Source: Trichosphaerium sp. ATCC 40318
Lineage: Eukaryota > Protista > Tubulinea
Reading direction: 5' to 3'
Assembly (NCBI GenBank): GCA_038496445.1
Contig: JALMLS010000064.1
Location: forward strand, 682,001 to 746,000
Length of the DNA stretch: 64,000 nucleotides
Positions within the stretch are counted from its first letter, which is position 1. Every line of letters begins with the position of its first letter. Positions 1 to 64,000 of this stretch are shown piece after piece. Both the position numbers and the translations under genes were made by a program. The notes beneath the pieces were generated by a model. It searched no databases. It was not told the DNA's origin and worked only from the letters and a program-made list of their open reading frames with translations.

Positions 1-3000
1 TCCAACGTACTTTAACGATCTACACTTCAACAACGAGGTACATCACGCTCTTTCAAAATAAAATTAACAGATGGAATTGCAAAAGTTTGTCTAATGCTGT
101 AGTTAGCCTTGGTGGGCTTGTCAAAACCTAGCAAGTAGTGTTACTAAGTTCACAGAAGCCCTTGATATATTAAAAACATATCCTACAAACAACAGCTTAG
201 CAGGGAAATCTTACTCTATAAATGTTATGCGCACTTGCAAACATATACTTAAATCTAGAGAAAAAAGGCAAATTGGGACAATAGGTGGTGTTATGGGCAT
301 CATACAATCAAGAGGTGATATCGGTATATGCTCAAAACAACAAAGAAAGGAATCCTTTGCGTTTGACAAAAAGTATATCTTTATAGACGATATTTCTCTT
401 ACATCTAAAGATTTCTTCTCTTGGATAGATTCAAACAATACAGCGTAATGATATTTGAATAATTAAGTGAAACAAAGAAAATTTCTATTTGACACCACAT
501 TTTGACATTCTTACTTTTTTCCTGTTTTGATTCTGTTTTTGTTTGACTTTTTTTACAGGACGCAAATAGTGCTTGCAGAGAGCTATTCTCCTCCTGCGGG
601 GGCCGAAGATGTGCATAAAACTTTCAACTGGCAGAACGTCAGACAGTTCGTATTTACAAACACATGCACAACGACCGCTGTTCAACAAGCTTTATTAAAA
701 ATGTCAGCTCTCATGTGGAAGATTATAACACCTATTCCGCCCGTCATTGTGGACAACACACGATCAAAGTTTGTTGGAAAGTACTACACATCTACACATA
801 CGATGTACGAGGGTGTTCTAAAGCGTATTCAGGACAATATAGTTGCAGGAAACAAGCACAATGACATTTCAGTAATAGTAAATATTACAAGCATTCAAAA
901 TTTGACACCAATCATTGAGTTTTTAAATTATAATGGCGTACCAACACAAACAAACCTTCTAATGGCGCAACCTCTAGTAAATGCTTTTCGGCAGGTTTTG
1001 GTACTGTACAACCTCAAAATGAAAAAAAAGGTTGTTGGCGCTACAGCTGCTTTAACAGACATTGCAAAGCATCTATTTCATATTAATACAGACGAGTGGC
1101 CTTTTCATCATTTATTAGATAAACATGTAATGTCAGCTGAACCTTTATGGACTACACTTAATGATCTTGTAAAGAGAAACAAGATGACCTTGTTTTTAGC
1201 AAATAAGAGGATAGGTGGATCTTCAAACGGAGGTGGAAAAGGACAACGTGATAAAACTTTAGCACAATTCCGAAGACAAGTAATAGAGCTTGTCGAACAA
1301 ATATGGAATATATTCACTGCTTTCAACACGAACGAACCAACAGACTACGCAGAAATGGTTGAGGTAACGACAAGTGTAGCCCCTTCTCTTTTTTTCACAA
1401 TTTTTTTTGTAGTTGGTTTATTTTGGATACAAAGAACGTACTGGTATGGTTGATGCAGATGTAGAGTACTTTATTGCGCTATTGAAAAAATGGCAGGTTG
1501 ATTTACCAGAAAATGATTCCGAGGATGCTCGACTGAGTATGTTATTGAATGTAGCATCATATAGCAGAGAAACTATTTCTCCTGTACGAATTCTCTTTTT
1601 TTATTCTTCTAACAAAACCAATTAAAGACCTCAACCTTATTTGTAGACAGCTGCAGATGCAAATATGGTAAAAATACGTGCTGGATTCCAGATACCAGAT
1701 CATAGGCCTATGAGTACTATAATGCTAGCTGTTTATGAGAACTTTCCACCACGTATGTTTTTACTACTGTTTTTATATTCTTGTTCTAATATCTTCCTAA
1801 GCAACAAGCGAAACAAAGCCTGTATGGGAAATACAACAAAGAATTTATCAGTGGATGAAGGTTACATCACGACACTTCACTATAATGAGTGTAGAGCAAT
1901 TTAACGCTCAATCAACTCATTTGGAATCTATTCTTACCAGTACACCTTTCTATACTTTTTTTTGTTGGAATTATTAACTTGGTACTCACTCTTTTCGGTT
2001 AGGTCTTGGTATTAAGTCTATGTTTCAAATAACAGATGCAATGTATGATCCTAAACCGGATAGAAGTTTATCTGACACTGTTAATGCTCCATATCTTGTT
2101 CAAGTAAAGAAACCAATGCTTAAAACACCTGCTATTATAAGTTTCACAATGATAAAGTGCTTCTTGTGCTGTCCATTGCAAGTACGTTATAAATACTTGA
2201 ACCTAATATGTTTGTTTATGAACTAATGTATGTAGTACGCTTGGAGATATGTTGTGAAGGCACCTAGGCATAACTATGTAGAAAAAAATGAAAAGCACAC
2301 AAAATCTGTTGTTTATGGTGATGCTATGCACATTGCTTTAAATAAGGTGAAGCGGCAGACTGTCAGAGGTACTTTATAGTCAGTTTGACTTGTGTACCCT
2401 GCAATCAAATAACTCCATTCTTTATCCAGGCAAAGAAGCAGCTGCTGACACTGAGTACATAATCAAGAGCGTCGAAAAAAAACTAAAACCTCACAAAACG
2501 AAGTTATCTACAAAAGCGTTCAATGAACAGATTGACAATGTTAAGGCAGCTGTAGAGGTACAAAAAATGTCATTATTATGTCACGAATACTTTGAGTACT
2601 AAACAGCGAAAAGGCGTATAAGCGGGAAGAACAAGAAAAGCAGATTCGACTAGAAAAAGAAGGAAAAGATATAAAAACAATGACAGAATGGAGTTTCAGT
2701 ACACATCTAACAAAACACGTGCGAGTAGAAGGTATGTTGAAAGTGTTTTCTTTGGACGTTGTAAATATTGGGCTTTTAAACTAACGGGATATTTTCTACC
2801 AGGTACTGTAGATCGACTTGAGGTGGATAAAGATACCGGCAAAATACGTATTACTGGTAATAAACAATCAAAAAAAAACCTTTGCTCATCATCTTGTTAA
2901 CCAAATATCTCAGATTACAAATCAACAATACATTTACAACCAGGTGAAAGCCTACAATTACTTATGTATGCATGGGCTTGCATGAAAGGTACGCATACCA

Positions 3001-3373
3001 AATATCGAGTGTTGGTGTTATTGAACAACAAAAAAGTCGCACCAAACAAAAAAACTGTTTTGTCTGGGAACTAATTTTTATTTTCTATAGAGTACCGTAG
3101 ACTACCTACGACAATTCAATTCTCTTCAATAAAAAAAAAGAAAACCCCTTCAAAGTCTCATTATGTGACACAAGAAGATATGGACACTGTTGACACATTT
3201 GTACGAACCAAACTTTCATCATTTTGTTCTCTTACTAAAACATCGTTTAGATGAATAATTTCTCAGAGTCTGTTCCTAAATCTTCTTTTATTGCAACACC
3301 TAGTGGACATTGTACAATTTGCGCTCACTCAGCATTTTGTCCAAGTGCACAGATAACTGCTAACGAAAAATAA
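1..3373 (+). CDS. 5'-truncated multi-exon gene: degenerate UvrD/SF1 helicase-like region fused to a C-terminal PD-(D/E)XK nuclease with a 4-Cys Fe-S staple (AdnA/B, AddAB-like)
   Basis: Spliced translation gives SFTMIKCFLCCPLQYAWRY...YGDAMHIAL, GTVDRLEV...IRITDYK, QLLMYAWA and C-terminal GHCTICAHSAFCPS (stop 3371-3373). Upstream KYIFIDDISL and QIVLAESYS resemble degenerate UvrD Walker B and motif IV. Confidence 0.75.
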
Positions 3374-3637
3374 TAAAACAAAAAAAATTGTAAGCCACAG
3401 TATTTGGTGATCTCACTTTGCCTTCTCGGTGACTTTCTTTTTCTGTGCTCAATAACATAGCATAATGCTTTCACTCCATTAATGGCTACTACCTCGTAGT
3501 ATTGCTTTAGATTCAACAACAGTACGCTCATGTCACCTGACAGCCACGAAAAAACCTAAGTTCACTGAAAATCGGTTTTAACAACATGTTCGCCACTTAC
3601 GCTTAACGACGTCGCAAGTCCTCCGATAAGTATCTAA

Positions 3638-4618
3638 ATGACTTGGAGCGTATATTCATTCGTATACGTCTATGGTGCAGCTACAGACATAGAAAAGTTT
3701 GCCAGTGAATTAAATGACCTGTGGGAATCTGCAGAGGACACTAATGGGGTTAGGAATCGAAATAAGCTAACATGACGTGTAATTATTCTCTAGGTGCCTA
3801 GACTAGTGTATTTGCGGTATTCAAAGCGTCGAGAAGGTTTATGTACGCTGAACAGTGTTGTTATCGCCGTTATTCCAACATCACTCAATTTGTTTTTATT
3901 TAGCAATACTCAAGGCAAACAAGAAGAAGAAGATTGGAGTACCCTCACTTTGTGAATGTTGCGCGTATTCAATCAAAAAGCAAATCTCATACTTTTTGGA
4001 TGCAAGCAGGATAGACGACTTTAACAAACTTCCTATGTCCTGTCTGAAACTCATTATAGACCAATACTATTCATTAGATGATTTACGAGTATTGTTATCG
4101 TTTAGTAGCACATGCCCTGCTATTAAAGATCTTGAAGCAAGTCTTATTGGGGAGTTTGTTTTTGAAGCTTACTTGTTCAAAACAGAGTTCGAAAAGCCTA
4201 TTGGCATTCTAAAGGAAAAGTACAATGTCACTGTTGCTTTTCATTTCTACGAACACGAATTTAGTGGAGGATGGGTATGTTGTAGTTTCACAAGTTATAC
4301 CTCATCGAAAGTCTCTCTAATTGTATAAAAAGGTTATAGAATGTGGTGGGTACTCTGATTTAAATCCGTTGGATAGTATAGAAGATAAGTCAGATGATGA
4401 ACAATACGTTGATATGGAAGCAGAAGAAGTTTTCTTGAATGATTTTGGAACAAACTATGACAGAAGAAATGCTTTACCACAATGTCTTAATAATCCAGCA
4501 TCTTGGCAGTGCGTTCAATCAAGCTGTTCAGATTCTAGGTTTAAACTAATTCATTCCTAGACAAATACCAGTTTCAAAAAACTGGAAAATTTCAGACTTC
4601 CCATTTGTTTTCACATGA
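3638..4618 (+). CDS. Multi-exon hypothetical protein with internal F-box-like motif
   Basis: ATG 3638 and consistent GT-AG introns. DDFNKLPMSCLKLIIDQYYSLDDLRVLLSFSSTC resembles an F-box. Confidence 0.45.
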
Positions 4619-4931
4619 CCAGCAAGGCGTATGTTTTCATGTCACCAACTAAACACAACTTACAAAAATATATTTCATAATTAGTTTTCAACTTACTTTA
4701 CTACATACTCAAGGACCCTTTGTTGATTGGGTACTAGAAATGCAAGTATTACGAATATTTGAAGAAGACATCGATCTCTGTACTTGCATGTGTATGTAAA
4801 GAGTTATGCGCATGTACCAATGTAACCATATTAGATATACTACATAGAAATAAAACTAGCCAATAAAAAGGCGGAAATGATAACAAGCAGCTTAACTGTT
4901 TGCTGTTAAGCCAAATCGAAAGTTTTTGGCA

Positions 4932-6010
4932 ATGGAAGTCGTAACACAGCTTCCTGTTATTGACATTTCGCCTCTTGTCGCATCCAATCCGAAGATTGAA
5001 GATAAAGAGAGGCTGGCAGCGCAATTAGGACAGGCATGTCGTGAATTCGGTTTCTTTTACATAGTTGGGCATGGCGTTAGCGTGGAGTTACAAAAAAACC
5101 TAGAAACAGTCAGTAAATCATTTTTTGAGAAGACTAAGGTACATTACGCTGTGAACGGCAATTAAACAAATAAACCGCATCGTAGGAAGACAAAATGAAG
5201 ATAAAAATGAGTATTTCTGGCAGAGCTTGGCGTGGGTTTTTTCCTGTTGGTGACGAGTTGACATCTGGAAAGCCTGACATGAAAGAAGGCCTTTACTTTG
5301 GAAAAGAACTTGGTCAAGATGATGAAAACGTTAAAAAGTCAGTGCCTCTTCATGGCGCTAATTTATTCCCAAAAGATACTCCAGAAATGAAGAAAATAGT
5401 CCTAGAGTATATGAAACAGCTTACAGAGCTTGGTCACCTTATTATGGGTGGATTGGCGCTTAGTTTAGGATTACCTGAAGAGTATTTTAAGACTAACTTT
5501 ACAAATGATCCTTTGATTCTTTTTCGAATCTTTAACTACCCTTCACGACAACATTGTACCCAGTTTAAAGATGTACAAGATCTATGGGGTGTAGGAGAGC
5601 ATACAGATTATGGTATGCTTACAATTCTAAAGCAAGACAATACTGGTGGGCTTCAAGTCAAAACAAAGTCAAAATGGATTGAGGCTCCACCTATTGATAA
5701 TTCCTTCATCTGTAACATTGGTGATATGTTAGATCGTATCACTGGCGGACGTTTTAGGTCTACGCCGCACCGTGTACGCAATACAACAACAAATGACAGG
5801 CTGTCGTTTCCATTTTTTTTCGACCCAAATTTTAATGCACAAATTAAACTTATAGACGTACCTGACGGTTCTGGTATATCCCATGATTCCGATAGATGGG
5901 ATGGCGTTGATATCCATAAAGTAGAAGGGACTTATGGAGAGTACATATTAAACAAAGTATCAAAGGTTTTCCCACAACTGAGTAGTAGCAACAACTTAAA
6001 GAAACAATAA
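4932..6010 (+). CDS. 2-oxoglutarate/Fe(II)-dependent oxygenase (isopenicillin N synthase/DIOX family)
   Basis: LPVIDIS and ACREFGFFYIVGHG (DIOX_N); HTD...H iron triad (GEHTDYG, STPHRV); RLS 2OG-binding motif. One intron at 5139-5185. Confidence 0.95.
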
Positions 6011-7365
6011 AATAAACAAAGCACAACAAAGCACATAGTTATGAAAAGTACAGACCTTTGTTCAAGTGTATTGATTGCACTTCCGCGGCGCAGATAAGGC
6101 CTCTTGAGAAGAGCATCACATGACACAAACATGTGAACGTCGTTTGGAGGTTAAGTGACGCAGAAGTTAAGCCAATTGTTGTGTAGCTCCAATTCACGAT
6201 AGCTTTACGTGACGTAGTTTGCTGATTTAATATTGCCATGGGTGACAACGATGATTTAGGTTGTTCTAGGCTTTAATAAATGTCACTTACACAAATAAAG
6301 GTCAACTTGTGGTAGTAATGAGTAGTCCCGCTTTTCAGACGCAAGTAACAAAATGGGAGGTACAACGTAATCAAATGCGGCTTGCGAACAGGTTTGTAGT
6401 CTACATTTTTGTTCTTTCGCTTACAAAGCACAAGAGACTTCTGGGGAAAGCATAAGAATGATTTTAAGGCTTTTTGGGCAGATAACAATAATTCTGAAGT
6501 CAAAATGGCGTTAGTATACACAGCGGTTGAAGAAATACCAAGTGTGAGCGTCATACGAACTCTTGAAACATTCCAATAAACTGTTTAGGGAATTTTCGAA
6601 ATAATCCTTGGGGTTTGCTGTACTGAGCTATCTGATATACCAAAGATAATCAGAGACCCTGTGATGCTATGTGAGTTATTTGATGATGTAGCAGGTACGT
6701 ACTAACTGATAAAACTTCACAAACAAAATTTAGTTCACTGAAACGCTTGTTTTGTCTTTTCATACCAACTGTTTTGTTAGGTATGCGCGAAGCACGTGGT
6801 AGTGCAATGCCTGAGATGCAAGATTTGCCCATGATAGCACAGCGTACTTTAAAATTAGCAAGAAGTTGCGTACTTAATCAATTTTGTACATCAATAGCAT
6901 TAGTCTACGAAAATTTATCAAAACAGTAGAAATAAAATATAATTGTTGACCTCCTAATGTAGTTTAGTACATCCTCAATGCTACATAATTACACATCTTT
7001 AGCGTGGTTGAGCTCTTATCTGATACCGGATTTAATTTATCTTTGCATGCGATTCCTGCAGAATAGAAGTAAAGTACGTTGTAAACTACACCACAAACAA
7101 AGAACAGGTAGTTAGTGGAAGACCTTGGTATTGGTTTAAACGGAACAAAAGCTGGCTGGCGTTTTTGTGGCAGTTGTTGACTGCTCGTAAATCCAGCACA
7201 AGTTGAACTCGGGAAAAGCGGTTCAAGTTTACTTTTGTTTTCTTTAGGTGTCACAAACTAAAGATGCTACTATCAAAATAAACAGAAGTCTTGATGCGGT
7301 CTTCTATGCAACATTTACCCAGTGTTTGAAAACTAGTTTTTTAAAACCATGAAACAACATACGCT

Positions 7366-7987
7366 ATGGCGCGCACCAATGATGATATGCCTGGAGGCTC
7401 TAATTTGCGTCGCAGGCCACGAGAACGCGATGTCACTACTCGCGTAACCAAATATATGCAAAAAATAGAGTTATACCACCAACAGTGCACAGAAGCTCAA
7501 AATAATTCAAAGGCACGCACAAAAAGAAAGCGAATCCACCCGTGGAAACCTTCTACTTACTTGCGTGCCGTAATGGCTGCTAATCAGAGCGAGTAGTCGC
7601 TGAAAGCGTGTGTGTGATTTAAACTTTGAAAACTACGTTGGTGGAACCCTTCTGCTTACTTGCGTGCCGTAATGGCTGCTAATCAGAGCGAGCAGTCGCT
7701 GAAAGCCAGCGTGGTTTCTAGTTGGCCAATCTTTCTTTTTTGGGAGGTGTAAACCGCTAACGCGTCATTAGAATGCTACACAAGAAATCTTGCGCGAGGT
7801 ACTTGCTGAATGCGAGAGAAATAAGGGCTACAAGAGGAAGTACGAAGAACTCAAAATTAAGCACGACGCATTACTGGTTGAAGCTGAAAAGAACAAGAGG
7901 TTTAGACGAGCAATTTCCGCGGCTGTTGACGCAAGAGACGCAGAAGATGAGCCAGAGGTGTTGCTTGTAGACAAAATTCGTACCTAG
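7366..7987 (+). CDS. Small basic/coiled-coil hypothetical protein, possibly disrupted
   Basis: ORFs 7366-7596 and 7790-7987, the latter coiled-coil-like, separated by an internal duplication. No recognisable domain. Confidence 0.35.
7542..7706. repeat. 66-bp direct repeat, two copies (7542-7607 and 7641-7706)
   Basis: gtggaa(a/c)ccttct(a/g)cttacttgcgtgccgtaatggctgctaatcagagcgag(t/c)agtcgctgaaagc; three mismatches. Confidence 0.95.
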
Positions 7988-8388
7988 CTGATTTTTGTTC
8001 ATTTTTCTGAATAAAAAAATTTGATTCATGACTGAGACTCAAGTACTTATTTTACTGTTGTGATTCGCCAAAACTACTCCGAGAAAGTGGTGGTGCACAT
8101 AAACCAACAGTACATCGTGATGGATCTCCAAGATGATTAAAATTGAATAAAACGAATATTGATTGGAAGGTTTTTAAATTAATCTTTACACTAAGCATAC
8201 CTACTTGTATTGAATTGCATAAAAACCTCCGTACTATTGAACTCCTTCAATTCAACATAGTATGATAGCTTACGAAATATGTACAAGTTCTCTTAGACAG
8301 AAACTTGAAAGCGGCATAATTTGTTCTTCACCTGTAAAGTATTACAAAAACACGTTCTCTGCCTTTATGTCAATGGTGAATTTATAGT

Positions 8389-9298
8389 TTAGTTGGACGC
8401 TATTGTATGTCCTTTGTGCACAAGTACAAAAGTAACCACGTATGCCAATACACATACAGCCATGGCAGTACCTAATGTAACACCAAATGCATTTACTTCA
8501 GATGACGCTGTGAGTTGCCTGTTTTTCTTGAATGTACAATCTAACCTGACTTTGCCATCTTCATACCACGCTTCATAAGGCCCCTCTAAAACCTTTGTGA
8601 GTTATAAAAACGATGTAGGTTCAGCCTGAAGTAGATATCAAGTTAGTAAAACTCGTGCCTTTTAATCCTCGCTCAAAATTGCAAACTGTACTTTTCATCC
8701 CGTTGGCATGCCAATTTATAAGTTTTCCTTGTCGTACACCCATATGCCAATGTGCTATCATGTATAACTGACCAGAATCATACCAATTTTTAACAACACC
8801 ATGGAGTAATCCGCGTTTGTATTGGTACTCTGCTGATTTTTTTCCTTTTTTAGAATTTTGGTTTAGCACGACATTTTGCTTATCGAAAAACACGTGGGTA
8901 ACAAGTATTTCGTATTCAGTACCTGAGGAAAACCATTCTATACCAATACCCTCCTTTTTACCGTTTTGATAATTGAATTTACCACGCAGCTTGCCGCATG
9001 GGTGAAATTCCTTCCAAGTGCCATGTCTACATGATTTTGTAAATTCAAACCGCACATACGCGTTCAAATCATCTTCTACTACGCAGAGGTAGTACGTTTA
9101 GCGTACTTTTCTAGTTTATTGTTAAAACCAGTCGTTACGGCTGTTTGCCGATTTATTAGTGGCCATTTATAGTATATCTCAGTGTTGTAGTTCCGTAGAA
9201 TGTATTGTATATCCATTGGGCAATCTAACAAATGCTCATACCTAAAATAAGTGTAAACCAATGATTTTTACGCTCAACTCAACATACCTACGCGCCAT
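8389..9298 (-). CDS. MORN2/YwqK-type repeat protein with possible N-terminal F-box-like motif and C-terminal transmembrane tail
   Basis: Repeats HGTWKEFHPCGKL, EGIGIEWFSSG, HGVVKNWYDSGQL, QGKLINWHANGM and YEAWYEDGKV. Hydrophobic C-terminus FGVTLGTAMAVCVLAYVVTFVLV. Start position uncertain. Confidence 0.7.
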
Positions 9299-9547
9299 TT
9301 GCACTATACAACGACGTAAACCTAGTTTCAGTTTTTCTTTTACACTCGTTTTATTTGAAAATCGTTAAGCAATGTACATCCTTGTAGAAGATCAAAAGCT
9401 ACTCCTTTACACCCGTAAACCATGTACTTGTGGTTCAGATGCACGTTGTACACTGTAATTACAAGCAACCACTATTATACCGATAAGGAGATTAAGTGCT
9501 TATTTGAATTGATTATTGATTAAATTTAAAAAGGTACAGGGAGCAAT

Positions 9548-11619
<2,072 letters not shown>

Positions 11620-11892
11620 CTCCGCAAGTTTTTCCTTGTTCACAAAAAGGACTAAACGATAAAAAAAGACCTACCAAGACTATTGTACTTCCGATTAAAA
11701 GTTTTGTCTTCATAATTTGGTGTTGCCACAATGACGAACACAACGTTATTTTATCAAAAATTAGTCTAAGGGCAACCATTTGATACCCTAGTGGTATATA
11801 ATTCAAATACAACAAAAACTAATACCAACACGTGCGTACAAAAACATTAACATTTTCTCACGCGTATTTGTTAGTTGGTATAGAATTCTGTT

Positions 11893-13607
11893 ATGCAGGC
11901 GAGTCTATCCAAGCTTACAGACCTACCATCGGTTTCTCAAGGGATGATGTTATCTCTCATGAAAGGGGTTAACGCCGATGATGAGGTAGTTCGGAGATTT
12001 TCCATTTTAACTTCTAGCGTACTACCTTTTTATTTTTTTCATAGGTACACTTTGCTTGCGTTGTACAAATGTTTATTTCAATAAAAGCTGAATGGGTGTA
12101 CGCAGCATCAGGTATATTGACAGCAATTAATTATAGCGATAAGAACACGTTCTTCCTGCGTATGTTTGATTTAAGGGTATGTTTCTTATTTAGAAAATTT
12201 CAAAAAAAAGAAAAAACAAAAAAACAAGTCTTTTCGCTGTTTCTTTATAACCCTCAGTGTAGACGATGAAACCGTTTTGGGAATGCGAATTTTATTATTC
12301 AATGCTTTATTGTTGTCCGTCTCCTTTTTTTCATTTTGTAGAGACAGACACACAATTAGTTGGTGAGGGTTTTATAAAATATATGTAATTTAAAGGAAAA
12401 AATCACGTGACATTGTTTATTAATTTAGGAATTTCCTTTGCTTCGTCGTATGATGCACGGAATTTAAAATGGGTTATAAATAAACTAGCAAGGAGGGTAG
12501 ATAGAAGGACATTAGCTATCGATCCTAGGAGTCAACCTAAAGGTTATAAAGACCGAGCGACGTCAACGTATATCCGTAAATAATGCAAACAAAAAAGAAC
12601 AACACAGTTTGAATTTATTTTATTTTTAGCTACTGCAGTAGAAGATAAACTAGCCAATGGAGGATGGCTTTCAGGAGAAGAAGCGTTCAAATATCAATAC
12701 TTTCGACAACAAGTTATCGTTAGCTGTCCACAAACCGCCGAACGCACACATGGAATTAGAAAAATCGAAGGCACATTATATTGTCATACTTCCAATAAAG
12801 TGTCTCACACTCTTCACCAGGAAAAGGTTGGGAAGTACAACTACCCCCTGAAATGATACCTGCTTTTGCTCCATTAGGTATCAAGCCGTCCACAGAGCCT
12901 AACGAAGTGCGAGATAGATCACAGTCTCTGAGTAACCAAAGACAAAACAAAATAGAGATTTCAAGAAGCAGAAGCAATTCAACACCTCCTCCTATTGCCT
13001 CTATTGTTTCATCTAGTTTTACAACAACAAAAAAGAAACGTCGTCTTAGCTTTAAGAAAAAAGCTAGAGTTTCTACTGTTATACATCAAGAAGAAAGAAT
13101 ATGGGACGATGAAATTGACAATAAAGCAAAAGCATCAAAAATTAAAAAAGATTCAAAAAAAGAAGCCAGGAGAAAAGACGCCAAGAAAAGGCATACTAGA
13201 AAACTATCAAAGACAAAGAGTGATCCAACACCACGCAAAAAATATATAGAGCCAGCTGAGAAGAAGAAAAGGAGAAGAAGGTCAGAGAAGAAAAGATGGT
13301 GGAGAAGTTCGAAGAAACTACCAAAAGATTCAACAGCACATCAGAAACTTCAATCATCTCCTTCGCAAGTCAGTTTTAAAGAGCCTAAAAGTTCAAATGC
13401 TACAGCTTCACAAATAAGTTTTAAATCAAGTAGTAGTACTTCTACAGGCAATTTTGATGTTGAAACTACAGCCGACAGAAGAAAATCAAGAAGCCTTTTT
13501 ACAGCCGTACGTTGATTAGCAAAAAGTAGCAACACAATGATTCATTTATTTATTTGTAGGCCCTTGAAGCTTCTCTATCAAAGCGTTCATTATCACAGGG
13601 CACGTGA
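11893..13607 (+). CDS. WH1/EVH1-domain protein with long Lys/Ser-rich basic tail
   Basis: EWVYAASGILTAINYSDKNTFFLRMFDL...LWECEFY...FFHF matches the WASP-type WH1 pattern. Exon 12853-13515 is basic and low-complexity. Confidence 0.7.
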
Positions 13608-14047
13608 CTTGTAAATGAGCAAAATTGTGTAATTATTACCAAACGCATAATAAATCCAATGTACATACTTATGGCTTCAACTTTCGAAGTTCCACTTCTT
13701 GAGCACTACATTTTTTCTCAAATATTTCTTGAGTGTTCTACAAATAGCAATACTAATTTACTGGTTTTTCAATCCGTTTTAGTTCCTGATACGTTTGTCA
13801 GTCATATGGTGACTAAGTAGTATGTTGCTTTCTGCAAATTTGAACAGAGCTGATTTGTACTCACAATGGGCCAACCCAACACTCCTCGGGTGAGAAATGA
13901 TATCTCAAAAATGTATCTTAATTCACGTAATAAAGTTAAGGTAATAATAGCTGACAGGATTCTTGATTTTAGTTAACAACCGTAATGAAATATTTGTTTC
14001 ATAATTTTTTATTTACAAACAAGGTTTGGGGTTTTCTTTCTTTTTTA

Positions 14048-17000
14048 CTATACTTGCGAGTCACTTTCTGTTGAGTTTGTGGGTGTAGTTTTACCACTAG
14101 AATTTTCTTTCTTCACTACAGTTTTCACTTCAACGTCATCAGTTGATTGGCCATCATCATGTCCATGACCTTGAAGCCCCTTAACAGGTGCTGGTCCAAT
14201 AAATGACAACACAACAGGGAAGAACACAAGTCCGTGGAAAAGACCAAATACTACTATACCAATAAATTGTCTAAAGAAGATACGAAAGATGGCAGACTGA
14301 GAAGCAGCAAGTATCTACAAAATATGTAAGAAAGTTGCCAAGAAACGCCGAAAAGTCGTGTTATAAGAAAAAAAAAAGAAGTCGTCGTACCAAAATACCC
14401 AAAAGGGTCGAAAACCCGCCATTAAATATTGATGCACCCAAGTTATTAAGCGCTTTGATAGCACGTTCTTGTCGTGTCCCAGTAGAAACAATGAAAGCAT
14501 GTGCCATATGTCCGACATAGTCAAAAGAAAACCCAATCGCCATTACTAAATTTACAACTGATATTGTATTGAGTTTTACATTCCACAAAGCCATAAGACC
14601 CAAGATATCTAAATCAATCTAGAATAGATAAAAGTATTAGTAAAGCGTCTCCTGTTGTATATAATTGTATGTTGTAATCGTTCACAAGCGTACCATTACG
14701 AGAACAATGATGACATAAATGGCCAAAATAGGATTTGCCAATAGAATGTTCGAAATGATGAACACTCCGATCCCCGCTAATGCAAGGTTTGTGTATGCTT
14801 CTCTAGGTATTATCTTCGACGACTCCCAAAAGTCGAATTGGAATGTGTACAAGAACATATCGTTATTAGTAACTGACGCTCTTGAATCATCAAGAACATC
14901 TACATCATTCTCATCTATATTCGCTTCACCATTATAGTAGAATAAAATGCGAGAATTGACAATACCAAGACCATCTTGTGTTGCTAAAGAAATAACGTCA
15001 ATAGAAGAATATAACGAGAAACAGATTTCGACATCCAAAACAAAAGAAAAAAAAGTTGTCTGTTCAGTTTAGTTCGTACCAACAATGTTAGAAATATACT
15101 GTTCTCCTTGTGGTAATGCGAGGAAAGTATTAAATAATCTCTCATAAAATTCAGCACGAGTAGATGCTGTGAAACCCGTTTCATTCATGTGTTTCAAAAA
15201 ATCTTCAAGCCAAGAAGCATACGCTAAAGATTACTTGTCAGTTTTCGATATGAACCTAAAAGAAGAAAAAAGCAAGAACGTACGTATACTTTTCTCTACC
15301 CACTTTACATTATTTACAGCTTGTGTTTGGTCTATGATACGTTGTTGTTCTGAGGGGTCAAAATAATCGATTTCTCCATCGATATAGAGGAATACACTTG
15401 GTCCAATCGATTCAAAGTACTTTTCTTCAAGAACATAAAAATCTTGAAGATAGCTATCATCAGGTGCCAAGTCTTGTAAAGGAAGGCCTTGTTCGATTGT
15501 TGTTGTGTAATAAATAGCAACAGAAACGACAGCGAGTGTAAGAATTATAACACATATCTTCACAGGTAGTTTCATTAATGTAGGTCCGTAATAATGTTTG
15601 ATAAACCAACTTATCCACATTGATCCTACGTTCAAAGTTAACTTTGCTTTAGTTTTGATAAAACATACCTGTCTTTGTCTTGGCTCTCTTTACCCGCTCT
15701 TCTTCGTCTTTAAGTTTAATACACGGTGACAACTCCACTCTGTTTGCTGCAGAGTTTCTCTCGAGAATGGACATCCAAGCCGTGAAGAATGTTATATGTG
15801 AAATGAAACTGAACCCAACCCCAAAAGCGGCATAAATGCAAAAATTTCGGATAGCAGGAAGCTGTGTAGCAGTACCGAGAAGGAAAGCGGCTACATCTGT
15901 GGCACTTGTTACAATAATAGAACCTCCGGCGACACCAAGAGCTGTTTTAACTCGGTCACGTGTGTTCCAATCTAGTGGTGTTCTATCGAATGCATCCACA
16001 AGAACAAATACGTTATCCATGCCAACACCGATAAGAATGAAAGGCATGATAGATACTAACGACGTATAAAATACTCCTAAGAGACTAGACAAGCCAAATG
16101 ATACCAGGATAGAAAGTCCAACGCTCAACTAGAGAAAAAAGTGAGCTACGAGGCGAGGGAAGAAAACGTACAAATCCCATTAAAGCCATAACTATTCTTG
16201 TTCCAGTTAAGTTCCATCGGCTTAACATGATTACAGCGTATACCACAATGAGTATCATAGCAACAGCAAAGAAAAGGATATCTCCTGAGACAGATTTACT
16301 GAGTTCAACATCAAATGACGAAAAGGCTCTTCGTGCTACAGTGATGTACTGAAAATCAGCTTCAGCAAATTTCTATAAAAAAGAGAAAATAGTCAGAAGA
16401 GTTGACGAGGAACACAACTTGGCAAGTATTGGCGTACAAGGAATACATCTTCTTCCCATTTTTCGGATACTTCTAAAGGTAGTACATCCTCTGGCAATAC
16501 AAAGAAAATGACTTGGATTGCTTCAGCTGAAGAAATACTTCCGTTTATACGTTTGATCCCAGACAGAACAGTTGAGCTTATAATCGGGTTACCGTTTGGG
16601 TAGAATCCACCTCCCTGTATAGTAGCGTTGTATCTACCTTCGTCTGATATTATCTCACTTTCGTCGAAGTTCCAGTAAGCCAAGGGGCTACAAAAAACAA
16701 ATATCACGTTAGCCAGATATGAACAAACTGTGTTTGAAGAAGTTATTTTTGTTGAAGGCTGCGCACGTTAAAAGTTCACATTCTGTTGATCCGACACCCT
16801 TTGAACATATACTAGGCCAGCTGTATTCTTTACTATTCACAAGAACAGATGTATTTGTGATTTTATTATGCAGTTCTTGGAGCTCCAACAGAACATTTCT
16901 ATTTGCAAGTATATCGGAACCTAAGGTGGGTTAATACTACCCTCATAAACATTGATGTTGTTATTACCTTCGTTCTTCGCTGTTATAAACAACTGACTTG

Positions 17001-17310
17001 CCCGTGAGTTAAACCCATAAGCTTGTTCGACGATGTTCTAAGTTAAACATGTCAACTTGTACTCTATTTCTATAGTAAAACGTACGCTATCTTTGATTGC
17101 TTCAGATGTCTGAGGTACCCATAATTTAGATGATGATGTCTCCTCGTTGAACCGTAGTAGTCCTAACGAAGCTGCAAGAGTAAAAGCTATAACAGCTAGT
17201 ATGACAGCCCAACTGTGGTCATAGTTGAATGTACCAACACGCCTGAATGCTTTCTCTAATACTTTTTGTATCCAAGCAAGAAACCCAACATATTTTTTCC
17301 ATACGATCAT
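14048..17310 (-). CDS. Patched/NPC1-like sterol-sensing-domain multipass membrane protein (PTCHD-like)
   Basis: PFILIGVGMDNVFVL (SSD GxxxD), GSIIVTSATDVAAF, LPAIRNFCIYAAFG, LVMAIGFSFDYVGH and FHGLVFFPVVLS. Confidence 0.92.
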
Positions 17311-18202
17311 TATTTCTTTCTCTTCTAAGTATTCCGAAACCGTGTAGGTTTTTTGTTTGTTGTGTTGTCCTCACGGTTGCTGCTTCTTTTTTTAAACAAT
17401 TAACGTTTCTTAACTGTTAGCAATATGGTCGGAACTGCGGATATTTATTTGTCCTCATTTATCAATTTTATTAGATAGTCGGACTATTCAGCCCGGAAAA
17501 CTCATAGATTTTCAAAGAAAGTGTACTGGGTCAAACCATTATACCGGTATAACGAGGAACACTACCAGGGTATGTTTTACGATAATGACCGAAAATTTGG
17601 ACTATTTTCAGGGTAATCTTGTTGCCGAGTTTACTGAAAACAGCTTAATCCAACAAATAGCTTGAAGCTCTATTTTGTCACGCGCGGTACCGTAAAAATG
17701 AAATTCTGCGAGTTGGTTTTGGTTTGGCCATGTCACATTTAATTCAAACTATTCGGAGGTTTGCATATATCCGGGAGGGCACAATGCCATTCAGCAAGTT
17801 TAGGCTACTACTAATACAATTTTTTCTGTCTCAAAAAAGCAAGTTCGGATTTTCGGTACAAAACCCTTCAATACTCAACCAGAAAGTACTGTAACGGTGC
17901 GCCAACAGTTTGTTTCGATAAAAACATATGACGTAATGTCAAACCAAAAAAACAGGATAAGAATGTCCGGACAGCCGGATTTATTTGAAAAAAAGACTGT
18001 GTCTTTTACCTGAAAAACAACTGTTCCTGAAAAAAAGCAAGTTTCTTTTGTGGTTCTTGAAAAAACTACTAATTATTAGTAAAAAAATTTCGGTATCCAT
18101 TATACTTTGAAAGGTAGTGATCGAGCTGATGCGATAACAGACTTTTATGGACCTTTTTGTTTTCAAATTAACATCTTTTTTTTTTATTTGTTTGCTTGCA
18201 CT

Positions 18203-21200
18203 TCAAACACGTTGCTTCTTTACAAAATTGACCAAGTTATTATTCATTTCCTGCACCTTTACCCATTCTTCCTTATTCATAGACTCAAATACATTAACCT
18301 GCCCTGTCCAAGGAGGAAAAAACTGCAAAGAAGAGTGAGTAAAAAGAGATTCTTACCAAAAAAAAAAACAGAACAAAAATCAAGTGGTTACCTTTTGAGG
18401 TCCTTGTGCGTTACTATCAGGGTTGCAAGCAGCGTCTATATGCTCTCCAGAAGCAGAAAAATGGAACACTGATTGTTGCATTGTATGATTAACCTCACAA
18501 GACCCAACAACTCTAATGCGCGGTTTGCCCTTTTCTAATAAAGCACCACTATGAGTACATTTTGTGTCGCTTGTAGGATTTCTCTCTAAATGCCATTTCA
18601 TACGCCCTACATTACAACAGTAAACAATTGGGTATAGCTAAAAAACAGGAAGCTGTAACAAACCTTCCAAGTCCGATTGTACAATATCTGCACGTTCTCT
18701 AATGAATGTAGCTTTTCTAGGCCTTCCCATGGAATCGTAACCTTCAAATGTGAAATCAACTACTGTTCCTTCAGTAATTTCATCCTCAGCGTCACAATGA
18801 AGTGAGAAAGGTGGCCCATGAATGGTACTAACAATCAAATAAATAATTGAATAAAAACAGCAATCATTCAAAAAATAAAACGCACGTCATGCATGTATAC
18901 ACGCCCTTCTTTTTCATGCCTTGGACTATACCCTTACAATACTCTGTTTCAATAACATTAAGGACATCTCCCGATTGTCCAGTGGTATAATAGGACTCAG
19001 GAGCGCGCACAACACAACCTCTACCACCTAGAAAATAAATGTAAATTCACAATCTAAACATATTAAAATTTGCGTACCAGCTGACTTAACTTTTGCTTGA
19101 ACACGTCCAAGGTGGTCTGAACTTGTACATTTTATATATTTTACACGTTTAGTCCTATTTAGTTCAGGTCAGTTTGTCAATATATTACATTAAAAACTTA
19201 AAAGGAGTGCTCCATTACGTACAAAGTACAAGACTGGGTGGTTTCTTCTAATTGTTTAATACGTGACTCTAAAGGATCAGCGCTGTGAGGCAGATCAAAA
19301 ACACGGAAGATGACTCCTTCCCAGATGGTGGCATCGCTATACAAGTGTGAGAACAACAAACTCAAAAAAAATCAAAAAAATCTTCAATACCTTGAATTTG
19401 CAGAGCATGCCTTCATTACTTGATCAAACTTACCATGACCAGACCTTTTTGAAAGTAAGTTCAAGATGTTACGTTATTTTTAATATCAAAAAGTACGTAC
19501 CAAAGGACACCGTCAAGTGAAATTGCTGGAATATCTTTACGCATTTCCTCTGATACAACAACTTCTTTACCATAAGTAGTAAACATTGCTGCACCATCCC
19601 AATAAACTCGTATACCATCAAATAGCTCTGATATCCACCTAAAATTATGTTAAGACTTCAATGGACAACGTCATAAACAAAGAAAAAAATAGGAAAAACG
19701 CTTGGAAAAGTAAAAATCAACATACCATCCTGTTGGGTCAATATCTTGTGTCCACATTGAAGCTTGAGCGAGATATTGAACGTCCACATTGTATGTTTGC
19801 TCAATCTCTTTAGCGTCAGAGCTTTCTGTTGGTGGTTGCTCTTCAATCTCACGCAGAGGTTCTTCTTCTTTGACTTCTTGTACTTCCTCAACTTGTGTTT
19901 GTTGTTCAGTTTCTTCTGGCCTTTCTTCGCTTTTAATCTCAGTAACTTCTTCAGCTTGTGCTGGTTTTTCTTCTTCAACAACAGGTTTTGTATCGTTGGT
20001 TTCTGTTGATACACTCTCTGTAGCGTTAGGTTGGCGGCTAGATGTACCACCTTTTGTTGGTTTGTCCGCAGGAATGGTAAGCTCAGCAGACCATAAATCT
20101 GGTCGTGCTTTATGCAACGATGCAAACATTGTTTCAGGCTTTGCGTCCCACCAGTATGGTATACTGATCAACTCAATACCTGCTTGTTTACAGGCATCTC
20201 TAAATTAACTACGTCAACAAAGTGTACAACGAGAAAAACGAAAGAAAAAAAAAGAAAAAAATTTCGCACATTCTCATCTTATCCTCAGCTTGACGAGTTA
20301 TAGGGTCACCCTTTATTATCTGTGATGTGTAATGATGTTGACCTATAGTTTTATTTATTAGGCGTAAACACAAAAGAAACAAATAAGGCTTGTTTGTTGA
20401 GTACCATGATAGTGAATTGCTACTTTGTGTTCCGGTAAATACGCAGTAAACTTATAGTGTTTAATTGTGCTATCTAGGCGTCATTAGTAATCAATAACAG
20501 GATAATTTCTGTCGCTAACGAAGATTGGTAGTGGATATCATACCTAGGTCATTAACATTTGTTATACAACTTTCTGAGAGAATCTCTAAATCAGGCCTTG
20601 ACTCCCTGAAAAACAAAAAAAGTGAGTACAAAACTTTTATAGTGCGGCCTGGTAGGTACCACGTGTGAAAGAAATAAAACTATGTACAACCACCAAAGGC
20701 GTTGTAAATTCCTGTAATACTGGAGCGCAGCAGGACCTGAAACAAACAAAAAAATTGCGTACTTGATTAACTTTGCAACATACGATTGCATTTTAAGCCC
20801 AACTCTCATTTTCTTCTCATCCCAATTGTGCGTTGGATATATCTCTTTCAATACATTAAATAGCGTGTCATAATAAAGAAGAGATGATGTAGCCTTAACA
20901 GTAGCAAGTTGTTTTCTTGTAACAAAGTACCAATCATCAAGTTTCTTAATACCAAATCTTCTTGTTAAGTACTGAATAAAAGCAACACGATTTTCTTTTA
21001 CATGAAAAGTCTTTCTTGGTAAACTACTGAACAACCAAGGTTCCCAATTCCGAAATGGGAATGCAAAAGACAAAATGTTACATGGAGAGCCTTGAAAATG
21101 ATTCAATAACCCAGCACCTTTATATGCTTTAAGGATTTCTTGAACAGTTAATTTATACCAATCTGCTTTTGTTTTCCATCCATTTTTTCTCTTAACATCA

Positions 21201-22299
21201 TAAAGAAACTCTCTAACGTTCTCAGGTTCTAACCAATAATTCTTAGGTAGTATAACAAACTTTCTTGGATTCCATTCAAAATCAGGGTATGCTACTTTAA
21301 GAACATTAACCAAAGACTCGTCATAAGCTTGAAGAATATTTTGAGAATAATATGTTATTTTTTTAGACCACATCATGTACCACTGAGAGATAGAAGATAT
21401 ACCCTCCTTATCTTCAATGTAACGTATAAATTCTTGAACATTTGCTGGTGATTTCCAGTGCTTTTTCTTTAAATCTAGACGCCAAGGGTACCAAGTATCT
21501 TTAGGGAAAGCTGAAGTAAGAACATTAAAAATAGATCCTCCGTAAAGCTTAAGAATAGCATCACCGCGATCACTACGGTACAAATGCTTCTTTTTAAGCT
21601 TATGCCAATCATCTTTGTCACAAACACCAACATCTTCCTTTAACGTATCCAAAAAATCAACAAGTTCCGAAGATGACATGTGTTGCATCTTTCTTTGGTT
21701 CGTAAAGTTCCATTTCTGCCAATTATGTTCAGGATAAAGCGTTGTAACCATATTTAGTACAGAACCCTTATAGAACTGCTTGACAATGTATAGAACACCA
21801 GGGTAATCCTTTAAGTTCTTTGGAGTGATTTTTGTCCAATCGTCTAATTGTTGTACGCCTAGCTTCGCTGAAGACGCTTTTAGGAGAGCGCGTTGCGTAG
21901 AGGGGTCAACCCAGAAGCCTCTACCCTTCGTTTCGAATTTTTGAGGGTCCCACGGGAAATCAGGGTGATATTCTGTCAAAAGTGGCAGTAAATTGCCTCC
22001 TGTATCGCTATATAACTTCATACCGCCCGGTACGCGTCGAATTAGCGCTGCATCCCATTGATACCATTCTGAAGGATCAGAAAAGCTGAAGCGCTTCTCT
22101 ACGTCCGCAATAACCTATCAACGCGTAAGAAGTAAGAAATATAAGATTTCATCGTACGTCAATGGGTTTTGGAACAGAATGGACGCGCCGCGCTTTAGAT
22201 ACCACTACATGCACCGTTAGAATGTTTCCAGTAGTTGTTTGAGGTACCTGCTCTACGCCGATACGATACAAGCGTAGACGAACGCAAGGATGCTAACAT
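18203..22299 (-). CDS. Protein with ~6 Trp-rich ~75-aa repeats, degenerate restriction-endonuclease-like (RAP/Vsr) domain, acidic linker, degenerate ATP-dependent ligase (adenylation + OB) domain and PARP-finger-like tail
   Basis: The repeat DW Trp recurs every 74-77 aa in ORF 20591-22021. Nuclease-like KFTAYLPEHKVAIHYHGQHHY...GIELISIPYWWD. Ligase-like WISELFDGIRVYWDG, ISLDGVLW, VIFRVFDLP and GTVVDFTFEGYDSMGRPRKATFIRER. N-terminus MLASLRSSTLVSYRRRAVVSKARRVHS. Confidence 0.8.
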
Positions 22300-22400
22300 A
22301 GCGTACTAACGACAATCCAAAGTTGTGAATTCCGTACTAACAACTCTGACTTTATTTATTTAATTGTCAAAGATTTCTGTATGATAACGCCACGGTCGCA
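22300..22400. promoter_or_regulatory. Putative bidirectional promoter (101 bp between divergent ATGs)
   Basis: ATG at 22299 (-) and ATG at 22401 (+) of two related genes, separated by an AT-rich spacer. Confidence 0.55.
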
Positions 22401-24708
22401 ATGCTACGCCGTTTTACTACCGTAAAATCAGCACGCCAAAAGCATATTGATAAATTCAACACTATCAGTCAAAAGCTTAACATAATGCACCTAGATGGTT
22501 GGTATGAGGTGTCAGTAAGTGACGTTTGCCAAAAAGGAGGTTCAAATATCGTAATACAGTAAGTAAGAGGATCTTTAGTGCTCTTGTAAGCGTAAAATAG
22601 CGGTTTCAACGGTTCTTTGTTGGATACGTTAAAGAATCTATTCCCGTTTCACAAATGGATCCCGTGGTATTTCGAGTACGTCATAAAAGCGCTGTCGCAT
22701 GTGGCAACTAAAAATACGAAAAGAAACACTCCCAAAACATGTTACCGCCACACATACGCACAAACAGCAAGGCTAGAAGCTATAGCTCAACAACTTGGAG
22801 TTAAAGAACTGGATGACTGGTACAAACCTACCATGACACAATTGAGCGATGGAGGAGCGAGGACAATCCTTCAAAAGTGCGTTTTCATAAAAATCCAAAA
22901 ATTTAACTTTTCAGTTTGACATCTACCTCCTTACATGCGGTAGATACGATAATTCAATGTACCAGCTTTTCTTGGCTTGTTATCCAAACCATAAATGGAA
23001 AAAAACTGGATTCTTGACGTACACAAAGCTCGTTTGTATTCCGATGTTCTAAAAAAAAATTTAGATACATTGAGCGCTTGCACAGGGAGCGATTTGATGA
23101 AGCCGGTAGGCAATTGAATGTCAAGATATTAAGTGATTGGTATACCATATCATTCAGGCGTATAAATGAGTACAACCTAAGTGGCGTGGTAGTATGGTAC
23201 AGTTACAATTGTAAAACCTTTTTTCTGTTAACAGTACTTTATTTTATGTTTTAACTTATCGCCTTGTAGTTACTATTCTGGATCTATGGTTTTGGCACTA
23301 AGATCTATTTACCCTGATTATGATTGGGACATACTAAAGTTTTGGTACAATAATCTTTCTGTCAACCACGTGCAAGTAAAAGACTTATCTTTATTAAACA
23401 AACAGGAGAGCACCTTCAAAATTCTGGAATGACCCTAAAAACCAACGTGATATTATGGATGTTGTTGGAAGTAGAATAAATGTGAAGACACTAGATGATT
23501 GGCGCCCTGTAACAGTAGACAAGTTGGTTGAAAACGGAGGAACGCCAATAATCTCAAAGTAATTCATATCCTCTTCTTCCAAAAATAATAACAGAATAAT
23601 AGATACAACTCACTTCGCTATGCTCTCCAGAGCATTTATGATAAACACCCTTGGAATTTTCCTAAGAAAAATTTACCTGTGGTCAGCGTACCTAGAGGTG
23701 AATGGGGTGATCCAGACCAGCAACGTCGATTCTTAACTAGAGTGGCAGAAACGTTCAATATAGATACTCAAGAAAAATGGTTCAACATATTAAATTTTGC
23801 TTGTCTGCTTACTAATAAATAGGTATCGTGTTTCGATCGATCAATTACAAAGTATAGGAGGAGCTGGTCTTGTAAACTACTTTCCAAGAATGCTTAAATC
23901 TCTTAACTTTGAGAAACCTTGGCATTGGCATAAATTCTCTCGTTCTTCAAAAAAAGCCAAACAACAGTACGGACTTCGTAACGTTTATTTTGTATTATTG
24001 AGTTACCTCCACGAACATAATTATTCTACGCTTTTTTTTCATGCACAAAACAATGAAATTGCAGATAACCCAACATAGTTCTTGTATTGACAATATGTTT
24101 TTCTCAATTTTTTCTTACTTGCTATTAATTAACATCACACTTTATTCCCAAGGTGGTTAAAGCAATGTATTCAGTATATTTATGAAGATGCTGTACTTCA
24201 AGAAGAGCATTTTATAGGGTTGCGTGATTCATCAGGTAGTCCTCTTACAGTCGACATTTTTGTTGCTGAATACAATCTCGCAATTGAATACCAAGGTTTG
24301 TTTAATCAACCACTTCTAGTACTTCACCTCTAAGACCTCTTTCAGGAGAACAACATTTCACTGATGATGCTTTCCCACATAGTACACCTCTTGTATCACA
24401 GGAGCTTCGTGATAACGAGAAATTACACCAATGTAACGCCATGGGTATGCCAAAAACCAAACTAGCAGGAACTTTTGTTAAGGGCTCATTTATTATTATC
24501 AGGTGTAACATTGGTTACAATACCATGTTGGTGGCAATCAGATATTGATAGTATAGCAGCTACACTTGCACATTATGCTCCTCATGCTAAAACAACGTTT
24601 AATTATGATAAGAGCGTACTTCCGCTTATTCAACAAAGAGAATTGAGAAAGCCTTTAACAAGACTGAGTAGTCCTAAGGCTTCGTATACTACATTCAATA
24701 CCCGGTGA
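22401..24708 (+). CDS. Trp-rich repeat protein (~5 repeats) with intact restriction-endonuclease-like (RAP/Vsr) domain
   Basis: Spliced translation: MLRRFTTVKSARQK, repeats at LDGWY/LDDWY/LSDWY/LDDWR/QEKWY, then SSKKAKQQ, LTVDIFVAEYNLAIEYQGEQHF, RDNEKLHQC and GVTLVTIPCWWQSD. The 3' end may extend to ~25000. Confidence 0.8.
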
Positions 24709-25151
24709 ACTATAAAGGAATAAACTACAACTGTGGCCACGTGTATTCGAAACAACAAGCTTGAGCAAAGAAGCAGCCTCACAATTAAAGGTAATCCTTA
24801 CTCTTCTTCATTATACTGACTTCCAGCTTGTAGGATATTGATTAATTTGAACTAGATGCATAAAAGCTTCACAACACTCCTTTATTGGCACAACAGAATA
24901 TTAAAGACCAATGATAGGTATTTAGGGCCTTTCTACTTTGGCGAGAACTTTACGTGGTACTCAAACAGAGTTTCCTACATATAATGGAGTACAGTATTGG
25001 AAAATAAGTGGAGATCAGCACAGCTGTCCCTTCGTTGAGCCCATTGTGTTTTCTACAACAATGAAAAATATGAGATAGCCTGAACCAAAAAAAAAAGTTG
25101 GAATCTTTATTCAAACCAACACTATACTAGATGTTGTGATAGCTCTTAAGC

Positions 25152-26207
25152 CTACCAATTTACAGCATGCACGCCTACCAATGACTCTACACCTTCGTCT
25201 GTCACTTTTGTTTCCGTTAAATAAATTGTATGCACACCAGACAATGCTTTCATAGCATCATCTGTTATTTCATAACAATACCTTAAATTTATATTGTAAA
25301 CACCACCTAAAGCTTTGACACCTTCATCTGTTACATTCGTAGCTGATAAATCAATTATATGTACACCTGCTAGTGCCTTAATACCTTCATCTGTAATATG
25401 TTGACAATTATATAACATGATATGGTGTACACCAGCCAATGACTTCAAACCTTCATCTGTCACCTTTGTAGCCGATAAATCGATTTTATGTACCCCAGAC
25501 AATGCCTTTACGCCTTCATCTGTTATTTGCTTTAGTCCCCATAAGTCAATAGTATGAACACCAGCCAAAGCTTTAACGCCATCATCAGTAATTTCCAGTA
25601 CTCCACTCAGTCTGATATTATGAACACCAGCCAAAGCTGTTAGCCCATCATCAGTAACTTTTAGACCTCTCATGTCAATGGTATGAACACCAGCCAAAGC
25701 TTTTATACCTTCATCCGTCACTCTTGTACTATACAAGCCAATAGTGTGTACACCAGCCAAAGCTTTGACGCCTTCATCTGTAATTATTGCGCATCTATAC
25801 AAGTCAATAGTATGAACACCAGACAATGCTTTGATGCCTTCATCTGTAATTCTGAAACAGTTGCGTAAGCTGATATTATGAACACCAGCTAAAAAGCAGA
25901 GGTGCCTATCAGTAATAAAGTCTCTGTATCTAAAACAACTAATAGTTGTATTACGGAGTAAAGGGCTTCCACAAAGTAGCTCTATTTCACTATCTTTGAT
26001 GGGTGCTATGACGTAATATCCTATCTGGTTATGTACTATGTCTCGCATAAAACTACATGTTTGCGCAAACTTAAGTACTTCATGCCCTTGTCTCAGAATA
26101 TGAACGACTAACTCAACTGGGAGCTCTAGTATATCAAATACGTCGTCTGTTGCTTTCTCGAGGAGTGCTAGGTCGTTTCTTTGATGATTTTCACTATTTC
26201 CTTCCAT
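25152..26207 (-). CDS. Intronless F-box + leucine-rich-repeat protein (11-12 short 21-22 aa LRRs)
   Basis: DILELPVELVVHIL F-box. Repeat consensus LxGVHxIxLxxx(x)xITDEGVKA. Confidence 0.92.
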   Translation of the reverse strand: MEGNSENHQRNDLALLEKATDDVFDILELPVELVVHILRQGHEVLKFAQTCSFMRDIVHNQIGYYVIAPIKDSEIELLCGSPLLRNTTISCFRYRDFITDRHLCFLAGVHNISLRNCFRITDEGIKALSGVHTIDLYRCAIITDEGVKALAGVHTIGLYSTRVTDEGIKALAGVHTIDMRGLKVTDDGLTALAGVHNIRLSGVLEITDDGVKALAGVHTIDLWGLKQITDEGVKALSGVHKIDLSATKVTDEGLKSLAGVHHIMLYNCQHITDEGIKALAGVHIIDLSATNVTDEGVKALGGVYNINLRYCYEITDDAMKALSGVHTIYLTETKVTDEGVESLVGVHAVNW

Positions 26208-26487
26208 TTGGTTTTATAGACAATGTTCACTGTTCCTATCGCGAAGAGTAGCTACTGGTTGTGAAAATTGTATGTATGACCACGTTTCAGAAAGAAATCC
26301 ACGTTTCTCAGAAACTGAAATCACACAAAAATTCGAACGAACTTCTACATCCTGATGTTCACTGCCTTCATTTATGTCTACACCCTTACCGACGCTAATT
26401 TCTCAATTTCAGGCAATAGCTCAACAAAGGGTAGACTATAAGGCAAAAGGCACTTTCAATTATAAACCAACTCACAGATCGTCCACG

Positions 26488-26901
26488 TTAAATTTTGTTT
26501 TCAAAAAAAAAACTTAATAAATCAATACGAAGAACAGCTAGGATCATAGTAGACACCGCAGTAAAGATGGAAACGTTGGAGGGAAGCATCAATAGCTCGC
26601 CTTGGTCCTTTACATGGGTGCCAGCACCCTTTTTACGCCAATCAAGAGATTTTGGAGCATCTTTGAGATTGTGATAGTGCAATCAAGTAAGAAATGCAGT
26701 TGGCGTACCAACTGCGCGCTCAGATGCATAACCTGGCTTTTCCAAGGCCTGTGAACCGTTGTATTTAAACCCGTTGTAGCTAGTCCTGATCTCTTCACCG
26801 GTAAGGTCAGCCCAGAAGTTCAAAGATACGTTGAATCCTGTTGCGATTGGGTCGTGGTTTTCAACAAACTTGCTGCTCTTCAGCATTTTGTTGCAAACCA
26901 C
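26488..26901 (-). pseudogene. Papain/cathepsin-L-like cysteine protease fragment, frameshifted and truncated
   Basis: I29 propeptide-like FNVSLNFWADLTGEEI in one frame and mature start APKSLDWRKKGAGTHVKDQG in another. No QCGSCWAF catalytic motif follows. Confidence 0.75.
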
Positions 26902-27348
26902 TAAGGTGGCATCGTAATAACAATACAGGCCTTTAATGAAGTAGGTCTTACATGTTAATTGCTGATGTTATGTTTATAGAACTTTCTTGCACTTTCATTT
27001 GACTTGTTGTAAGAAATTACTACGAGTCAATAAAGATAGTGAAGTAGTTATCTGTAAATGTTCTTTATGCTTTCTATGGAGACACTAAGTATCCAACATT
27101 GTCTATGCCACGTTGGGACGTACTAGTTACAAAATAAACAAATAAATCAATCGTGATTTCACGATACAACAAACAAGTGCTAACACCACTTATTGAAGTG
27201 GTAGTAGACGGCAAGATAGGAGAAAAAAAAAATACAAACAAGACAAATATTAGGGAGTTAAAGTACATTTTAATTATTTATCGACAAGTAGTTTACAGTT
27301 TTGGTTAATATTGACATTGGGTTTTTTTTTTCCTCTTTTTTTTTTCAT

Positions 27349-28239
27349 TTAAGCCGAAAGCTCTGGTACTGGTAGGCTAGCAAATGAAACTGTTTGATGT
27401 GTGATTGCAGGGAACGCACAAGAAGAAGGTTTGTCGACTGGTTGTGGTATTGGTGTTGAACAGTGAGAGAAAACGATGTTTTGAATAGGTTGTAGCTTCT
27501 TTTGTGTCTCTACCTTTACGCGTTTGCTTGGTCGTGTATTCGTTGTTGTGTCGCGTTTTCGCTTCTCGGAGGTATTAAATTTTGGGACTCTGTTTAGTAT
27601 CTGTTGTCGTGCTTGTTCGGCAGCTTCGATGAATGTAAGGAGTTGTTGGAACTTTGGGTTTGTCTGTGGTAAGCAAGATGCTACTGCTCGCTTTAAGATT
27701 GTTTGTATTTGCTTCTCGTTGGCGTATCGGGAAAGAGAATTGACGGCTGCTTGCATCTTTTCGTTCGAGCAACCTGGAAGGGAACTCCAATCTGCGAGGG
27801 TTTCTTGGAACTTGTTGATTGTCCAGCGGAGATTTGGTTTTTTAGCGCTGAATTGTTCCAAGCGAGACATGAATTTCATTAGAAACAAGGCCAATTTGTG
27901 GTTTTTCTTGTGTAATAGGTAATCATAAGCTGCGTCTGCGAGTGGAAGGCTTTTAACTGTGTTCATTGTAGAATTCGTCTGGCGGACATCTACTCTGTAT
28001 AACCACATTGTACGGAGCATCTGAGCGTATTTGCGTGTTTCGGCTGACTTTTGTGTTGTTGGTGCGAAGAACGACGAAATTTCAGAGCGTTGCGTCAATT
28101 CCAAACAAGCGAACCCAATCTTCCAAGAGTTACGTCCTACGATGAAAGGGATGCTTTTTAAAAGGAACTGGTGAAGAGCTCTGTAATATAAAGCAATATG
28201 GGAAGAAGAAGTGGATGTAGATGGTTGGGAAGTGTTCAT
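27349..28239 (-). CDS. Intronless 296-aa orphan protein with NLS-like basic motifs
   Basis: Long uninterrupted ORF with EKRKR and PSKRVK. No recognisable domain. Confidence 0.65.
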   Translation of the reverse strand: MNTSQPSTSTSSSHIALYYRALHQFLLKSIPFIVGRNSWKIGFACLELTQRSEISSFFAPTTQKSAETRKYAQMLRTMWLYRVDVRQTNSTMNTVKSLPLADAAYDYLLHKKNHKLALFLMKFMSRLEQFSAKKPNLRWTINKFQETLADWSSLPGCSNEKMQAAVNSLSRYANEKQIQTILKRAVASCLPQTNPKFQQLLTFIEAAEQARQQILNRVPKFNTSEKRKRDTTTNTRPSKRVKVETQKKLQPIQNIVFSHCSTPIPQPVDKPSSCAFPAITHQTVSFASLPVPELSA

Positions 28240-29021
28240 TGTTGGTATTGTAGTTTTTTTAGAGTTGTTGTGTCTCTTGTTCTACGTTTTGGGTCTGCCT
28301 TTTATAATTCTCAGTGAAGACAATTTCCTTGTTGAAATTTCAGTTAACAGAATTAAAGTTTTGTCACGCTTACCGAAAATCCGCGAAAATCGGTCATTGA
28401 ACTAGTGTCGCAACTTCAGTGTATGTCTTGTAACGATGTATAACGTGTATACCCGATGACATGTACGTTCACCCCATTACGACCCCAAAACCGAAGAAAA
28501 TTCACGGACTTGGCATACCCATAAAATTGTGTTTTTACGTTTACAGACCTCATTGATTGCGTGTTGCGTTTTCTTGTAGTAAACTAGAATGGGCGGTTAC
28601 CCAAACCGCTGTGACCTGAATTTTTGTGAATTTTATAAATAGTTTTAAGAACAACCAACACAATATTGTACCAACGCGTTTCGAGTATTTTTATCAAAAA
28701 GTAATTAGCTTTGCGGCATTACTTCCCTAAAACACTCGCGATAGGTTCTAACAGCGTAAACGACCTCGTTTGTAGTTTATTGGGTTGACATCATTACTAC
28801 CAGCTCAACGCCAACAAAACTTAACCTTCGCCACGTTTTTTCACGCTGAATACGCAACTATTCATGCGGAGTTCGTCATCTGTTGACACCCGTTACTCAA
28901 ATGCTTCTTCTTCTTTGAAGAGCCTGTCGTCACCTACCGTTCTACATTTTCACAAGTTTTTCACATCATGCTTAGGTTTGATAATACAACTGGCTATCTG
29001 CAGTTAATTTTATTTTACAGG

Positions 29022-29734
29022 TCATTGATCTTTACGTTTCTGACTACCTACACCAGCTTCTGAACGTAGCATATCTGATGAGATGGCATCATATTTAAGC
29101 CAGGTAGCTGCATCTTGGCGAAGCTCCGGCTTCTTAATGCCTAGCGCCTTTGCGACATCCTCTGTTTTGCCACCAGTGACACGCATTTTGGCAATGTTAA
29201 TTGCATGAACAAAACCTTTGCTCACAACTCTACAAAAAATTTAAGTCTCCCAATTGAAGGTGCGTAAACAACGAAGGGCCTTTGAACTCTATGTACCTTT
29301 GCTCTAGGATGAAGTGTTTTTCGTCCCATCCCAATAGACGCGTTTGAACGTCAAAGAACTGAAACAAGCCAAGTTCTCGGCGGAAACGCATAGTACTGTG
29401 AAAAGTCATTCATTTCACGCTGTCTAAATCTAAAACGCACCACGAGGAGTATACTAGATTCATCTTTAATTTGCGAACGTTTTGCCACAACTTTGTTGAT
29501 AGGACATGCTTCAGACGTCCATATTCTAGTGCTAGAAACCACCTGGAGTTATTCATGTGGATGTTGTAATCTAAATATCAATATAAGCGATTTAAACGCG
29601 TGAAATACGTTACCAAGATCCCATGGGAGTACTAGACTATGGAAATGAGCTGTGTCAAAGTACTTTAGTTTCTTGAAGTATGCTACGGCCATAATATACA
29701 AGTAAGTGAGGCCATACACCGCTAATAGAAACAT
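29022..29734 (-). CDS. THEM6: THEM6-like hot-dog-fold thioesterase
   Basis: N-terminal hydrophobic helix, VLPWDL(D)...HMNN, DVQTRLLGWDEKHFILEQ and FVHAINIAKMRV. Confidence 0.75.
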
Positions 29735-30024
29735 GACGCGTCAGAGCGGACTATAGCTAAAAAGGCTCCACTTAAAGTAAATTGATGAAAGTCAAATGTT
29801 AGATCTTCAGATTTTTTTAGCTTTCTAGGCGTACACGTAGTATTGTTTACAGTGCAAGAATATTTCCTCAAATCCACATCGAAACCAGATGTGGTATAGA
29901 CATTGGACACTCTTCCTACGCCGTCACACGCGTCAGTAGCTAAACGTGTAAGACAAATCAAACAACTGAAATTTCTGTTCTTGACAAGTGTTAAGTAAAA
30001 AACACAATTGCAAAAAACGCGGCA

Positions 30025-31022
30025 ATGACAGACTCTCAGCTTATATCCCAAATCAATAGTTTCAAGCTTCCTACAGCTTTACAGTCAGAACTTACAAAAC
30101 CGGTCTACTGCGTTGTCAAACAAGTGTTCAGTATGTCTAGCAGAAGAGGTTATGTACGTAACAGTACGAATAGCGCTTTTTAACACCCACAAGCCTGCAG
30201 ATGACCTAATCCGCATGCTCACGTACCCTGTGCCTAAAGAAAGCAGTCATGAGCGCACTACAGAAGAACTTGCTGAAGAACCTTTTGCCTTGTGTAAATT
30301 TTATTGTGCGCAATCCATTTTCTTCGTCACCTCTTCTTACGCACTTTAAGCATTGTTACGGCCAAACACTACAGTTCAACAATTTTTGGGGACAGAACAC
30401 TACAGATGTTCTCAACTGTATGACAATCCACGTGTTCGAATTATTACCATTTTCTACTCAATACTAGAAAAACTACAACCTGTGTTGAATGCTGATTGGA
30501 TGGCGTTGTACTTAATAGAGGATTACAAAGCCGGTATAAATGAGAAAGAAAACAAAGAAATGTAATTTAATCAATTAATAGGTAAAGTACTCCTTAAAGT
30601 TGCACACGTCGGTTCCCCGTCACGTGCAATGTTACCTTTAACTCTTGATTTTGCAAATCATAGTGCAACAAGCACTGTTGGGTTATATGGTAAGCCAAAA
30701 ATTATCAACGACGTAGATAAATATACAGGTAAGTGTAAAAAGATGTTGCAACTTCTGATTTGTTTTCTCTTTAGGTCAATACTACAAGCGTTCTGACAAA
30801 GTTAAAAGTAAAGTATCTTGGCCTATGATAAACAGTGAGGGAATCACCATTGGTGTACTCGATGTAGAGAGCCAGTACGCGCTTTAAATGACTTTATACG
30901 AATACTAATTATGAAACAAAAAAAGGAACAAGGATCATTTTGACGGAAAAAAAATTAGTGAAATATGCAACGATTGCTATTTGTTGGCTAAAAAAATAGA
31001 ACAATGGGACTGGGAAGAATAA
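30025..31022 (+). CDS. GAF-domain protein (fRMsr/YebR-like, bacterial-type)
   Basis: ADWMALYLIE, LLKVAHVGSPSRAMLPL, STVGLYGKPKIINDV, KVKSKVSWPMINSEGITIGVLDVES and HFD. Confidence 0.75.
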
Positions 31023-31252
31023 TTAAAGACTCAGTAAATACATAATAAACATCTCAGCTGCGTAAGAATTGGTGGAAATTCAATGCTTTAAAAAACTGTA
31101 TATTTCTCTTAGTTCCCAGCTGGAACTAATACCTTACTTCTAAAAGTGTACGTTGCAACTGGAAAACGCGAGATTACAGGCGCATAGTGCGAAACTTAAC
31201 GAAAGAAATGGTTCACTGACTGTAATTGTTAATTTTTATTTGATCAAGCAAT

Positions 31253-32406
31253 ATGGCCACAAGACCTAGAGCGCATTGGTTTTGGCATGTAAGAGATCAA
31301 GATTGGTCTCCTTTCAGTTTTGAGGATTCTTCTGCTATTGAAGCTTGCTATCAGCGTGCTATGCCCGCAACAAACATCATGGGTGGTAAATATCGTATTG
31401 ATATACCTAATCGCTTACAATTCAACACAACTACAAATTACAGACGTTCTATACTACGGTACGAGTTTATACTACAGCTAGCGTAGTGACTATACGAATT
31501 TTTTGTTGTTTACACGACCAAGCGGCACCTGGTTTATTCAAACGTACAATCAACGCTGGATGCCTCTTGGAGAAAGCGTGGCACATCATTTAGAAAGGTA
31601 CGAAGTTTATAAACCCACAAAGTCTCTAAAGGCAGCCTATAGCGCCTTCGCCTCCAACAAATTTAATCAAAAAGTACAACATGGCAGCGCGCACACGTAC
31701 AGCGTTATTCAACATAATGGCACGGGCTTTTTCTTTTCCGGAGGGCGTGGTCCAGAACGTCCTATACATCGAGGATACAATAGAATAGCAGATCCTGTCC
31801 AAACGTACGCTCCACACCTTTTTTTGATTAAATCTAAACTATCCAAGCCGTCACGTGCAACCCCAACAGCAATCACAACAACCACAACAACCACAACAAC
31901 CACAACGACTGCAACCACAACACCAACACCGCTCGCAATATCCACAGCACCAACAGCCAATACAGCAGCGGTCCCAACAACCACGACAGCCAATACAACC
32001 ACAACAACGACCACAACAACGACCACAACAGCGAACGCAACCACGACAACCGCAACAGCCACACCATACACATCCAACACAGCAACGAACGCAACCACGA
32101 CAACCACAACAGCCACAACAACAGCAGCCAAAGCAGCTTAGCCCAGCTGCTAAAAAACTACAAGGAATTGTAACAAAAGTTAAAGGCCTTACTGATAAAT
32201 TGAGGCCTCTTTTACAAATTCCTTCAGAGTCACTTACAAAAGAGCAAGATTATGCTTTACGAGAATGTGAGGAACATTTTACACGTTGTATGTTAGAGCT
32301 AGATGCTGTTAGTGGAAACGATAGTATCCGTCTTGGTAGAAAAGCGATAATCAAACATATCCAAAGCCAATGTACAGCAATAGATAAACATAGGAAGAGG
32401 ACATAA
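31253..32406 (+). CDS. Tandem WWE domains, Gln/Pro-rich linker and C-terminal BAG domain
   Basis: WWE1 HWFW...WSPFSFEDSSAIE...YRIDI...YRRSILR. WWE2 GTWFIQ...WMPLGESVAHHLE. BAG-like EEHFTRCMLELDAVSGNDSIRLGRKAIIKHIQ. Confidence 0.8.
31860..32135 (+). repeat. Imperfect (CAA/CCA)n low-complexity repeat encoding the PQQ linker
   Basis: Repeated cacaacaac units. This explains the overlapping poly-T and poly-V ORFs in other frames. Confidence 0.9.
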
Positions 32407-32754
32407 AAACACAAATTTCTTGTAGACGTACAACACCAAAGCAACTTTAATATTCCAAAGAAAATCAAAAAAAAATAAAAGTATTAAAGCTCACATTTAC
32501 GATTAATGTGCTGGCTAAACAGAGAGTGCTACACTCGAAACTGTACGTATAAGAAACTAAAATAAGACAGAGTCATGGAACCTGTTGTAAACAACTTTTT
32601 CAGTATCTTACGAAGTGCGAAATGCATATCTCTTTATATTCTTGCACATGACCAAAACGGGTTTCCTATTCGATTTACTAAAAAGCTGACGAAAGTCAAG
32701 TCAAGACAGTTATCTTTGACCAATACCAACAAACCAAATGATAAACTCACGACA

Positions 32755-34282
32755 ATGTTTCTACGTCGTAGTCTAATAACAAGGTACAGTAACACGTACA
32801 ACACAAAGGCTGTTGCACGTGCGCAAACAGCCTTAAAACAAAGGAGTTTTCGGATAAGCACAGTACTCAAAATGGACCAAAACTACGGGAGCTTCTCCGT
32901 CAGACAGCTTAAAAACTTGCTAGTATCACGCGGTGTTGATTTTCGCGATTGTGTTGAGAAAGGTGCAGTCATAATTACCGTTGTGATTACCATTGCGCTC
33001 GCTGTACTTCTTACCTCATTCCCAGCTGACTTAGTTAAACGCGCTGAGGAAACTAAAGATTTGGATGCTGGTACGCTTTACACGTATAGAATAAACGTAT
33101 TCTAAGCGAATTAGGAACGTTTCCGCCTCGTACAACTACATCAACGGTTGCTGGGCTAAAATGCGCTGAAATTACTAATTGCGCTTCTCCTGATGTCATA
33201 GCTGTAGTTCTACACGGGTACGAGCTATTCTCAGTTAATCATAACCACTCAAGCTACAAACACATAAAAAACCCTTCTAATGCGTTTAGATTTGGCGCCA
33301 ACAAGGAAGATTTAGCAAGCATAGGTACAAATCAATAAGTATTTTCAACCGGTACTAATGTCTCAAAAGGAAAACAAATACTGTCTCAGAGCTACTTCAA
33401 AACAAAGGTAAACCTCCATCATCAGTTATCCAACGTCACGTGACACAAAACTAAAATTTAAAACAACAGAGCTTGATGGTCTTTCCAGATGCTCCAATGG
33501 ATATGGGTAGCGGTAGCAGAGCGTGGTGGCATATTGGTAATACTACACAACTTCGTCTTTTTGTGTTATTTACTTTTTTTTTTGTTGTGCAGATATTCCT
33601 GCCATTTTTATGAAAATCATGCAAGGTCAGACCGAAGAGATGTTTGCTGAGATCCCAGAAGGTGCTCCACAAGCAAGTAAACAAGTTACTACATTGATAA
33701 AAGACTTGTGTAAACGTACAGGACTACCATTGAGCAAGTAAGACTTTTTCTTGTTATGCTTCAAGAATGGTTTTCATTAATAGATTTTTTTTTTAAAGGG
33801 TTGTTTTGGCAGGATTTTCCCAAGGTGCTATGCTAAGGTATGACTTTGCTTCATTTTTCTTTGGTTAACAGACAATTAGTACCGATGTTTCCCTACGTTT
33901 AGATGAGAATCTTGGCGGAGTATGCCTATTTTCAGGAATGCGTATGTCACCTCTTTTTTTTTTTTGAAAAGAAATCTACCTTCAATATTTTTTATCTAAA
34001 TTGTCGTGATCACCACTTTGCATTGCTTACTTTTGTTCTCCAGCTATTTGCAAGAATGAATGGAAAGACCTTGTTGGCAAACATAAAGACCTACGTGTTC
34101 TTCAAACACATGGTTCTGCCGATCCTGTCTTACCTTTTGAATTTGGTAAGAACCTTCAAGAATTACTCCAAAATGGCGGTATTTCTTCTCATGAGTTTGT
34201 AAAATTTGATGGACCTCATACAATTCCACAAGAAGGTGTTGCAAAGTTCCAACAAATGGTAAAGAATGTTGCATCAGAGTAA
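32755..34282 (+). CDS. Phospholipase/carboxylesterase (Abhydrolase_2, acyl-protein thioesterase-like) with N-terminal SAP/ARMET-C-like motif and presequence
   Basis: VVLHG(F)GAN, VFPDAP, GFSQGAML nucleophile elbow, THGSADPIL and FDGPHTIP. SVRQLKNLLVSRGVDFRDCVEK precedes the hydrolase domain. Confidence 0.88.
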
Positions 34283-34479
34283 CTTGTACCTCAAGTAAAA
34301 AAGAACTTGAGAAAATACTGCGCAGATTTTCTTTGAGCTGTTACATTGTAAATTTTTCAAAAGTTTTCTTTTGTAGCACGTGACACTTGCTAACGCTTAA
34401 CATGCTGAGGGTACGATTATTTTGATAAACAGTTGGCACATGTGCTCATACTGTGGTTTATTTATTTGATACAGGTGGT

Positions 34480-35968
34480 TCATAGTTCCCTTAAGTCGAA
34501 AAAGTCCACAGAAGATGCTGCGCTGATTTGCTTTTCAAAAGTTAAGAAAATAGTTGATTGATGATTTTGACGTACTTGTGCCAATTTTGGAGTCCATGAG
34601 CTTTTCAAGAACTTCTCCATAGCGTCATCAGAGAAAATACTAATAGTAGTTTGACTATGTATTACGAATACTGGATAATGCAAACGCTCGCTCGAGTCAT
34701 TGATCTATAATAGAACTTAATTTGTGAAAAAAAGAAAAAAGTTCTTACCCATTCAAGCAACCATAGAGGCTCCTCGTCATCAGCGTTTATGAATATAACC
34801 GGAGCAAGAATATTGCTTGTGGAAATCTATAGAGTGTTAGAATATCATAATACAAGATAAAAACACATACAAACTCAAGCTCATCGTTGTTATTTACTTG
34901 AATATGTTGCTAACAATAGACTTAGTATTTTGATCACAAAAAGTATGTGTTTGTACCGATCCTAGACGCTTTGCAATTGTTTCTGATAGTTTACGTGTTC
35001 TTTTAATTCCCTTTGAATTCCTTGCGGTAAATAATAGAACACGTTGTTTCTCCAAAGGACCTGAAAGATTCAAATTAATAAAAACCATCTCTTTTGAAAA
35101 ACCGCAAAGGGGTATGTTTTGTGTTTGGGTACCTGTCAATGCTTCTATTACGTCTGCTATCTTATCGTAACCAACTATAGGAGGCAATAATATCTCCAAA
35201 TCGTCCCTCATTTCAGTTTTGTTCATGTTATGTTCTGTGTATTGGTTGGATTCTCTTGGCGCTGTAGTCATTGCAGATACCATTACAAGAATAGCTAGTA
35301 GACCACATACTCGAAATCTGTATTTGTGATGAGCGCTAATAACACTACAACGCAGATTCTTTATCGTGAAATAGCTGGTTACTCTTTCTTTTGCCTCCTA
35401 ATCACACGTTACTAACTTCTGGTTTTCTTCATCAACTACGCTTACCTCTGATTCTTTCTTGAGTTTTGGTGCAAATTGCTTATCAGGCTGAGTGTCTGCT
35501 TTAGCGGCGGGAGCAGCGGCGGGAGCAGCGGCAAGTGTAACGTCAGGTTGGGTAATGGATGTAGCAGCGGGTTGAGCGATGGTTTCACCGGCGGGTGGAG
35601 CGGTGGGTTGACGCTAAAACAGATTTAGAACAAAGAATGTTGTTAAAGATGATTGATTTTTTTTCTTGTTAGATTGATTGTAAAAGCGTACTGATAGAAC
35701 TTTTGATAACTCTCTGAGCACTCTCTTTCGTTTACCAATAGACAATCCAAGTGTTTTAAGATCGTCATTTGATAGATCCTGGAGTGTAACACCATCAACA
35801 TCTTCGACTGAGAAGATATACGCTTCATCTTCAGTAAGCTTGCATTTATCCATTAACCAGCCTAGAACATCAGCGTGTGACCATTCTTCAACGCTAAGCT
35901 ATGGGGGGAATACCTGTGAGTAACTTATTGTTTATATTTTAGCGTACAGTGAGATATGCTGCTGACAT
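34480..35968 (-). CDS. SAM domain, Ala/Pro linker, TM helix and degenerate torsin/LAP1-like AAA domain (copy 1)
   Basis: SAM: EWSHADVLGWLMDKC...EDVDGVTLQDLSNDDLKTLGLSIGKRKRVLREL. C-terminal LPPIVGYDKIADVIEAL...RVLLFT...LSETIAKRL resembles the torsin fold with no Walker A. Confidence 0.7.
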
Positions 35969-36672
35969 CGTTGCAAATTTGAGTTTTGATTTTTTTCGCT
36001 TAGCATTTTCAATCAAAAAATAGTCACTTTTAGTCATCAAACTTTATTTTCAATGAATATGAAGTTTCGTTTAGTTATTGGTTTTCTAGTTTTTAATATG
36101 GTTTTCGACTCTTCAGTAATCTATGAAGTACATACACTTGCGCTATCTCATTGATGATTTGCTTTTCGGACGCTGTGAATATACTATCCACAGCAAATAA
36201 GTCATAAACTTCTGTTGCTTTTCTTTAACTTTTTACGGCCTCAATTTCCACTCTTGAGTAGCTTCCATTTTTCCTTTTGGTGGTCGTAAAAAATGTACGA
36301 ACTTTGTTGTTGATTCAAGCAGTCCATTGTGGCTGTCACAGGCCTTGTTGAGAGCGATAGTTTAATAAAGACTGTATTACAAGAGGCAAAGTTACATTAT
36401 GTCAAAGTTACTTCGTTGGCTTGAAAAGAAACGTTTGAATTGCACCTCCCATTTGTAATATATGGCCCCCCTTGTCCAATATAGAGTGTGTATACGTTTT
36501 GTAGCCTAGTGATTTACACTCCACGATGATTTGTTTACGAACATAGTAACACAAAAAAAAAGAACCCTCGCACATAATACTCACTAGCGCTTAATATGCT
36601 CAGGGTACAAGTACGATAAAATAGTTGGCACATGTGTTATACAATGGTTTATTTAATTTAATACAGGGTTGT

Positions 36673-38056
36673 TCATAGTGGCCTTAAGTTGAACTAGTCT
36701 AAAGAAACAGCAGCGCCAATATGCTGTTGAAAAAAGTTAAGAAAATGTTTACATGATTGATTTTGACGTACTTGTGTCAATTTTGGAGTCCATGAGCTTT
36801 TCAGAAACTCCTCTATATCATCGTCATAATAGAAAAGACCTTGATTAGTCTGACGATGTATTACGAATACTGGATAATACAAACGCTCCCTCGAGTCATT
36901 GATCTACAGAACTTAATTTGTGAAAAAAAAGAAAAAAGTTCTTACCCATTCAAGCAACCATAGAGGCTCCTCGTCATTGGCGTTTATGAGTATAACTGGC
37001 ATAGTAATAAACTTCCTGGATATCTGTAGATCGTTAGATTACGAACATATACAAATCACTTACAAAATAAAGCTCATCGCTGCTACCAACTTGAACAATT
37101 TGCTAAAAATAGAATAAGTACTTTGATCACAAAAAGGACTATGTGCTTGTACCGAACTTAGATGCATTGCAATTGTTTCTGATAGTTTACGTATTTGTTT
37201 ATTTCCTTGTACACTTGTTGAAGTAAACAATAGAACACGTTGTTTCTCCAAAGGACCTGAAAGATTCAATAAAAACAGCAAAGGAAAAAAATGTTGGGTA
37301 TGTTTCGTGTTTGGGTACCTGTCAATGCTTCTATTACATCTGCTATCTTATCGTAACCAACCATAGGAGGCAATAATGTCTTCATATCTTCCCTCATTTC
37401 AGTTTTGTTCATGCTACTCAGTGTGTATTCTGCGCCAGATTTTCTTCTTATTGATAGAGCTGTTGCCAATATACAAGCAGCCAGAAAAATACAAACTGGT
37501 TGAAAGCGTCTGTAAACGTCATGTGTACAAAATTTCTTTCTCATTTTGTTTAGTCTTTGAGCCATTGTTTTTGCGTCCTAAAGCATCGCGTTAATAACGA
37601 AGGTTTTCTTCCCGAACTACGCTTACCTCTGGTTTTAGCTCGTATCTAGGTATATATTGTACATGTGCATCTGTTGGAGCGGTGGGTGGACGCTAAAACA
37701 GATTTAGAACAAAGAACGTTGTAAAAGATGATTGGTTTTTTTTTCCTTTTTTGAATATAATTGATTGTGCAAAAGCGTACTGATAGAACTTTTGATAACT
37801 CTCTGAGCACTCTCTTTCGTTTACCAATAGACAATCCAAGTGTTTTAAGATCGTCATTTGATAGGTCCTGGAGTGTAACACCATCAACATCTTCAACTAC
37901 GAAAATTGACGCTTCGGCTTCAGTAAGCTTGCATTTATCCATTAACCAGCGTAGAACATCGGCATATGTCCATGTATCAACGTTACGCTATGGGAGAATA
38001 ACTATGAGTAACTTGTTGTGTATATTTTAGCATACAGTAAGATATGCTGCTGACAT
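36673..38056 (-). CDS. SAM, TM and degenerate torsin-like AAA protein (copy 2, tandem paralog)
   Basis: Near-identical SAM exon and same intron layout as 34480-35968, with a shorter linker. Confidence 0.7.
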
Positions 38057-38458
38057 CGTTGCAAATTTTAGTTTTGATTTTTTTTCGCTTAGCATTTTCT
38101 GTCGAAAAGTCAATTTTAGTATGCAGATTGAATTCGATTTGAATCAATCTTCTTTTCATCTACGGTTTTCAAGAGTTGAACGAGCGGTTGAGTAACCCAG
38201 CAATTATACCTTCGCAAATAACATCAATCAAATTCTAACGAATTAACTGAACTGTAAAGCGGAGAATGAAAAGAAAAAATCAATCAGTTTTTACAATTTC
38301 GCTCAAAATTCGATGGTCTACTTTGTGAATCCTCAGCGCTACTTTGTAAACTAAAAAAAACATAAAACACTTACGAATCGATACAAAAAGCCTTTCCGAA
38401 AGACACAACCAAAGGAATCCGGAATCAAGAGCTTCTTTTCTACAAAAAGAAAGTAACA

Positions 38459-38495
38459 TGAAACGTGAAACGTGAAACGTGATACGTGATACGCG
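38459..38495. repeat. Heptamer microsatellite (TGAAACG/TGATACG) x5
   Basis: tgaaacgtgaaacgtgaaacgtgatacgtgatacgcg. Confidence 0.9.
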
Positions 38496-38945
38496 AAAAA
38501 GCATGAAAACCGTTATCCTGTTCCCAGTATCCAACAACAAGCACAACACTTCATGAGGTATGTAAATTAAACAACAAGCTACTATTTTACAGTACTGACA
38601 CCCTGTCCTTGGAAATACATCTTCTACGTGGCCCAATACGAGTGACGCTCATGTTGAACGTATGACTCCGTGCGTAGTATGCGCAGCGGCTTGAACCGAA
38701 AGCACTATCAGCTAACCAAAACAAATCACCCGTTGTTTAGCTTGCTTCGTTTGATCTAAAGGAGATTTTCTTTATTTACACCTCGAGCTCTTTTATGAAC
38801 TTTGGTCGGTTAAGATTCTTGTATTGTGTGCGTTTTTGTTTGTTGGCCGGAGCGGAACACCGTGATCATCAAAATACTGACGCAACCAAAATACTGAAAT
38901 TCTTTTGAATTACTAAAGTTAAGGTTCTTGCTTTTTTGTTTGCTC

Positions 38946-39090
38946 GGAGCGGATAGCCTTCTCGCTCGTCTACAAAAAGTTATTGGTTTGAAATGAGAAT
39001 TTCTTTACGCACCTTTTAGGTGTTGGTCCTGCGCCTGCCCTTTTATTACCCTTTGTTGGAGCGGATAGCCTTCTCGCTCGTCTACAAAAA
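38946..39090. repeat. 33-bp perfect direct repeat (38946-38978 and 39058-39090), probably a duplicated minus-strand exon start
   Basis: ggagcggatagccttctcgctcgtctacaaaaa occurs twice. On the minus strand each copy reads ttttgtag|a-cga-gcg-aga-agg-cta-tcc-gct-cc (RARRLSAP). Confidence 0.85.
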
Positions 39091-39639
39091 AGTGTTTGTT
39101 TCGAATGAGATTTGGGTTTCTTAGGCACGTGTGTTAATTATCTTTGTGTATACACGCTGGCTCTTTTGTGAGCGCTCGCTATGGTGGCCACAGCTATTTC
39201 TTTTTCGTTTTTTGTGAACCAGATTTTGTTTTCTTTACACGCCTTCATGGCATTTTTTCGGGTTTCTCTGTTGGGTGTTAGCCGCTTGTTGTTCATACAA
39301 AGGGCCTGAGAACATTAATAACTGTCAAGCAAAAAACAGACACTAGTACATAATGACTTAAGACAAAGACATCTACTGGACGCTAAGCTAGAGCTGCCAG
39401 TGGTAAAAGTATTTCACACCAACCCAACATAACTAAAAATGGCTACTAACATTCATACTGATCATATTGATGCAGCTACATACGCAGCAAACATGAGCCT
39501 CACATAAGCTACATACTTTGCACAGACTTGCTTAATACACTTTCTTCCATCATAATAAGACCAAAAACATTTACGTAACAGAATAAAACTGTGAGATTGA
39601 TTTTTTTTACATTTCCGGATTCCATTTTGAATAATTATT

Positions 39640-40833
39640 TTATTCAGTTGATTTACTTATTTTACGCTTTTTCCGTGAAGAAGTTGTTTTATCCTTTTTA
39701 TCTTTAAGTTTTCGTTTTTTAGATTTTTTATCTTTTTTATCTTTTTTATCCTTCTTATCCTTCTTGTCCTTTCTTGAAGACTTTCTACGTTTCTTCTTAC
39801 CAACTGAAACTTCTGTAACAACAGTCTCTTCTACACCTGTAGTATCAACTTTTTCTTCATCACCACTCGCCTCATCATTAAAAAAAGTATGTGTATCAGT
39901 GTTTTTATACTTTGTTTTATCTTCACGATAACCTGCATAATCGTCACTGTAGTTATTATAACCAACTCTATTTCTCTCCGCTTGTGCTTTCCTGTACGCC
40001 TCTACAATCATACAAGTCAGAAAAATACAAATTAAGAACCAACAAGTCACGTGAAGGCACAAAAAAAAAGAAACTTTTTTTAGTTTCTCGACTTCAAAAA
40101 AGCACGTGTTTACAAAAAATTGACGTACTCATTTTTTCTTTAAAGTATGTCTTCATATCTACTTTACTAATATACACTGATGCTTCAATTGCACACTCTG
40201 GCTTTTTCTTTTTTGGTTCTTCGATAGGAAACCCAAAAATACCTGTTAAATCGTCTCTAGAATAATTGGCAACTGTTTTACATTCCAATACTTTAGATTG
40301 ACGGAAATGAAGACAAGATTTGTTCTTTTCTAGATCTTTGACTTCTGGTTGTGCTACTTTACTACCTTTCGACGCGTTTATACGCTTTGAAAGGTTTGCA
40401 AAGCTTGAAAGGACATTATTGTGTTCTTTGCTTATTTCAACCCACACATCTGACATAACATCGACACCGATACCTGTACGATCGTTATTAAACAGTCTAT
40501 GAGAAGTTGGGAAAAAAATGTAACGCTAGCGGAAAAGACGTGTAAATGATGTAGAAATATTTCTAAGGCGTATTGTAGCGTTTTAAAGTATTTTAAAAAT
40601 TGTTTTACCTAGATTGTCATGTTTTCTTCTATGACGCAAGGGATCGGTCCTCCCGTTCTCATTTTTACCCAAACCGCTACCATCTTTCCATCCCATGCTT
40701 TCCAGCATCTGGTAACTCCAACGATCCGTATCTTCTCTCCAAGCCTAGCATTGTAAATTGCGGGCATATTGTAGTAATAGTACATTGTTGTTGATGTCTA
40801 CATTCTTTTTAGCTCGTATTTTAAGTTCTTCAT
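39640..40833 (-). CDS. G-patch protein with Lys/Asp-rich tail (PinX1/GPATCH4-like)
   Basis: SYQMLESMGWKDGSGLGKNENGRTDPL G-patch, YSRDDLTGIFG and (KKD)n tail. Confidence 0.85.
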
Positions 40834-40964
40834 GTCGCGCTGAGCCTGAACGCATTGTTTACAGTGCTATTTATCGTAACAAGTAATTTGGGTACAAACA
40901 ACAGAAAATTCGAGAAACCTATGGAAATTCGACAGAAAATCAAAATTGTGTCAGAACGTCAACA

Positions 40965-41761
40965 ATGAACAGATTTCTACTTTTTCTTGTTGCCACATTA
41001 GCAATACAATGCTTTGCGATAAAATTGGGTGATTTAGCTACATCAATAACTCTTGATTCGGACTTTACATCTAAAGTACGCGTTGAGACAGCCAATAACT
41101 CGTACAACGTACGTCACGCGGTTTTCAGTATAAAACGAATTTAACGCTAAAACAACAACAAGGGAGTATGGTACATGGATAATACGCATCAAAGCCAGGT
41201 AGTACTACTGAATATACCTTACAGCCAACAATAAATGCTAAAATCCGTTAGTTATTGGTTATAACAGGCGGAGAAGCGACTTTAAGAGTAAAGGTGACTA
41301 TTCCAACTACATGTCAAAAGAATATCCGTTAACGTTTTCACAAAAGGATACTGAATGGACTTTCGATCCTACAGCAAAAACATGTACCAAAACTGGATCC
41401 CTTCCATCATTAGAGCCTTATGCAAGTCTTGATGTAAACTCGTACAATCTCACGCATTTAATAGTTCGGTTGGGTACCAATGGCCACAGAAACAACGCGA
41501 TGCGCATTCGGAGAAGGTGACTTCTTTGTATTGAACGCGAACAGTGTCAATAAGACTCTGTGTGCTGAAAAACCAAACAATTCGCTATTGTGGCAACCTT
41601 TGAATCTTGTTATCGCTGATGCAACGTGTTCGTACTCCTTTTTTATTTGCATGGCAAGGCTAACAAGTATACTAGCGACGGAGACAGTTATTTTCTTCTC
41701 ATACGAACGCGGAAGCCCTGGATCTGGAAATTTCACTATTCCTGCATTTTGTGAGCAATAA
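40965..41761 (+). CDS. Secreted protein, ependymin-related/LolA-like fold candidate
   Basis: Signal peptide MNRFLLFLVATLAIQCFA, WTFDPTAKTCTK and C-terminal FTIPAFC pattern. Confidence 0.55.
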
Positions 41762-42043
41762 AAACTGACATTGCACAATGACATTTGACAGACTTTGCTT
41801 TAACAGTGTTGTTTTGGCGTGAACACTTCATTGTAATTGCTTTGAGTAGCGAACGACAAGTTTCTTTTTTTTGAAATACCGCGACCAGTTTTGCAGTCCA
41901 GCAATTGTATCAAGTTCCGTTGACGTATTAACAATGTCGAGGCGTCTATCGTTTACTGGGTGCGTATATTGTCGCGGTTTGAATTTGTAATTAAATTATG
42001 CTAACGTGCGCATAGTATGGTTAAAAAGTATAATTCTCCAGCA

Positions 42044-42580
42044 ATGGCCAAGGATATGGAGAAGCTCTTTGAAAAGAAAGAATCAATTCAAGGCGAGCTA
42101 ATTCGCCTCGAATGTCAAATTTACAACCTCGAAACGCGCTACCTTGAAGGTACACTCTAAATTATCACTGTATTTGCGTTTATTAAATTATTGTAAGATA
42201 CTTCGGAAGTTGGCAACCTAGTAAAGGGCTGGGGTGACTTTTTAACTACCAGACCACCTAAATCCAAAAACAAAAAGGCAGAAGTCCCAGAGGAAGATAG
42301 AATTTTTTCTCGCAGTTCATCAACTTACGAAAAGGTGCGCTTTAGTAATACTTTATCATATAAACGCGAATGTGCGTTTAAAGCAAATTGCAATCAAAAT
42401 TATCCGTTACACCTTGTTTTTGTTAACAGTCTGTTTAGAGCGTAAAAGTAAAGCGCAGAAGAAGCTCAACAAACGTTACAACACCTACAAGAGGTAAGAG
42501 TGTTTTTGAAACATGCCAACTAGGGAAAAAACTAATTCTCTTTCCTAGAGCGTCAAAACAAGAAAAAAAGAACCAGATAG
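42044..42580 (+). CDS. EAF6: NuA4 histone acetyltransferase subunit Eaf6/MEAF6
   Basis: LECQIYNLETRYLEDTSEVGNLVKGW...EEDRIFSRSSST. Confidence 0.93.
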
Positions 42581-43077
42581 CTTTACTGTAGGCGTATTTC
42601 GTGCATCCGCATGCTAAACAACATCAAAAACAGCAGTACGCCTGACCAATGTACATTTTTTCTGTAAATAATTTCAAACCAAAAAAAAAAAAAGAACGCA
42701 AAGTTGCGCTCTACGACGATGTTTGTTGTCGCTTTATATTTCTATACACCTATACTTTCCAATCCAGTGTATACCGTTAGTTGGAAACCAAAGAAAGAAG
42801 AAAAAAAAAAACCTCGGAGCATCCACTTGCGCGTCACTTTGTCTTTTTTTTTGGTATGTAGTTGAGTGACGTCAGTTTTTCTTCGGGTTTTGGGTTGGTA
42901 AAAGGTTTGATATTTAGCGGATTATTTGTTCGCAAGAGGCCGTTGTGCACGCTTTACAACTCTTGAAATAATTCCACAGACAGCGGTTTATCATTACCTA
43001 GCGGCTGTTGCTTTGTTTGAACGCTTATTCAGGGTATACAATACAACGTAAAATAAGGGTACCAAGGCTTTAACACC

Positions 43078-46000
43078 ATGTCGCTTGGATCACGGGCAGG
43101 AACAAGGTTTAATCAGAAAGCAAATGGTCCCGGGGGACAACCAGCACGTACCGAAATTGGGCACTACGTATGTTATCTATTTTAGTACTAAAGGCTATAT
43201 CCGTGGCGTGTTTTTAGTTTTATTGTTCAGGTGTTAACTTTTTTAATGTTATAAAACAGCAATTGGGCTTCAAGATTGGTAAGGGATACTTTGGTACTGT
43301 TTTTACTGGATTGGATCAACAAACAGGGACAGAAGTAGCTATAAAACAGTATGTCTTTTGTACGTAATACCCCTTCACTGACTTATATACGTCAGGCTTG
43401 ATGTTAAGAAGATGAGAAAGGCTAATTTACATTCGTATATGGTACGTCATCTTACCGAATAAGGGCTTGTTTCTTTTTCTTTTTTTTTTTTCTTTCTTTT
43501 TACAGAAATATCACGTGCGCTAGGTGTTGTTTTTTTTTGAACTTATTTTTTCCTCGTTTAGCAAGAAATAGAGTTAATGAAGAATCTTTTACATCAAAAT
43601 ATTGTTAGATACATAGACTTTATTAAAACAAAGGATACTTATAACTTGATTATGGAGTATGTTGAGAGTGGATCCTTATTGGATCTTATAAAGTACGTAA
43701 AAAAAACTCAGATATAATTTTTACCTTCACGAATACTACTCATGTCGCCAATGAAACGACATGGATGATGCGACTACGTTTACGAATTCTACTGAATCTT
43801 TTTTTTTTGCTTGTATTGCTAAGACTGGTTGTAGGAAATATGGTGTTGTACCTGAAACACTTGCGTCTATTTATATTTCGCAAGTACTTGAAGGATTGGC
43901 GTACCTTCAAGAACAGAGTGCGTAATATTAGGGATTATTAACGTATTAACATGTGCTTGTAGAGATTATACACAGAGATATCAAATGTAGTAATATACTG
44001 ATTACAAAACAGGTACCTGTTTGTTCGTTGGATTTTTTTCTGAATAAAGGAAAAGGGTTGTTGTAAACTAGCTGATTTTGGTATGGCTGGAAGAGCTGAT
44101 TCTCAAAACACAAAGTTTACTGTACAAGGAAGTCCTTACTGGAGTGCGTGCATTGCAGCGAACAAAATTAAAACATAGCTAACGCGGAGATTTAAGTGGC
44201 GCCTGAAATCATTCAAATGGAAGGTGCTGGTTTTCCTAGCGATATTTGGTATGCTCAGCGAGCTGTCTTTTTATTATTTTAACTTCTAATTTATTATCTT
44301 TTAGGAGCGTTGGGTGTTCGTGTATAGAATTACTTACGAGCAAGCCACCGTATTTTGATCTCCAACCAATGCAAGCACTATTCAAGGTGAGTGTTTTTTT
44401 TCTCGTAATGACTTTTGCTATCCTTCAAACCACTTGAACTGTACAGGTTTAGGGTGATTAATTTATTTAATAAGGTTGTTAATTCTGAAGAAAATATGAT
44501 TCCTGAGGGTTTCACGGATAACTGTAATGATTTTTTGACAAAGTGTTTGATAAAGGCAAGTTTAAAGACTACCTAAGAATTGGTTTTCTTGTTCTAAGTT
44601 TATTTATCATTTAAATAATTATTTGTGACTTTAGGATCCAGAGAATAGAGGAGTTGCTGCAGATTTACTTCAGCATGTTTGGTTAATATCAAACCAACAA
44701 ACAGTAAATTTTATTCCAACTAACACGTTGTATTAAAGCGCCATTTTTAGGATCGCAAAATGACGATTACAGAAATGGTAAAAGATTTTGATGGCACAAA
44801 ACCTGGTAGACGTCAACAACAACATGGGTCAGAGAGGAAAAAGGCTAATATGCGTTTAACTATTGATATTACAACAACAGAGGAACAGGACAAAATGGTA
44901 CTAGTCTATCAAGAACTTCAAACACCAAACGCGAAAAAAACCTTTTTATATCTAATCTTTTTTGTTCAGGAACTAGAGAAGTTATCTGACCATTCAAACC
45001 ATGAGGCAGTACTGCAACATTTAGTAAATTATAAGAACGCACTAGATAAAGCACATTCTGTACAACAAGAAGGTGATTTAGCTGGAGAGGTTAAGAGACT
45101 AAAAGAGGAAAATATGCAATTGATACTTATGTTCCAAAAACAACTTGGAAAATGTCTTGCCGAAAAGAAAAAAGCCAGTACGTTTTGTATCTTCAAAAAC
45201 ACGTGCTTTATTAATTTTTATCACGTGATTTTACAAATATTATTGACACGTGATATTAGTTGGTTTGGCATATAGATATGATGATAAGATGCAAGAAGCT
45301 CAGCGTGAAGTGAGAGAAGGAAGTAAAGCGTTATCACATACTGAAAGAATGCTGAGAAGAACAAATCAGTTTGCTGCTGAAGTAAAAAAAACTATCGAAT
45401 TTATTTGTCTTTACGTACTCGCTCTAATATGTTTTTTAACAGGCCCAGAGGAGTGCATCTGCTAGTCGTAGGTTAACAGAATCCCTACAAAGGTATTTTG
45501 TGTCAAGATACGATAGACGTCAAGCTCCTAAAAAGTTGGCTTTGGGTACCTGCTGAAAGTGTTAATTTTTTTTAACAGTTTTTTTTAAAAAAGCACTGTA
45601 TGGAGAATTGACACATAACCGCTTATCTAAACCACCATGTTATAAAGATTCACCTATGTGGCGCTGTAAGATATCATTACTTTTTTCATGATTTGATTTT
45701 TTTCAAGGGAGTTCTTCATGGCATGATGTACCTATGCTTATTTTAAGGGATGTATTTTTATTCGCATTTTCTTCCACAAAAGATAGAAATCCATCACAAA
45801 TGTGGATGTTAAGAGAACGTGTATCTATTACTGTAATAACAGATGAGATCAAGGGTCGAGGTCACGCGTTTCAGATTACAACAGGTAGAACCCAATTTGC
45901 GAATAACTTTCGAGTTTAGTTTGTAGCGCCCCTTTTTGTTTGTCCTCAGACCCTTAGTCATTTGTTAAGGTGTTGACAACGAAGTTGTCATTGTTCTTGC

Positions 46001-46197
46001 TGCCGAATCAAAAGATGCTCGCCATAAGTGGCTAAATGGTTAGTGATCACATGTGACATGTCACGTGCCCTCAAAAACAAGAAAGTCGTATTTTAACTTT
46101 GTTCCTTTTAGAATTTAAGAAGACATCATCGCATGGTATCAAATACACAGAGCTACCTGCGATAGCAACTCCTTTTAAGAAGAGAACAAGTGTATAA
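43078..46197 (+). CDS. STE-group Ser/Thr kinase (Cdc15/SepA-like) with coiled coil and C-terminal PH domain
   Basis: IGKGYFGTV, VAIKQ, IIHRDIKCSN, KLADFG, QGSPYWMAPE and PPYFDLQPMQALF. PH-like MLILRDVFLFAF...HAFQIT...LAAESKDARHKWLN. Confidence 0.9.
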
Positions 46198-46446
46198 TGT
46201 AGTAGTGATTGAAGGTAAAAAAAAAACTGAATAAAAAAAAAGCGACTTAAAAAAGTAGACATTGTGTAGCAATGTGGTGTCCGTAGTTATATTTCTGTTC
46301 AAGAATGCATTAGATACATCAATCTCCTTGCCGTCAGTACAAGAAGTAGGCTGTAACTTAAGGAGGATGGTTAAGTTACATTGTGTTCGTTTTCACTTTA
46401 TTTCGGAATTACAGTGATAGTTTGAACTTGCCACTATTCGTGGGAG

Positions 46447-48808
46447 ATGCAGCATGTTGTAAGAAACGTTAAACGGTGAGTTTGATTTGAGACAATGACA
46501 TGTAACGCTAATATCTACTATAGTGCTCGAAACAACAACTGGAGTACTATAGGCGCTCAAATTAGCGCTATTAATAAAATTGGACATTATTTACAAGTAA
46601 AAGAGTTAGATGGATGGTATAACGCGACTGGAGAAGATATTAGTGCGCATGGAGGTAGTGGATTGATACGAGCCAAGTAAGTTAATAAACTTTCTCACCT
46701 GCCTTCTGAAACGCTCTTAGATATCGTGATTCTCTATCTGCTTGTCTTCAAACAGTATACCCGGCGCACAACTGGCAATTATGGAGGTTTACGTGAGTAT
46801 TAAGGCAAACTGTTAGTACTAACATGCAAAAAAAAAGATACACGCCAAAGCGGTTTAGTAAAGATATTAACGGCAAGCGCAAGGCCATAGATTATGTTGG
46901 TCGTGTCTTGGGTATTAAACAACTGAGTGATTGGTACACTGTGACCAATGATCGTGCAATGAAAGCTGGAGGAAGAAATATACTAGTAAGGCACGTGATC
47001 TTGTTACTTTTTTTTTACTCCAACAAGTCTTGAACTTCATCTAAGTGAAGCTCACTTCTTTTTTTAGGTATAATAGATCACTTTATGAATGCCTTCAAGA
47101 TCTACATCCAGAGTATGAGTGGGATCCTATAAAGTTTGTTAGTACACCTGGTAGTTACTGGAAAGATAGCTACAATAAACATCGTGTTTGTGATTCTATT
47201 GCAGAATCTCTTGGTGTTAAAAAGCTCGATGATTGGTATACTGTCACAACTACTCAATTTTCAACACGTGGTGGTGCTCTCCTCAATGCGTACAGCATGA
47301 TCCTAAATTCATAGCTATGCTTAACTGCTACTAGTTATGGTGACTCTATGCCAAGTTTGTTACGATCAGTTTTTCCTTCACACGAGTGGAAACCATGGCG
47401 TTTCAGGTAAGCTATCACTGCACTTGATTATTTATGTTAAACAAGTGTCATCTAGTTGTGTTACCCCTGGGTTTTGGAATAGCTTAGAGAACCAAAGACT
47501 AGCTCTTGAAGACTTTTCAGACCATCAGTACCTTGACTTAAAATGCTTGGATGACTGGTACAATGTTACAGTTACGCAGATTCACTCCTTACATGGATCA
47601 TCCATACTTAGCGCGTATGTTCCTAACGTTAAAACGAATCTAACAAACAATTCTAGGCATTCTAATTCATTGTTGATTTGCCTTCAAGCGGTCTTTCCTG
47701 AACACAAGTGGAAACCTTGGAGATTTAAGTAAGAATATTACTTAAGTTATCTTTAGCTTTGTTGAAGATTAACACTCTTAGATGCGCACCTATGGGTTTC
47801 TGGGATGATGTAAGAAATCATAAGAAAGCCTTTGAAGATGTTAGTGAAGCCTTAGATATTCATGACTTTGACATGTGGAGGAAAATGTCTCCTAATGATT
47901 TTTCTCGTACAGGTTTGAAATCATTTGTTATTCGCCATTATGGTAGTTTAACTAGTGCTCTGAATTTTTTATTCCCTCACTTCAATATTGGTTCTATGAT
48001 ATCAAAAAGAAAGACACACATGAAGTTTTTGGAGCGCGTTTCAAGGCACTTAAACATCAGAAATATGGACAGTTGGTATCGTGTATCTTATGAGCAAATG
48101 GCCGCACATGGTGGATCGAGATTTATGAAGTACTTCCCTCATATGCTTGGTGTTAAATATCCAAACTACAAATGGCAATGGAGGAAGTTTAGAATTGCTT
48201 CAAAGAAAGCAAAACAAAGGTAAACAAAATTTTGAAATAATCACTTATGAACTTTGCTGACTCCTTGTTTTCTCTTTTAGGATTATGTTGCATTGTCTTG
48301 CTGAAATATTCTATAATGATGAGATTATAGAAGAACATGTTATTGGGTTTAAGAACCTTACTGGAGAGTATATCACCGTAGATGCTTTTGTTACATCAAA
48401 GAATATAGCAGTAGAGTATCAAGGTACACTAAATTTCAAGCTTCAAGTGTTGTTAACGTTTTTACTTCAGGCGAACAGCATTATCATGATATGGTATTCC
48501 CGGAGGGTATGTGGGTGACAAGTAGGGAAGCACTAGATGCTGAAAAAATGCAGCAATGCAAAGATTCAGGTGGGTTGAGTTGTTTTTTACCACTGGCTAA
48601 ATATACCTTAGGTATTCGGTTGGTCCATGTACCTTATTGGTGGGATTGCACGGTTGGCTCTTTACGTAGTATTCTATCAAAGAGCTCTTTGGGTATCCTA
48701 GCAAAGGATAACGAACTTAATAGCGCCTCACAAAGTAATGTCTTGACCTCTTAATCATTAAGCACTTCTTTCTTACTTTTTTTTAAACAGGTCTGCATGC
48801 AAGCCTGA
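46447..48808 (+). CDS. Third Trp-rich repeat protein (~6 repeats) with intact restriction-endonuclease-like domain
   Basis: Repeats at LDGWY, LSDWY, LDDWY (x2), FDMWR and MDSWY. Then ASKKAKQR, ITVDAFVTSKNIAVEYQGEQHY, DAEKMQQC and GIRLVHVPYWWD. Start and end approximate. Confidence 0.82.
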
Positions 48809-49277
48809 TGGCACCTCATTCTCTAGCAAATGATTAAAAATAGGTTGTATCAAAAATCTTACTTGGTAAGACGGAAAGGAGGGTCAGAAAAAGCTCAGGT
48901 TGATGAGAGACTTGGATTAATAGCGAAATTCATCTGTCAATGAAAAAAAAGGCGACACAAAGACGTAGAGGAAAGCTGAACAAAAAAGCGTGGATAGCCA
49001 GAAAGTCAACACAAGCCAATAAAGTTACGACAGAGAGTATCCGTGTTTGGACATGATGAAAGACGAGTGATGTCGAACAACAGAACTTTTTACCCTTAAG
49101 GCGACCATTTAGATTGGGTGCTTGGACACCTTACACTTGACGGGTTCTCTTCGAGAGGCAATTAGAGTTCTTTAGTGATATGACGACTAGAAAAATGAAA
49201 CCAAAAAATAGTTGTGATCGTCAGCAATGTGTACGTACAACAAGAATGTATTAAAGTGAATGTGTAATACAAATTAT

Positions 49278-50676
49278 TTATGTAAGTGGTTGGGTGTTGG
49301 TGTTCTAGGTAGACCTGACTAAATCCTTTTCTCCAAGAACCATATGTTTGTTTAATATTTCAGTATTTTCTGCAAGGTTCACCTGTTCTTTACCTTGTAC
49401 AAACCTCATTGCTCGTGGTGACATCTCTTTAAATTCCTCATCACCATCCAAAACGAGAACATTTTCCATATTACGAACATTTTGATTGTAGGTACAGTAA
49501 CATGACCATAAAACATTACCAAAGTATTCTGAAATTTGTCATTAACAAAAAATAAATAAACAAAAAATAGCTATTTGTTCTGGTATATTTGTTATTGTTG
49601 TATTTTGTTTAAACCTTTAGTCTCCTAGGCTTACCTTCAGTTACTGTTGTAGTAGCCATTCGCCTCTTATGACATACATCCCTAGATACAGACAAGAAAA
49701 TCTTGTAATCAAAGAAATTACATAACGCCTCGTTTGTGAAGAGTAGAAATCCTTCAACTATAATGTATGGTCTTCTTTTCGATGCTATTGTATCTTCAAG
49801 TTTTTTTTGTAATTTTTCAAAGTCAACAGCATCGGGACACTCCTAATAAAACAGTCAGTCAAGTAAACAAACATCCTTCCTAACAAAAACCGCTTTTTTT
49901 TTTGGTGATTGGATGACATCATGGCCAACTAGTACTGAATCAAAGTAAACGTATAATACGTGATTATATTATTCACAGCGTAGTGGAGGCAGACTTGTAA
50001 TAAAAGAGATTTCGCAAAAAAACAATAAAACCTTCCTCTCAGAGAGGTCTTTTCTCACTCACCCAGTTAGATGCTTTTTCATTGAACTCATCTTTTGGAA
50101 TGACGCTCTTGTGAACAGATAAGAGAAAATAGTTGTTATAGTTTGTCTGGCTACCTTAAAGAAGTCGTCTTGAGTTATTATTTCAGCCATTAACGCGAAT
50201 GAAAGGTATTGAGCCAGTGTTGACTTCCCTGAAGGTTTAAAAAGCTCAGATTTATTATTCTTAATTATAAGAGTGCGTACCGCTTCGTGACGCTCCGGCT
50301 ATCCCAATAACAACCGGTTTCGAGTTTGTTGGTTGTATTTCAGTTGCGCTGCAACGAAATAAGTGTTAAATGCGCCTAAACGCGTACATTTTAGGCTTTT
50401 CAAACAGTTTTACAACCTCTTCGCCGTTACAATCAAAAGTTTTGCCATCTACTACAAATTCGGCTGGCGGGTCCTCCAATGAATAAGGAATGGTGATGGT
50501 ATAATTTAGAGCTTACTGTCTCGAATATTGGATCCGCTCTAAACGCTTTTTTGTAAAAAGACGTTGCTTGAGTATATTGTTTAGATTTCTCGGCAAGTAT
50601 AGCTGAACCAAGCGTTAATAAACTCTTTTTAGCCTTTAATACCTTTAAGGAAGTAACTAGCTGCTAATTCGCTCAT
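49278..50676 (-). CDS. Nicotinamide riboside kinase/uridine kinase-like P-loop kinase with short N-terminal TPR-like helix pair
   Basis: VVIGIAGASRSGKSTLA, ITQDDFFK, NWECPDAVDF and YIIVEGFLLF. N-terminal YTQATSFYKKAFRADP. Confidence 0.85.
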
Positions 50677-51332
50677 TGTAGCGCCAGAGGTAGCTATGAA
50701 AATGTTTCAGCAAACTGAGGAGTCTGATAAAATCATTGAACCGGATTTATTGATAAGAAAGATCAACGAATCCCATTTTTTAGCTCGCCTAATTATCATT
50801 ACCTACGTATCATTTTCATGCTGCATATTTTAACAAGCACCAGAATCATTTTTGGTTGATAAAGCGAATTACAAGTCTCACAGTGATGATCTCTCATGAC
50901 GAGCTTAAAATGGGTTACAGGTTAGTCTTTTTATTGAAATCCTTTACCTTCCGATTCCTATTTGGAAGATGAGTGCACTGCGAATAGCCTATGTATCCAA
51001 GCCATGTTTGCATTTACTAAACCATAAAAAGCGATCGTAGAGTAAACCTACGGCATAAACTAGAGTGTACAACCTTAAAAAAACTAGTGAATTGTTATCA
51101 AAGTTAGAGAACATATTCAAGACATCGTTCGAGGGATGTTTTGTTAGTTTGTTTCTGAGCGTAAGCCTACATAGCTACTTTACGTGTCGAAGGTGTCTTC
51201 GTCGTTAAAAACAATTGACGTGACCAACAACGAAATCATAAAAAAATCACGTGATTAAGAATATTTCTTGTAAAGTTACCATGAAAAGTAGTTTAGGTTC
51301 ATTTTTAAGAAGCGGGTGGTTTATTGGTGGTA

Positions 51333-51825
51333 TTATACTAGCGAACTTGCTTGTACACACGTAACATCACAAAGAGGTTCAAGTTTAGCAAAAGCCTAGA
51401 AAAAAAAAGTAAGAGTAAGATTCTTTGTGCACGAGGTTTGCGTACAACTTTCATGTGCGGCGATATCATATGCGCCTTCCAATGATCCATGGAAGCCCAC
51501 TCTTCAATGAGTATCAACCGGTTAGGGTTCTCGAGATCGCAATTAGGTTGATACTTGATGTATCCCTAAAATGACGTTTGAGGTAAGTATTAAACTACAA
51601 TAGTATTTGTTTTAGCTATTTAAGTGTTCTAAGAGTTGTTTAAAGCGTAAGAACGAATTAAACGATTAATTTTGCTTTCTATAGCAAGCTACTAGGATAA
51701 CACAAGCGTACAGCTTCTTTTTGGGTTGGTGGCAGACATTCTTTGAGGATTATTGATTTAACCTCCTCTACTTTACCCTCCTTACAATCAATAAGGGCAA
51801 TTAGGTTTAGAACTTTATCCGCCAT
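51333..51825 (-). CDS. Antibiotic biosynthesis monooxygenase (ABM/YgiN-like) protein
   Basis: Spliced: MADKVLNLIALIDCKEGKVEEV...PTQKEAGYIKY...LILIEEWASMDHWKAHMISPHMK. Confidence 0.88.
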
Positions 51826-51961
51826 TTGTAGGTAACAAGTTGTGTCCTTTCTGTCCGAAAAGAATTGTGAAAAAAGAACCAAAGTCACTTAAGCATAAAT
51901 ACAATGGCTTAATTTATTTAAAAAGCTTTTAAGTTTTTGTAGAACAACTGCCAGAGTTTTT

Positions 51962-54900
51962 TTATGGCACTTCTCCTCTAGCACTGCGCAATGATGCTGA
52001 GTCTTCAGTAACTGACTCAGAAACAGAATAATCATCATCGTCTCCTACATCACCCAAAAACTGTCTCATCTCCTCACGTATTTGTTTAAAGCCTGATTCG
52101 AACTCGTTGTGTAGATCCATTTGGCTATCTGCTGTATTTGCCTTATTCTGTGCGAGACCCATAGCGCAGGCGCCTAATACGAAGTAAGAACGTTACGCAT
52201 TGCTTTGACAAAAGCATAAAATGTAGACAAAACGCTTGTATGTGTAACGTACGTAAAAAGAGTCTGAGAGCAGCACGTAGCTTTTCAGCGCTTTCATGAT
52301 CATCAATGCTTGGATTTGACAAGAATGCCTTAGCGATAGCAGTAGGTCCAGCGTGGACCGATGTTCGTACTGCACCCTATAGAAGCGTAAACACGTAGAG
52401 TACAATTGAGTAAAAGAAAAGAAGATTTCTTGTAGTTAGAAAACTGTACCTGTAATAACAAAGTCATTGTCTTACTATCAGCTGGAATACGCTCAACTTC
52501 TTGCATAAGTTTCGCAGTTCGTTTTTCTATTTGCTCAAGAGCGGTAGTGAGAGGTGTGAGTTTTTTCTAGAAGCAACAGTTAGTACTAGAAGTGATAGGC
52601 ACTTTATTTGGTAAAGAGTTAAAAGAACTTGAAGAAAAATTAAAGCAGCAGTCTTTTTTTTTCCTTTGTACCTCTGCTCTGTCAACTATCTTTATACGGC
52701 TCTTCATGTATGGGAAAGACTTCTCTACAGTGAGTATTGTCTTGACCAAGTATAAATCTCTTGGACTATCTGAATTCTTTACTGCTTGGCAAGGCGTCTC
52801 AAATATAAAGCGACCTACAACCAATACATAAGTTTCCATACTTGGAAAGAGCAAAAAAGGTATTTTTACAAAAACCCAGACGAATAATTTACGTACAGAT
52901 GTTGTAGTTTCTTTCATACTGTGTTTGTCGTTCTGCAAGCTCGTGGTCTTCAAGGTAAGGGTCGACAGACGTAACTAAGATAGGAAATAAGCAAAAAACC
53001 AAAGTTGTAGACCAGAGGCCGTTTTTACGTACTTTGAAGCCAACAATAAGAAGCATCAAGTGACCCTGGATCCACAGCACCAGAACTTGTAATAAACTTA
53101 ACCTTCGCTTCAGGACCCAACTTTTTAGTGAAGATTTTCTTCAAACAAAGTCAACAAACTAGCTAAGAGAAAACAACAGTTTTTACGTACATCTAGCCTC
53201 TCTTGGATCTCTCCAAGTCTTGTAAGAGGTTTGGTCTTGTATATAAACTCATTACCATTAAGATCAGGACCGAACTTGTTTCCATAAAAACCAACACGAT
53301 AATAAGCAGCAGTCAAGCGAGGTGATTTCTCAGCATCAAGCATATTGCGGTAAATAAGTGTTAATGCAGAGTGAGCCTTTGCAAGGCTCTCAAAGTCTCT
53401 ATTCTTTTCATATATTGGTAATAGGAGCTTGTATACTTTGGCAACAGTTTCATCCAACTTTGCCTTTCTAAAATAGCCAATGCTCTAAAAATAAGTAAGT
53501 GACGTGCCTTTGTGACTAAAAAGATTAAGACTGTGGTATGTACCTTTGTCATGGCTGTTACTAAACCTTCAACTGTAAAGTTAGAGGTAGCACAAGCTGT
53601 TTCATCATCGAGAGTAGAAGATGAAAGGTTTGCTTCATCAATACAACTAGGACATATTTTTTCAAACGCTGCACATCCCATAGGTAAACTCTCATCCTAT
53701 TTTTAATAACTATGAGCTATAACATCCACTCAATGAGTTGTACGTACAGGCTCTACAATGCTTAAGTATTCAGCAATAAGCGCTGCCATATGTATATGAC
53801 ATTGCGCTGCCTCTGCCCAAGAGTTCTTTTCCCTAGTACTTGGGTGAGAACAAGCCAAAAAAAAACATCTTGGTAATGATAGAGATATTGTCTTTGAACG
53901 TACTTGTGATGGCTAGCAAGACCCTCAAGCCATGTTACACGTAAATCAGGAGCATTGCTGTAAGAAGCTGCAATACGATGGTACAAATCGGCTCTTGTTT
54001 CTTGATCTGTTTGTTTTGACAGGATTTGCGCAGAATCTTCCAAGATAACTATCAATCTCTTTATAATAGCCTAAAAAAAAACAATCAGGAACACGAACCA
54101 AAAAAAAATCCAATGAGGGAGTGAACAAGTACCTCTACTTCAGTTGCAAAATTGGCTATTTTTGGGATTTTGAAATTCTTCTTAGCAAGGTGTGCATAAC
54201 GTTTTACTGAGTCTAATGCGAGCGCCAAGTACCTTGGGTCCTGTAATATATATTAGTACAAACCCTTAGAGGATAACAAAGAACGTACTTTAATGGCGCT
54301 ATTACCAACAAGTTTGGCGACAGCTACTGTTACTTGTACTTTCACGCGAGTGAAGTTAGTATTGTTCTTGTATTGGAAGTTCTTTAACATCAAAATGTAC
54401 AAGAAAGCAGCTGCGAGTGCACGCACTGAAGCTTCTTGGTAATTACAATGACGAAGAACCTAGAAAAGCAAGTATAAGCAAAAACAGAAAAAAGCCCAGA
54501 AAAGTGAAAACCAATTGGTTTTTTTCAAGTTTAGGTGTTGTGCAAGTACCTCTGTGCAAAGGTGTCCACAATGACCTGAATCAGTTGAAAATACAGTATG
54601 TGGATACTTTGTTACAAAAGACCGCAGTGTAGCGTAAATATGAGTTAAAAAGTTGATGCTTTGCTTCTTCTTTAGTTGGACAACCAAAAGCTTCAAAATA
54701 GTATTCAATACAGACGATGGTATCTTTGTGCCTACGTGATAAAATTAGTATAAGACCCAGGTATATGAACAAAGAAATCTTCTTGGCGAACTATACCAGC
54801 CAACAAGAAATGTGTGAGTTGTTACTGTACCTCGTTTTTGTGCAATCATACTTTTATCGATACTTTGCAGGTATAACTCTATAATATCAAGTGTAACCAT

Positions 54901-57900
54901 TGAGCACTCATGAGTTAAGCAAGTCTCGAGCTTATCATGGTATACATATCCTTCAACTTTAGGCATTGACATTGAAGGTACTCTGAAGTGACGGAGTGCT
55001 AAAGATATAGTGTTAATAACATTGTCCAAAAATGTATTTTCTTGTTGGGCATGGCAACAAAGAAAACGTACTGTTTGGTCCTATTGTTCCTCCTTTTTTA
55101 CCCTTTTGTCCTGTTCCATACTTAGCCTTTGCACGCTCTTCTCTTAAGTTACGTTTATGTCTTCCATGTAGAGTGGACTAGATTATAATTAACGACTTTG
55201 TATTCTTCACTACTATAAAAAAAAGTGCAATCAAAATCGCAGTACGTACGGCTGTGTCATAGTAAAAGTTTTCAAGCATTGTTTTAGTAGCAGTTGCTTG
55301 AAGGTTTGATCCAACAGCAGCAACAATCAAAGCTGTAAGTTTCTTTTCTCCACGATTCTCAAAGACAGATTGAAGTTCAATAAGAAGTTGGAAAAATGCT
55401 ACTGAATTAGTAGGCGATTCATTTCGCCACCAGACCTTCAATAACTCTGGATCCATATTCTTCAATATAGATAGTACACAAACGCCAATATGACGTCTCT
55501 CATCGAACGCCATACGCTCTATAAAAACAATGAAAACCAAAACAATTAAAAGAAAAATAAATAAAAAAATTTGTGATAAAAGCACTTACCATCATCTCTG
55601 AACTGGTGAACGTGAGACATTACAACACGGATGAAAGGTAAATAAATAGAGAACACTTTACGCCGTAATTGCTCTTCTTTCCAGCGTGTATCCCACTCAT
55701 GTTTCATAAACAACGCAAGGAAGGACCACAAGTGTTGAGCACGAATACGCTTATCTCTCACGTGAGTCAAATTATAACGGAAGATTTCTACAAGCGTTCC
55801 AGCCAAATAATGTCTGTGCCTAAAAAGAAAGAATAAAAGTTAGTTTCAAACCGTTGATAACATCTCTTGTTAAACGCTTACTTAAAAGCTGCTAGCAAGT
55901 CACGCGTGTCTGAGGTACCAAGCGCAACACGTGGGGGTAAGTTAAGCTGTGGGAAGTGCTCGTATAATGCTATAACACGCATAAAGTCTACTTTGAGTGT
56001 CTGAGCATTTTCATCAGGTAAGGCAGTATCTAATTGTGCCAAAGTCCTGTGAATCTAGTTTTGATATTAGTACCCTTAAAAAATGTCACATGTACGTACA
56101 ATATCAATGACAATTCCACGGTCTATTAGAGGGAACAAGTCACAGCAGAAGGACGCAAGGCTCTTGTTTACATCACGAACAAGATTGACGTGTCCTTTGA
56201 TTTTATTCGCGTTCTCATAAGCAACTGCCTGACAAAGAGTACGCAACTCTGCGATAAATTTTGAAGGGAATCTCTTATGATTTGAAACATTCTATGAAGG
56301 GTATAAGACAAAACGACTCAAAAAAAAAAACGACAAACATTGAAAATAAATAAAAGTACCATTTTCTTGTGATCAGTGATGTAGAGCTGCATCAATCTAA
56401 TGATGGCTTTAAAGAAAAACCATGCGAATTTATGAATGTGTTCAATTGATACATCCTAGACAAAATTATTAGAGGGTCACATATACAACAAAAAACTTTT
56501 TTTTACAAGTTTTCTTGGTATCTTTTTTTTTTACTTACGCGAATGTTAGAGTAAATATTATCAGTCCACAGCTTGAGCAAATTGCATAGGAGAGGTAAGT
56601 GCATCTTTGGATTAGGGTCAAGCGCGTAGAATACATAAGAACGTAGAATATCGTTCAAAGATGAACTTTCAAGAGAGGTTCTACACTATATTAGTAAAGG
56701 AAGTATAGAAAAAGAATCACGCACGTGTTGAATAGCGTAACAAGGCTTGAGAACGCTGCCTTGCCCATATCTAAGCCACCTCCGATAATCTCAAGTATTT
56801 GACTTATGATTACAGATAGGAAACCAACAATCTCGCCAGCTTTTCTAGCCTTACAAAGACCACGTATGATCTATTAAAAATAAATAATTCAACTCTTTTT
56901 TGTTGCTAAATACCCTTCCAAACTCTAGAGGTTTTGCTTGACCATTATTGTATTCCAAGAAGAAACTGTTAATGTACTTGTTGGTACTGTGTATCTAAAA
57001 ATCAGAGTTAGCCATTTACTTCAAAACAAAGAGAAGTACGAACCGAAGATTGAAGTTTGAATCGGAACTTGAATAAAGCTCTTTTTGCATCAATGATATT
57101 AGCCTTTAAGGCGCTCTCTGTTTCCCTGCTGAGGTATCTTGAAGGTAAAGCGCTTACGATTGGTAATTGGATATCCTTTTCCATAATACGACCTTTAACG
57201 TAAACTGGAATATACGCATAACCAACCGGCGTGCTCTAAAAATAACGTAAGCAATAATCAATTAAAAAGTAAAGACTGCACAAATGGATCTGGATTGTAC
57301 CTGTCCTACTGAAGCACCCTTCCTGTCCTTATTGGTAGAGATGTGATAAAATGTAAACAATACATTATGACGTTGTGTGATGCGTGGTGGAAGCTTGATC
57401 TTTATCTCATCATAAAATTGAGGTGACTTATTGTGATAGCAAACCTGGAGAATTGGAGTTAGCAACAAGACAAAGACAAAGAACGAGTTAATAACGTACA
57501 GATGTTGTGAGTGTTTTTGTGAAAGTGTTTTGACTGTTTCTGTTGTATATGCATTCCACTGGATCAGCACTTGGGTCGTCAACAGGTAACATACAAACTT
57601 CAACCTTTAAATACATTAGTTCGATGTCATGAAGTTATCATATTAAATGCTACATACTGCAAGGTTTCTTGACCCTCCAGAACCCTTGGTCATTGTGAGA
57701 AGCTCTGGATAAATATACAAATTGTTGACAAGCTCTAAGTGTGGAGTACTAGCTTGTCTGCCGAACTCCTCTACTTCTTGAATGAACTAAAAACATTATT
57801 AAAAAAATTGTTGACAAATCTAGCGTACGTTTTTATTAGGCAACTTTGTCTCAGGAAGGATAGGTCTGCATGATGGAGATACAGAAGCATCTGTTATCTC

Positions 57901-60203
57901 GCTACTTTGTTGTTCGGCAACACTAAACGTGAAATGGCCTGAAAGGCATTGAGTTGTTAATATTTTTCTGATTTCAAAGAAAAAGGTATTGATGGGTTAC
58001 CTGAAAAAGACTTTCGCTTTGAGCTTGTGTTTGATTTATTCACATCAGCCATAAATTCAAACAACGAAGAGTCACCAAATCCACCGTCTTTGTAACGGTA
58101 CAAAAATGGTATTTTTGTTTGGCCAGTTTTAATTTTATTTCTATCGCCACATAATGGTGCAGCACCCCAACATAGAGCCTGACGCCAACCACCTGGAGAA
58201 AAAAGTAAATACACATGTTACCAAACTCGGAGAGCCTTGGAATTTGTACAAAAAGGTACAATAGAGTCACAAGGTAAGGCAATAGAAATGTTTTTTAATT
58301 TAAATTCATTTACCTAATTTCTTGCAGTTGTCTTTTGCTGCCGCTGCAATACGGTCAACCTTATCAGCATACTAAAGAATAAAATGTCAACACATGATAA
58401 ATACAATTAAAAGAAAATAGAGCAGAAAAGGATCAAACACGTACTTGAGAATACTTTACATATTGTTCAGTAACAGCATCCAAAGGATCACCTTGCAATG
58501 ATTTTTCAACACGCAAAATGACGTATACATTCTCATTAGGCGAAGCTACTGTAAAAGCCGCTTTCACATTAGTTTTAAGAGGTGTCTAAAAAAGCAAGCA
58601 ATTAGATACAACATAAAATAAAGTTCTTTCATCAAAGATGCTGCAACATAGCGGGGTTTTTTTTTAACGTACATAATGGTCACCGAGCATTTTAAGTTCT
58701 CTATCAGTGGATAATGTGAAATAAAATGTCTCAGATATACGCTCTTTCTTCTGGATATCATAGAGTGCTAACGAGCAGAAGAAAGGTTCTAAATTGCCAA
58801 GTTTGAACACTAGTTCTTTTGGTTCTATTATGATACGTTTCTCGCTAAAAAAGTAATTTTAACTCATTATATTATTCACTATTCTCTATAATAATACCTT
58901 GGAGATACAAAAGGTCTTGGCTGCTCATATGGACCAGGTGGATTAACAAACGGAAATACACGGAATATATCACATCGTTGCTCAGCACGCCTTTCGATGT
59001 TTTCAGCGTCTATTTAATTTAGAGTAAGTAACCAAAATGGACAAAAAAAAAAAGTGATCAATGACGATCAAAAAAAAATTAAAATCGAACTCCACATAAC
59101 TGAAGAGTTATTTTAATGCGTTTTTATTCTTTTTTTGTGAAATAGTGTCACTACTGCAACACATAAAAATAAATTAAAAAAAAGGTCCATTGGATTACTA
59201 ACCTGTTGTTCTCCAACGGAATGGTTTAATATAATCTTCAAGGAGCATATCTTGGCCATCGTTTAACTCCTCGTAGTAATATCTAATTTTTGGACCAATA
59301 TCAGACACAGAGTCTTCGAGGTCTAAACTAGGCGTAAGAAAGGTATCACCATGTTTCTTTAGCATCTATAGATGCTTATTACCGCTTGCAATCGAAGAAT
59401 CATCATCAAGGCTGTGTGTAGTATTTGGTCCTTCTCCGTATAATAGAGTAGGTAAAGGCGTTCGCGGTGCATTCAATACTAGCTGTATTAGGGCGTAACC
59501 GTACAATAAAAGTCCAAAAGAACAAGAAAGGCGCAAATATCGTAACAAGGTGTTCAGTGGATTTCTCCACGCATAATAGGCGTAAAACGTGCATGTTTAC
59601 GTACTTCCTTTGTCTCTGTAAGCGCGTGTGACTATACGCCACTCGAGACTTTGAAACTCTAAAGAGCTTCTAACGTGTGTTGCAAGTTTACTATCCTGCA
59701 GAGCTTTCTCCTGTTCAAAAATAATGAATAAAACGATCCTAATCCATAAGTGTACGCACGATTTCTTTATTTTGATGAGTGCGTTGATTCCTTTTCTGGC
59801 CTTTAACCACTATATCGTTGGACGGAAAAGTTATAAGCTGCAGACCTTTGTTTGCTTTGACAAGCCGATTATGCTCTTTTTCGTATTTAAAATACAGGCC
59901 CTCACCCTATCGTGGAGTAAATACTGCGTTCGCAAGAGTGGGGTGCAAAGTATTCTGGTGAAAAGTACTCTGCTTTCGTACCTCGCCTATTGGTGGTATG
60001 GAGGGCATTATACTCGAAACACTGCTCGATGCGCTTCTCGTTTCGGCCGGTTCGGTACTCATCGATTTGTTGGCGTATTGTTGCTCCAAGCGCGCTCTAG
60101 TTTCAGCAAGCTTAGCAGCACTAGACATAGAGCCTCTAGAGCCGTAGATTTTTTTATAACGAACTCTGCTCGCTCTGAGCGGGCTTTGAGGAGGAGCACT
60201 CAT
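51962..60203 (-). CDS. DOCK-family Rho GEF (DOCK-C/D, zizimin-related) with DHR1/C2 and DHR2
   Basis: [17 protein letters not shown]...[11 protein letters not shown] (DHR1), [24 protein letters not shown]...NEFIYK, VTSVDPY, FIFETP and [13 protein letters not shown]. Confidence 0.95.
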
Positions 60204-60465
60204 AATCAAAACGCGATTTTTAGTTAATTGGCTTTGTTTGGGGGAGTGGAACAGAAGAGTTAGGTGTTTTTGGTGGTCAAGTACCTGAAAGAGCCACAAA
60301 TTTCCTTGTTTTAGTTCGCTTGACAATCTTTTTTTTTTTTGTTAACAAAGACATGCGTGCTTAAAATGTGTGCGTCAAACGTTTCACAATTGTGTAAGTC
60401 TTGGTGTTAACTTAGAAAACTCATTACTTTTGATCACTTTTTCGAAATTTCATTTGCCTTGAGAC

Positions 60466-61594
60466 ATGGAGGAGCCGGAAGAAAAAAGCGTGAAGATACA
60501 CTCTGATGAGTTTGAACTCGAAGGGAGGCTATATCAGCCAGTAAATAGGTAATAGAAAAAAGAAAAACAAAGTTCCGTGTCAACTAATTATATTAGCATA
60601 ATAAAGCAGATTGGTATCATTGTTACACATCCAATGCCTATGTTGGGAGGATCTATGCATAATAACGTTGTCATAGCTATATGCCGACATTTCGGACGAA
60701 TGGGGTTTACAACACTTCGATTTAACTTCAGAGGTGTTGGTAAGAGCAAAGGGGCGGGTTCTTGGTAAATATTTAGATTTAGGGAGTTAGCGTGAGACTT
60801 ACTTGTTTAGGTTTGGTTCTGGGGAACGCAAAGATGTAATTAATGTACGTAGATACATTAGATTCAAAAAGAAAAAGTTAATCGTTTCTTTGTAGACTTG
60901 TAATTTTCTAACAGCCAAAGGCATCGAGCAAATATTTCTCGTTGGGTACATAAGACCTTTTGTGCCTTCTTCTGCAGATCTATTCCAAAAGTTCATTGAA
61001 ATCAGCTAATTATGTCTTCAAGGTACTCTTATGGTTCAGTAATATCTTGTTCAGTAGCAGATGGTACGTACAAGTACAATTAGAGGTATTATTGTAATAA
61101 CAAGCATTAATTTTCAGAAATTCGTGCAGTGCGAGCCTTTGCTGGTATATCTTATCCTTTTGGACCTTTATCTTTAATGTTATTGGTACGTTTTATTATA
61201 TTATGGTGACCTTACCTTCCGTAATAACTGTGTAGGGCCATTTGTTGGAAAAAGCAAACTCAACAAAACCAAAGTTTTTTATAATGGGGTGCGTTGTCTA
61301 TCACTTTTAATATCCCGTTCGTGGTCGGGGGTATTTGAATGTAGAAAGAAATTATTTGTTTTCCTTTTACGTCATGGGACACTGTACTGACTTTTTATCG
61401 AAAAAAACAGGGACAACGATAACTTTACGAGTATCTCCAAGTTTAATAGGCGGTTAGAAGCGCTGCCTGACCCAAAAGAGCAAGTAATCCTTCGAGGCGC
61501 TGATCACTTCTATGCAGGCTACGAGGAGGAGTTATGCCAAGCATTGCAATGTTGGATTGAGAAACTACCTTACGATATTGTTGATGATGAATGA
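60466..61594 (+). CDS. Alpha/beta-fold hydrolase
   Basis: THPMPMLGGSMHNNVV, TLRFNFRGVGKSKG, LVGYSYGS nucleophile, GDNDNFT and GADHFY. Confidence 0.92.
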
Positions 61595-61815
61595 CGTAAC
61601 ACGAATATTTCTCATTTCAAAAAAAACCCTTAATATACCTCTAACAGCCTTGATGCTTAAAATAATACGTGAAAACAAAAAAAATCAAGGAGTGGGTTGG
61701 GTGTCTGTGCAATAAAATAAAAAGAAAAAAAATCGATTGACGGACGCCCCAGTTTTTCGTTTTAGAGGAGTGCTTACGCCTTCAGTTTTGAGCTTGTGTC
61801 TTGAAATCTTTTTTA

Positions 61816-64000
61816 TTATGCTGTGTACGTGTCTGAAAAGTAAGACGCTGAATTGATATCAAGCTCATAAGAAGGTATAAAAGATTCGTTATCACCCATC
61901 ATAAGCTCTGTGCATGACTCTGTCAAGCGTAGAGTCCTATTCTCTTGGCTAAAATTACGTAGTTCTTGTAGAATCTCATCAAAAGAAGGTCTAGCGTTTG
62001 TGTCACCGTCTTGAGTTTGTACAAACAGTTTTTTCCAAAATTCAGCCATATTATCGGGTGTAGGCATTCTTTCACCACCTATTACTCTATTGGCCCAATT
62101 GATCATTGTTGTAAAGTCATTAGGTAGAGGACTTTCATAGGTTTCCATTTCCCACCTGGAAGTCAAGAAAATCAGAAAAACTATTTTGGAAGATTCTCCT
62201 TTAAGAAAGAGTTGGGTTACTTTTTTAGTCATACGTATCCATACTGTATCCACTAAAGTAGTGGAAGGTATAGAAATGTATCTTAACAAATTTTGTATTT
62301 ATGCAAGGGCGAAACCCTCCAAAGAAAAAAGAATACGTACAAGAGAACACCGAAAGAGTATACGTCTGCTGCTCCAGTAAATGGTTTACCTTCAAGTACC
62401 TCAGGTGCCATCCTAAGAAAATCGTGTTAGGAAAAAAGGAGAAAATAATTCTTTGTGTACCATGGTATTGCGCCGTGAGTACCGCTTGAGGTTGTGTCAT
62501 CTGAAAAAGAATTAGAAAAAATTCCAGAAAACAGCTTGTTTCAACTTACTCTGAACCTTGCTTAGACCAAAGTCGGACACTTTTGCCCTCATGTGAGAGT
62601 CAATGAGTACATTATCACTCTTTAGATCTCTGTGAAGTACTTTACATCCATGCAAGTAATTCATACCACTTGCAACATCACTAGCAATTGTAAAGTACTC
62701 TTCAGTTGATAACTTCTCCTTGTGGAAACGAGACTTTAATGAACCAGAAAGAAGCTATACGAGCCTGTGTCAGAAGAAGAGTAGGATGAATGCATAGTAA
62801 GTACCTCAAGTAATATATAATGTTTTGATCCTTCTGTACATGCCGCCATGAACAGAACAATACGTGGATGTCTCAACTGGCATAAAATCTTTAATTCCTC
62901 AAAAAATAATTGCTCCTGAGACTTTTCTCGCCACTAGCGACCAAAAGGTAAATAATCACGTGATAAATTCTAGAGAGGTTTTTTCATACCTGTGATTGTT
63001 CTATTTCCTTACAAGCTACTTTAGTCCCACGCCAATCAGCTATATAAACTTGACCGAAGAATCCCTTTACAAACATCAGATGGAGACAAAAAAATCAATA
63101 AAAAGTTGTCGCTCGTTGGTACCTTTCCGATGCTTTTAGAAAGCGTAATTTCATCTTTTTGTGTTACAAAATAAGAAGGAATAGGTAATTCACTATAATC
63201 TCCACTATTTCTTACGCTTGAAGTGGTTGAACTCTCTTCATTTATATTGTCATATGGCACTTTTTTCTTTTGTTTAGGAGGTTTAAATGAGTTAACTATA
63301 TCTGATATACTTGGTCTTTGAGCTTGATCTTCTCTCCAACAACGCTCCATAAGAACACGGAATTTTTGTGGTGCACTATCAGGGATACGAGGACGTCGTC
63401 TTGAATGTACAATCATATCAATAAGCTCGTCCTTCTTCTTTTTCAGGTATTCAAAAGGATGAGAGCCATCGCTATGTTGTATATTAGAATATGTTGTTCA
63501 ATTATATACCAATGTACCATACTACGAGTTCCCACAAGAAAGTACCAAACGCAAAGATGTCCAAGCTTAAAAAAAATAAGCGTTTGTAAAATGGCAAACT
63601 GATTTGTACTTTGTGTCGAATCCTTGTGAATCTACAAGAGCTTCTGGTGCGCAGTGTGATACTGGTATATTTGTCTTTTTAAGTGGTACTCCATAGAAGC
63701 TTTGAATATCAGCCAATCCACCAACTTTTACTACAACCTTGCCATTATCACTTGATTTAATCTTAAAAGATTGTTAATTAAAAACAATCGAAGTACGTCT
63801 GGCCGTACATATACACAGTGTGACGTAAGGTTAGAATGTATGAAGCACAATGAATGTTCATGCAATGCGCGCAAACCTTTTGCTACTTGATACGCAATGC
63901 TTTCACGTACTTCCCACGTGAGAAGCTCAGACATAGATTTTGACTAAAAAAAAAACGTTAGGTAGGAATCAAAAAGAGGGCTAGTACTCTAAGCATAATG
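61816..64000 (-). CDS. 5'-truncated tandem TKL kinase: pseudokinase domain followed by active kinase domain
   Basis: Domain 1: [19 protein letters not shown] and HCAPE. Domain 2: [20 protein letters not shown] and MAPE. Confidence 0.88.

Follow-up and report, generated by a model that had tools for sequence, protein, structure and literature searches.

An intron-rich, single-copy nuclear gene with a prokaryotic architecture and no detected partner raises a question: does such a subunit work alone, or together with a eukaryotic helicase? Descriptions of proteins in which a motor-like domain precedes an iron-staple nuclease (AddB, AdnA, and UvrD-Cas4) come from bacteria and archaea. The gene studied here lies at the beginning of a 64-kb stretch of DNA from Trichosphaerium sp. 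ATCC 40318 (the window). A sequence-only reading of the window had proposed a eukaryotic gene in which a dead SF1 helicase is fused to an intact Fe-S nuclease. In our judgement there is about an even chance that this is a resident, spliced nuclear gene, present once in the genome, whose ~934-aa product has the construction of AddB in the AddAB enzyme or of AdnA in AdnAB.

The predicted gene is on the plus strand and consists of 16 exons (2805 nt, 934 codons) with a single terminal stop and no internal stop (Table 1). It runs from an ATG at position -457 (G000:C7:681543) to the TAA that ends at 3373. The extent proposed earlier, 1 to 3373, was thus right at the 3' end and too short at the 5' end, where the gene reaches beyond the window. 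Exon 1 was included in the model because the P-loop exon (exon 2) would otherwise lack a start codon. The predicted N-terminus is basic, and no acidic residue occurs in its 25 aa. Exon 4 can alternatively be split into 103..134 and 196..444, and the frame is kept either way (934 or 929 aa). The reading frame stays uninterrupted over 2.8 kb of DNA with 35% G+C, through 15 predicted introns. All of these introns are GT-AG, they are 46-114 nt long, and 14 of the 15 have GTA donors. They share the style GTACGT...TAG with an intron, anchored by homology, of a canonical UvrD gene on contig C8 of the same genome, which agrees with the earlier description of a eukaryotic intron-containing gene. When the genome was searched with the central exon (exon 5, 268 aa), one copy and no paralogue were found.

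Table 1. Exons of the predicted gene. Positions are those of the window; negative positions lie upstream of it.
Exon	Position	Strand	Feature
1	-457..-372	+	Supplies the ATG; from splice model, phases, and lack of stops. Exons 1-3 correspond to G000:C7:681543-682037
2	-291..-185	+	Walker A AHLQTGKT at -242..-219
3	-138..37	+	Motif Ia-like LTPNPHELM
4	149..444	+	IFIDDISL at 377-400, resembling motif II (Walker B)
5 (central)	559..1363	+	Motor-like, orphan by sequence; AESYS at 575-589, NTRS at 755-766
6	1413..1583	+	Pre-motif V linker, by eye
7	1647..1752	+	Eroded motif V region ending ..YENFPP (canonical ..EEG.FP), by eye only
8	1802..1939	+	Motif VI-like RIYQWMKVTSR at 1840-1872
9	2003..2181	+	Start of nuclease domain; predicted first staple Cys (2170-2172) in ..CCPLQ (CP at 2170-2175, CPLQ at 2170-2181)
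10	2236..2368	+	YAWRYVV.., with the Y of CP..Y at 2236-2238, beyond a 54-nt intron; GDAMH at 2317-2331
11	2430..2557	+	Charged helical linker within nuclease domain
12	2614..2731	+	TEWSF, acidic motif I residue E at 2686-2688
13	2803..2856	+	GTVDR at 2731/2803-2816 (G codon intron-split), catalytic Asp at 2811-2813
14	2914..2988	+	DYK(S) (D-x-K) at 2856/2914-2924 (D codon intron-split); QLLMY at 2955-2969
15	3091..3200	+	Spacer from QxxxY to the cysteine triad
16	3251..3373	+	C-x2-C-x5-C triad (CTICAHSAFC) at 3311-3340; TAA at 3371-3373

Across the final eight exons stand, one after another, CP..Y, G...H, E, G.VDR, DYKS, QL..Y, and C..C.....C, which are motifs of RecB/AddB/Cas4 nucleases. The series EWSF, GTVDR, DYKS, and QLLMY is ordered through exons 12-14 as in PD-(D/E)XK nucleases of this type, and no member of the catalytic set (His, Glu, Asp, D-x-K, and QxxxY) is missing. 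Six nuclease-family patterns, taken as an ordered chain, were found once in the window (2140-3311, plus strand) and in 0 of 300 dinucleotide-preserving shuffles, with an analytic expectation of ~2e-8 per 64-kb window; the patterns were composed with the sequence already in view, and the margin is very large nonetheless. When the exons were searched one by one, the sole Pfam match was PDDEXK_1 on the 24-aa exon 14 (E=0.081, profile positions 140-174 of 247). It scored 13.3 bits on this single exon, under the Pfam cut-off of 22, and it falls on the DYK/QxxxY region at the expected profile positions. The short nuclease exons gave only chance matches in PDB and plasmids. One cysteine precedes the nuclease core and three follow it, and an iron staple with this arrangement is established for AddB and Dna2 (PMC3378879). 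We infer from the pattern that the four cysteines bind a 4Fe-4S staple. All strings quoted in the sequence-only reading (IFIDDISL, AESYS, CPLQ/Y, GTVDR, DYK, QLLMY, and CTICAHSAFC) were located on the plus strand, and its claim of intact nuclease motifs with a 1+3 cysteine arrangement held up. Two elements can be added to its list, GDAMH and the Glu of EWSF. The His of GDAMH is a candidate metal ligand by analogy with His833 of AdnA (PMC8789073).

In the region upstream of the nuclease, Walker A had been proposed for inspection in the upstream exons, and it is intact there. It was placed by hhalign on the Walker A states of SF1A, and none of 30 shuffles scored as high. Exons 1 and 3-8, aligned to SF1A in the same way, yielded no recognised motif; exon 4 scored above its shuffles, but the alignment lay outside motif II. 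With a local SF1A HMM, in which E. coli UvrD, Rep, and RecB were combined with one UvrD from Sinorhizobium and one helicase from a plasmid, the score of every exon was negative. When the helicase patterns were loosened with the sequence already in view, a relaxed chain of motifs I-II-IV-VI was found in the correct order immediately upstream of the nuclease. By eye, motifs III, IV, IVa, pre-V, V, post-V (E..FP), and VI follow one another as in UvrD-type helicases; exon 5 holds a motif III-like IVLAESYS, a motif IV-like NTRS, and a IVa-like segment. AESYS had been taken for motif IV (EQNYRS), which is probably wrong, since it sits at SF1 motif III (GDxxQSIY). Intact DExQD (II), GDxxQ (III), and TxHxxKG (V) are absent, and their positions read IFIDDISL (DE to DD), LAESYS, and IRAGFQIPD. 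A string YNAQ was rejected as a Q motif, as it is N-x-Q and not N-x-x-Q, and hhalign places nothing there.

An Atlas search with language-model features of the central exon gave UvrD-helicase, UvrD_C, and ADDB_N clusters at 0.86-0.89, which is the lead-only range, and the named matches were all within the UvrD/AddB clan. The same search with exon 4 gave nothing. AF2 gave an uninformative model of the central exon as a single sequence (pLDDT 37). Since the profile tools recognise only Walker A, the assignment to the SF1 fold draws on motif order and on the weak Atlas lead. The earlier term "dead SF1 helicase" is partly supported: profile alignment places an intact Walker A on SF1A, and motifs II, III, V, and VI are visible by eye only. 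Because Walker B still reads DD and the strings resembling motifs IV and VI retain Arg residues, we infer rather than observe that the motor is dead.

The central exon had no match among 1.84 billion representative proteins, none at E<=1 in a word search, and only chance matches in PDB (phmmer). It was likewise without a match in plasmids (tblastn), prokaryotic genome contigs, and viral contigs, and BLASTP detected no similarity to exons of the canonical UvrD genes of the same genome. Apart from the weak PDDEXK_1 match, exon-by-exon searches of Pfam, NCBIfam, PADLOC, and PHROGs returned nothing, and no AddB/AdnA family of the NCBIfam set matched the exons. PF12705, PF21445 (ADDB_N), and TIGR02786 (addB_alphas) had no match in the genome, this locus included. 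AddB sequences were sought in prokaryotic genome contigs and none were found, while the plasmid matches were UvrD-type or lone helicases. Since the family models do not match, membership in AddB or AdnA is not established, and we treat these two as the closest analogues.

The sequence-only reading had also predicted an active-helicase partner elsewhere in the genome, which our scan did not find. The UvrD, UvrD_C, addA, and recB models match loci on contigs C8, C238, C49, and C120; PF00580 and PF13361 match the same four exon by exon, and do not match the locus of this gene. No nuclease domain was seen at any of these four inspected UvrD-family loci. The addA_alphas and recB models cover helicase parts only, in the C8 and C238 genes, both of canonical UvrD type, and inspection of the ORFs of these two genes revealed no nuclease exons after motif VI. 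Three further sub-threshold matches to the Walker A region were present in the genome beside the four inspected loci. A partner of the AddA/AdnB/RecB type was thus not detected in the genome, in which short, diverged, intron-split nuclease exons can escape. The genome has a DNA2 gene of its own at a separate locus, matched by PF08696 (C44:286064-286800), and the Exo5 model PF09810 matches neither the genome nor the exons of this gene.

Similar to B. subtilis-type AddB, the protist protein begins with a motor-like region and ends in a nuclease of the RecB family (PMC3064778, PMC3378879), and both show the iron-staple cysteine pattern, with one Cys ahead of the nuclease and C-x2-C-x5-C behind it (PMC3378879). 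In B. subtilis AddB, as in the protist protein, Walker A is kept and other recognisable helicase motifs are missing (PMC3064778). Unlike AddB, the protist gene is eukaryotic, with 15 predicted spliceosomal introns, is ~230 aa shorter, lacks an operon context, matches no addB/ADDB_N model, and has no AddA gene found in its genome. The motor-like domain of mycobacterial AdnA binds AMPPNP and does not drive translocation; AdnA also carries an Fe-S subdomain and the nuclease for the 5' strand, whose metal site is formed by His/Asp/Asp (PMC8789073). The protist protein has His, Asp, and Asp-x-Lys at the corresponding motif positions. It differs from AdnA in that no AdnB-like lead motor with nuclease was detected in the genome and no sequence similarity is detectable.

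The prokaryotic UvrD-Cas4-like fusions likewise are single polypeptides, in which the N-terminal part is of SF1 type (putatively so in the protist) and the C-terminal part is an Fe-S nuclease resembling Cas4 (PMC5704561). By sequence, they fall with the helicases of the UvrD family (PMC5704561), and they are found in defence or R-M neighbourhoods, whereas the protist gene has eroded motifs, no UvrD Pfam match, and a eukaryotic context. The eukaryotic iron-staple nucleases in the cited literature are DNA2 and EXO5, PD-(D/E)XK enzymes with the same 1+3 cysteine pattern (PMC3378879). In DNA2, the nuclease is N-terminal to an SF1B helicase, which is the reverse of the order here, while EXO5 is a stand-alone nuclease without a P-loop domain and the protist protein has a 650-aa P-loop N-terminus. 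A plant AddB was rejected, as the EXOV paper names bacterial AddB as a comparison only and gives no evidence for a plant AddB. In a limited and narrow literature search, no paper was found to describe a eukaryotic protein of the AddB or AdnA type.

The same observations can be read in other ways. The protein might be a helicase-nuclease that is active and sufficient by itself, in the manner of RecB or the prokaryotic UvrD-Cas4 fusions, in which case a divergent motor hydrolyses ATP and translocates, and no partner is needed. The intact Walker A, the two acidic residues of Walker B (IFIDD), the Arg kept in NTRS and in the TSR of the motif VI-like string, and the failure of the genome search to give a partner are in line with this, and the UvrD-Cas4 fusions, the largest PF12705 branch in prokaryotes, provide a precedent for a single polypeptide (PMC5704561). 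However, Asp stands in place of the catalytic Glu of DExx, motif III GD..Q and motif V T.H..KG are unrecognisable, and the Pfam UvrD-helicase and UvrD_C models find four other loci exon by exon but not this one, and we consider an active motor unlikely. It is rather improbable, too, that the N-terminal 650 aa are not SF1 at all and that another P-loop NTPase or a lineage-specific domain is joined to a Cas4/Exo5-like iron-staple nuclease. Motif order that is collinear by eye with UvrD-type helicases, Atlas matches that all name the UvrD/AddB clan, and an architecture and size that fit AddB/AdnA argue against it, even though Walker A is the only objectively recognisable motif, the central exon has no relative in any search, Walker A and the Ia-like string lie closer together than in E. 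coli UvrD (~19 vs ~25 residues), and the Exo5 model is unmatched elsewhere in the genome.

Finally, the gene model itself might be an artefact, with a P-loop gene that ends at a TAA at ~1977 and a separate Cas4-like nuclease that starts from an ATG, or the locus might be a decaying pseudogene. Splicing and the junction between the halves are predicted from sequence; if the 1940-2002 intron is left in place, exon 8 reads into the stop at ~1977, and the next frame can open from an ATG at 2020. Such an arrangement would leave an intergenic gap of just ~43 nt, while removal of the proposed 63-nt intron, which is of the local GTAC..TAG style, leaves the frame intact. Decay is argued against because all catalytic and Cys residues are intact, and the long open frame in DNA of this composition, across so many introns, also counts against this explanation. 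We regard both forms of this explanation as very unlikely.

In the AddB/AdnA-like reading that we prefer, the ~650-aa N-terminal part would be an eroded UvrD-type (SF1A) motor-like domain that still binds nucleotide and has lost efficient translocation. The four cysteines would hold the iron staple, with the nuclease thereby placed at a DNA end or fork, where the 5'-terminated strand would be cleaved. Unwinding, if needed, might come from a helicase in trans. Alternatively, because no AddA/AdnB-type partner was found, the protein alone might be an ATP-gated end nuclease. A more specific version, that in an amoeboid protist a partnerless eukaryotic descendant of a bacterial subunit of the AddB/AdnA type uses its ATP-binding, non-translocating motor-like domain to gate an iron-staple 5'-strand nuclease on mitochondrial or foreign linear DNA ends, is a doubtful one at present.

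The locus is a clear example of how exon fragmentation and divergence conceal a domain from every profile tool despite a full set of catalytic motifs. It also raises the question of whether the gene descends as a relic from the mitochondrial ancestor or came by a later transfer. If the more specific version above is true, a bacterial-style end-resection module would have survived in a eukaryotic nucleus, strongly diverged and intronised.

In a three-frame translation of positions 1-3600, the frame of the open stretches changes at GT...AG boundaries. Upstream DNA was included and an exon model was made by hand. After codon-by-codon checking, the predicted gene, whose basis is the sequence alone, has 16 exons (2805 nt, 934 codons) and a single terminal stop. 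Exon 1 is required, as it supplies the start codon for the P-loop exon (exon 2), and the frame is likewise preserved (929 aa) in an alternative model that divides exon 4 around a 32-nt micro-exon. All 15 introns are GT-AG and 46-114 nt long, with GTA donors in 14/15 and GTAC in 9/15. A canonical UvrD gene on contig C8, where homology fixes an intron between GDEDQ and SIYGFRGA (45 nt, GTACGT...TAG), has the same intron style. The 15 introns and this local style show a long residence of the helicase-nuclease gene in the nuclear genome. Across both genes, donors are strongly GTA-biased, often GTACGT, and lengths cluster at 45-65 nt, a pattern that can guide the modelling of other genes here.

The nuclease half (exons 9-16, 2003-3373) carries seven elements in order. 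Their motif set and 1+3 cysteine layout are those of iron-staple RecB-family nucleases; the layout has been described for AddB and Dna2 (PMC3378879), and the metal site of AdnA is His/Asp/Asp (PMC8789073). The six-pattern nuclease chain occurs once in the 64-kb window and in 0/300 dinucleotide-preserving shuffles, with an analytic expectation of 2e-8 per 64 kb. The sequence-only reading had claimed an intact staple nuclease, and this half very probably has an intact active site and staple. In the six-frame translation of the window, C-x2-C-x5-C alone occurs 22 times vs 3.6 expected from shuffles, the excess lying outside the gene.

Table. Features of the helicase-nuclease gene, its neighbours and related loci in the same genome (plain numbers, window positions; negative, upstream)
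Feature	Position	Strand	Basis
Walker A, AHLQTGKT	-242..-219	+	splice model
Motif Ia-like, LTPNPHELM	exons 1-8	+	by eye only
Walker B-like, IFIDDISL (DD in place of DE)	exons 1-8	+	by eye only
Motif III-like, IVLAESYS	exons 1-8	+	by eye only
Motif IV-like, NTRS	755-766	+	by eye only
IVa-like segment	exons 1-8	+	by eye only
Eroded motif V, end ..YENFPP	exons 1-8	+	by eye only
Motif VI-like, RIYQWMKVTSR	exons 1-8	+	by eye only
First Cys, ..S.T.....CCPLQ/YAWRYVV	2170-2172	+	splice model
GDAMH	2317-2331	+	splice model
TEWSF	E at 2686-2688	+	splice model
GTVDR	D at 2811-2813	+	splice model
DYKS	2856/2914-2924	+	splice model
QLLMY	2955-2969	+	splice model
C-x2-C-x5-C	3311-3340	+	splice model
SIS-domain gene	C7:680798-681487	-	PF22645, E=8e-17
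Further gene	about 3638-4560	+	
2OG-Fe(II) oxygenase gene, two exons	4926-6010	+	DIOX_N + 2OG-FeII_Oxy, E=8e-25
DNA2-type nuclease domain	C44:286064-286800	+	Dna2 model
Canonical UvrD/Srs2-type gene, motifs intact	C8:377.5-380.3 kb		UvrD-family models
Canonical UvrD/Srs2-type gene, motifs intact	C238:31.8-34.6 kb		UvrD-family models
Short UvrD-like helicase, motifs intact (WVFIDEAQD, AIYGFRGA, VHRAKGRE)	C49:147.0-149.6 kb	+	UvrD_C_2, weakly Viral_helicase1
Large ankyrin-repeat + UvrD-like P-loop helicase core + TPR-like-repeat gene	C120:27-32.8 kb	-	GTGKT, YVDETQD, VTRAKNNL

Searched exon by exon, the whole gene gave a single Pfam match, PDDEXK_1, below the cut-off (E=0.08); it covers positions 140-174 of the profile and lies in the DYK/QxxxY exon, which is 24 aa long. 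Other profile and pairwise searches with the short nuclease exons returned nothing or chance matches, and a genome-wide scan with PF12705 did not pick up the locus. This silence is attributed to divergence and very short exons. The Dna2 model recovers the genome's own DNA2, collinear over three exons, and the Exo5 model has no match anywhere in the genome.

In the motor-like half (exons 1-8), retrieval of the upstream exons, which had been proposed as a check, yielded an intact Walker A. In hhalign against an SF1A alignment (E. coli UvrD, Rep and RecB, a Sinorhizobium UvrD and a plasmid helicase), the Walker A exon falls on the Walker A states, and 0/30 shuffles scored as high. Exons 1, 3 and 5-8 were at noise level, exon 4 aligned outside motif II, and every exon scored below 0 with a local SF1A HMM. 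The Pfam UvrD-helicase and UvrD_C models detected four other loci in the genome and not this one. AF2 on the 268-aa central exon (exon 5) alone gave a pLDDT of 37. Language-model features of this exon pointed, with scores of 0.86-0.89, to the UvrD-helicase, UvrD_C and ADDB_N clusters; scores of this size count only as a lead, and the corresponding search with exon 4 was empty. A relaxed chain I-II-IV-VI lies in the correct order directly upstream of the nuclease, with an expectation of ~1e-4 per 64 kb for patterns written after the fact. AESYS, previously read as motif IV, probably belongs to the motif III-like segment. The central exon had no match among 1.84 billion representative proteins, none at E<=1 in a word search, no relative in PDB, plasmids, prokaryotic genome contigs or viral contigs, and no paralogue in its own genome.

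An active-helicase partner had been predicted elsewhere in the genome (70 Mb, 642 contigs, eukaryotic). UvrD, UvrD_C, addA and recB models found loci on four contigs (C8, C238, C49 and C120), and three more PF00580 matches in the Walker A region (C24, C359, C164) were sub-threshold. An AddA/AdnB-like partner is unsupported, because the addA and recB matches stop short of the nuclease part (up to 875/1138 and 878/1175) and the C8 and C238 genes have no nuclease motifs after motif VI; a nuclease that is diverged and split by introns would escape these searches. No nuclease part was seen in the C49 helicase. The C120 gene resembles proteins of the TRANK1 type.

Just upstream of the window, the divergent gene encodes a glucokinase-regulatory-protein/MurQ-type SIS domain. 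Its start codon and that of the helicase-nuclease gene are only 55 nt apart, so the promoter region between these head-to-head genes is shared and very short. Downstream, a further gene lies between the helicase-nuclease gene and the 2OG-Fe(II) oxygenase gene.

Three rival explanations were weighed. The gene might be an artefact of two genes; its frame runs through both halves to one stop. It might instead join a nuclease of the Cas4/Exo5 type to a P-loop domain that is not SF1; Walker A is the only motor motif recognised objectively. The motif order seen by eye and the language-model lead point to an SF1-type fold, which is likely for the N-terminal half. The third rival, a helicase-nuclease active as a single chain in the manner of prokaryotic UvrD-Cas4 fusions (PMC5704561), would fit the features that are retained, namely the P-loop, two candidate arginine residues and an acidic pair. 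Motif V, the Gln of motif III and the catalytic Glu are not retained, and the evidence leans slightly towards a motor-dead half. The SF1 fold of the earlier dead-helicase reading is not confirmed by the profile searches or AF2.

An AddB/AdnA-like protein is the best fit to the architecture, motif state and staple. AddB of B. subtilis is reported to retain Walker A while the remainder is unrecognisable (PMC3064778), and this gene similarly keeps Walker A without other objectively recognised motifs. The likeness would be one of mode of working; neither a match to the family models nor a partner supports membership of either family. The N-terminus (MIRFARVTNASKGSAK...) is basic, with no acidic residue over 25 positions, which gives the impression of being compatible with a short mitochondrial presequence. 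In an AddB/AdnA-like protein, a nucleotide-binding, motor-like scaffold would hold the Fe-S-stapled nuclease at a DNA end and offer it the 5' strand.

Follow-up and report, generated by a model that had tools for sequence, protein, structure and literature searches.

We tentatively suggest that two divergently transcribed genes in a 64,000-nucleotide stretch of DNA from Trichosphaerium sp. ATCC 40318 (contig JALMLS010000064.1, positions 682,001 to 746,000; hereafter the window) encode mitochondrial, DNA-directed, repeat-guided nucleases, with the protein of the left gene representing a non-catalytic derivative. In this model, the proteins would be imported into mitochondria, as the composition of their N-termini suggests, and a basic repeat array would lie along nucleic acid and position the nuclease. 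Judging by their motifs, the right protein and a third paralogue would cleave, while the left protein, itself non-catalytic, would most likely bind, block or serve as a partner. In the relatives P0164 from Physarum and P0209 from Cavostelium, an intact fused ligase could reseal the nick, which would make these proteins cut-and-rejoin enzymes. We consider DNA a somewhat better candidate for the target than RNA. The proteins belong to a large, unnamed and unstudied family in which a targeting-like peptide at the N-terminus precedes 4-25 tandem 75-residue repeats and a C-terminal Vsr/DUF2726-type PD-(D/E)XK domain.

The two genes are intron-rich and lie on opposite strands, with an ATG-to-ATG gap of 101 bp (22300-22400). 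The left gene (22299..18203, minus strand) has 15 exons and encodes 1050 aa; the right gene (22401..24708, plus strand) has 11 exons and encodes 545 aa. Both models are hand-built predictions from genomic sequence, and their open reading frames stop exactly at the coordinates given in the initial annotation. Each of the 24 introns has GT..AG ends and a length of 42-186 nt, and the splicing is supported by matches to repeat-unit and nuclease HMMs that cross exon junctions. The left and right proteins align with 23.5% identity over 524 aa (blastp, E 1e-39), and the alignment spans the repeats and the nuclease-like domain. Thus, the initial description of two divergent genes 101 bp apart that have repeats and a nuclease-like domain in common stands, on the gene models, the alignment and the HMM matches alike.

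The Trp-rich repeat unit has a modal length of 75 aa among 952 full units. In the left gene, a single 1352-nt exon (exon 3; 20763..22114, minus strand) encodes all six units, each of which is matched by an HMM built from database relatives (E 7e-12 to 2e-21), and the array has a net charge of +19 and a pI of 9.5. The right protein starts with a short basic stretch, MLRRFTTVKSAR, and continues with five units (five matches with E values of 1e-16 to 1.5e-20; net charge of +20, pI of 9.6), all encoded by exons 1-8 (22401..23966, plus strand). The eight introns in this region are all in phase 2 and recur at the same positions of the unit. The left units score 32-63 bits compared to 48-60 bits for the active right paralogue; in other words, the residues that form the scaffold of the repeat are as well conserved in the left protein as in its active counterpart. 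In the AlphaFold2 model of the relative P0088, each unit consists of five helices. By contrast, PPR, OPR, HPR and FAST repeats are 35-38-residue two-helix hairpins, and Pfam searches with exons, whole relatives and 90 single units gave no match to these families. The repeat unit gave no match in Pfam or the PDB, and its fold has no annotated relative. The claim that the repeat is unlike PPR/OPR/HPR is supported. A basic solenoid had also been anticipated, and on this point the arrays are basic (pI ~9.5) and the repeats in the model of the relative are all-helical. Whole-chain Foldseek searches with this model matched only repeat proteins of the T. gondii mitoribosome (E ~0.01).

Within the unit, the polar positions 28, 31, 32, 35 and 36 have high entropy and follow a spacing of i, i+3/4 and i+7, or roughly one turn of a helix, which is consistent with their lying on one helix face. 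Tandem helical units that vary in number, conservation of an aromatic scaffold and polar positions of high entropy recall PPR, PUF and TALE proteins; however, the unit described here is twice as long and the likeness is one of analogy only. The sole named family near the repeat is DUF4046 (PF13255), which appears in the feature search and as a precomputed label on several relatives, and ESM Atlas DUF4046 clusters align to the repeats of the model over 225 residues with a TM of 0.65. By contrast, the best sequence match reaches 12.5 bits (P0188, E 0.23) against a cut-off of 22.8, and a Pfam scan of the window's own repeats gave no DUF4046 match. We therefore do not assign the repeat to DUF4046, the resemblance being at the level of the fold; at best, it is a distant relative. 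To our knowledge, DUF4046 has no known function, and none of the papers in the library that we searched mentions it.

The nuclease domain follows the repeats in both proteins and is identified by the family HMM in the joined models (E 2.9e-26 for the right protein and 1.8e-25 for the left). Exons 9-11 of the right gene (24153..24708, plus strand) encode a PD-(D/E)XK domain with the signature VDIF...AIEYQGEQHF...RDNEK...C...G.TLVTIPCWW, which matches the full family signature ELD.F.P...AFEYQG.QHY...RD.EK...C...GI.LI.IPYWWD. It retains all five residues that are invariant or nearly so in the family (D, E, H, D and K). In the corresponding domain of the left protein (exons 4 to 6 and the first part of exon 7; 20057..20605, minus strand), the same columns read T, H, H, D and R. 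Because T, H and R thus replace D, E and K, respectively, this domain is predicted to be inactive. A tblastn search of the window with both proteins identified the third paralogue (46447..48754, plus strand; approximate model), which combines repeats with a nuclease domain whose signature is intact (TVDAFV...AVEYQGEQHY...VPYWWD) and lacks an adjacent partner. Because the right protein and the third paralogue keep every conserved catalytic residue of the family, both are predicted, at the level of motifs, to be able to cleave. The comparison of family columns bears out the proposal that the right protein retains the D...E-Y-x-G-x-x-H pattern with T and H replacing the acidic residues in the left protein, and thus that one copy would be catalytically intact and the other dead.

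The P0088 model (pLDDT 89.5) combines all-helical repeats with an alpha-beta-beta-beta-alpha-beta nuclease core (H407-419, E426-435, E442-449, E454-459, H474-489, E493-498), as in the Vsr-like branch of the PD-(D/E)XK fold, and the domains in the window are matched to the family by the local HMM. In VIA-align comparisons, its nuclease domain has Z values of 9.1-9.6 to structures of RAP, I-Bth0305I, Vsr and DUF559 domains. The top matches are a T. gondii mitoribosomal protein (9g6k_Li, Z 9.6), which we take to be a RAP domain, and the RAP domain of FASTKD4 (9gek, Z 9.4), followed by I-Bth0305I (3r3p, Z 9.3), Vsr (Z 9.2) and DUF559 (3hrl, Z 9.1). As judged from this predicted structure, the RNA-associated RAP domains and the DNA enzymes are thus tied.

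At the sequence level, DUF2726 (PF10881) is the best match: it matches 41 of the 70 family nuclease domains at E<=1 and has the core motif E-x-[QD]-G-x-x-H in common with them, as do DUF559 and Vsr. Two relatives, P0107 with 28.2 bits and P0108 with 26.8 bits, exceed the gathering cut-off of 24.7 bits; however, most others score 15-21 bits, and the family has its own signature and is joined to a repeat array. In the window, each of these domains is distributed over 3-4 short exons. Pfam RAP (PF08373) matches one of the 70 domains (E 0.022) and none of eight domain pieces at E<=10, and we do not assign the domain to RAP by sequence. Many phage and giant-virus proteins labelled 'restriction/homing endonuclease' or 'group I intron protein' also match, with dozens of BFVD matches to the nuclease domain (E 2e-5 to 1e-3, 20-28% identity). 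Like the proteins described here, I-Bth0305I and the viral endonucleases combine a Vsr-like catalytic domain with a separate long region for target binding, a role that the repeat array would have here. By contrast, they carry zinc ribbons or other N-terminal domains rather than the 75-aa repeat, and they reside in introns or mobile elements whereas the genes here are spliced host genes. The nuclease signature itself is widespread in bacteria, archaea and viruses. Thus, the nuclease is DUF2726/Vsr-like by sequence with a tie to RAP by fold, and its nearest relatives are DNA endonucleases of phages and giant viruses.

The left protein continues beyond its nuclease domain into an acidic, Glu-rich linker of ~100 aa (19757..20056, minus strand; net charge -21). 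The exon that encodes the linker also holds the last part of the nuclease domain and the first part of a ligase domain. This exon (exon 7, 20199-19726) is open throughout, and the nuclease and ligase parts therefore belong to one protein. The ligase domain (end of exon 7 to exon 13; 18664..19756, minus strand) has the nucleotidyltransferase and OB_2 order of the minimal ATP-dependent DNA ligases Lig E and Lig K; it matches the ligase part of Cavostelium P0107 (phmmer, E 1.3e-29), and the exon at 18665-18826 gives a weak DNA_ligase_OB_2 match. The ligase fold noted in the initial annotation is thereby corroborated, and by domain order and homology it is of the Lig E type. However, it differs from Lig E and Lig K in its fusion to an upstream repeat array and nuclease, and in its key residues. 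Aligned against the intact fusions P0164 and P0209, motif I has lost its lysine (K to L), motifs III and IV their glutamates (E to V and E to R, respectively) and motif V both lysines, so that ELFDG, LDGVLW, GRGCVV and VLNVIE stand where P0164 has EKFDG, LDGELW, GEGVML and LRKLKA. The proposed loss of ligase activity thus extends from motif I to motifs III, IV and V. For comparison, P0164 matches NCBIfam PRK09125 (3.5e-44) and the solved Lig E structures 8u6x (1.2e-27) and 4d05.

The Lig E-type ligase is an addition of one subfamily, and it has decayed repeatedly in the family, suggesting that ligation may not be central. Editosome ligases are of the RNA-ligase type. Because the ligase here is a Lig E-type DNA ligase, the initial likening of endonuclease plus ligase to the core of the RNA-editing machinery is weakened. 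Lig E is a DNA nick-sealing repair ligase known in Amoebozoa and other eukaryotes (PMC10665377). The left protein ends in an extension of ~110 aa (exons 14-15; 18203..18606, minus strand) common to Cavostelium P0107 and P0183, in which it has the pattern CxxC...HxC...C. This pattern suggests that the extension may bind zinc in those proteins; most of the cysteines are replaced in the left protein.

With its nuclease residues, four ligase motifs and most extension cysteines lost and its 15-exon frame still open, the left protein is most likely non-catalytic. The same losses, which extend to all catalytic residues that we checked in the nuclease and ligase domains, could also mark a decaying and functionless pseudogene. 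We consider this highly improbable: the frame extends over 3153 nt without a stop or frameshift, all 14 introns are GT..AG and the repeat units score in the range of those of the active paralogue.

The two proteins begin with basic N-termini that, by composition, look like mitochondrial presequences. Exons 1-2 of the left gene (22158..22299, minus strand) encode an acid-free, Arg/Ser-rich stretch of ~32 aa, with seven R/K and no D/E among the first 25 residues and the first acidic residue at position 33. The right protein also has seven R/K among its first 25 residues, and its first acidic residue is at position 17. A composition count of both proteins thus finds the basic, acid-free N-termini, as well as the motifs quoted with them, as originally described. 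Many relatives known from transcriptomes, among them the Physarum ligase fusion, have acid-free, R/S-rich starts (e.g. ...RSFASSA). Several relatives, however, lack a presequence and start directly with a repeat, which speaks against import.

A phmmer search with exon 3 of the left gene identified 4649 cluster representatives at E<=1e-3. Among 245 fetched relatives, we count 1608 repeat units (median of six per protein), and 158 have the same nuclease domain. Members occur among Amoebozoa and some bacteria as well as in Heterolobosea sp. BB2. A bacterial member lies in a cassette with the order UvrD-like helicase, repeat-nuclease, UvrD helicase and Cas4-like nuclease, and another adjoins MutS. 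Because the same repeat-nuclease architecture occurs in bacteria, we discard the idea of an organelle-specific invention.

The main competitor to a DNA-directed nuclease, which we rate as less likely though still substantial, is that these proteins are organellar RNA-processing or RNA-stabilising factors, as in the initial annotation but with no need for an obligate two-subunit complex. In this scenario, particular mitochondrial transcripts would be bound by the repeats, and the RAP-like tail would either cleave the RNA or simply hold on to it. FASTK, HPR-RAP and OPR-RAP proteins consist of helical repeats and a C-terminal RAP domain and function in organellar RNA metabolism. The plan is the same here, with a presequence-like N-terminus, a helical array and a small C-terminal Vsr-like PD-(D/E)XK domain; the two best structural matches of the nuclease are RAP domains, and the whole-chain matches are mitoribosomal. 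Moreover, the protists in which the family has expanded include some whose mitochondrial RNA biology is unusual, namely Physarum, BB2 and the one studied here, and human FASTKD5, which is built in the same way, cuts RNA in vitro (bioRxiv 10.1101/2024.07.18.603998). By contrast, the 75-residue five-helix unit differs from the 37-38-residue hairpin of these proteins, and this family has bacterial members and DNA-ligase fusions, neither of which we found reported for RAP proteins. The likeness put forward in the initial annotation thus holds for the helical array and the nuclease-fold tail but not for the sequence, for which DUF2726 matches 41/70 domains and RAP 1/70. Viral endonuclease matches, a Lig E-type ligase, and helicase, nuclease and MutS neighbours in bacteria speak for DNA; the tie in Z between RAP domains and DNA enzymes tempers both readings, and the RNA cleavage by FASTKD5 speaks against DNA.

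An alternative that keeps DNA as the target but not the mitochondrion is that of a selfish or conflict nuclease family, homing-endonuclease-like or defence-derived, acting on nuclear or foreign DNA; the basic N-termini would then not be mitochondrial signals, and pairs and clusters would reflect local duplication. Nuclease modules of this kind are typical of the homing or 'restriction' endonucleases of phages and giant viruses, and the one here resembles I-Bth0305I; the family is hugely expanded and fast-evolving (25-35% identity among paralogues), often with decayed catalytic sites. It has members in bacteria and on one short viral-labelled contig, and its paralogues cluster locally, with three in the window. 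However, many members have classical presequence-like N-termini, the genes contain many introns and lie among ordinary host genes, and none of the PADLOC defence models matches the repeat proteins; we regard this alternative as unlikely. Less likely again is that the arrays mark sites for the BB2-type mitochondrial insertional RNA editing, in the way that PPR proteins mark sites for C-to-U editing. The family is present in BB2, Physarum and this genome; however, its expansion in Cavostelium is as large or larger, and further members come from Copromyxa, from bacteria and from clusters labelled Tubulinea or Discosea, in none of which do we know of such editing. In BB2 and Physarum, the choice of editing sites is unexplained, with no sequence motif around them, and editing in BB2 is thought to occur by co-transcriptional stuttering (PMC5421314). 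Such stuttering needs neither a nuclease nor a ligase.

Returning to repeat-guided nucleases as the preferred reading, the head-to-head arrangement itself recurs only in part. Elsewhere, we find further opposite-strand pairs of family genes, one head-to-head with a gap of 26 bp and two tail-to-tail, and the third paralogue in the window is unpaired; pairing is a lead rather than a rule. For the pair described here, the 101-bp divergent arrangement probably brings the two genes under shared regulation. The intergenic region (22300..22400) contains two copies of CGTACTAAC(G/A)AC, 31 nt apart, and this 9-mer occurs three times in the window compared to 0.36 expected.

The two genes of the divergent pair were modelled by hand from six-frame translation and inspection of splice sites. 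The left gene, on the minus strand, runs from an ATG at 22299 to a stop at 18203 and comprises 15 exons encoding 1050 aa, while the right gene, on the plus strand, runs from an ATG at 22401 to a stop at 24708 and comprises 11 exons encoding 545 aa; the start codons are spaced by 101 bp. All 24 introns of the two genes are bounded by GT..AG and are 42-186 nt long. The ends of the models coincide with those in the initial annotation, and all peptides quoted there are found in them. Database and structure searches used single exons or database relatives, and the joined spliced proteins were analysed by local scripts only. The two proteins are 23.5% identical over 524 aa (blastp, E 1e-39), and this homology spans the repeats and the nuclease tail. 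A 75-position HMM of the repeat unit, derived from 952 complete units of database relatives, matches the left protein six times and the right protein five times (E 7e-12 to 2e-21 each), and the HMM of the family nuclease domain matches them with E 1.8e-25 and 2.9e-26, respectively. Because the matches to both HMMs run across exon junctions, they support the splicing of the models. The repeat arrays are strongly basic (net charge +19 and +20, pI ~9.5), and the linker between the nuclease and ligase domains of the left protein is very acidic (net charge -21). All six units of the left gene lie within one exon. In the repeat region of the right gene (introns 22559-24152), all eight introns are in phase 2, with four at unit position ~45, before the conserved Tyr, and two at ~69. 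The 101-bp intergenic region contains CGTACTAAC(G/A)AC twice, at 22302-22313 and 22333-22344, 31 nt apart, and the 9-mer GTTAGTACG occurs three times in the window with 0.36 expected. The paired copies may represent a promoter element or point to an intron in the 5'-UTR; the word TACTAAC, which also resembles a branch point, is present in an intron of a third paralogue in the window (~46817-46823).

Family identity and the live or dead status of the domains are fixed by the evidence. The right protein and the third paralogue keep every conserved nuclease residue, and in the left protein the first Asp is replaced by T, the Glu by H and the Lys by R. The C-terminal half of the left protein matches the ligase part of the Cavostelium relative P0107 (E 1.3e-29), and we assign it to the Lig E type of DNA ligase because the related Physarum fusion protein P0164 matches NCBIfam PRK09125 (3.5e-44) and the solved Lig E structures 8u6x (1e-27) and 4d05 (2e-24). 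Ligase motifs I, III, IV and V are kept in P0164 and in Cavostelium P0209, and some are lost in the relatives P0107, P0175 and P0183. In the left protein, all four are lost and read ELFDG, LDGVLW, GRGCVV and VLNVIE; in its C-terminal extension, which is common to P0107 and P0183, most Cys of CxxC...HxC...C are absent. Thus, the division into a right protein with intact nuclease residues and a left protein with substituted nuclease and ligase motifs, as originally claimed, holds. The 15-exon reading frame of the left gene is intact and its repeat scaffold scores are as good as those of the active paralogue; we therefore read the left protein, from its sequence, as a probable pseudoenzyme rather than the product of a pseudogene.

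The family to which the pair belongs is real, of considerable size, conserved in its overall plan and undescribed; it includes an unusual subfamily that joins nuclease and ligase and, in this window, a natural pair of one live and one dead gene. When the 450-aa repeat exon of the left gene was searched exhaustively with phmmer, 4649 cluster representatives were returned at E<=1e-3, of which 402 reached E<=1e-30; a homologue search with the same exon by word sharing, which is limited by word sharing and a length band, gave no match. The same C-terminal nuclease domain is present in 158 of the 245 relatives fetched, which have from a few up to 25 repeat units per protein (median 6). The unit consensus is W.d.eNqR.fldwLgkkLGik.lEDWY.vt..di..nGG.gLL..Y.gSl.kaL...YPeh.W.pWkF..vP.gF and that of the tail is ELD.F.P.L.LAFEYQG.QHY...RD.EK...C...GI.LI.IPYWWD; in the tail, D, H and D are invariant and E, K and others are at least 90% conserved. 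Named hosts are Cavostelium apophysatum, with many paralogues, Copromyxa protea, Physarum polycephalum and Heterolobosea sp. BB2, and the neighbours of the family in the ESM Atlas are labelled Tubulinea, Discosea and Evosea. On long environmental contigs, family members sit among ordinary eukaryotic genes. One environmental member (L167:13637-15922, minus strand) has two nuclease domains per chain, with signatures at ~283 and ~678.

The repeat-nuclease architecture is also present in clearly bacterial contigs. For instance, in a Chloroflexi MAG (L001:7920-15241), a UvrD-like protein (694 aa), the repeat-nuclease P0157 (725 aa), a UvrD-family helicase (743 aa) and a Cas4-like PDDEXK_1 nuclease (270 aa) are encoded by four reading frames that overlap or abut and adjoin rpsF-ssb-rpsR. 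This cassette is possibly a bacterial module for DNA repair or defence that has yet to be characterised. Its UvrD-like helicases and Cas4-like nuclease have no relative in the window at E<=0.01 (tblastn); the AddAB-like gene at window 1-3373 was included in this comparison and was unmatched. Among other bacterial members, one adjoins mutS and another lies among two-component genes. A related-locus search with the full family alignment was keyed on the nuclease motif and returned mostly nuclease-only proteins.

A single-sequence AlphaFold model of the repeat exon (pLDDT 39) was set aside for a model of the 544-aa Cavostelium relative P0088 based on an 88-sequence alignment (pLDDT 89.5, pTM 0.68). 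In this model, each repeat unit consists of one long and four short helices, and the tail is an alpha-beta-beta-beta-alpha-beta-alpha domain. VIA-align of the model against 48,161 chains gave matches covering residues ~404-528: 9g6k_Li, a T. gondii mitoribosomal protein chain whose matched region we take to be a RAP domain (Z 9.6), the FAST1-FAST2-RAP module of FASTKD4 (9gek, Z 9.4), the homing endonuclease I-Bth0305I (3r3p, Z 9.3), Vsr (1cw0, Z 9.2) and the putative endonuclease-like protein NGO0050 (3hrl, Z 9.1), which we take to be a member of the DUF559 family. The RAP, I-Bth0305I, Vsr and DUF559 chains are thus tied. Whole-chain Foldseek matches were to T. gondii mitoribosome chains only (E ~0.01), presumably helical-repeat proteins. 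Compared with viral models, the tail gave dozens of matches (E 2e-5 to 1e-3, 20-28% identity) to phage and giant virus proteins annotated as restriction endonuclease, homing endonuclease, group I intron protein or DUF559. Among 70 family tails, Pfam matched DUF2726 in 41 and RAP in one, and two relatives exceeded the DUF2726 cut-off. The repeat had no match in Pfam or among PDB sequences: Pfam searches with single exons of both genes left the repeats unmatched and gave only a weak OB_2 match, profile searches of PDB sequences found nothing meaningful for the complete family, for one repeat unit or for the nuclease domain, and no PADLOC or NCBIfam model matched the repeat proteins. The nearest named family is DUF4046 (an Atlas fold match with TM 0.65 and a faint 12.5-bit match), which is not mentioned in the literature searched. 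We do not claim the repeat fold as new: the Foldseek and VIA-align matches listed for P0088 are to the nuclease domain.

The N-terminus of the third paralogue (window ~46447-48754, plus strand) is short and basic (MQHVVRNVKRARNNN, after a first intron of 47 nt), and no partner gene adjoins this paralogue in the window. Pairing was surveyed at four environmental eukaryote loci, of which L167 and L006 were biased picks with two hits on one contig and L168 was chosen without knowledge of a partner gene. Opposite-strand pairs of family genes are present at three of them, and the L004 gene is alone. The head-to-head arrangement expected among other family members was found once, at L168:7665-13168 on an amoeba-like contig of 736 kb, where 26 bp separate genes for proteins of 39% identity with both nuclease motifs intact; the pairs at L167 and L006 are tail-to-tail. 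Members of the environmental pairs are 31-46% identical to each other and all keep the nuclease motif, and among the pairs examined a live/dead pair occurs in this window only. Thus, pairing is recurrent in the family and not obligatory, because the L004 gene and the third paralogue are unpaired.

In animals, plants, algae and apicomplexans, organellar gene expression relies mainly on helical-repeat proteins that carry a nuclease-fold tail. To our knowledge, little has been learnt about their counterparts in Amoebozoa and Heterolobosea. The mitochondrial genetics of these lineages is among the strangest, including insertional editing of the Physarum and BB2 types. Unlike the known organellar proteins, the family described here has a different repeat and a nuclease nearer to viral DNA endonucleases, and the combination, in some members, of a nuclease and an intact DNA ligase on one chain was not found described. 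Both N-termini of the window pair are acid-free and Arg/Ser-rich, a composition like that of mitochondrial presequences, and starts of similar composition occur in many complete transcriptome relatives (Physarum MLSSKARTSTLCLHSLFNHHRSFAQ, Cavostelium ...GLFRSFASSA); other relatives start straight with the repeat.

The substrate may be either DNA or RNA. DNA is favoured by the DNA-ligase fusions, by the genes next to the bacterial members and by the sequence kinship of the tail with DNA endonucleases of viruses and prokaryotes; RNA is favoured by the overall plan of the proteins, the structural ties to RAP and the unusual RNA biology of mitochondria in several host lineages, as well as by the finding that FASTKD5 cleaves RNA in vitro (bioRxiv 10.1101/2024.07.18.603998). 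An editosome-like pair of RNA nuclease and ligase, the analogy drawn in the initial annotation, is rejected on the type of the ligase, which is that of Lig E DNA ligases. Site recognition in BB2 insertional editing is unexplained (PMC5421314), and we give a link of the family to this process a low probability because the family has expanded to at least the same extent in Cavostelium and is present in other amoebozoans and in bacteria; a tie specifically to insertional editing is rejected on this distribution. Overall, what was first observed is confirmed, and its interpretation is supported in part; the mitochondrial, code-reading complex of two subunits is a proposal. We speculate, while considering it rather improbable, that the 75-aa repeat would be a modular scaffold of a new type for reading nucleic acids, comparable to PPR, PUF or TALE, and that in amoebae and some bacteria it would guide a nuclease, joined in one subfamily by a DNA ligase, to chosen mitochondrial nucleic-acid sites; the opposite-strand pairs would then encode two-array partners, here an active cutter and a dead scaffold. 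Such proteins would form a natural programmable cut-and-reseal system, and could provide the site recognition so far missing from the remodelling of mitochondrial genomes or transcripts in these protists. Should the arrays read sequence, they would add a new scaffold for recognition, together with concrete candidates for site selection in mtDNA or mtRNA; if they do not, a sizeable unannotated family still deserves a Pfam entry. The live/dead pair is a natural starting point for experiments.

Elsewhere in the window, the ORF at 5195-6010 on the plus strand encodes a 2OG-Fe(II) oxygenase domain (E 7.8e-25) as well as a DIOX_N domain, and several ORF pieces at 15649-17310 on the minus strand resemble, by eye, a multi-pass membrane protein of the Patched/sterol-sensing type. 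An intronless 351-aa ORF at 25152-26207 on the minus strand consists of leucine-rich repeats of ~24 residues (AGVHTIDL...TDEG.KAL; Pfam LRR_6, E 3.8e-26).
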